From the NCBI GenBank assembly GCA_951406725.2, contig OX597818.1, forward strand, positions 38,564,001-38,628,000: a stretch of 64,000 nucleotides of DNA, given 5' to 3'. A model generated the notes under the pieces. That model made no database searches and had not been told where the DNA came from. It saw nothing but the letters and a program-made list of their open reading frames with translations. This DNA is from Octopus vulgaris (lineage: Eukaryota). Below, one piece after another: positions 1 to 64,000 of this stretch. How positions within the stretch are numbered: the first letter of the stretch is position 1; every line of letters starts with the position of its first letter. Both the position numbers and the translations under genes were made by a program.

Positions 1-123
1 TCTATTTTAGTTCTTGCCCTCTTTACTTTTTGAATTCAAATGTATTTAACTTGATCCATCATCTCTCCAGTATTTATACCCTTAATGGATACTAGTTGAT
101 TCAATTGATTATAACCTTTCTCA

Positions 124-945
124 GGTGCAGGCATGGCTGTGTGGTTAAGAAGCTTGTTTTGCAACCACATGGTTTCAGGTTCCGTCCTATTGTAGCCCCA
201 AACTGACAAATGCCTTGTGAGTGAATTTGGTAGATGGAAACTGTGTGGAAGTCCATAATTTATATATGTACATGCATGTTTTTGTATTTGTTCCTCCTGG
301 CACTCCCACTGCTTGGCAACCTGGTATCCTGGTGTTTATTTGCTTACCGTAAATCCTCGAGTATAGTCTGCCCTTGAGTATAATACACAGGGAGTTTTTA
401 GGGGGCTGTACTTTTGAAAAACCTAAACCTTGTGTATAATACACACCCCTTCTTTAACATGAGTCGTGTGTAATTAAGCCAGCAGCACCTAGTCGAACAA
501 ACACTTCCGCGCATGCGTAATACAATAATGGTGATGTTCTTAACTGTTATATGGGAATGTAAATATGTTTGCAAATTGTTTTTGTTATTCTGTGTTTGCT
601 TTCAGGCTTAGCTTAAGGTATTTTCGCGCCCGACATCACAAAATGTGTCTGAATAAACATTGCCGGACAGCAAATAGTGACTCGGACATTGTTTAGAAAA
701 TATTTTTCATTTTTAACCTCGTATATAGTACGCACTAGGGACTTTGACCTTTAAATTTTGGGGAAAAAAATGCAGATTATACTCGAGGATTTATGGTACA
801 TCCCTGTAACCTAGCACTTTGACAAAAAAGACCAATATAATAGGCACCGAACTCAAAAATAAGCACAGGGGTCCATTTACTCCACTAAACTCTTCAAGGC
901 TGTGCTTAGTTTCACTGTAACTCAAAGACTGAAACAAATAAAACA
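124..945 (+). mobile_element. tRNA-derived SINE family A (degenerate), interrupted by a MITE
   Basis: Head GGTGCAGGCATGGCTGTGTGGTTAAGAAG, with body and tail matching the other copies. Confidence 0.7.
347..796. mobile_element. Tc1/mariner/pogo-type MITE nested in the SINE
   Basis: TIRs CCGTAAATCCTCGAGTATA / TATACTCGAGGATTTATGG with TA duplications at 345-346 and 797-798. Confidence 0.8.
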
Positions 946-1328
946 TGAAAAAATAAAATAAGGAACGAAAAAATACAAGGCCTTGTATCTTTTACTAAGA
1001 AACTGATATTTTGTTATATGTATTTTTTTTTTGAAGATTATAATCCTTGTGCATTAATTTACAATTAAACATTGTTCGTAAAGCTTCATAAAATATTGAT
1101 ATTATTTTTCTTAGCAGAATATTTATTGCAAAAAATACTTATTTTGCCATTATGTTTTTCAGAATTTTTAATAGAATTGTTTCATTTAGCATCTGGATTA
1201 ATTAAGCTTAATTATTTTGGTTCATCAGTACAATTTGATAATTATTTATATTAAATTAGTAATCTTATTGTTTTTAGATATTATTAAATATGAATTGACA
1301 TGTATTTTTGAATATATATATATATATA

Positions 1329-1424
1329 CTTTATTTAAAAGCAGCAGAAATATAACAAAAGCTGTTACTCAGAGTTTACTCTGAGTAACAGCTTTTGTTA
1401 TATTTCTGCTGCTTTTAAATAAAG
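1329..1424. repeat. Perfect 47-bp inverted repeat with a 2-nt loop
   Basis: 1329-1375 is the exact reverse complement of 1378-1424. Confidence 0.95.
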
Positions 1425-1493
1425 CATATTACTCTACCTCTGGTATTTGAGTACTCTTTTTCCACCTTGTTTCACATTTATGTGCTTACTTCA

Positions 1494-1539
<46 letters not shown>

Positions 1540-1620
1540 ATACATAAGCACATTCATACAAATACAAACAAATACTTGTATGAATATATGTTATTATAGC
1601 CTTACACATATCGCGTACTA

Positions 1621-1656
<36 letters not shown>

Positions 1657-1690
1657 ATATATGCATTTTCTAAGAAATATATTTCTATTT

Positions 1691-2952
1691 CTATCTATTG
1701 TGATTATTTTCATAACCAGAATCATGATAATTATGCAAAGAAAATTTTTTTGCTTGTTCATTTCGTAATGAAAAAATTCCTCTTATACTTCTTTTACTTG
1801 TAGAATTGGAATCCAAATGTATTCCCTCTGAATTTCTTGGAAGTGCAATTTTAACATCTTTGCTAATTGCTTTTATATTTCTTCTGGTAATATTATTTGA
1901 TTCAGGAATAGTTTTTAATATGTAGACATTTGTAGTCTTTGGTTCAATTTTGTTAGTATGTTTTAAACCGAGGGAATTCAAAATTTTCGATTTATTTTCA
2001 AGATTAAGTAATGACTTTAATGTAGAATTATATTTAACAGGAGGATTACTCAATAACGTTTTATCTTGGTTGTAGTTTCTATACGGGTTATAAGACACTT
2101 TACCTCTTTTGGTCGTATATATCTGGTTTGCACCAATTGATACTGTTCCTGAAATACGAGTTTCATATCCTGATGGTGGCTGCTGATAAAGATAATGTAG
2201 TCCTGGTTCTACTATGTAAGGTCCATCTCTAGTAACTGGCCTTTCAAAATTCATTACTGGTATTTGTTGAAGTATGTAAGGTCTAGGTTGTTGTATACTA
2301 AAAGGCACAGAGGGATTGTAAAGTATTGGTGATAACTTTCTAAAACCTTCAAATGGTACATTTTTTCCAGCATAATGATACAAAAGGTTATGTTGAAGCA
2401 ATTGTAGCAGTTTGTTTGGTAATCTAGAATAACTTTTACCATTTTGTCTTAGTGTGTAAAACTTGTATTCAGTGGAAGGTGTAGTATATCCATTATTTGG
2501 CATTGCATATACATTTGACTTTATACCAATATTTGTATTTGGTATTTTGTTTCTGTCTTGAGAGTGTGACATTTCTGAATTAGTTATTGTTTGTAGATGA
2601 GATGTGTCTTTCTTTGAAAGTGTTCTAAAGTCATTATCAAGCATCTGTACATGAGATTTATAACCAGAAAATGGAAGTGTTAAACTTCCTTTTGGCTCAT
2701 GACTCGATTGCTTAAATGCTGGAATTACTGAATTGATTAAATTAGGTATGTTGTTTCTCAGAGCTTTTGGTTTTTTAAGAGGTGCAGATGCGGAGGCATA
2801 ATTGTGAAAAAGAGATCTTTTAATGATGTTCTCCCTCCTTTGTTGGGTTGATGATTGTTTTAAACTCTTTGGATTCTCGGAATTATTTTGGTAGTTTGAA
2901 GACATTTGAACCTTTTGCATAAATATACCGTTCACTGGTACTGCCAAGTTAT
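1691..2952 (-). CDS. Gene A terminal coding exon (~420 aa, basic, Asn/Ser/Lys-rich with a Tyr/Pro-rich middle)
   Basis: ORF 1691..2947 has no 5' ATG but is preceded by acceptor cattttccttcag|AT (2953-2954). Phase 1 joins exon 2 in frame (C|AT = His). Stop TAG at 1691-1693. Joined CDS is 8868 nt = 2955 aa plus stop. Confidence 0.85.
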
Positions 2953-3379
2953 CTGAAGGAAAATGAAATAATGACTTTATCCAATAATGATAAAAGATAT
3001 ATAAGTTAATAAAAATTCAGAAAAACTACATGTATTTCTAAGGAAACCAAAATATGAGTTTCTTGTGCTAGTTTACTAAATACAAAGTGAAGCATTGAAA
3101 ATCTTGCCAAAGCCAGAGCCAGATACAATATTTTATTTCTTTGACTAATTTAACCAAAATATTGGCTTGAATCTGTTTACATTTTTGGACTGGTATCTTA
3201 TCATCTAGTTTTAATTTAATCTTTATTTTAAAATATTTATTCCAATAATCCATTTACAAATATCTATATTTCTAATTCATGCGACTATGAAAAAATGAAT
3301 GTTAAAACCAAAATAAAAAAAAAAACCCATTCCTTTTATGTGTGACATTCTCAGGAGATAAATTAACTAATTTTCCTTT

Positions 3380-3700
3380 AGGATCGAAGTGGTCAAGATA
3401 CATATATTCACCTGGGTAGTATGTTAGTCTATCACAATTTTTACTTATTTGAAGGTATCAATACCACCATGACCGATATCAAATCTACAGTGGAGAAGGC
3501 TAGCCACTGGATTTGGTTAAAAAGAGACGATGAGTGATGGCTAGAAGGATATTGAGCTTTATTTGATAACCAGCTGATCTAGCAAGTGGGGCTTCATATC
3601 AGTGAGAGGGGTCGGTGCGCATTGATGCTGTTGAGAGGTAGGCCCCAAAACGGTGTGCATTCTCTCCTGATGACCCCATACACTTGCTGGCTTCCGGTAT
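3380..3700 (+). mobile_element. Possible Hero/NeSL-like non-LTR element 3' end
   Basis: 3481-3540 translates KSTVEKASHWIWLKRDDE, resembling the AExASxWLWxKR terminus of such elements. Confidence 0.4.
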
Positions 3701-5406
3701 GCGGAGTTTTTGACTGGTAGCACTTGCATGTGCAAGTTGTTTGCAAGACATACAAGCTGACACATTTGCTAATTGTTCACTACTTCTATTGCCAAATAAC
3801 ATTCCGATATATTTTCACATATTGCCAGTTTTACGCTTAGGTGCATTGGACCAAGAAGAGTTAAAAATCGTTGTCAGGGACATGGGGCTGCATAAGTGGC
3901 AAAATGGATATAAACTTTTAAACTAGAAGGCAGTCAGCCCTGTCAATACAACCAATTGCGACTCTCCCACAGATGAAGCAAATAGGTTATTAAGAAGGTT
4001 TAATAAGTTCATTTAGCAAGTATTTTGTGGCTGGATACTCACTTTTTCTAATGCTTTATCTTAAAGTATGATATACATATGTGTATATATATATATATCT
4101 ACATTCCAGTCAGGAGATTTAAGGCAAGCAGAATAATATATATTATCCAAGAATATGATGTAATACTGGTGACTGAGACTGAAGCCTTCACCTCTTCAGT
4201 AATATTCTGGTCTGTTGAGTTAGCAGCTAATGGAATAAAGAAAACAAATTCTAATTATATACAATCTGTAGATTGTAGTAGCAAAGCTTATTTTTAAAAT
4301 CTCAGGATATGGATGCATTCAAACAAGAGTTGATGTAAACTTCTGATTGGCTCAGTCTATAAGGCAGCTTCAGTTCTTTGTTGCATCACTAATGTCTCAT
4401 TCCAGAATGGAAAACAGACATAAAATGATGGTGTTTTATTTCTAATGCCTTTAAGAAAGAAATGAGCATCATTAACATCTTAATAATAATAATGAAATTA
4501 TTGTATACGGTGCTCAGGTGCACTGCATCTTGTTCCTGCTCTTTAATATGCATATGAAACCTTGTACTTATGAAAGAAACTACTTCTTCCCAATGATTTA
4601 TTAATTGACTAGCAATGCACCTTGGCATTGCCTGGGTGTTATGACCTACAACCACGTTGAATTATTTGTTCCTTTCTTATGGGCAGTATCAGCACACAAG
4701 GAGTATGAAGCAAACAACTCTTCTGTATAAACATGTTTTTCAGTCATTTTCTGATGAATAATGCTGCAGTTTCTGTCTACCAAATTCAGTCACAAGTCTG
4801 TGGTTGGCCTATGGCTATAGTAGAAAACACTTGCCCAAGGTACCATGCAAAGGGACTGAACATGGAACCATGTGGTTGGGAAGCAAACTGCTCAAACACA
4901 CAATCATTCTTGCACCTAATATGTGTGTGTTTACATTTGTTGGTAAATCGCATATTGTGTCCCATCATGCCTCAAAGTTAGCAGTTCATCAAGCAGAGAT
5001 CTATAAAATAAATGCCAGATTGAAATATGTACTGAGGTCAGTATGATCAATTAAATTTTGAAGGTGATACCTGATCATGGCGACAGTTGAAAGACTAAAC
5101 CCAGTAAAATAATGTTTAAAGACTTTATGGCTTCAAATTTAAGGTAATGGATTACTAACCACAAGATAATGAGTTCAAATCTTTGTATTGAACTTCCATT
5201 CTATATGATAACAATATATGTACATCTCAGTCTACTTGACTTCCAAGAATGAACAATTCAAATTTGAAGTTGAATAGGTTGCAGTAAGAAAGCTGTCCAG
5301 ATTTCTCAAAAAATTATTGTGCAAAATATTCTGAGAAAAAGTATTTTTTTCACCACAACAAAACACACACACACACACACACACACAGACACAGATACAG
5401 ACACAG

Positions 5407-5469
<63 letters not shown>

Positions 5470-6000
5470 AGTGTGTCTGTGGTAAACAATGTGATATGTC
5501 TGCTACATCTGGGCTAAACAAAGCACAAACATATTTCACATTAAAAGACTGTCTACTAAAAACTACTAATAAAGTTGACAGTATATCTTCGAAATTTCAT
5601 TCCCAGGTAAAACTCCATGTATTTTAAACATTTTCTCATTATGCTCTAAGATATAAAGAGTTGCCTGCCTTAGCTAAACACCGCCAAATTGGTAACCCAG
5701 TTTTTGAATCCATAAGAAACACACACACACACACAAACTTTGTTTTATATATTAAGACTAGCTATTTTGACCCATGCTTTGCTTGGGTTTTGGTGGTGAT
5801 GGCAACCAAACGGTAGCCCTGACCGACTTGCAACCCTCCTCACACCATTGCTCACCCTATCCACCACCCCCCGTGTAAATTTTGGGACTAATCCGACCCC
5901 ATCTACCGCCCCTTAAACTGTTCCCATCCCAAAATGAGACAAATAACCAAGAAATCAAACAACTTTTTGGCAAAACAGTTTTATAGATATTGATAAACAA

Positions 6001-6285
6001 AGCGTAAAGTATAATAGCCATCCCAATATGGCTAACCACTAAGGGTGGGTGTTACTGTAAACCGGTGATTACCGTGCGTTGACAAGAGGCAAATACCTCG
6101 AAACTGCAATCCGTGCGTATCACTTAGGCTTACGAGAGAGGGATGACCTCCCTTTGCAAATACCATAAGGGCATAGATAGTGTGCCTAAAGCCAGCTGGA
6201 GACGATGATCTCCTTGGGCTAAAAGCTACAGTAACACCTACCCTTAGTGGTTAGCCATATTGAGATGGCTATTTTACTTTACGTT
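6001..6285 (+). mobile_element. Hammerhead-bearing retrozyme-like element with an inverted copy of its 3' end
   Basis: 59-bp inverted repeats (6001-6059 / 6227-6285) enclose the hammerhead and a structured 3' module. Homologous to the copies at 44.3 and 57.0 kb. Confidence 0.6.
6064..6124 (+). ncRNA. Type I hammerhead ribozyme fold (U3-A8 core variant)
   Basis: GTGAT-TAC-CGTGCG | TTGACAA | GAGG-CAAATA-CCTC | GAA-AC-TGCA-AT-C | CGTGCG-T-ATCAC. Bulged stem I, stem II with CAAAUA loop, short stem III, AUC triplet. Confidence 0.75.
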
Positions 6286-6507
6286 GTCGAGCGGTTACTG
6301 TTTACATCTCGTTCAGAGATTTATTATTGATGAATAAAGCAGTATTCATTTATTTTGATGTGAATTACCAGTTTTTATACTTCAAGATACAAAATTTAAG
6401 TTTACTCTGTAGTTTTTAGCTCATATCCATGGCATTTGTATCTGATGCCCATTTCATACCTGTCTCATATGCTCAGTAAATTTTTGTTCTTTGTGTGCTA
6501 ATACATA

Positions 6508-7522
6508 TCATCCTCCTCCTCCTTCTCCTCCTCCTCCTCCTCCTATTCTTCTTCTTCCTGCTCCCTCTCCTGCCCTCCCTCTCCTACCCTCCTTCCTTTC
6601 TCCCCTCTCCTCCTCCTCAGCTTTGCCTTTTCTTCTTCTTCTCCTCCTTCCTCCTCTTCATCTTCTTTCCCCGACTCCTCCTCTTCCTCCTCTTCATCTT
6701 CTTTCCCCGACTCCTCCTCTTCCTCCTCTTCATCTTCTTTCCCCGACTCCTCCTCTTCCTCCTCTTCATCTTCTTTCCCCGACTCCTCCTCTTCATCTTC
6801 TTTCCCTGACTCCTCCTCTTCCTCCTCTTCATCTTCTTTCCCCGACTCCTCCTCTTCCTCCTCTTCATCTTCTTTTCCCGACTCCTCCTCTTCCTCTTCC
6901 ACCTTCTCTTCTGCTGCTTCCTCCTCCTCACCTCTCCTCCTCAATACCCTCCTCTTCCCCTCCTCTGCCTCTTCTTCTCCTCCTCCTCCCCTTTCTTTTT
7001 CCTCTTCTTCTTCTTCCTCATACTCCTCCATTTCTTCCTACTCCTCCTCCCCTCTTCTTCCTCCTTCTTTTCTTCTTTTTCTTCTTCATTCTCTTCCTTA
7101 TCTTCCACCTCCTCCTCCTCCTCTTCCACCCTCTATTTCTTATTCCTCCTACTCCTCTTCTGCCTCCTTCTCTTCTTCCTCTCCCTCTCCTCTATTTCTT
7201 CTTCCTCTTTCTCCTTTTCCTTCTCTATTTATTCTTCTTCCTACTCTTCTTCTTCATCCCCTTCTCTCCTTCCTCCTCTTCTTTTTCTTCTTCCTCCTCC
7301 TTCTCTTCTTGTTCCTCCTACTCCTCCTTTCCTCCTCCTCTATTTCTTCTTCCTCCTACTCCTCTTCTTCATCCCCCTTTTCTTCCTCCTTTTCTTTTTC
7401 CTCCTCTTCCTTCTCCTCTATTTCTTCTTCCTTTCTCCTCTTCTTCTTTTTCCTCCTACTGTTCTTCCTCCTTACCTTCTTCTCCCCCCTCCCCTCCTCC
7501 ACCACCTCCCCCTCCCCTCTTC
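6508..7522. repeat. ~1-kb polypyrimidine/polypurine tract with a 36-bp minisatellite (6645-6900)
   Basis: Nearly pure C/T on the plus strand. Unit CTCCTCCTCTTCCTCCTCTTCATCTTCTTTCCCCGA. Confidence 0.95.
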
Positions 7523-7602
7523 TCGAGAAAGAGAGAGAGGGTGTGTGTGTGTGTGAGAGAGGAAGGGTGTGTGTGTGTGTGTGTGTGTGAGGGAGAGAGA
7601 GG

Positions 7603-7635
<33 letters not shown>

Positions 7636-7992
7636 AGCTGTGTATCAAACTTTTCTTCTTCTTCTCCTCCTTCCAAGTATGTACACTTGATAGGCTAGTT
7701 ACTGCAGTATTTGTTCCAAGATAACATCACATCAGGAAATACTGTGTTAAAAATACAATAAACATCAGACCGGGTGTGTGAAAATTCATCCCTGCAACAG
7801 ATACTGCTGGGTATAATACATGGGGTATGATACATCAACTGCATACACCTGATGTGCGTGTGTGCATGTGTATGTGTGTGTGTATGTGTGTGTGTGTGCA
7901 TGTGTATGTGTGTGTCTGCATGCATGCATGTGTGCTTGTGTATGTATGTATGTATGTATGTATATGTACATATGTATGAAAACTCAACTTAC

Positions 7993-10900
7993 GTTTTTGT
8001 GGTTTAGAGCCAGCTGCTTCCTGTTTTAATTCAATCTCTGCTACATGATGTTGGTTTGAAGATGGTTTCCAAATCTGTCTATTATTTCCAGTTTCCAGAA
8101 AAGTCATTAAACCCGTCTGGGGGTTAACTGGTATTGATTTGAATTTGTTTTGTAGTTTTGTGTGTTTTGCTCTTAGTGGTATTCCATTCTTTGCTTGGGT
8201 AAATGTTCCATACATTTTCCTTACTGATATTTCAGGTAAAAGTGTTTGCGTGGTACTTAGTGAGTTTTGTACTATTCCCAAATTTAGCCTGTTTGGCACT
8301 GTTCTTTGCCACATTTTAGGATTTATTCCTTGTGATAACGTTGGAATTATTACTAATCCTCTCATATCTGGCATCATTCGTGATGTTGTATATTGTTCTG
8401 CATTTTGAACAGTTCCAGGTAACATCACTGGTACAGTTCTCAGCAAATTCCCTTGTATATTTCCTGAGGAAATTTGTTGCCCATGTCCACCAAAATTTTG
8501 TTGTCCATTTGCAAGTAATATCCCTTGATCAATTCCAGATAACACCCTTTGACCATTTTTTGGTAATATCATTTGTCTGTTTCCTAGTAAAGCTCCTTGA
8601 ATAGCTTCTGGCGACACACTTTGCCTACCTCCCGTAAAGATCACCTTCCCAGGATTAAGTGAGATCCTTTGCACATTTTTTGGTAAAATTCCATATCCTG
8701 TTCCTGGTAATATCCTTTCCCTAGTCCCTGATACCATTGATTGTCCAGTCCCAGGTAAAATCACATACCAGTTTGCAGGTGACACTCCTTGAACAGTTGG
8801 GAGTAAGATACTTTGCCTATTTGCTGGCAACATCCTTTGCCCACTTCCAAGTGATATATCTTTTCTAATTCCAACTAAGATCCTTTGATTAGTGCCTGGT
8901 AGCACCCTCTGCCCAGTCACAGCTAACATCTCTTTCCCAGTTCCAGGTAAGATCGCCTGTTTGTTTTGTGGTAAGGTCAGTTGCAAAGTTTCTGGAAAGG
9001 TCCCTTTAACAGCTCCAGGTAACATCCCTTGCCAATTTTCTGCTAGGGTCCATTGGAGGGGTCTAGGCAACTCTTCATGCTCAATTACAGCTAAACTCTC
9101 TTGCTGATTGTTACCTAAGCTATGAACAAATTCAGGATACATCTGCTTAGTTCCAATGAAGTTATTTTGAACATTGTCTGATGAAATCATATATCCAGTT
9201 TCAGGTGAAATCCCTTGATGATTTCTTGGTAAAATCCCTTGCACAGGTATAAGTAACACATTTTGCCTATTTCTAAGTAAGATGCCATTAATATTTCCAG
9301 TTAAATCCCTCTGCATATTTTCATTTAATAGTCTATGCTCAGCTTGTGGTAAGACCCCTTGTCCAGTTTTAAGTAACATCCCTTGTCTAGTTCCAGGTAC
9401 CACTACTTGTCTATTTCCAGGAAAGATCCATTGACCATTTTCTGGTAACACCCCTTGTCCAATTTTAGGTACAGTCCAATGGCAATTACCAGGGTAGATC
9501 TCTTTAAGAGTTCCTGGTATCATCACTGGCTTAGCTGGAGGCGGTATTTCTTTCACTGTTCCTAATATTGTCCCTTGCACATTTCCAGGTACCACAACTT
9601 GCATATTTTTAGGTATGTTTCCTTGCAAATTATTTGGGAACCAGCTTTGACTATTGCTAGTTAATATTGTTTGCACATTTCCTTCTACTACCCCTTGCTC
9701 AGCTACAGGTAACAAACTGGGCACAGTTTCAGGAAAATACTCTTGCCTTGCTACAGGTAATATTTCCTTTATACCTCCAGGCAAAATGATTTGCTCTACT
9801 GGTAAAATTCTATGTCTGGTACCATTTAACCTTTCTTGTACATTTTCTGGTAATATCTGTTGTCCAGTTACAGGTGACACATTTTGTCCATTTTTAACTA
9901 AGGCCTTTTGCAAATATCCTGCAAATGTCTCTTGTCCAGTTCCAGGTAACATACCTTGCCTATATCCAAGAAGGAATTTTTGTTTCATTCCTGGTAATGC
10001 TTCTTGCACAATTCCAGATGAAGTTCCTTTCCCAGTTGCATTTAACATCCCTAGCCAATTCCTAGGTAACATCCATATTACATTTCCAGGTAGTGATCCT
10101 TGTTCAGTTGCAGGTAAAATTACTTGCTCATTTTTAGGTAAGATCCTTTGTGCATTTTCTGGTAAGTTCCCCTGTACAAAGATACCCTGTCTTCTTCCTG
10201 GTAGCATTGCCTGTTCAGTTCCAGGTAGTATCCCTTGCCCAGTTCCAAGTAACATACCTTGACCTGTTCCAGGTAATACCCCTTGCTTAAATACAGGTAA
10301 CATCCATTGCTCAGTTACAGGCAATATCTTTTGCTGAGTTCCCTGTAACATCTGTTGTCCAGTTCCAGGTAATATTACTTGCACAATAACAGGTAATGTT
10401 TTTTGTGGAACTGCATGTATCATCCCTTGCTGAGTTCCCGGCAACATCCATTGCTTAATTCCAGGTAACATCTCTTGCCTAGTTGCAGGTAACATGCCTT
10501 GCCTCATTGCAAGTAACTTCACTTTCCCAGCAGGTAATATCCCTTGCCCAGTGTTAGGTACTATTCTTTGCTCAGTGTCTGATAATATTCCTTCAGTAGT
10601 TCCAGGTAAAATCACTTGCTCATTTCCAGGGAACATTCCTTGACCAATTCCAAATAACATTCCCTGTTCATTTGTTGGTGATATCCATTGGTGAGTTATT
10701 GGTAACATCCCTTGTTGAGTTTCTGATAATATTCTTTCTACAGTTCCAGGTAATATCTCTTGCTTAATTCCAGGCATTATCCCTTGCCTAGTTTCAAGTA
10801 ACAACTCTTGCTCAGTAGATGGTAACATCACTTGCTCACTTCCAGGTAACATCACTTGCCCAGTTCTGAAAAGTATCCCTGGTTTAGAAGTTGGTAACAT

Positions 10901-22926: not shown

Positions 22927-23088
22927 GGTGTAGGAGTGGCTGTGTGGTAAGTAGCTTGCTTACGAACCACATGGTTCTGGGTTCAGTCCCACTCCATGGC
23001 ACCTTGGGCAAGTGTCTTCTACTATAGCCTCGGGCCGACCAAAGCCTTGTGAGTGGATTTAATAGACAGAAACTGAAAGAAGCCCATC

Positions 23089-23125
<37 letters not shown>

Positions 23126-23346
23126 TGTGTGTGTATATATTTGTGTGTTTGTGTTTGTCCCCCCAACATCGCTTGACAACCAATGCTGGTGTGTTTACAT
23201 CCCCGTAACTTAGTGATTCGGCAAAAGTGACCGATAGATTAAGTACTAGGCTTACAAAGAATAAGTCCTGGGGTTGATTTGCTTGACTAAAGGTGGTGTT
23301 CCAGCATTGCCACAGTCAAATGACTGAAACAAGTAAAAGAAATAAA
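22927..23346 (+). mobile_element. SINE family A, full length
   Basis: tRNA-like head with A/B boxes, CCTTGGGCAAGT core, internal (TA)n/(TG)n, tail ...GACTGAAACAAGTAAAAGA. Confidence 0.85.
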
Positions 23347-23682
23347 AAAGAGAGCAATAATAAAATATATAAAGCACTAGTTATGAGCAATGAGGAACCA
23401 AAGGAATTAGGAGAGCAGGACAACTAAAAAACAAAACAATTATAGACTGGATTTTCTGTTTGCCTTTTATTGAAAAGTTGTCATTTAAATATCTTTGTAA
23501 TTGCAAGTAAGACAAATATTTACAAATGACAATTATTGAAGGCTGCATAACTTTTTTCTCTTTAATATACTTTTATGGAGTTAGTAAGAAAAGATACAGC
23601 TGGTGGACATCTTTCATTTGAACTCAAATAAGGTGTAGTTTGCTTTTCAAATTGCTGACATATGTTGAGTTAAAGTTCATCT

Positions 23683-24037
23683 TAGGCATTACTTACCAAT
23701 TTTTTGGTTACTTAAGGCTACACAACTTTTTTCTATCTAATATCTTTTAACAAGGTCTTCACCAGAAGATTCTACTCATTTAGATCTTTTAAAAGGGTGT
23801 AATTAAAGTAGAGTTTACTTTTTACATATTTAAAATATTTTGAGTCAAAGTCAATATTAGGCATTACATACCAATATGTTGGCTACTTAAAGCTACATAC
23901 TTTTTTTTTTATCTAATATCTTTTAATGAGATCTTCACCAGAAGATTCTACTCATCGAGATCTTTTAACAGGATATAATTAAAATATAGTTTTTCTTTTA
24001 AATAACTGAGAAATTACAAATCAAAGTAAATATTAGG
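23683..24037. repeat. Diverged ~175-bp tandem duplication
   Basis: TAGGCATTAC...TCTTCACCAGAAGATTCTACTCAT...CAAAGT occurs twice. Confidence 0.85.
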
Positions 24038-24379
24038 CCCTACATTTTTTATCATAACTTTTTTCTGCTGAACCAAATTTCGATCATTTTATTTCAAAAT
24101 GTAGCTTACCACTGGTCCATCATAGTGCAAAAAACCGAATTAAGATTGAGCTAAGAATGAATGAGTGGTAAAGCATTAAATTGGCCACAAGCGAGCAAAA
24201 GGTGACCTTAAGAATATTATTCACACACTACTATGTGTGAATGATATGCCCCATGTATTTGCCAGTAGGCTGCAATATGGTGTGGTGAAGATTACTCTCT
24301 CAAAGCACTGAGTGTTAAAACACTTGAAAGTCATGAACAGGTAAGACAACTTGCCCCAAATCTTATTCAGGAGTGATAG

Positions 24380-24690
24380 ACATCGATGTTTCATGACTTT
24401 TGGAAACATTTTTTCATGCTTAGAGTTGCTGAAGCATGGAACAAACTGCTGGCATCAGTTGCTAGTTGCCGGAGCACTGCATCCTTCAAAACTTCCATGC
24501 TTCCTGAGATTCACCAACACTACACCTGATTTTCTCCCCTCCATACACACGCAAGCATGTATCTGACTCATACACTGTTCACTTTCCAGACATTTGTACA
24601 TTACTGCATATGCTTTATACGCACTTTTGACAAGTTGTGGTGCACCTGAGCACTGTATACAATAATTTCATTATTATCTTATTATTATCA
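24380..24690 (+). mobile_element. CR1/L2-clade LINE 3' end
   Basis: Encodes KHFFxLRVAEAWNKL...SFKTSM (FxxRVxxxWNxLP-type terminus), followed by a 3' UTR and an ATT tail. Confidence 0.6.
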
Positions 24691-25344
24691 TTTTGGTGGC
24701 TTATTAACATCATGTACCTGAACCGAATCAGAGGTGAATAGGCCACCAGTCCGCAACTTATATGCATATAGTGTGAAAACTATGTGCTGGTATGCCTGGA
24801 CAATGCATATGTAAAAATAAGTTCAAATATAAAATAGAAGTAGTGCTAGGGTAATAAACATTATCGACCACATGTACTTAACATATATGATTTGTGTATT
24901 TGCCAGTCAACCATGATTCAGTGTGGGTACATCATTACATGATGGGTAAAATGCTTAGCAGTATTTCATCCATCCTTAAGTTCTAAATTTAAATTCTCTT
25001 GAGGATGACTTTGCCTTTCACCCTTTTAGGGTCTATAAAATAAGTACCAGCTAAGTATTGAGGTTGATGTAATTGACTTAACGAATCCTGGGTATGAGTA
25101 TAAGAACTGCATCCTTCTGCCAACCCATATTGAGCCAATATGGCAGAGTAGGCTCATCAAACCAGTACAATCTCAAGCTCAAATTTATGGCCTCCACATT
25201 AGAATGTGGTTGGTGGAGAGAACATGCTGAGACCTCCATCCTGCAGTGGACTGAACAATCCAATCCAATCCAATATATAAATATATACACATAACCTTGC
25301 CATGAGCCAATCATATCTATCACAATCAATTACTAAAGTCACTT

Positions 25345-25944
25345 CTTATTTCTTTATTGCCCACAAAGAGCTAAACATAGAGAGGACAAACAAGGACAGA
25401 CAAAGGGTTTAAGTCGATTACATCGACCCCAGTGCATAACTGGTACTTAATTTATCAACCCCAAAAGGATGAAAGACAAAGTCGACCTCGGCAGAATTTG
25501 AATTTAGAACGTAACGGCAGACGAAATACCTATTTCTTTACTACCCACAAGGGGCTAAACACAGAGAGGACAAACAAGGACAGACAAACGGATTAAGTCG
25601 ATTATATCAACCCCAGTACGTAACTGGTACTTATTTAATCGACCCTGAAAGGATGAAAGGCAAAGTCGACCTCAGCAGAATTTGAACTCAGAACATAAGG
25701 ACGGATGAAATACCTATTTCTTTACTACCCACAAGGGGCTAAACACAGAGAGGACAAACAAGGACAGATATAGGTATTAAGTCGATTACATCGACCCCAG
25801 TGCGTAACTGGTACTTAATTTATCAACCCCAAAAGGATGAAAGGCAAAGTCGACCTTGGTGGAATTTGAACTCAGAACGTAATGGCAGATGAAATACGGC
25901 TATGCATTTCGCCCTGTGTGCTAACGATTCTGCCAGCTCACCAT
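25345..25944 (-). mobile_element. SINE family C (Meta-domain-like core) with a triplicated body
   Basis: Three ~185-bp head-to-tail units containing GCCTTTCATCCTTTxGGGGTCGATxAAxTAAGTACC, with one TGGTGAGCTGGCAGAA head. Relatives near 24940, 27395 and 41925. Confidence 0.75.
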
Positions 25945-27081
25945 AGAAGTCACTTCTATCCCATCTCTAAACATTGCTGCTCACATTCTTATAAAACTTC
26001 CTTCTGTGGGCGTCTCTGCCCACTTATCCAGAACAATCCTCTGTATCATTTTACCTATATTCACCCCTTCTATACCTTGAGGTACCACCATCATCTCCAT
26101 CGCTCTCTTCATTTCTATCAGATAATTGAAAATAATTGGTAATGTGTATCACATATGAGACATGGATACCAGGGAAATATGTCTTGTGCATAACATGGGA
26201 TACACAGGACAAGCCTAGTATTAATTAGCTACTACTCAATTGTAACTCTGTCCAGGTGGAGAACTAACCAGGACTTCTCAACAGCAACCGCAATCATTAT
26301 TTTGAGAAGCATCACTGAGTAAAGCCAATCTTGCACCTTGGTTTTAACCCTTTACTTTTTAAAACAAATTTTCAGTAGTAACATCAATAAAGTTTAAGGG
26401 AAAAGCATGAAATTCACATCATTTCATTTCATTTAATTTTTCTAGCAAATAATTTAAAACGAAAATGTAAGATAATTAGTCACTTACTGCTCATTTCACT
26501 GAAATTTCCACTTTGAGTTTAATAGAAAAACATGTTGCACTTGTATTTTAAAAGCAGATGGTGTTTGCATAATTTTTTTATATCATGCTTACATCTGTCA
26601 GCACAGTGAAATATAGCAGCCTTCAAATTGATATGTTTTTCACGTTTTAACTGTATGCATTTTATTAAAGTAGTTCGTTGAAATAGTTGTAATTCAGTAA
26701 TTAATTAACATTTTTATGAAAGACATTCATCATCAGAGAGAATTTAGGGAACCATTACATTTTAATTTAGGCATAATTGTATGATTTTTATTTTAAATAT
26801 CTGCAAGATGGTTCCAGTTGAATATAAAATTGGTTTTAATAGATTTATGTTCAATTTTCACCGTATTTTACATGTGAATAGACTTTCAATGAAATTCATC
26901 AATTTCTCAAACAAGAATTATGATACAAGAATTATGAAAATGTTCAAGCTTTTATGGTAGAATAAGAAAGGCAATAAATGAATAAATTGATGTATTAATA
27001 AAAAAGAAGTTTAAGCATTTAAAATGATTTTCATTTTCTATTTTTTAAAACTAAAATAGAATTTTACTTTCAGCATTTTTT

Positions 27082-27388
27082 CTTTTACTTGCTTTAGTCA
27101 CTGGACTGCAGCCATGCTGGGGCACCACCTTAAAGGGCTTTAGTTTAGCAAAATGATTCCAGTACTTATTTTTAAGTCTGGTACTTGTTCTATCAGTCAT
27201 TTCTGCCGAACTGTCAAGTTACAGGGATGTAAACAAACCAACACCGGTTGTGAAGCATGGAGGGCAAGAACAAATACAAACACAATGACACACACACACA
27301 CACACACACAATAAGCCACCACACAGTTTCCATCTACCATATTCACTTACAAGGCATTGTTTGGCTCTGAACCATAGTAGAAGATACC
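27082..27388 (-). mobile_element. SINE family A, partial
   Basis: Diverged match to the 3' half of the family. Confidence 0.6.
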
Positions 27389-28387
27389 AGTGGAAGGTGG
27401 TGAACTGGCAAAGTCATTAGAATATTTTATAAATCACCTTGCAGCATTTATTTCAATTTTCTGCACCCTGAGTTCAATTCCACTGAAGTCAACTTTGCCT
27501 TTCACCTTCTCAAGCTTCATAAAAACAGCATAACCCAGAGTGGTGAGTTGGCAGAACAGTTAGAAAGTCAGGCAAGATGCCGTGCAGTATCCATACTGGA
27601 TCTTTGTGTTCTGATGGCGATGATTATGACAGCACTGGTGCTGAGCTATATCAGCATTTCCCTTTGATAAATATCAGTAGCATGAAGATGAGAGACTACC
27701 ATGTATGGGCAATTGCTAGTCTCTCAAAATAAATTGTGTCCATGTCTATACATACATTAACAGATGCAAGGCCAATCTTATAGAGTCTAATAGGCCCTAT
27801 TAGGAATCCCTGGAATTTTGTAAAACCCTATTTTTTTTAACAGTGGATATGACATGTATTTAATCATTGTCATTTGTACCAAGTTTGACAGTCGTTAACT
27901 CTAATGTTTTATCCTGACAATTCTTTGTTTTACAACATTGAAGAGTTACATCATCACTTTTCAAAAAGTCTGGCTGCATCCGAAAAAATATATATTATGA
28001 AACAAAAATAAACACAAAATTTATTACACAAATCTGTTACCACCACGACAGTCAATGAGTTTGATGGTGAATACATCCACGAATTTTCCACTCAGATAGC
28101 TCTTCCGAAGACTGCAAGACGGCTTTGTGCAATTCATGCCTCATTGTAGGGTTTTTCAGTTCAACTTTATCAACCAAAACTTTGAAAATGCCTTCATCTG
28201 ATGGATTCCACGTGTAAACATGTGTTGAATAAAACTCACTGAATAAATCTTAATTAACTGTGTTGTCAATTGTATGCACCTGACATATGCTAACGTGTAT
28301 GCAGTCAGACTTTTCGCACAGAGGATACAATTCATGGCGTCTGATTATATTGTGAGTTTTCTCTTGTAAATCAATTTTTGTGAACCC

Positions 28388-29407
28388 ATGGATAGATAAA
28401 AAATTTGCGCTGTTTATGAATATGAGTTCTTTTATGGAACCAATGCATCCCAGACAGCTTGGAACATCAACGAAGTGTTTAGTGAAGATGTGGTGAATGA
28501 GTACACTGTATGTCAATGTTTTGAAAAGTTCTGGTCTGGTGACTTTACTCTTGAAAATCAGCTCTATGGTAGATCTGAGACCACATTGGATAACGATGAG
28601 CTGGAAGCTGTAGTGGAAGTGGATACATCTCAAACTATGCTTGAGTTAGTAGTAAGATTTGATGCTTTGATTCCAACTGTATTGGATCATCTGAAACAAA
28701 TTGGCTCGGTAAAGAAGCTGGACAAGTGGGTACCACACGAACTGAACAAGCATTATATGACACATCGTCTTGAAACTTGCTGTTCTTCACTTTCATAGCA
28801 TAAAAGCAGACCATTTTTGCATCATATCGTTACATGTGATGAAAAATGGATTCTTTTCAATAATAGCAAGTGTTCTGCATGGTGGTTGGATAGAGACAAA
28901 CCGTCAAAACACTATCCAAAAAAGAATATTCACCAAAAAAAGCTAATGGTGTCTGACTGATGATCCAGTGCTGGTGTCATCCACTACAGCTTCATGAGAT
29001 CTAGTAAGTCAATAACAGCAGATGTATACATCAAGCAATTGCATGAAATGATGAGTGAACTTGCAATTAAACAACCGAGATTGGTGAATACAGACAGGTC
29101 AATTTTCTTGCAAGATAATGCTTGACTACATGTTGCACAAAGAACGCTACTCAAGTTACAGGAACTGAACTTGGAAGTACTCTATCAGCCACCATATTTA
29201 CCAGACCTTACACCAACTGACCATCACATTTTCCAGGTATTAGACAACTTTTTGCAAGGAAAAACTTCAAATTTGCAGAAAATGTGAAAACAGCCTTTCA
29301 TAATTTCATTACCTCTTGCTCTCCAGAATTCTTTACTGCTAACATAAATGAGCTACTGATAAAATGGCAAAAACTGAGTTGGTAATTTAGGTGCATACTT
29401 TGATTAA
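28388..29407 (+). pseudogene. Mariner (DD34D) transposase pseudogene
   Basis: WVPHEL, IVTCDEKW, LQDNA and PPYLPDLTPTD motifs, with stops. Confidence 0.9.
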
Positions 29408-29419
29408 CTGCATTGCTTT

Positions 29420-29968
29420 TTGTTGAGATAAAGATAGATGCAAATAGGTCAGACACCATATTGAAAGACTTTGGACAAAAATCATGCCTCCTCATTGATA
29501 TGACTGTCTCAATCGATATAAACATATCTGTCAAGATCTACCAAAAACTGAGCAAATATAAAGATCTTGAAGTAGAAATCAGCAAAATGTGGAACCTGAA
29601 GACTAAAACAATACCTGTTGTCATAGATACCCTGAGAATGATAGCAAAAGGGGCTGATTGCTACCTAGCTCAGATACCAGGAAACCCTAAAATAGCAGAA
29701 ATTCAAAAGATAGTGATCATGGGAACTGCTCATATCCTACGCAAAATACTTTCTATGTAATCTCAAGTTTTAAAACAAACATAATTTTCTTATGGTTTCT
29801 TAAACATTCACTAGTACAACACTAAGTACAAAACCAAATATATGGCACCTTAGGCATAACACCAACATGAACTTCCAACTTGTCTCTTGAGGTCTCTGGG
29901 TGAGACCCGGAGCCAACTTGTACAAATGTAAAGCAAAAGTCAAACATAGAATAATAATAATAATAATT
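29420..29968 (+). mobile_element. 5'-truncated R4/Dong-type non-LTR retrotransposon (REL endonuclease end)
   Basis: ORF 29413..29760: NRSD...LIDMTV...KLSKYKDL...IPVVI...GTAHILRKIL, followed by a 3' UTR and a (TAA)n tail. Confidence 0.8.
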
Positions 29969-30236
29969 TATCTTGGTATAAAAGGTGGGCTACAGCAAAT
30001 ATTCTGCTCAATACCACAGATTTATTAGTCAGTTGTTTGATCATAACCAATTGAGCATGTCCCTTAGTGGCTGATAAAAGTGAAAAAAAAATAATGACAA
30101 GGACAGTAACAATAACAGTAGCATCCAGTCTCTGTGATCATGGATTCTTTAATGGAATTTGATAATTTTGAATATAAAAAGAAGATAAATCTAGAAATTT
30201 TATTTGACAGATCTTTAAATTTATTTTTAAAAAAAA

Positions 30237-30316
30237 TTATTGCTCCTCGGGTTTCCAGTTCAAAATTTCATCTCTTGATATATATGTTTCGGCTGATCTT
30301 CTCATTCCTTCATTGC
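30237..30316 (-). CDS. TBATA: TBATA/SPATIAL-family gene, terminal coding exon
   Basis: Acceptor ttttcacag, phase 1. Encodes NEGMRRSAETYISRDEILNWKPEEQ-stop, with AATAAA signals near 30199-30225. Joined CDS is 1122 nt (373 aa). Confidence 0.65.
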
Positions 30317-30435
30317 CTGTGAAAATACAATAGAGTGCTTTAATTTTTGATATGTTCTGGTATTTCTCATTTAAATGTTTGGGAAATTCAGGTAACATAT
30401 TAGATCATAGGGACACCAGATAAAAACTTTATCTT

Positions 30436-30771
30436 TGTGCTTGAGGAGACCTATTGAGTCAAGTACATCATCAACATCAAAATAAAAATCAAATGAAAAT
30501 TGTAGTTGTGATACCTGTGCCGGTGGCACATAAAAAGCACCATCTGAACGTGGCTGATGCCAGCGCTGCCTTGACTGGCTTCCGTACTGGTGGCATGTAA
30601 AAAGCACCCACTACACTCACAGAGTTGTTGGCGTTAGGAAGGGCATCTAGCTGTAGAAACACTGCCAGATCAGACTGGAGCCTGGTGCAGCCTCTTGGCT
30701 TCCCAGAGCCTGGTCAAACCGTCCAACCCATGCTAGCATGGAAAATGGACGTTAAACAATGATGATGATGT
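30436..30771 (+). mobile_element. RTE-type LINE 3' UTR copy
   Basis: Same family with a (GAT)n tail. Confidence 0.8.
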
Positions 30772-31144
30772 AAGAAATATAGACTTGATAATTCTTGGCA
30801 AATAACGTTTATGAGATGATTCAAATTAATTGAAAAATTAATCCTTGTTGTTTGGGAAAGAGTTGAGCTGAAGTGAAATTCATTTAGTATGAAAAAGAAA
30901 ACTAGTTCCAAAATGCAATATAACCCTTTTGATAGCAACTTGCTACTGGTTCTATGAGAGAAACTTTCTTTTCAAAAGAGAGTTAAACCTTCTATTGAAA
31001 TTTCATGTTAATTTATGTTCCAAATACCAGAATAAGAATGATAAAGTTAGCTTACTAAATTCTTTATTATTCTAAAGGAGAATTCAAACAAAAGCAGTGT
31101 ATTTCAACAGAAATATGGTAATGAAAGGATTAAATTTACTCAAT

Positions 31145-31532
31145 CGTCTGTGCTAGTGGGGTGCAAAGACCACCATATGAGTCTGATCGTTGCCAGAATG
31201 GCTAACTGGCTTCTGTGTTGGTGGCATGTAAAAGGCACCATTCGAGCGTGATCGTTACCAGCGTCGCCTTACTGGCACCTGTGCCGGTGGCATGTGTAAA
31301 AAGATTTGAGTGAGGTCGTTGCCAGTACTGTCTGACTTGCCCCGTGCCAATGGCACGTAAAAGCACCCACTACACTCTCTGAGTGGTTGGCGTTAGGAAG
31401 GGCATCCAGCAATAGAAACTCTGCCTGATCAGATTGGAGTCTGGTGCAGTCATCTGGTTCGCCAGTCCTCAGTCAAAATCGTCCAACCCATGCTAGCATG
31501 GAGAGCGGATGTTAAATGATGATGATGATGAT
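31145..31532 (+). mobile_element. RTE-type LINE 3' UTR copy
   Basis: Same family. Confidence 0.8.
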
Positions 31533-31603
31533 GGATCATTTACAAAAAAGTAATGAAAAATTATTATTTTATAAAATTTACTATTTACATAATTTATACA
31601 TAC

Positions 31604-31734
31604 AGCAATGATCTTTTAATTTGTCACTTTCATTTAGTTTTGTGTCTGTTGGAGGTCTATTTGACACTGAATTATGAAAATTCTGGTTTCCTGCTGCTTT
31701 TCCTTCAGGTTCAGTTGGACTTTCAAGAATTAAC
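31604..31734 (-). CDS. TBATA: TBATA/SPATIAL-family gene, coding exon 6
   Basis: Open frame R|LILESPTEPEGK...KLKDHC. Phase 2-1 matches both neighbours. Acceptor is weak (tgaag), donor GTATGT. Confidence 0.65.
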
Positions 31735-32148
31735 CTTCATAAATTAAAACAGAATGTTAAAGTTTATTAATTCATTTACTAAGAAATAAATTTGTAGAAA
31801 ATTAAAGGATGTTCACAGAGATAATGATGATAATAGATGATGTATAGTTTCACATTTTCCCCCATTTGCTATTAGAAGTAAACCTCTTTCAGTTTTATCT
31901 GTTTTACTTGTATGATAATTCAAAGGTAGTTAGAACATGGTTTATCAGCACTACAACATCAATCAGATGTAAGTGTACCTAAATGTGTTGTAGAAAATGC
32001 ATATACATGCTTTTGCTTTACAAAGTCAATTAAATAATATACTTGTTAGGTTGAATGTGTATAAGAAGAAAATGACAAAAAAACCCAGATAATATATATA
32101 TAAGTTGAATAATATATATAATATATATATAAGTTGAATGTTATTATA

Positions 32149-32925
32149 TCTCTTATTATAAAAGGCAGATTTTATCTGCCTCCCTTTGTCACTTATAGAA
32201 ATCTACAATATAGGATTTCTTCAATTACAATTTACCTAGCATTTTTAAGAGTAGAATGCATCGGGTCATGCCAGGTCCAGTTTTTAAAATTTAAACTCCA
32301 ATTAAGCAAAATTTACAGAAAACTCACATTCTGGTGTGTATGTCAAATGCTTTTCTTAATGTGGTTTACACCACATGCACACGCACACACACAGTGTGCA
32401 ACGAATAAAATGAAAGTAATTCACTGTGTGTGTGTTGACAGGTAGACAATAGAATGCGATGGCGATGGCGATGGCGATGGCGATGTAATATTTGTTTCTG
32501 TCTATCACGCTGATAGATACATGAGTAAAATGTATGGCAAGCTAAGAGATAAGAGTGAGTGAAAATGTTCTTGGAAGAGAGTAAATAGCGACAGAGTGAT
32601 TTGAGGAAGACTAAACTGAAAGTATTTCTATAAAACGGATCACTCATGCTATCAACATAATTTCTCCCACTTTCTCTTTGCAAGTGTACCTTAAACCACT
32701 ACTCAAAAAATAAAAAAACACAGCAAACAGAAACAAATAAATACATAACGATTTACTCCTCACACAATTTCTTCAATTAGAGTTTACCTAAGATTTTTCA
32801 AAGTACTCCATTCGGTCATGCCATAACAAATTTCTTTCAATTTCACCCCCAATTAAGACAAAATTCGAGAAAACTCAATATTTTAACATTTCACTCCGAA
32901 AGCATTGATGTACATGTGTGTGTGC

Positions 32926-32964
<39 letters not shown>

Positions 32965-34427
32965 ATGGGTTGTGCGACACAGAAAGTGTGGTGTGTAAGT
33001 GAAGTGCTTTTGTTAGTGTGTGTAAAGAGACAGAGAGAGTGAAAGACAGAAATAACTGAACTTTTTTTATTCACTTTTTGTAGTGAGTGACTGAGAGAGA
33101 AAAGAGAGAGAGAGGTTATGTATGTATATATGTATGTATGGCTTCAGTGACACACACACACAAAACACATACCTACGTACCACCTAAAGCACGCACACAC
33201 ACACAAGCGGAGCGCGAACTTCAAAATTTTGGTAGTATTAATTTGCGAGCGTACTTCTAAGCGCGCGTAATTGAAAGTTTTCACTATGATATCATCACGT
33301 GCGAAAAAATTCGAAGGGTTTTGAACAATTGAGATACAGATGTCACACCTGTATTGAAACCATTGCTAAGCTGCCGTAATTGCTTAATTAAGACTTTGTT
33401 TAAATTGAAAGGGGCAAATATGTGACGAGGTTGAAAAAAAATACCCCAGAAAAAAAAATGTACTGCTGGTATTTATATAATTCACTACTATTTTGCTACA
33501 ATGTCATGAAAAAGAAAAAATTTAGGTATGTACAACATATATTATACATTTTTTCTATTCATTCAACGAAAATAAAAAAATCGAATTCGCCACCCCCTTT
33601 TCCCCGTTCGCGTTTGTGTAAAAAAAATTATTATTTAAGTTTTAAAAATTATTTACTTTGTTCAAAAAATATTAATATTAATTAATTTTCAAGAATTATT
33701 TAATTTTATTCTGTAAAATAGTAATTAATTCATTTATCTGTAAATCCGCGAGGTTGTTACTCAGGCACCTACAAATAGCAGCCAGATTTTTATATTCTAA
33801 ATAATTTGCAATTTCAAAAAATATATTAATTTTGCTTTATTTAATTTGATAAATTCTACGGAATAATTTTGCGCGTTATATACGTTCGCGTTTCTGTAAA
33901 AAAAAGTAATTATTTAAGGGTGATCGAGTATCGAGTACCTACGTCTGGCTCGCACGCGCGAATCCACGTGTGCGCAACCGGGACCACTCTGCGATACAAG
34001 TACCCATATATACATCCATACATACATGTGTGTGTGTGTCTATGTATGTGTATTAATGTGTGTGTGTTATCTCTATATAAAGCTAAAGTTGTCTGTGTGC
34101 GCCACGTTTGGTAACCTTCAACTAACACTATCTCCTCCGAGACCCTGCGGCGCAAGTTGACCAAAATTGAGAGTATGATAGAAGAAGGGTTGCTCTTCCT
34201 TCCGTAGAACATAAAATTCAAATCGGACCATGTTAACACCAAAAATTATTTACATCAAAAAGATGCTTTTTTCTATGAAAATCCCTATTTTTTACGATTT
34301 TTTCACTGCTGTGTCGCCACTTTTCGGTGTATTTCGACCAGAAAAATGTTCACAAAATTTTTACTTTTCAAAATTACAATTCAAGCGGGTCGAAACAAAC
34401 CCGAGCAACGCCGGGTGATACTGCTAG
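32149..34427 (+). mobile_element. Composite non-autonomous Helitron
   Basis: 5' A|TC starts at 32149 and 34070. 3' hairpin CCCGAGCAACGCCGGG followed by CTAG|T. CpG-rich relative to the flanks. Confidence 0.7.
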
Positions 34428-34537
34428 TATATAATATATATATAAGTTGAATGTTTCGAATGGCAGTACCCCAGATTGGCCACAGCTCGTGAGCTGAAAC
34501 TAGATAAAATTTTAAAAAATAAAATAGATAAAAGATA

Positions 34538-34936
34538 TCTTTATATATAAAAGTGAAGTTGTGTGTCTGTCTCCTACGATTTAGATTCCTAACTACTCCC
34601 ACATTTTGCGGTGCAATTTAACCAATTTAACCTATCTTATAGTCATGATTCATATCGAGCCCTTCTGGGTATTAGCGTGCATCTACGATGAGTCTACAAT
34701 TTAAAAAAAAAATTACCATCATTTTTCCCCATTTTAATGCATTTTTTTCGCTATTATATAAGGGAAGTAACTCTCTAAAAATGTCTACGATGACTCAACG
34801 ATTAAAAAAAAAATTTACCATAATTTTTTTTCCATTTTTAATGCATTTTTTTGCTATTTTTTTGCTATAACTCTCTAAAAATGCTTATATAGTTATTTCC
34901 CTTACAAACCCGAGCAACACCGGGCGATACTGCTAG
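34538..34936 (+). mobile_element. Non-autonomous Helitron (~400 bp)
   Basis: A|TC...hairpin...CTAG|T. Near-identical to 49474-49871. Confidence 0.85.
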
Positions 34937-35584
34937 TATATTATAAACTGATAGAAATTAAGATTCCCCAATGATTTTACATCCAGCACAGTGTTTCTTG
35001 TGATTTAAGACAGTCAAAAAGAGAGCTGAGTCAAAAAGATTAAAACCATGAAAGAGCTAAAATAGCAGACAGATGACTATTCTGCGATTGGTCAAATGAA
35101 ACACATGACAAAACAGTGAAACAGTAAAATGTCCCCTGAATGTGGTCACTGTTAGAATTTATTACTATATTTTCTGAAATGTATTCAATATTTTGAAAAT
35201 TTTAATTCATTAACCCTTTTAATACCAAACTGTTTAAGACTGCCTCTGCTCATAAGATACAAAATTCCTAATTCTTAATTTAAATTAATGCCTTCCATCA
35301 CAACCACTTTAGTATGCTTTGCAGAGTATTACAAGATGTTCAAACCAAAGATATTTATTATCTCTGAAGAAGAAAATCAGATAAAAAAAATACTAAATTG
35401 TAATTATAATGAATATGTGAGATTTGCACAAAACATTTGAGCATGATTGCTTTAACATACACACAGGAGTGCGTGGTGATTTATATATGTATTAAGCTGT
35501 TAATGAGAAAGGAATTAGTAAATATATACTAATTAAAGCTGCTTAACTTTAATTTTAATATTCACCAAACTTTGGACTCACAGA

Positions 35585-35858
35585 AGCAGTGACAAGTGAC
35601 TGAGACCTTTGGCAAAATTCCGTGCTTGAGAAGACTTGTCAAGCCAAGTGAGATCATAGACATGGCTAATGCTAGTGTTTCATAACTGGCATGTAAGAAG
35701 TGGCACTTAAGAAGCATCCACTACACTCTTGGAGTGGTTGGCATTAGGAAGGGCATTCAGATGCAGAAACCATGCCAAATGAGATTGGAACCTGGTGTAG
35801 CTCCCCAGTTTACCAGTTTTCAGCCCAACTGTCCAACCCATGCCAGCATGGAAGACGG

Positions 35859-35890
<32 letters not shown>

Positions 35891-36352
35891 TTAACGTATG
35901 TTCTCCATGCTAGCATGGGTTGGACGGTTCGACCGGGGATCTGGGAAGCCAGAAGGCTGCATCAGGCTCCAGTCTTATCTGGCAGTGTTTCTACAGCTGG
36001 ATGCCCTTCCTAATGCCAACCACTCTGTGAGTGTAGTGGGTGCTTTTTACAGGCGAGGCTGGCAACGGCCACGGTCGGATTGGTGCATTTTACATGCCAC
36101 CGGCATGGAAGCCAGTCGAGGCAGCACTGGCATCGGCCACGATTCGGATAGTGCTTTTTACGTGCCACCGGCACGGAAGCCAGTCGAGGTGGCGCTGGCA
36201 TCGGCCATGATTCGGATAGTGCTTTTTACGTACCACCAGTCCAGGGGTCCTGGCAACTGCCGGGTGCCAGTCATAGGATTGGTTCAATTTCGATTCTGAT
36301 TTCGATTTCGATTTTACTTGCCCCAACAGGTCTTCGCAATGATGATGATGAT
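35585..36352. mobile_element. Two RTE 3' UTR copies, a minus-strand copy nested in the tail of a plus-strand copy
   Basis: Plus copy 35585-35859, minus copy 35860-36338, residual (GAT)n tail 36339-36352. Confidence 0.75.
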
Positions 36353-36495
36353 AACTAATGAACTGTTAGCTATTTAATTAGCTACAGTCAGAGATTTTGC
36401 TGGATAGAAACTATTTGGAGATTATTTGATATTTCTTGAAATTTTAAATGCTTATTTGAAGCATTTAAACAGGTGTAGTAAACTAAAAGGGTTAC

Positions 36496-36697
36496 CTGTC
36501 TACTTTTGAAGATCTTTTCCTGTTTTCTTGATTAATATTATTGGAAAATGTTATATCTTTAACTGCTGTGTTCTCTCTTATAGGTGGCAGAGTTGTTATT
36601 TGGTGATGCTCTCTGCCATTCACATTTTGAACATTAACACTGTTATTTGTTTGGCTAAGAACAGCTGCTTTTATCAAGTTGCTCACCAAATTTTTTT
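36496..36697 (-). CDS. TBATA: TBATA/SPATIAL-family gene, coding exon 5
   Basis: E|KNLVSNLIKAAV continues the motif (EKDLxxxLLxxAV). Acceptor tcttccag, donor AG|GTAAC, phase 1-2. Confidence 0.8.
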
Positions 36698-37022
36698 CTG
36701 GAAGATAAAATTTAATTAAACAATTGATTTAATATGGTTAATATCAAGTAATACAGAAGCAGTCCCAGTCAAAAGAACCCAACAATTGCTTTATATCTAT
36801 TGTAAGACAATGCATAATGTCCATAAGAAAGACAGATTTTTATATATTAGTTTGCATAACCATAACTGAATCCAGCACAATATCCCACAAATCTTTTATT
36901 TCGATTTTACATTCATATTTGTATTCCAAAGTATGACTTCATAATACAAATATCCTTGTGTTAATTATTAGTGACATCTGTGGTTGCTTGAGGTAAAAAT
37001 AAATCCAGGGCACTGATTATTA

Positions 37023-37187
37023 GGCACAGGAGTGGCTGTGTGGTTAGTACCTTGCTTACCAACCACATGGTTCCGGGTTCAGTCCCACTGCTTGGCACCT
37101 TGGGCAAGTGTCTTCTACTATAGCCTCGGTCCAACCAAAGCCTTGTGAGTGGATTTGGTAGACGGAAGCTGAAAGAAGCCCGTCGTA

Positions 37188-37276
<89 letters not shown>

Positions 37277-37480
37277 TTGTGTATCTGTTTTTGTCTCCAC
37301 AACATCGCTTGACAACCGATGCTGGTGTGTTTACATCCCCGTAACTTAGCGGTTCGGCAAAAGAGACCGATAGAATAAGTACTAGGCTTACAAAGAATAA
37401 GTCCTGGATTCAATTTGCTCGACTAAAGGCGGTGCTCCAGCATGGCCACAGTCAAATGACTGAAACGAGTAAAAGAGTAA
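37023..37480 (+). mobile_element. SINE family A, full length
   Basis: Near-identical to 22927-23346. Confidence 0.85.
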
Positions 37481-37936
37481 ATCATAAAACAAAACAGAAC
37501 CTGATTAGATTTACCAACTTTCTACAAGTAAAGTGTCGTATGTTATTTCATGGTACTTAGGGGAAATGAATTACCTTTGAGTTAGCATATTTGTAGGTGT
37601 ATAAGATGCACTTTTTGTTATTTTTAAATGTATAAAAAAATTGTCTGCTGTGTAATGTGGTTGTATTACATATAGGAGACCAAGTGTTGTACTCTAGAGA
37701 GCTGGATAAGCATAATTTTGTTCAGTACAATAATTGTTACAAACAATAAAATATTGAAAATGAGCCAAAATATTATAGTCTACGAATATAGACTTACAAA
37801 ATGTTGCTATGGTACATTGATAGTTATGTGCTCAAGTGACATCATCTCGTTATACCTACCCCAGGATATATAACCCACTCCTGATATAAGTCTTACATCA
37901 TTTGATTAATTATTTTTTTTTTTGTTTGTTTTATTG

Positions 37937-38134
37937 TTTTACTTGTTTCAGTCATTTGACTGCGGCCATGCTGGAGCACCGCCTTTAGTCAAGCAAATCG
38001 ACCCCGGGACTTATTCTTTGTAAGCCCAGTACTTATTCTATCGGTCTCTTTTGCCGAACCGCTAAGTGACGGGGACATAAACACACCAGGATCAGTTGTC
38101 AAGCAATGCTAGGGGGACAAACACAGACACACAA

Positions 38135-38175
<41 letters not shown>

Positions 38176-38346
38176 CATATATACGACAGGCTTCTTTCAG
38201 TTTCCGTCTACCAAATCCACTCACAAGGCATTGGTTGGCCCGGGGCTAAAGCAGAAGACACTTGCCCAAGATGCCACGCAGTGGGACTGAACCCGGAACC
38301 ATGTGGTTGGTTAGCAAGCTGCTTACCACACAGCCACTCCTACGCC
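37937..38346 (-). mobile_element. SINE family A, full length
   Basis: Inverted copy relative to the copies at 37023 and 38749. Confidence 0.85.
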
Positions 38347-38748
38347 TATATTTATTGCATCAACTTTAAGAAACTTTTTTTAATTATCTAAATGGAAATT
38401 CTCATAGAAAGATGAAAGCAATGTTTAATTTTCATCTGTCTGTAATGAGTAAATGACAACAAAATCATAGCAGTGGTGTAGCACTCTAGTGGTCAATTGC
38501 AGTCACACAGAACACCATAGTCAAAAATACAAGTTTTATATCTTGTATGGCAATTCTGTTGACCAAACTATAAGCAAATATATGATTGAAATGAAAGATA
38601 AGTTGAAATATAGTGCTAGTATAATGTAGTTTGTGAAAGTGCAGCAAAACATGACAGAGCTTGTCTATAAAGTAAATAATTTTCCTTTTGGATTCAGTAC
38701 AGAATATAGGAGAATATACTGGGATCATCCAGTATATATATATATATA

Positions 38749-38913
38749 GGCGCAGGAGTGGCTGTGTGATAAGTAGCTTGTTTACCAACCACATGGTACC
38801 GGGTTCAGTCCCACTGCAAGGCACCTTGGGCAAGTGTCTTCTACTATGGCCTCGGGCCGACCAAAGCCTTGTGAGTGGATTTGGTAGACGGAAACTGAAA
38901 GAAGCCCGTCGTA

Positions 38914-38978
<65 letters not shown>

Positions 38979-39055
38979 TTCGAGACAAAACCACTATTTT
39001 GCAAAACAAACAAGGATTTTTCCCTGTAAATTTGGATTTATTCCCTAATATTTAT

Positions 39056-39116
<61 letters not shown>

Positions 39117-39329
39117 TGTGTGTGTTCATGTGTCTGTGTTTGTCCCCCTAGCATTGCTTGACAATCGATGCTGGTGTGTTTATGTCCCTGTTACTTAGCG
39201 GTTCGGCAAAAGAGACCGATAGAATAAGTACTGGGCTTACAAAAGAATAAGTCCCGGGGTTGAGTTGCACGATTAAAGGCGGTGCTCCAGCATGGCCGCA
39301 GTCAAATGACTGAAACAAGTAAAAGAGTA
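38749..39329 (+). mobile_element. SINE family A with a ~90-bp insert in its internal (TA)n
   Basis: Family consensus with unrelated sequence at 38971-39060 inside the TA tract. Confidence 0.85.
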
Positions 39330-39684
39330 TATATATATATATTATCTGAAATGTACAGTATTATATATATAACAGTGTAAATGTTTAAAATGTGAATGGC
39401 AGAGCTGCCAAAAGTTAGCGAGAACATCATGCAAAGATGGCTGCAACTACCTGGTCTCTGTGTGTGCCACCCTGAACTGCAGGCATCTAAATTAGTTTTG
39501 TGGAACCCACTTCATAGTGATGTAAGAAGAGGAAAGCATCATCCCACATCAACCTGATTGCAAACACTGGCCTGGAATGTATTCAGGACCTTGAGGCAGT
39601 GATGTTGGAGCAAGATGTGTGGCAGGTGGACTTTGTTGCCATGGCTCAAGTTGGAACCTGACCTTCTGCTGAATGCTCCTGCTG

Positions 39685-40021
39685 AGACCCCCTTCGGTCA
39701 TGACTGACCATGGGATTGCACCTAGAAAGTTACCCTCCCAGGTACAAGTCCGGGCAAGGTTGTTTATGGAGGACCAGCAGTCGCCCATGCATACTGGCCT
39801 CCCTGCTCCACGCAACCAGTGTCATCCAAGGGAAAGGTAAAGGGGTTGATACAGTTTGGTACCTTTGACGTCGCAACTCATTTCTACAGCTGAGTGAACT
39901 GGAGCAACTTGAAATAAAGTGTCTTGCTCAAGAACACAACACGCAGCCCGGTCCAGGATTCGAACTCACAACCTCACGATCATAAGCTCGATGCTCAAAC
40001 CACTGAGCCATGTGCCTTCAC
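39685..40021 (-). mobile_element. SINE family B copy
   Basis: Reverse complement of 21900-22235. Confidence 0.8.
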
Positions 40022-40621
40022 CTGACCATAAGAATAATAAATAAGGTGTATAGCTTAGTGGTTAGGGTATTCAGCTCATGATCATAAGGCCATCAGTATT
40101 ATTTCCAGTGGTGCGTTGTGCCCTAGAGCAAGACACTCCATTTCATGTTGCTCCAGTCCACTCAGCTGGCAAAAATGAGGTGTACCTGTGATTCAAAGGA
40201 CCAGCCTTGACACATTCTGTGTCACACTGAATCTCCCTCAGAACAATGTTAAGGGTACACATATGCAGGGAGGGCTCAGCAACTTGCACATTAATTTCAC
40301 AAGCAAGCTGTTCTTTTGATCAGATCAACCAGAATACTGATTCTTGTAACTGATGGAATGCCAGAAAAATAAAGTTTAAATATGAGAAGTTTATGGTATC
40401 ATACTTATTCCTATATACTGTCACAGCATTGCATTTACATGCACAGAATCATACATTTTCCCTGACAAAACTATTCTAAAATATCTTTCAATAAGTATAT
40501 GATGAAACATGCTAAATTTGTTTTTTCCACAAAGTATACTTGTAAAACAGAAGTGTGTCTTATGTGAGAATGCATCTTATACACTGACAAATACTGCATT
40601 TATTTATTTAATTTATTTTAT

Positions 40622-41002
40622 ATTGCCTTACTGGCACTTGTGCTGGTTCCACATGAAAAAACATTCAAGCGAGGTCGTTGCCAGTGATGCTGGACTGGTT
40701 CCTGTGCAGGTGGCATGTAAAAAACATCATTTGAGCATGGCCATTGCCAATACTGCCTGGTTGGCCCTTGTGCCGGTGGCATGTAAAAGCACCCACTACA
40801 CTCTCGGAGTGGTTGGCATTAGGGAGGGCATCCAGCTGTAGAAACTCTGCCAGATCAGATTGGAGCCTGGTGCAGCCATCTGGTTCGCCAGACCTCAGTC
40901 AAATCGTCCAACTCATGCTAGCATGGAAAGCGGACGTTAAAAGATGTTGATGATGCTGATGATGATGATGCTGATGATGATGATGCTGATGATGATGATG
41001 AT
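40622..41002 (+). mobile_element. RTE-type LINE 3' UTR copy
   Basis: Same family with a long (GAT/GCT)n tail. Shorter copies at 41380-41574, 44147-44272, 45238-45420, 47093-47720 and 15670-15905. Confidence 0.8.
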
Positions 41003-41231
41003 TGCCCTCTAGAAAGGCAATAATTCTGAATAGAAACTGTCTTGGACTGTGTCAGCATGTCCAATCCATGATAGCATGGATGTAAAATAATAATAATGTT
41101 GATGATGATAATGTACATGTGTGATCATGTGTATGCATATGTATATGCATGCATATATACATATATATGAATAATTTACAGTCTAGAATAGCATAGCTTT
41201 ATAGCTTGAAAAATAGAGTTAATCTTTATAC

Positions 41232-41313
41232 CTCTATCACTGGCACATATTAACCATCCTTGAATAGCATCCATATCACTGGTCTGAAGAATCTGACATA
41301 ATATAGATAATAC
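41232..41313 (-). CDS. TBATA: TBATA/SPATIAL-family gene, coding exon 4
   Basis: Not in the ORF track. Encodes VLSILCQILQTSDMDAIQGWLICASDR (family motif LCQILxTDxxxAIQxWL). Acceptor tttctctttaatcag, donor G|GTATAA, phase 0-1. Confidence 0.88.
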
Positions 41314-42357
41314 CTGATTAAAGAGAAAAAAAGAAGCATGTTAATATTTAGAAGCATGTTAATATTTAGATTTAATTGAGTGCGGGTGGCACGTAAAAAG
41401 CACCCACTACACTCACGGAGTGGTTGGCGTTAGGAAGGGCATCCAGCCGTAGAAACACTGCCAGATTTGACTGGGCCTGACGAAGCCTTCTGGCTTCACA
41501 GACCCCAGTAGAACCGTCCAACCCATGCTAGCATGGAAAACGGACGCTAAACGACGATGATGATGATGATGATGAGCAATGGAGGTGATGGCAAATAAAA
41601 TTGACTGTCACATCACCATATTCTATTTTCTTAATTTTCATGAGTTCAGAGACAGATAAGGCTGCAGCCTTTACCTTGTTTCTAAGTGTATGAATGACAA
41701 AGATTACAACACTCTCCCACCACCCTGAATGAGATGACATTCTGTCACAGACATTACCATATTATTTCTTCTTTATTAAAACAGCCTATGTTTAAGCAAA
41801 AGAAGTTAATAGTTTGAGGTTCTAAGGCCAAGAAAATTCATAATAGTTGTAAACTACTTTATATTATATAAAGCTTGAAGTTCTTGAATATCATTCTTCC
41901 CACTGTGTATTAGCAGAATAAATATTGCATTCAAATTTTGGCACAAGGCCAGCAATTTTGAGGGGAGGAGGCAATTTGATTACTTTCAGCCTAAAATGCT
42001 CAACTGGGACTTATTTCAGCACTCTCTAAGGGATAAAAAGCAAAGTCAACCTTGGTGGAATTTGAACACAGAACATAATAATGGATGAAATGCCACTAAC
42101 ATTGTGCTAATAATTCTGCCAGCCTGCTATCTTTTTTTCAGAATAACTATCAATAATATTTTGAAGCAACTTTGATCTCTTTATTATCTATTCTATCAAA
42201 TTTTAGTCTTCTACCTAACTGAAAGAAAATGACTGTGGAGGAGCAGATGATGTCACTTCCTGAAATTTTTATATTCTGAGATTGATAATACAGGATTCAA
42301 TCAATAAAATCCATTTTTATAAATTAAAAAAAATTAAATCCCCATCTAAGAGCTAGA

Positions 42358-42526
<169 letters not shown>

Positions 42527-42628
42527 CAGTTGTACTGTAGAGTGTTGTGCTGAGATACACAACTTCGTAGTCTGTGTTTAAATCCTACTGAGGTTTTCTT
42601 GACCTTTTTGTTTTAATTCCTGAATTAA

Positions 42629-42848
42629 CCCTTTCATTACCAACCCGGCTGAAACTGGCTCTGGCTCTGAGTACAAATGTCTTGTTTTCATAAGTTTTGA
42701 ATTAAAATCTTCCACCAAACCTTAGTCACAATTTATGTTCCTAACACTAGCCGAATGATAACTAAGTTATTTTACTAAATTCTTTGTTATATTTAAAGTA
42801 ACTGAAAGAAATACAGAGCATCTCAAAATAAATACAGTAACGAAAGGG
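42629..42848. mobile_element. piggyBac-type MITE
   Basis: TTAA|CCCTTTC...GAAAGGG|TTAA, an inverted copy of the 20083 element. Confidence 0.85.
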
Positions 42849-43713
42849 TTAATTAGATAACAGGTTGGTTGTATCAGCAATGCTTCTCTCTATAATCATG
42901 AAACCTTGTGCCAAAGTTAGAATGTTACATAAACCTTTAAAAGTGGATGCTTTTAGATGCCTGTCTAGTGACTAAATGGACAAATGTGGACCAAAAATAA
43001 AATTCTCTGATACTCCAATTTGAATGACTGGAAACAGATTCTATTTAGTCTTTCTCTTTATCCTTGGTCTCTTAAGTCTCAGAAAGATGATTCTGCAATT
43101 TCTTGATGAACACCCTTCACAAATGATTTGTTTATAATGACAAAATGTCTCTACTGTATATGGACTCACTTCTCCATCAAATCAATATTGTCTGTACAGG
43201 TGTATGGTGTGCCACACATGAGATACAAAACTGATTGTAAAGCAGGAAAGAAGTATTCAGTCATTGCCCTCATCTAAAATGTTTCCAGCTTCAAACTTGG
43301 AATTCCCCATTCATTGAACAGTCCCACCACAGTGCCTTCAAATATCACTCACAGCCTGGACAATTATTTTTTGTTTACAAAACCAACTGACTGTTGTGTA
43401 TTTCTTTCTCATGTAGAAAAGTTACCTTCAGCCATTTGAGTTTGATGAGTTGCCTATACAGCTAAGTGCTTTATAGGTGTGAAACCAATGGTCACTCTAT
43501 GACTGGCCATAACTTTTAACTTCATATGCTCGAAATGAGGAGTAGAAGGACAGCCAACAACTGATGAAGGGTCGTTCTTTATGTTACTTGTCCTGTTTTT
43601 CATTTGTTTCTCTCATTGTTTGCATATCAACTCATTTGCTTTCGTATTTCATGTTGTTTATGGTTTGCAATGTCCTGTACCCATATATGGATATATATAT
43701 ATATATTTATGTA

Positions 43714-43753
<40 letters not shown>

Positions 43754-44070
43754 AATAAATGTTTTTATATATAAAGAACGTGAAATACAGGAAGGGACGA
43801 ACACGGAACACAGACAAATCATTCGAAGCCTTCAATCTTCAGTCAGACACCGAATCATCATAGCAAATTTCGGCTGTTCAATTCTGATATTTGCTCCAAC
43901 TAGCCCCAAGAAAAAACTAAGCTGTAAGCATTAGATTTCTTGGTAGAAGACAAGAATGTAAACGCAAGAGACGGATGTAAATACAAGAGACGAAAACGAA
44001 ATTGAAAACAGTAATGGATAAACAAAATATAACGGTGGTTGTCTTACGACTTTAGACCAAATGAGACAAA

Positions 44071-44147
<77 letters not shown>

Positions 44148-44341
44148 TGGAGGTACGTAAAAAGCACCCACTACACTCACTGGAGCCTGGTGCAGCCTCC
44201 TAGCTTCCCAGACCCTGGTTGAACTGTCCAACCCATGCTAGCATGGAAAACGGACGTTAAATGATGATGATGATATATATATGCAAAAATGCTAGTTCTA
44301 AAATCTCCTTAAGAGTCCAACGCAGTAGTTGTACTGACAAG

Positions 44342-45034
<693 letters not shown>

Positions 45035-46404
45035 ATATGTATATATATATATATATTTATATAACATATCTCAACCGGTAAAAAGAACTTTGACCTAATT
45101 AAATCCAGCTTAAAACACTTCAATTATTTGTCAGCATTTTCTTCATTTCCTTTTTTATATATCACCACTCGTGTTCGAACATCTCCTTTTTTTAAATATA
45201 TATATATATATATATATACGACGATGATGATATATATCATCATTATCATCATCGTTTAACATCCGTTTTCCATGCTAGCATGGGTTGGCTGGTTCGACCA
45301 GGGTCTGGGAAGCCTAGAGGCTGCACCAAGCACCAGTCTGATCTGGCAGTGTTTCTACAGCTGGATGCCCTTCCCAATGCCAACCACTCCGTGAGTGTAG
45401 TGGGTGCTTCTTATGTGCCATATATATATGTATAAAAAAATAAAGCGATGTCACCATAAAAACCAAATGCTATGTAATGAACTTCATTAGCTTATAGCTA
45501 TTTCTGCTATAAGATATCACAGACTCTTAGTTGAGTACCTGAATAACTTCTTATATCTTCATCAGAGCCTTGAATATGAAGTGCACGTTATTTGGGAAAT
45601 TTACATCTTCAGAACACACAGGTGTTATGAGTGAGAAAGTTTATATTGGTGGCTATGGAAAGTTCTATCTCAAGGTAGAATGGGTTGCGTGGTGAGTTTT
45701 TGTAGGAGTTAAATCCATAGTGATCAACATCGTTGTTGTTGTTGTTGTTATTCTTGTTGTTGTTGAAGTTGTAAGCTCTCTGTTTGAGTCTTGTAATAAG
45801 TCATTGGAACAGTGCTGTAGAATTGCAAGGTAAGCCTTCCTTAGTGGTATGGGTATGTTCTTAACCAACATTCTGAAAGACAATGCTAGTTCTGATGTGA
45901 TTTGAGCTTAGAACAAAGGAGATGAAGCTTAATATTAAAAGTCATCAAGTCTGACATTCTACATTTCTGTCAAATCCCAGCTCTAATATCAGCAAGGGAG
46001 ACTCTGTGTGGTCACTCAATCTGCTAGAAATGGTAGTGAAATTTCCTTCAACTGATACCCTACCATTGCCTAGATTAAAACCTCAACCAGGTCCATGAGT
46101 ATCTTTAGTGGAGTACATTTTGTTGTAAAGATTCAAAGCCAGATCTCTCCTATCAGTCATAGAGGCACTGGAAAGGGACCTGGACATGACCCCTTCCCAC
46201 TTTGACTAAATCATAAAAAAGAAATGTAGCCTTTGATATACAGTGTCCAAGAGAAGAATAAAGAGTTCAAAACTGGAATGTCTTTCATCATATATCTGCT
46301 CAGTTAAAGCTGACCAGTGACTAACAACAACTTCTAGACCTATCAAATTATAAGAATATTTACAGAAATAATGTATTCTACATGTTCAAAGATAGGCAAC
46401 TCAC

Positions 46405-46676
46405 AATGTTTTCTAATTCTTGTTGGTCAACTATACCTAGTGCTGGATTGGCGAATAATTCTCTTTGTCCAGTATGCATCCGATGTTTTGAGATTGCTCT
46501 AGATGGAGGTGGAATTAAACGACCGGTTTCTGAAGAATACATACAACCACTTGAATGAGATTTTCTGTTCTTTGCTTTGTTAGGAAGGTGACTTTTTACA
46601 TTTGTATTCTGCATTGAAAGTCCTAACTGGTTTGTAAAGTTGTGAAATTCATCGTTCCAATCCTCCATTAAGGCTA
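46405..46676 (-). CDS. TBATA: TBATA/SPATIAL-family gene, coding exon 3
   Basis: Contains YSSETGRLIPPPSRA (family motif YSxETGRLIP). Phase-1 acceptor (CAGTAG, a NAGNAG), phase-0 donor ATT|GTGAGT. Confidence 0.85.
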
Positions 46677-47921
46677 CTGTAAATGAAATGAATTTTTAAA
46701 ATATAGTAACATGCACAACATATTTTGAAATATTAGATACAAGATGAGATAGGTGTGGTTGATGCTTGAGCATTTGTTAACTGATGTATGTAGAGGGTTG
46801 AAGCTCATAGAGGATGAACAAAATATTTAGCATCTTGGAGAGATGAGAGTAAAACAGCATGGATTACAAAGTGTAGGTAGATGGTATGATGGGTGTATAG
46901 CTAACTAGTTCAGAGGGTTTGTAGCTCCCATAGAAGGGACACAGGGATGAAGCAGCATACATATGAAACAGCAACAAATTGCTGAGAGAGTTCTAGCAAA
47001 TTTGCTAATATCCTTCATGTACTTTAGGATGTGATCTAGGATATTTATGAGTACAGCAGCAGGACTCCCTTAGATAAATAAGCAGTAATTCAATCATCAT
47101 CATCATTTAACATCCACTTTCCATGCTGGCATGGGTTGGACGGTTCAACTGGGGTCTGGGAAGCCAGAAGGCTGCACCAGGCCCAGTCTGATCTGGCAGT
47201 GTTTCTACAGCATGAGGCCCTTCCTAACACCAACCACTCCATGAGTGTAGTGGGTGCTTTTTACGTGCCAGATGAGGCTGGCAGATGGCCACGATTGGAT
47301 GGTGCTTTTTACGTGCCACCGGCACGGAGGCCAGTCAGGCGGCGCTGGCTACGGCCACCAGGGCTATATTTCCAAGCCTTAGACTTTGAGATACAGTTTT
47401 GGTTACATAATACATATTGTTGACCCTGCCAGTGCTGGTGCCACATAAAAAGTATCCAGTCCTTACTGTAAAGTAGTTGGCATTTGGAAGGGCATCCAGC
47501 AGTAAAAAACCATGCCAAAACTGATCTTGCCTGTGCTGGTGCTATGTAAAAGACACTCAGTTCACTCTGTAGGGTGGTTTATTTTGGGAAGGGCATCCAG
47601 CTGTAAAAACCATGCCAAAACAGACACTGAAGCCTGGTGTAGTCTTCTGTCTAGCCAGCTCCTGTCAAATTGTCTAACCCATGCCAGCATGGAAAATGGA
47701 CATTAAATGATAATGGTGATAAGTTATCATAAGAAATCATCAGACTCTGTTAGACATAACATTTGTTGAAATGTGAAATTTTATATAGTTCATGTGTTGG
47801 GGTAATGTGGTACTCCAAGACAACTTTCTTAAAATGTGTAGTGATTGTGCCTTGGTACTCTCATAGAAGGTTAGTAATGTCAAACCTCCACTGGAGAATA
47901 TTTCTATGATCTCTCTTTATA

Positions 47922-48783
47922 CAGGGTGTCCCAAAAGTCACTGATGGGTTTCAATTTTTAATAGCTTCCTTAACTTTACAAATGTATGAAATTTTGATAC
48001 AATATAAAAGGACATAATGGAAATTACTATGCACAAGTCAAATTTTGCAACACCACTATATCACATGAAAAATAACGTCGCTTTATAAAACCATTTTCGG
48101 CTTAATACGCCTGTGCTCTTTCCAAAACTTGCACTATAACAGCCTCAAGATTTTCAGACCCCATTTCTCTGATTTCTTTACTGATGTTCTCCTTCAGTTG
48201 CATGAGAGTCTCTGGTTTGTTGACGTAATTCCTCTCTTTCAGGTATCCATGAATGAGATCTTTTTGCACATAGCCATTTAAAGTAGACCTCACACATTGT
48301 TCCAGCAAAATGGGACAACTGCTCATACTGCAAGAGAAACAATGCAGTTGCTATGGCAGTGCTTTGGAGAGAGAATAATCTCCTGCTATGGTAATGTCAA
48401 TTGGCCTTCACATTCCCCAGACTTGATTAGCCCGGAATTTTTTCTTGTGAGGATACCTGAAACAGAGGGTTTACATCAACAAACCGGAGACCCTGGTGCA
48501 ACTGAAGGAGAACGTCAATAGAGAAATCAAAGAGGTGGGGTCTGAAATTCCTGAGGGTGTTATGATACAAGTTTTGGAAAGAGCACAGGCATGCAAAGCT
48601 GAAAATGGCTGCCATTTAAGCAATGTCATTTTTCATATGTGACGTAGTGTTGTTGCAAAATTTGACTTGGGCTTACTAATTTCCATTATGTCCTTTATAT
48701 TGTATCAAAATTTCATACATTTATTTGTAAAGTTAAGGAAGCATTAAAAATTGAAACCCATCAGTAACTTTTGGGACACCCTG
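47922..48783. mobile_element. Palindromic Tc1/mariner-superfamily derivative made of two 3' ends
   Basis: Ends CAGGGTGTCCCAAAAGT with TA duplications. ~330-bp inverted arms. FQQNG..AH and WPSHSPDL motifs. Confidence 0.9.
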
Positions 48784-49305
48784 TAGTTTCAGAGCAGACC
48801 TGGTGAGAGATGTCTAGGTTGTGTATAGACTGTTAAGAAATAGTGAAGAGCAGTTTATCATCTACATAAAGTGTAAATTGTTACAAAAGATATCAAGCTG
48901 GTCTTTAATGTAAGAGTGTGAAAGACATAAATAAATTTCAGGGTACAGCAGAGGTTTTATTTATGTCATTAAGTCATGATTTTATGGGCAATAAAGTCAT
49001 TAATTATAGGTATTCACAACTGAGAATGATAAAGGAGTGTCTATGCAGCTCATGCAGAGTAAAAACATCAAGGCATTATTTGAATGCATTGGTTCATCAG
49101 TTTTCACAGTGATTTGTGCCTCATTTGTTAATATATATTAGTGAAAGATACATGTGTACACAAAATGTATATATGCATACACACATACACATTCACATAA
49201 TCTTTTTATTTTTGGAACAGTGGATCTTGAAGTACATAAAGCTATAAATGATAGCATGTAAATATTGAGTTGGAAAACTGTTTTGGATAAAAAAAATAGA
49301 ATTAC

Positions 49306-49379
49306 TGGTTCCCTGGGGGACTTGAACCCACACCTCTTGTAGATTCGACAGGCATTCTACTATTGCACCAAAGCAATCC
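49306..49379 (-). pseudogene. Degenerate tRNA-like sequence
   Basis: A-box-like TGGTGCAATAGTAG and B-box GGTTCAAGTCC. Cloverleaf arms are partly mispaired. A T8 tract follows ~10 nt downstream. Confidence 0.5.
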
Positions 49380-49473
49380 TTTGAATTTCTCTGTCCATTT
49401 TAGAAACTTAATTCTTACCAGCAAGAATTGTATGTTGTTGATATCATGGGAATTTTATAAACCTTTGAGATAA

Positions 49474-49871
49474 TCTTTATATATAAAAGTGAAGTTGTAT
49501 GTCTGTCTCCTACGATTTAGATTCCTAACTACTCCCACATTTTGTGGTGCAGTTTATCCAAAACCGGGTATCTTATAGTCGTGATTCATATCGAGCCCTT
49601 CTGGGTATTAGTGCGCGTCTACAATGAGTCTACGATTTAAAAAAAATTTACCATCATTTTTTTCCATTTTAATGCATTTTTTCGCTATCATATAAGGGAA
49701 GTAACTCTCTAAAAATGTCTACGATGAGTCAACGATTTTAAAAAAAATTTACCATAATTTTTTTTCCATTTTTAATGCATTTTTTTTGCTATTTTTTGGC
49801 TATAACTCTCTAAAAATGCTTATATAGTTATTTCCCTTACAAACCCGAGCAACGCCGGGCGATACTGCTAG
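49474..49871 (+). mobile_element. Non-autonomous Helitron (~400 bp)
   Basis: A|TC...CCCGAGCAACGCCGGG...CTAG|T. Confidence 0.85.
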
Positions 49872-50117
49872 TGTGAAATAAATCTCTTGTTTTTTTTTTT
49901 GAAACAGTGGATCTTGATGCATATAAAGCTATAGATACAACAAGTAAAATACTACTGCATCAGCTGCTATTGTTTACCTCCATTTGTATTACATAACCCT
50001 CGTTTCCATTTAAACTTTGGTGGCAAGGATGTCTTATTATTGTCAACACAATACAGTCTAACATCAAGTACATCCATGCAGATTGAAAAGGCCTTCATAG
50101 GTACTGTGTAAGAGGGA

Positions 50118-50169
<52 letters not shown>

Positions 50170-50502
50170 GTATATATGTATATATATGTATATATATAAG
50201 TTAAATTTGAAACTGAAAATTAAAGTTTAGATAGGAGACATGAAAATGCAGTATCCAACCGTTGTTTTGGGTAAGTCCTAGGTAGTGCACCTGCAGAGCA
50301 CATTCACCACTTATGACTACCAGGTGCCATCCATGTTATTGTGCTTTTTGTTGTTGGATCTAAGTCAGGAATTCCTAGGTGCACATCAGGTATATTTTAA
50401 ATGATTGACACAGAAAACAGAATGTAACTAGAAGCTTTATTTAGCTAAATAAAGCTTTTATTACACTCCATTTTCCATATCAATAATCTAATATATATAT
50501 AT

Positions 50503-50979
50503 ATGACCTTCGAACATTGGGCCTCACAGAGGCAATGACAAAAGACCGAGATCTCTGGAGAGATGCTTTGACTGCAAAGACCCGACAAATAATGTGAGTT
50601 CATGGCTGTTTCCTGCACCAGTCTTGCATAGCCCCAGCCCATCCAAAGTACCTTGGATTGCAAAACGACCTGCTGTGCTTACCTTGGATTGTAGGGCGAC
50701 CTGCTGTGCTTGAGGAGACCTATTGAGTCAAGTACATCAACATCAAAATAAATATCAAATGGAAATTGTAGTTGTGATACCTGTGCTGGTGGCACGTAAA
50801 AAGCACCCACTACACTCACGAAATGGTTGGCATTAGGAAGGGCATCCAGCTGTAGAAACACTGCCAGATCAGACTGGAGCCTAGTGCAGCCTTCTGGCTT
50901 CCCAGACCCCGGTCGAACCGTCCAACCCATGCTAGCATGGAAAACGGATGTTAAACGATGATGATGATGATGATGATGA

Positions 50980-50982
<3 letters not shown>
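50503..50982 (+). mobile_element. RTE-type LINE: ORF C-terminus plus 3' UTR
   Basis: Encodes ...TLGLTEAMTKDRDLWRDAL (RTE C-terminal DRxxWR motif), followed by the shared 3' UTR. Confidence 0.8.
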
Positions 50983-51019
<37 letters not shown>

Positions 51020-51358
51020 CAGTGATGTATGTGGTATTAATAGCTGTTTATCCCCAGGCCAACCCTGATCAAGCAAACCTGTGATGAAAGGTGATTCAGC
51101 TATGACCAGTTTATCTAATCAGCTACCAAAAATGAGTAATAATATGCAAACCACTTCTTTATTATTTATATTAGCTCTCAGTATTAGTCATCTTATAAAC
51201 ATTGTCTCTCAGTTTGATTATATTCATAAAGTGTGATGAGGACAAGTATGTTTGGTAGGGCCCATCTGTCACCAGAATGACTTTAGGACTGCTAAAAAAT
51301 CTCAGTTTCTAATGTAGGCACAAAGCTATAAATTTGAAAGCTGGAAGCAGTTGGTTAA

Positions 51359-51550
51359 CCCTTTCGTTACCAACCTGGCTGAACCGGCTCTGGCTCTGTT
51401 GTACAAATATCTTGTTTTCTTAAGGTTTTAATTAAAATCTTCCACCAAACCTTAGTCACAATTTATGTTCATTTTACTAAATTCTTTGTTTTATTTAAAG
51501 TAATTGAAAGAAACACAGAGCATCTCAAAATAAATACAGTAACGAAAGGG
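51359..51550. mobile_element. piggyBac-type MITE with an internal deletion
   Basis: Same termini and TTAA duplications. Confidence 0.85.
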
Positions 51551-51723
51551 TTAAATTAATCCTGAAAAGAGAAAGAAAATGTTGATCCTAGTGTGATTAG
51601 ATGTAAGAACTTATAGGCTCATAACTAACTAACACTGGGTATTTTGTCTGTTTTTATGTTGAATACATTAAGCTGTTACTTCAAAACTCAAAACAATCAA
51701 CCGCAAATATTGAAGCAACTTAC

Positions 51724-51897
51724 ATGGTCCATAGTTGGGTAATACTTTCTCTTTGTAAAAATGTCTTAGTCTTTTGAATCGCTCGGTGTCAGGTATGAAA
51801 GAAAAAGACAATTCATTTTTATATCCTGAATCCTTTCTGGTAGAAATAGGAGGTATGTCCCAATCAAGTACTGTACATATTGGTACATCTAGCAAAC
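51724..51897 (-). CDS. TBATA: TBATA/SPATIAL-family gene, coding exon 2
   Basis: G|LLDVPICTVLD continues the family motif (PVCVVRD/PICTVND). Acceptor tttacag, donor T|GTAAGT, phase 1-1. Confidence 0.85.
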
Positions 51898-51927
51898 CTG
51901 TAAAGATTGAAATATCATTTAGATATA

Positions 51928-52478
51928 TTAGGTTGTCTGGAAAGTTTGTGCCGATTTATAGTAGCTTACCTTTCGACTTATTTTAGAACATGGTTGAGTC
52001 CATAAAATAGGATTTGACTACACCTCCATTTAGAGCACAGTTTAAGCTATCTTTTCGTGGGAGAAGGTTTATGTTCCTATAACTTGTGTTAATTCTGTAA
52101 CCCTTTAAAATGGAAGATAAGAAAGTTCATTTTTGGGAACCAGACAAATATTGCTGCAGCTCGGCTGGGATGTGTTACCCCACCCTCCATATTCCCCAGA
52201 TATTGCTCCTTCAGATTTCCACTTATTCAGGACTCTGCAAAATAGTCTTAATGGTAAAAATTTCAATTCCTTGGATGAAGTAAATAGATACCTTGATGAA
52301 TTCTTTGCCATGAAACCACCTCAATTCTGGGGAGAGGGTATTTTCAAGTTAAAGGAAAGATGGAGATACATTGTGCAACAAAATTGTTCATATTTGGTTG
52401 ATTAAAGATGTAATGGCAAGTATTTATGGACCTTTTTCTTTCCTTTAAAAATTGGCACAAACTTTCCGGACAACCCAA
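51928..52478 (+). mobile_element. Internally deleted mariner element
   Basis: TIRs TTAGGTTGTCTGGAAAGTTTGTGCCGATTT / AAATTGGCACAAACTTTCCGGACAACCCAA, TA duplications, and HPPYSPDIAPSDFHLF. Confidence 0.9.
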
Positions 52479-54640
52479 TAGATATGAAATATGATGGTAG
52501 TCTCTTGTAGTCTGAGAAAAATGGTTCTGCAATTTCTTGCAGAACAACCTGCAAAAATGAATATATATTTATAGTGGTTGTAGTGTTTGTGGTGTTATGG
52601 GCTGTGATGAGCTGTGTGGTGTTGGTGGAGAGGATTGCAGATGAGGTAGATGGAAGTGAAGACTGCAGGGGCTGGCAGAACAGCCACGGGGCATGCATGG
52701 GCCGGAAGCACGTGCGGGCAGTTTGATGAGAGATGGCAGCATGCAAGGACGTGTTTACTTCTTGAGAGTGATTGCTCATACCGCCTAGGTCAACAGGTAA
52801 GGTCTCTGTATTTCTTTCTCCCATTTGCTTCTTTTCTGTTGTCTTTTTCCGCCATCACACTACAGTGGTTAAATGTATGTGCTGTACATTAATTCACCCT
52901 CTCCATCAAATCGATGTTTCTTAAGCAGGTGTATGGTGTACCACATGTTTGCTCTTGAAGTGATCAAAGAACAACATGGGATGAGTCTTTTGTACACCAC
53001 CTGTTTCAAGAATTGAAACCATGATCTTGTGATCATGCATGCAACATTCTAACCAGTAGGCTGTGTGCCCTCTAAATATAAAACTATTTAATGAGTAAAT
53101 AAACAAATAATAATGGCCATATCAAATAATTATGATAATGATGATAATGAACACCATTGTGTCATTTTCACTCCTTTTTCAAAGGTTTCATTAGCAAGGA
53201 GCTGTGCCCATGTGCTATACAAGTCTTTTAAGACTGTTGAGATTGGTAGGAATAATGCTAAGTTTGAATACCTGTAAGATGACAATTGCAGGGAAAGAGA
53301 TAGTGGGTGATGGGTAGGGAAGCAGGATTCCAAAGGTTTGGCATTTTGAGGAGGAAGGATTTGATAGACAGGAAAAGAAACCAGGAGTGAAAACCTCTTA
53401 GATCATATGTTTTTTTTAAATAAAAGAATTAGCAAATTGGTCAGGTAACATATAGTTAATATCAGAGGAGGAGGAGGAGTAGGAGGTACTTATGACAGCC
53501 AGCATATGTGCAAGCTTAACAGGGATTTATGCAGCTGACAAGTAAATAGATTATTTGAGAAAGAGAGAGAGAATATAGGTGGCAAGGAGGAGTGGAGAGA
53601 GAATGGCATTGCAATTACAAAAGAATTTTATGGCCTCTCCAAAGAGTCACTCAGCAGCTTAGTTTGAAATGGCCTTTCCAAAAACGTGATCAGGATTTTT
53701 ATAAGAGGTAGTGATGGTAGTGTGGGTGGACTTTGGTTACACTTTATGTGACAAGTATGGCAGTGATAAAATTTCAGTACAACCTTTGCTGACATTTACT
53801 TCTTTTATGCTGTAATTTATATTGTTAATTTAATTTGTTTAAGCAACTATACAGAGAAGGTGAGTAATATAAAATTAGAAGACTAGAGATCTTCCTGTCT
53901 AGCAAGTGATTTGAACTGAGTCTATGTGTTGAAACTGAAGCAATTACAGCATTGAAGACATGTATTAGCCACTTAAAACACACAAAAACTGTTAACTTAA
54001 TCATCATTTGGAGTCAAAATTTCCATTGTACCATCTGCAAATTGGTCACTGACAAAATTCCAGTGCAACTAGTCTGGGATGAGTTTGTTGGTCAGTTTAT
54101 TCAGGGTTTTAAATATAATTTTTTTTCTCATCTGTAAATGCCAGTTATTTTGGTTGTCACCTCCTGGTGATTACAGGAGGTCTGTTGATTTGGCTATACT
54201 CGGAGGTTGAAATTCATGTACCCATGCATCCTTCCTTCTCAATGAGGGTACTTTTGGCATTGAGCAGTACAGCAGAATCAGAACTAACAACTTGAAAGAA
54301 GAGAATCTATCAATCCATGACAATAAAACAGACAAAAGGGAGATGGGTTGACATAAACTATATAAGGCAGTGAGAGTGATGTTAAATTAAGTTTATAAGC
54401 TTGTTTTGATTCCTTGTAACTTTTTCACTGCTTTATGTTGCAAAGACACCCAGAATTGGCATCCCTGCTACAGTTGTCTTCTCACATTCCATGCACACAT
54501 TAAATTTAAGCTGATCAATTAATTGAAGATTCCTTATTAAAAGTCTAATAATTAACTCTGTATCATACTCAAATATTTGTGGGTAAGAAATAATTATTTT
54601 TATTTACGTTGTATAGAAAAGGGAAAGATTGCAGTTTTAC

Positions 54641-54821
54641 CTTTTATATGTTTAACTCTTTGTGGATGTGGGTTGTGTCGGGTAAAAAACGAATTCTTGC
54701 TAAGCTGTCCAAAGCGATAACCTCCCCGGGATTCTGGCGGTCTGCTTGAAGAATCATAGTTAAGTAGCAGTCCACGAGGTGAAGAAACATTTGGCAGACT
54801 TAACTCTACAAAAGGATTCAT
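54641..54821 (-). CDS. TBATA: TBATA/SPATIAL-family gene, coding exon 1
   Basis: Encodes ...YRFGQLSKNSFFTRHNPHPQRVKHIKG, recognisable as the N-terminal SPATIAL-family motif (SFFxRHxPHPxxVxHI). Acceptor at 54823-54824, phase-1 donor G|GTAAAA. Confidence 0.85.
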
Positions 54822-54924
54822 TCTGAAAAATTTAAAGCAAATAAAAATTTTTTCATATCACACAATTTACTGCAAAATGTAAAGTTTATAAAAAGTGTTT
54901 TTCAACAATTTAAGTTTATTATTA

Positions 54925-55190
54925 ATATTTTTGTTAATCTTCAGCATTCTCCTTTCCATGGCTCTTTGTGTTGCTTTTAATTTATCTTCAATGTTCTTGT
55001 TGGTTGTCAATTTTTCAGATGCATAATCGTAAGCAGCACACACTGGTTGAAAACATTTCTTTTTAGACACATGAGCAAATTAACTGCTCATGGTATGATT
55101 CAATTTACCAAAGTCTACCCGTCCTGATTGCATTCATTGTTGAAGTTTCTTTGGTCTGATTTTTATCCTTTGTGCATATTATTTGTCCAT
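54925..55190 (-). pseudogene. RTE-like RT C-terminal fragment
   Basis: YASEKLT...KLKATQRAMERRML. Confidence 0.65.
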
Positions 55191-55439
55191 GATTAACAAA
55201 ATGGATAAGTAGAAAACAACAGGATAAGGTGGCAACAGGTTTAACAGATATTATTTGGAAAATAAAACTCTGAAATGGTCTTTTGTCTGTAAACAGACAT
55301 GACAGAAGTAGACACCTTTATAATCATTAAAATTTTTTAAAATCTGAAATTATACATTCAAATTATTTATTAATTGTCATAATGAGAATATTTAATATTT
55401 AGTAGACATGCCCTTTATATTTTTCAATGCAAGGACCCT

Positions 55440-55720
55440 ATTATGCATATTACTGATCAGATGATGAATATTCTCTGTGGAATTTCTTGCCAAGGTTCAT
55501 GCAGCAATCTCAAGAGATCTGACTTTGAAGATGCTTTCTTGTTCTTTTTATGAAGTGTCCTGTCCATTATGTCCCTTCAATAGGGTTCATATCTGGTGAC
55601 TGGTTTGGCCATGGAAGCTTTGTAATGCCATTTTCATCCAACAAATCTTGGGTCATTTTAGACAAGGAGCCTCATCTTTCATAAATAAAGTGTCTTCTTT
55701 AATCATTTCACCACTTGAGA
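55440..55720 (-). pseudogene. Tc1-type (DDxE) transposase fragment
   Basis: KLPWPNQSPDMNPIE on the minus strand at 55575-55620. Confidence 0.7.
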
Positions 55721-55921
55721 AGATTGGAAGGAGTCCTTTCTGCAATAAGGACACATATTTATCTGAGTTCATGTTTCCCTCACACTCCACCTGCTCTAAT
55801 CAAATACGCCTGACCTGTTGTAGTCTGTTATCAGATCTTTGTGGTTATTGTCACGGTCTACAATTTTGTTCCAACTGTTTTCAAATTCGGTTTATGGATT
55901 AAATTATTTGCTCTCTTTTAT

Positions 55922-56104
55922 TCTCTTTTACTTGTTTCAGTCATTTAACTGCAGCCATGCTGGAGCACCACCTTTAGTCGAGCAAATCAACCCCAGGACT
56001 TATTCTTTGGAAGCCTAGTACTTATTCTATCGGTCTCTTTTGCCAAACCGCTAAGTTAAGGGACGTAAACACACCAGCAGGGACGTCACAGACACACAAA
56101 CATA

Positions 56105-56168
<64 letters not shown>

Positions 56169-56330
56169 CGACAGGCTCCTTTCAGTTTCTATCAACCAAA
56201 TCCACTCACAAGGCTTTGGTCGGCCTGAGGCTATTGTAGAAGACACTTGCCCAAGGTGCCACACAGTGGGAATGAACCTGGAACCATATGGTTGATAAGC
56301 AAGCTACTTACCACACAGCCACTCCTGCGC
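55922..56330 (-). mobile_element. SINE family A copy
   Basis: Reverse complement of the family consensus. Confidence 0.8.
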
Positions 56331-56505
56331 TGAAATTTATTTTTCCTATAAATTCATAATTAAAAAGTTATTAGGCATTTAAAATTTGCAAAATTTTGGT
56401 ATTTTAGTCAAAAAGAAGCAAATATTTAACACATCACCATAAAGTTCTGTTAGCATATTAAGCAAAGAAACACCACCTGTTCGATAGATGATTGTGAAGA
56501 ACTCT

Positions 56506-56519
56506 GTTTCTATAGTAAC
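56506..56519. promoter_or_regulatory. RFX X-box-like motif upstream of the TBATA-like gene
   Basis: GTTTCTATAGTAAC fits GTHNYY-AT-RRNAAC. It lies ~1.7 kb upstream of the ATG exon, which has its own acceptor and so implies a non-coding first exon. Confidence 0.5.
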
Positions 56520-57011
56520 CAAAGATGCTGTGCATGTGCACAAGAAGTGTGACCACCAAATTGAGTGTAATCAACAAATTGAGAGTACCTGGGTATGATG
56601 TCAGACTTTGTTAGTAAATAAGCTGTTAACTTGATGCATCTAGTTCTCTTCTCCAAATTTTTTCTCACTATGTTGCTACCAGCTTCTTTGTTTAAACAGT
56701 TTATTAAAAGATCTTTTTTCTGTACAAAATCATTATCACCAACTTACTAAAATTCAAACTGAATATTACTAACTTTATTAAAATTTTAAAAAATGGAATA
56801 AATCTGTAACACTTTGTGTAGCAGAAGAAAAAAATTGTCGTTTCAGACATGATCACTCCTTAAAGAAAAAAAATATCATTTCATCATAATAACATTACCA
56901 GAGATAAAGTGACAAATGTTGAATTTGTTAGATGTACAAGGATCATTAGAAATAGAAATATTAAAATTTCTAAGTCTCTCTAAAGGAGACTACAGTAGCA
57001 GTACTGGATAT

Positions 57012-57270
57012 TAACAGTTATTGCCATGCTAATATGGCAGTCCATAAATATAGGATGTAAGTTGCTGTTGATTAGCTCCAAGGGGCCATCGCTTCTAGGT
57101 AGCTATATGACACATGAACCTGTGTCCATTATAACCTTCGAACAGGGGAGGTCAGCTGCTTCCCCTTGCTTGTCAGGCATCTGCAGACATGTTTCAGGGT
57201 ATTTGCCCTTTATCAAAGCAGAGTAGCCGAACCCAGCAGGCGTCACTGCTGACCAGCTGTTCGAAGGATT
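57012..57270 (-). mobile_element. Hammerhead-bearing retrozyme-like element
   Basis: 57016-57112 aligns by eye with the reverse complement of 6181-6275. Module order matches the 6.0-kb copy. Confidence 0.55.
57176..57228 (-). ncRNA. Type I hammerhead ribozyme fold (U3-A8 core variant)
   Basis: Minus strand: GGC-TAC-TCTGC-T | TTGATAA | AGGG-CAAATA-CCCT | GAA-ACATGT-C | T-GCAGA-T-GCC, enclosed in a longer hairpin (57135-57267). Confidence 0.75.
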
Positions 57271-58429
57271 GTTTCCTGACAACTTAAGAAGATAACAGAC
57301 TTAGATCACTGGATACCATAGGAGAAGAAAAAGCCTTGAGTACTTCACAACAACAGGAATTTTAAAAATGAAGAAGTTGAGAAAGACAGAAGGAGAAGAT
57401 AATTGATGGCTTTACCAACAGGCTTCCGAAAGACTAATCCCTAAATGTGCTACGTTGTGTATAGGGCAGAAAGGTAGAGAGATCCATAAAAGTCTATACC
57501 TGTTGGCAAGACTCATTACTTTGTTATCTTAACCCCCATCTCCAAGGAACTTTAAAACATAAAGATACTGTCATTCCTTATCACACAAAGGAGAAATGAA
57601 ATTTATGCTTCAGTTTTGGACTTTTGATCTCAAGAGCTAGTAGACTGCTGTTCACTTAACTGTCTTGCCTCTAAATCTCTTAAATATTTGGTATAGAAAA
57701 TACTCTGAGCAAAACAAACTAAAATAATTCCTCACACAAGTTGTCAGTTGCCATAGTACTTCAGTTTTATGAGCTGTTGTTTTCTAAAAGTCAACAGCTG
57801 TCGGTAGACTAAGCCTGGGTAATGCTGCCAATCTTTCAGAAGCCATGAAAACATGTTTTTAAGCTTAATGGTAAATTGAACACATAATAAAAGAGATAAT
57901 TACATACACTCTCTCACATTCTGTTTGTATGTATGTCTGTTTCTCTCTTTATTACAGTTCCCACCCTCTCCCCTCTCTCTCTCTCTCTCACTACATACTC
58001 ACACACACACATACTCTTTCTCTCTCTATATATATTTCTGGAGTTGTTAATAGAGATAGTTTTAAAATGAAATAAGTCAAATTTTGTATTTTATGCAATA
58101 AGGGGAAAAAAATAAACAAAAAATATCACTTTTTTTTCGCTAAAGAGAAGATTTAAAGATTAAATTCCTATGTTTTACATGAATTCCACCAAATAAAATT
58201 TTAATCTATATTTTGCATTAACAATATTTATTCATATAGCCCAATTAATTAATTTATAAACCATAAGGAATGTAGTTTATCAATTAAAATGAACGGAGGC
58301 CAAATCTACAGCATATATCAGGAGAAGCCTGTTTTATATATATATATATTCAGATGAATGGTACTTAAGTTAAAGGCACCAGAATTTTGTATCATATTAT
58401 CCATATAAAGCAAATGGGGTGATTATAAT

Positions 58430-58694
58430 CAAGGATATCCAAGGTAGTGTAGTACAATTGTTTCATGCTACTTCATTTTATTAAACACTGTAAGTATTAC
58501 ATCAGTTTTAAAATGTTGAGCAATCTTCAGCCACATATAGAATTTTTTTAATTAAATGGACAATGCACATTCTTATACTTATTTCATTTGCCAAAGCTGA
58601 AGATTGCTCAGCATTTTAAAACTGATGTAATACTTACAGTGTTTAAAATGAAGTAGCATGAAACAATTGTACTACACTACCTTGGATATCCTTG
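58430..58694. repeat. ~100-bp inverted repeat between (TA)n tracts (Penelope-like relic)
   Basis: 58430-58530 versus 58596-58694, near-identical in inverted orientation. Confidence 0.85.
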
Positions 58695-58708
58695 TTGCTT
58701 ATTTTGAT

Positions 58709-58742
<34 letters not shown>

Positions 58743-58807
58743 ATATATATAATTAGTGAATGGAAGAAATGGAGTTGAACGAAGATTGTACAGAATTCCT
58801 TTTATTA

Positions 58808-58890
58808 CATTCTACACATGTTTCAAAGGCCACAATTTTCCAAATTCTGATTAAATAAGGATACCATATTGCAGCTTTCTCTTCAGAAAA
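58808..58890 (-). ncRNA. Minimal hammerhead-like motif, probably from a Penelope-like element pLTR
   Basis: Minus strand: TTT-CTGAAGA-GAAAGCTGCAAT...ATTGTGGCCTTT-GAA-AC-ATGT-GT-A-GAA. The fragment lies between (TA)n tracts. Confidence 0.5.
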
Positions 58891-58987
58891 AACCAGGAAT
58901 TACGTTGTCAGAACAAAACAAAACAGAGGCGCAGCAAAGCAATTCGAACGAGGACGAATTATATATATATATAAATATATATATACA

Positions 58988-59845
58988 CACAAGGTGCGAT
59001 GGGTAAATTGTCATCATTTTATATTTTTAATTTCACCCATGCACATTGTTTGGTCTTGATTTTGTTGACTATACAGTATAGTAGGTTTAGTTGGGGACCA
59101 TCTGCGACAAAAACAGCACCATGATGCAATTCACTCACCCAGAAATTTGGAAATGACATGCTGTACTGTTTGACATTTGTGCTGGAAGCTCCAATATGAA
59201 CATTTCAGTGTGTTGGGTGTACCGAGAGTGATTAAAAATCTAACATCTAGTCAATATCATGGTGTTTAGAGTGATCACTAGTGATGGTGACGTTATGCCT
59301 CCATTCATCTTCCCATGCGGCCTCAGACTTAACACAGAGGCCTGGAGTAGGTAGAGCTACCCTGGGTCAAGAGGGTGAGTGCTGGAAGAACCTATGTCTC
59401 TGCACCATGCCACACAGGACCCAGCATCATACCAAATAAGCAGGAAAACCAGTCATCGCTGTCAGACAATTTCTGCAACCCCATCACCCATAATATCTGA
59501 TCACCTAACTCCATAGACTGCAACCCCAGTGATTATTATGTGTGGGGCACAGTTGAGCGAGAGACCAACCAAACTTCTTGTAACACCAAAGATGAACTGA
59601 AGGCAAGAATTATGGCAGCATTCACCAATTTAAATAAGGAAACTGCCCCGAAGAGTTGCAGGAGATTCCAAAGTCATCTGAAGGCCATGGTTGAAGCCAA
59701 TGGCAATTTTATTGAATATATTTACTCTTTAGTATTTCAAGATATTTTTATGTAATTTTGGTAAATATATCTGTTAAAATGAGATGCCAGTGTTATTTTC
59801 ATTTTTGTGTAATTTAGACAACAATATATTCACCACACTCTGTGT
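58988..59845 (+). mobile_element. Decayed Tc1/mariner (maT-like) element
   Basis: SPNSIDCNPSDYYVWGTVE...ELKARI...CRRFQSHLKAMVEANGNFIE, with degenerate TIRs. Confidence 0.75.
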
Positions 59846-60150
59846 ATATATATGTATTCCAAAGTATATATATTGACTGTTATGAACATTTAAACTTGTC
59901 AACATTGAAACTTTTTAAAATATATTTCTAATTCATAATTCAAGATTTTTACTATTGATAAACAAAAAATATTGTTGAAACTAGTTTGGTATATATGTAA
60001 ATAAATTTATTTAAAAACAATTACAATTTTTTCAAATTTCGGTGCATTTTCAACAACAAAGTTGCCTATATTTTTTCCTGCATGGAAATACACCCCTCTC
60101 TTTTGTTATATATATATAAATCCTCCTCCTCCTCCTCCTCCTCCTCCTCC

Positions 60151-60151
<1 letters not shown>

Positions 60152-60203
<52 letters not shown>

Positions 60204-60810
60204 GTTTAACATCCGTTTTCCATGCTAGCATGGGTTGGACGGTTTGACTGGGGTCTGGGAAGCCAGGAGGCTGCACCAGGCTCCAGTCTGATCTGGCAGT
60301 GTTTCTACAGCTGGATGCCCTTCCTAATGCCAACCACTTCGTGAGTGTAGTGGGTGCTTTTTATGTGCCACCAGCATAGGTGCCAGGGGAGGCTGGCAAC
60401 GGCCACGATCGGTTGGTGCTTTTTATATGCCACCAGCATGGAAGCCAGTCAAGGCAGCATTGGCATCGGTCACGTTTGGATGGTGCTTTTTATGTGCCAC
60501 CAGCACGGGTATCACAACTACAATTTCCATTTGATTTTTATTTTGATGTTGATGTACTTGACTCAATAGGTCTCCTCAAGCACAGCAGGTCGCCCTACAA
60601 TCCAAGGTAAGCACAGCAGGTCGTTTTGCAATCCGAGGTACTTTTGATGGGCTGGGGCTATGCAAGACTGGTGCAGGAAACAGCCATGAACTCACATTAT
60701 TTGTCGGGTCTTTGCAGTCAAAGCATATCTCCAGATGTCTCAGTCTTTCGTCATTGCCTCTGTGAAGCCCAATGTTCGAAGGTCATGCTTGACCACCTCA
60801 TCCCATGTCT
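60152..60810 (-). mobile_element. RTE-type LINE: ORF C-terminus plus 3' UTR
   Basis: Reverse-complement homologue of 50503-50982, with extra internal repeats. Confidence 0.8.
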
Positions 60811-61679
60811 TATATATACTTCTCAGGAAGTTGAGCCTCATGGAGGAAATGACCATGGACCAAGATGTCTGGTGATATGAAGTTTGTGAGATGACCTGCC
60901 CAAATTAGCGAAACTGAGTTCTAGAAGTGCTGTGTGTCCCACCCACACTTAACAAGAAAACTTCTCACACACTCTATCACAACGAATCAAACTATGTCTC
61001 TACATCCCTTCTCTTCCTCACATTTCCACTTTATGTACTATGATTGCCTCCTGCTACCCAATATTGTCCTCTTGGCCTTGTGCCACTGTATCATTGCTCT
61101 CTGTTTGCCTCCAATCTGTGCATTCTACCCACATACCTTGTCTCACTCTATTATTGCCATCTACTAGCCCCTGACCTGGGTGTTCCATCCACATGTAACA
61201 AGAAAACTTTTCCCTCACTCCACCACAACGAACCAAACTACATCTCTTCTCTTTTTTGCATTTCCTCGTTCATTCACTATGCCTAGCTCTCCTTGCCTAG
61301 CTCACGTTCCCCAATTCTGTCCTCACACTCCTGTTCCTCTGTATCATTACTATCTGGTAGCCCTCCAACTCTCTATATATATATACCCAAGTCTTTTGCC
61401 ACTTACTTGCACTCATTAATCACACTCTCATCACAATATCCTGCCACATATATCATGGCATTTGATCCTTAAGTGTATGCCCTGGTACTTGCCAGTATCT
61501 ATAGCTCTCTCTTCCTTTACTCAACCATCTCATTTATACTCTAATCCCCGTTTCTTGTGAGTATGCCTGGCGTTTTGCCACTATCTCCATCCTGCAGTCT
61601 TCCATTCTCTCTCACTCTCCTTCTCTTGCACTTACCCCAGGTTGGGCAACCGTGTATTTTCTTTGCGGTAACACACATG

Positions 61680-62790
61680 TTTTTGTCTAGGAGTTGATAA
61701 GTGGTTGGTGAGATCTGTGCAAGCCATTTACAAGGATGCTGTCAGTAGGGTGAAAATTAGCAAAGAATATAACAAAGAACTGTGAGGAGGTAGGAGTTCA
61801 CCAAGGATTGGTTCTCAGACCTCTGTTGCTTATCCTAAGCCTCTAGTCAAGCTACTCTGTGTTGACAACTTTGTTCTTATAGATGAATCTCTACTAGAAT
61901 TAGACAAGAAATTTCAGGTATGAAAGCAGGGACCAGAACCTAAGGGCCATAGAATTAATTTAGCAAAGACCAAAGTACTAGTGAGCAGGAAAGTAGACAA
62001 ATTACTTCGAGATTAAAGCCCTGTTTGATATGTAGAAATGATGTTGGTAGAAATTCAATTTGGTGTATCCAGTACAAGCTATGGACACATAAGAGGTGCA
62101 GTGGAATCACAGGAAGGTTAACTGAAAAAGCCTTTGCATATGGCAGACGTGCAGGAACAATAAACATAAGAATTAGATTTGCTCAAATGCCCAGATGGTT
62201 TCCTTGAGGTTGTAAATAATTTCTGTTACCTAAGTGACCAAATTAGCAGTGGGGGAGGATGCTCTGAAAGTATTGTTGCTAGAGTAAGAATAGGATGGAG
62301 AAAGTTCAGAGAGATATTACCTTTGTTGGCAAAAGGCAGATTGTATGATGCTTGTGTATAAATGACTATGCTTCATGGTAATGAGATGTGGGCCCTGAAT
62401 GCAGATGACATGCACAGACTGTAGAGGAATGAAGCTAGTGTGCTCTGATGGCTGTGCAACATCAGAGGGCATGTATGACAAGTACAAATGTGTGGAGAGA
62501 AGTTGGGCATTAGGGTAACCAGGTATAGCATGCAAGAGAGATGACCATGATAGTTTGGTCATCTGAAGTATTTGAATGATGAGAACTGTATAAAGAAGTG
62601 CTGATTGCTTAAAGTGGATGGCACTTGTGGAAGAGGGAGACCCAGGAAGACATGAGATGAAGTAGTGACAGCTGATCTCAAGATGCTGAGCCTCCCAGAG
62701 GTGATGCCAATGGATTGAGATGTCTAGCAATATGAGATTCTTTAGAAGACCTGCTCCCCTCAGGGAAACTGAGTTCTGGAAGTGCTGTAT
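61680..62790 (+). pseudogene. Decayed RTE-clade reverse transcriptase with a PHD-like Cys insertion
   Basis: Frameshifted motifs GVHQGxVLxPLL, INLAKTKVLV, PCLICRNDVGRNSIWCxxxxLWTHKRCSGI, FCYLSDQIS and ARVRIGWRKF. Confidence 0.8.
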
Positions 62791-64000
62791 ATTCTACCAA
62801 CAAGTAGCAATAATTCACACATCTCATACCAATAAACCAAATTACATCTTTTCTTCATGCATTATGCTTGTTTCCCCACCCAAAACCTGCAACCCAACAT
62901 CACTTGGTTATCCCTCTTTCTTCTCCTTTCCCTGCCAACTGTATAATTGCTATCCTGTTGCCTCCCCCTACACACCTGTGGTTAGCCACCCACTGCATTC
63001 CTCCCTTTCCATCTCCTCTTTCTCTTTTGTCCTTTTGTGAACTCCTTGCACAAACACTCTGGGCAATCCTCAGTCATTCCATCTACATTCATCTCCTTGT
63101 ATCTTGAGAGCATGCCCTGGCATATCACTACCATCTCCTTTGCTCTGTTTCTCTCCCTCACTCTCTTGCTTGCCCTTTCTCTCTCTCTCTCTCTCTCTGT
63201 GTCTCTTTCTCTCTCTCCCACTGACTGGAGTAACTATGTCTACAGTATTAAAACTGAAAGTATTATCTCACATTACAATAGAGATGATATTGTTTCACTC
63301 TTGACACATAATACTGAAATAGTGTAAGAGATAAAAGATTGTTCCAGGCTTGCATTAGGCAAGAAGTTGAAAATGTTTTTGGCCCATGACACTTCATGGA
63401 CTCTAAGTAAGGCATGTGTAAGATTTGAATGAAATCAGTTGGGTAGTTCTTGAGTTTTAATGATGCATACAGACAGACATACATACATTCTCAGTTTTAT
63501 ATATTCATTACATAAATAATATTTTCAAGATTAAATAAAAAGACAACAAATGGAAAATATGACCTACCTATATATATATGATTAAAAAACGTATGGTAAA
63601 TAAATGAACACATTCTAAATACACAGGCAGATAGAAAACATAGTCAAATGCAATTTCAGCCATTATTGATAATATTTCTTCCACTCTGAAGGCACCTACA
63701 AGAAATTTGCCAGGAATCGGACCTAAACATAGCAAAATGAAATGGGCCTGAGACGAGACCATTAGTGGATGGATGGGGGACAAAACAATAAACAGAATAA
63801 AGGCTTAAGGTTTCACAAAGACAACAATTAACAATGATAATACATAAATGTAAAACCTTGGGGCTGCAAGACAAAACAAAAATGGATAACACAAAGAAGA
63901 AATGAAAACTGACCTAAAGGACTAGACAGGAGGGTAGAGCGAGAATCTCAGAAAATCCTGTCCACTATGATTGAAGGCAACATGAAAAGAATGACACCAC

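What the first reader, a model, noticed from the sequence alone, without database searches (positions are those of the whole stretch)
57135..57283. Second U3-A8 hammerhead at the tip of a 133-nt hairpin, sense to and upstream of the TBATA-like gene
Seen: minus-strand core UUGAUAA, CAAAUA loop, palindromic stem III ACAUGU and a GUC site (cut between 57186 and 57185). It is closed by GGTCAGC/GCTGACC and CCTTCGAACAG/CTGTTCGAAGG helices. An X-box-like GTTTCCTGACAAC (57271-57283) directly abuts it. The same double core change in a copy with different stems argues against random decay. Caveat: U-U mismatch at the first stem I position. Inference: it could cut transcripts initiating upstream of TBATA.
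Basis: partly seen in the sequence, partly recalled or inferred. Interest (0 to 1): 0.72.

Follow-up and report, generated by a model that had tools for sequence, protein, structure and literature searches.

The report
Worn retrozyme copy in TBATA intron
The hammerhead motif is real, but it is one worn copy of a 361-base non-coding repeat scattered through an octopus genome; the repeat is likely a retrozyme pasted in by Penelope-type enzymes, and this copy sits inside a TBATA intron, where it is predicted to cut poorly if at all.

Summary
They are not specific to TBATA. Window 56952-57274 (minus strand) is a 5'-truncated copy of a dispersed ~361-bp repeat. The family core occurs 136 times exactly in the genome, and U3-A8 is the family state. 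Insertions show head-to-tail partial tandems, 5' inversions, two fixed 3' ends at (TA)n targets and no shared ORF, which fits an animal non-LTR retrozyme likely moved by Penelope enzymes. The U-U mismatch is private to this copy (1 of 31). Two spliced contigs place a TBATA 5'-UTR exon about 12 kb further on, so the copy lies inside a 14.3-kb intron rather than upstream of the gene. It is on the sense strand and has no partner copy nearby for the dimer that its stem III is predicted to need. The X-box match is at chance level. The 'first' hammerhead belongs to a second retrozyme family. U3-A8 is already published. This scan has reported U3-A8 octopus retrozymes of this unit size before, on other DNA. 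Verdict: new member of a known kind; the locus itself is ordinary.

The parts
56952..57274 (-). 5'-truncated single copy of the ~361-bp retrozyme-like repeat (family A); covers unit positions 37-359 of the 359-nt reference stretch and ends at one of the family's two fixed 3' ends
   Evidence: about 90% identity to dispersed copies with the same boundaries; 23 of 323 positions differ from the column majority
57176..57228 (-). Type I hammerhead motif: GGC-UAC, stem I (UCUGCU/UGCAGA), U3-A8 core, stem II with CAAAUA loop, palindromic stem III, bulged U, GCC
   Evidence: sequence; family alignment; covariation across families
57185..57186 (-). Predicted cleavage site after C17 (GUC)
   Evidence: position; cleavage not tested
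57217..57217 (-). Private A-to-U change at position 2.1, giving the U-U mismatch with 1.1
   Evidence: 30 of 31 rows have A and only the window copy has U; shared by 0 of 31 aligned pieces of other copies
57135..57267 (-). 133-nt hairpin carrying the ribozyme at its tip; a family-wide feature of the repeat unit
   Evidence: the same arm forms in circular folds of two other units
57271..57283 (.). X-box-like string; straddles the 5' insertion junction, chance-level match
   Evidence: base 57271 is private to this copy, shared by 0 of 27
54823..64000 (-). Part of the TBATA 5'-UTR intron that holds the element; it continues to window-equivalent 69078 (G000:C5:38633078)
   Evidence: spliced contigs of runs X6 and X8; upstream exon and GT donor located in L104
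54639..54822 (-). First coding exon of TBATA; ATG at 54821, directly after the acceptor AG (54824-54823)
   Evidence: tblastn with P0002; sequence; contigs
6057..6329 (+).

Best explanation
The motif is the hammerhead of one 5'-truncated, mutated copy of a dispersed 361-bp non-coding repeat, likely a non-LTR retrozyme, which sits sense in the 5'-UTR intron of octopus TBATA and is likely a passive passenger there. Shown: the repeat, its insertion anatomy, the conserved ribozyme fold, the private mismatch and the intronic position. Inferred cycle: tandem copies are transcribed. Two hammerheads pair through their palindromic stem III and cut out a monomer. A host ligase closes the monomer into a circle. 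A Penelope-type RT/GIY-YIG enzyme nicks (TA)n-rich DNA and primes at one of two AT-rich sites of the unit, copying past the unit junction to leave partial tandems and 5' inversions. This copy would be transcribed with TBATA pre-mRNA. It is predicted to cut little or not at all, because stem III does not form in a monomer, no partner copy lies nearby, and the pair next to the cut site is broken.
For: High copy number: 2187 first-look candidates, 40 scored, 45 matches; 136 exact 39-nt cores, control 0. Anatomy in 85 loci: 34 have a head-to-tail junction and 34 a head-to-head inversion; 109 of 122 free 3' ends lie at two sites and 0 of 122 at the cut site; 81 of those 109 are flanked by TA/TAA repeats against 9.9% background. 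No flank shared across the family in 60 loci. Structure kept across families: stem I pairs at 5 or more of 6 positions in 37 of 45 distinct rows against 178 of 2000 controls; stem III is palindromic in 29 of 45, in five different sequences. Compensatory U-A to G-C change in stem I within family A. Circular fold z -7.9. A young Penelope-like family with ~980-aa open frames exists in the genome; two of its printed 3' tails, and the L052 copy, run into (TA)n. Decay of this copy. Monomer stem III pairing probability 0.0. No second hammerhead-bearing family-A copy in the window plus 60 kb beyond it. Intron position.
Against: Cleavage, circles and mobilisation were not shown. Only 3 of 85 family-A loci hold two same-strand hammerheads, so long arrays are rare for this family. 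Neither unit resembles the terminal repeat of the one Penelope family checked (24 loci), so the mobilising partner is unidentified. The catalytic core, loop 2 and stem III of the window copy match the family, stems I (5 of 6 pairs) and II still fold, and its divergence (7.1%) is within the range of other copies (1.9-9.9%), so residual activity is possible. The intron call rests on two low-depth contigs (4.8 and 5.7) from 2 of 4 runs laid.
Confidence: 0.85

Rival explanations
1. The unit is the solo terminal repeat (pLTR) of an autonomous Penelope-like element, and the copies are 5'-truncated insertions of that element rather than an independently replicating retrozyme.
For: Partial tandems, 5' inversions and (TA)n targets are Penelope features (PMC8557442 passages). 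Xenopus retrozymes are related to pLTRs (bioRxiv 2026.07.22.740005).
Against: Upstream of a full unit lies the end of another unit, not an ORF. No family-wide shared flank in 60 loci. The Penelope copy near L052 has its own C3-G8 hammerhead with a long stem II and no similarity to units A or B. Only one Penelope family was checked.
Confidence: 0.08
2. The copy is still active and cuts TBATA pre-mRNA in the intron, in cis or by pairing in trans with free retrozyme RNA through the palindromic stem III, and so tunes TBATA output.
For: Sense orientation inside the intron, about 2.4 kb before the acceptor. Core intact. Natural U3-A8 covariation is known and such pairs were active in vitro (PMC3088659 passage).
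Against: Private U-U mismatch at the pair next to the cut. Monomer stem III does not form. No nearby partner. One of nine Xenopus retrozyme dimers cleaved in vitro. No sign of locus-specific conservation.
Confidence: 0.05
3. One reading: a promoter-proximal ribozyme next to an RFX X-box cuts transcripts that start upstream of TBATA.
For: The motif is sense to TBATA and 2.4 kb before the ATG exon. An alternative start site between the element and that exon is not excluded.
Against: Both contigs that cover the exon splice from an exon at window-equivalent 69079 and beyond. The X-box match is at chance level and straddles the insertion junction.
Confidence: 0.02

Closest known systems
Metazoan non-LTR retrozymes (Cervera and de la Pena 2020, PMC7229834; parts 2-4 of 6 read, supplement not readable)
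   Same: Non-coding unit of 170-400 nt (mussel 350-390 bp; here 361 and 355). One type I hammerhead per unit with short stem III. Head-to-tail copies. Highly self-paired predicted circle. Penelope elements in the same genome.
   Different: U3-A8 core in most copies and A10.1-U11.1 in family A. Family A is mostly dispersed 1-2-unit insertions with 5' inversions and two fixed 3' ends. Circles and cleavage were not shown here.
Solo retrozyme monomers of vertebrates (Li, Clavereau and Pollet 2026, bioRxiv 10.64898/2026.07.22.740005; parts 1-3 of 5 read, supplements closed)
   Same: Dispersed monomers are common; 42-44% of Xenopus copies are intronic; mobilisation by Penelope enzymes is proposed.
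   Different: Mollusc genome. No parent pLTR was found here for either unit (one Penelope family checked). This copy is not an 'active retrozyme' by their two-unit criterion.
U3-A8 hammerheads: Schistosoma mansoni Cercyon min-HHR (PMC4209133; parts 1-2 of 4 read, 2 of 3 supplements searched) and natural variants in Perreault et al. 2011 (PMC3088659; passages)
   Same: The same compensatory swap of the C3-G8 core pair; palindromic stem III that suggests dimeric cleavage.
   Different: Here the swap is in a canonical-size ribozyme (6-bp stem I, 4-bp stem II, CAAAUA loop, UAC/U bulge), it is the majority state of this class in the genome, and both states coexist in one family (B).
Intronic ribozymes such as CPEB3 (PMC10919898; search listing and start of abstract only)
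   Same: Self-cleaving motif on the sense strand of an intron.
   Different: CPEB3 is a conserved HDV-like ribozyme at one locus (recalled). This is one of many repeat copies and carries a private damaging change.

Membership tests
Type I hammerhead ribozyme | Core N3-U4-G5-A6-N7-N8-A9, G12-A13-A14, A15.1-U16.1, H17, with positions 3 and 8 paired | tested here: met
   UUGAUAA...GAA-A...U-C with U3-A8; paired states 1158 of 1301 genome matches
Type I hammerhead ribozyme | Stems I and II with covariation | tested here: met
   Family level. The window copy pairs 5 of 6 in stem I.
Type I hammerhead ribozyme | Stable stem III in a monomer | tested here: not met
   Pairing probability 0.0; palindromic as in dimeric metazoan hammerheads, 29 of 45 rows
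Type I hammerhead ribozyme | Match to an Rfam hammerhead model | tested here: not met
   No hammerhead hit at E<=1 or E<=10
Type I hammerhead ribozyme | Self-cleavage | not testable with these tools
   Needs an in vitro assay
Non-LTR retrozyme | Non-coding unit of about 170-400 nt with one type I hammerhead | tested here: met
   361-bp unit
Non-LTR retrozyme | Head-to-tail tandem copies | tested here: met
   34 of 85 loci have a junction and 3 of 85 have two same-strand hammerheads; family B forms a 355-bp array. The window copy itself is single.
Non-LTR retrozyme | No LTR-flanked or RT-coding body attached | tested here: met
   No family-wide shared flank in 60 loci; a sample, not all copies
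Non-LTR retrozyme | Highly self-paired predicted circle | tested here: met
   z -7.9 and -7.2 for two family-A units, 60 shuffles each
Non-LTR retrozyme | Expressed as circular and linear monomer RNA | not testable with these tools
   Only assembled contigs were available
Penelope-like element pLTR | Flanks an RT + GIY-YIG ORF | tested here: not met
   one Penelope family and a sample of copies only
Penelope-type insertion footprint | 5' truncation, partial tandems, 5' inversions, (TA)n target bias | tested here: met
   compared with PMC8557442 passages
RFX X-box | Match to the consensus above chance | tested here: not met
   2 mismatches; 52 matches against 52.85 expected; consensus recalled

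The most novel reading that the evidence does not exclude
Octopus retrozymes have moved to a U3-A8 core as a tuned, dimer-dependent ribozyme, and abundant free retrozyme RNA completes the dimer in trans on solitary intronic copies such as this one, so a mobile RNA cuts host pre-mRNAs (here TBATA). Family B, with U3-A8 and C3-G8 subfamilies about 90% identical, is a natural experiment on what the swap does.
Probability: 0.06. Interest if true: 0.75.

Novelty: new member of a known kind. Interest (0 to 1): 0.27.

Why it matters
For TBATA it most likely matters little: it is a decaying repeat insertion in an intron. The family is of moderate use to ribozyme and transposon specialists. It extends non-LTR retrozymes to cephalopods; my two searches listed no paper on a cephalopod retrozyme, although 235 hammerhead-1 matches are reported in the giant squid genome. 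It shows U3-A8 as the majority core of canonical-size hammerheads in this genome (1038 against 120). It offers near-identical U3-A8 and C3-G8 subfamilies for a direct kinetic comparison. Its two fixed 3' ends, away from the cut site, make the proposed Penelope-driven copying of circles testable.

Tried and rejected
Rfam scans gave no hammerhead match. A search for a canonical C3-G8 version of the family-A core with the same position 7 found 0 matches. The search for an RT ORF attached to family A found none: the RT-like ORFs in flanks are unrelated neighbours, and the Penelope copy near L052 has its own terminal hammerhead. That ORF's GIY-YIG match is below Pfam's cut-off (E 0.002), so its assignment rests partly on recalled motifs. 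No target-site duplication was found at the window copy. The X-box was rejected as chance. RNA: no RNA holder listed on record, and only contigs were available, so expression level, strand, circles and cut ends could not be read. Family-like contigs cover the element, and those at 57217 show the family base and not the window base; animals differ, so I draw nothing from this. X7 and X10 gave no cover of the exon. The UTR exon was not in the window and was found beyond it. Lunse et al. (PMC5785218) is not held and may describe further U3-A8 Penelope variants. The PMC7229834 supplement was unreadable and the bioRxiv supplements were closed; either could mention cephalopods. A search for rescue kinetics of the double change found 0 papers. 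The sequence look-up in earlier findings returned nothing. Orthologous presence or absence of this copy in other octopods was not tested.

Full report
Observation. The minus strand reads UCUGCU-UUGAUAA-AGGG-CAAAUA-CCCU-GAA-ACAUGU-C/UGCAGA. The fold is far more stable than shuffles (z -4.75, 0 of 200). My descriptor finds only this motif and one at +6079 in the window. Rfam has no hammerhead match.

It is a repeat. A genome search with 221 nt gave 2187 first-look candidates; 40 were scored and 45 matches listed, at 86-96% identity apart from the window itself. Similarity spans 56952-57274. The 39-nt family core occurs exactly 136 times (control 0); the same core with C3-G8 occurs 0 times. Upstream of full copies lies the end of another copy, which gives a unit of about 361 bp. 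I examined 85 loci: L002-L030 without the duplicate L019, plus L035-L091; L032-L034 were left out because I had picked them as pairs. Of these, 34 have a head-to-tail junction, 34 a head-to-head 5' inversion and 3 two same-strand hammerheads. Of 122 free 3' ends, 57 and 52 fall at two AT-rich sites and 0 fall within 5 nt of the cut site. 81 of those 109 ends are flanked by TA/TAA repeats against 9.9% background; the scored stretch included 4 element bases, which inflates this a little. These loci were chosen by similarity or exact core, so they favour intact copies. No flank is shared across the family in 60 loci. Partial tandems, inverted 5' copies and (TA)n bias are described for Penelope-like elements (PMC8557442, passages). 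A young Penelope-like family with open frames near 980 aa exists here (150 scored of 17468 candidates). It has its own C3-G8 hammerhead, and some of its tails run into (TA)n, but it shows no similarity to the unit in 24 loci. Mobilisation by Penelope enzymes is therefore inferred from the footprint, and the partner is not identified.

The ribozyme is under selection at family level. Genome-wide counts of cores with a CAAAUA loop are U3-A8 1038, C3-G8 120, U3-G8 88 and C3-A8 55 (controls 23, 0, 1, 0). The odds ratio is about 26 by hand, but copies are related, so this is not a probability. I took the first 30 U3-A8 and first 20 C3-G8 matches plus the two window motifs; 52 rows reduced to 45 distinct. 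Stem I pairs at 5 or more of 6 positions in 37 of 45 (control 178 of 2000). Stem III is a perfect palindrome in 29 of 45, in five different sequences (ACAUGU, ACUAGU, ACGCGU, ACUGCAGU, ACCUAGGU). Within family A the distal stem I pair switches from U-A to G-C in a subfamily. The UAC/bulged-U and CAAAUA elements resemble the loop 1-loop 2 contact of the Schistosoma ribozyme (recalled). Family A has A10.1-U11.1 where canonical hammerheads have G-C (PMC4209133). Ten of the 20 C3-G8 loci are 86-91% identical to that family's U3-A8 window copy, so the swap occurred within one family. U3-A8 is published: in Schistosoma Penelope ribozymes (PMC4209133) and as a natural covariation already shown active in vitro (PMC3088659, passage).

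This copy is worn. It alone of 31 rows has U at position 2.1. It differs from the column majority at 23 of 323 positions (7.1%; other copies median 4.5%, range 1.9-9.9%, n 28). Against my reading, its core, loop 2 and stem III are intact and stems I and II still fold. Stem III has pairing probability 0.0 in monomers, which fits dimeric cleavage as reported for metazoan hammerheads. No other hammerhead-bearing family-A copy lies in the window or the next 60 kb. Only one of nine Xenopus dimers cleaved in vitro.

Position relative to TBATA. The gene is real: a SPATIAL domain match, 90% identity to an Octopus bimaculoides TBATA protein, and seven coding exons between 30240 and about 54822. The ATG follows an acceptor AG directly. 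One contig each from 2 of 4 runs laid (X6, X8; two studies; depth 4.8 and 5.7) covers this exon exactly, continues into the next coding exon on one side, and has foreign letters on the other. Those letters are absent from the window. They match exactly at window-equivalent 69081, next to a GT donor, with a 2-mismatch duplicate at 67645. The element therefore lies sense in a ~14.3-kb 5'-UTR intron, about 2.4 kb before the acceptor. Other start sites are not excluded. Intronic retrozyme copies are common (42-44% in Xenopus). The X-box-like string has 2 mismatches, occurs at chance frequency, and straddles the insertion junction with one private base.

Mechanism. Shown: the repeat, its anatomy, the conserved fold, the private mismatch and the intronic position. 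Inferred from PMC7229834 and the footprint: transcription of tandem copies, dimeric self-cleavage, ligation to circles, and target-primed copying by a Penelope enzyme from two AT-rich sites. The absence of 3' ends at the cut site favours a circular or uncut multimeric template over a cut linear monomer, but cannot tell those two apart.

Novelty. This is a new member of a known kind. Searches for hammerhead/ribozyme/octopus, retrozyme/cephalopod and U3-A8 listed no description of this family. One relevant paper and some supplements could not be read. Earlier notes of this scan describe U3-A8 octopus retrozymes of similar unit size at other places; I had reached my reading before seeing them, and they are not independent evidence. 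Interest 0.27.

Noticed in passing
window 6057-6329 (+); L099/L112 (G000:C4:13.62 Mb); L168-L186: Second retrozyme-like family (355-bp unit, tandem array of about ten units, 3074 first-look candidates) with U3-A8 and C3-G8 subfamilies 86-91% identical. The window copy has a G-to-A change that breaks its stem III palindrome.
   Followed up: partly
L152, L167; L172, L182, L184; L177, L178, L181, L187: At least three further hammerhead repeat families with a CAAAUA loop and different stems; one has U3-A8 or U3-G8, the others C3-G8.
   Followed up: no
L052:3300-6099, L111, L113-L137: Young Penelope-like family (open frames up to ~980 aa, 98-99% identical) with a C3-G8 hammerhead with a long stem II in its terminal repeat. 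In L052 a family-A insertion sits beside its (TA)n tail.
   Followed up: partly
L104:3528-3728 and 4963-5164 (window-equivalent 67528-69164): The TBATA 5'-UTR exon and its donor site are duplicated (202 bp, 97%) about 1.4 kb apart; possible alternative first exons.
   Followed up: partly
window 7835-15562 (-) and 1691-3016 (-): A 2575-codon open frame with internal repeats (a 144-bp period near 12900-14300) and a 441-codon open frame; likely giant exons of a gene downstream of TBATA.
   Followed up: no
window 44684-44747 and 44944-44977 (+): Short diverged fragments of the family-A unit without the hammerhead, in another TBATA intron.
   Followed up: no
window 58430-58694: 265-bp inverted repeat (84% self-complementary), MITE-like.
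   Followed up: no
L033/L034 (G000:C7:97.13-97.15 Mb): Family-A insertion next to C2H2 zinc-finger-like ORFs, duplicated with its flanks in a 12-kb segmental repeat; both copies end at unit position 184.
   Followed up: no
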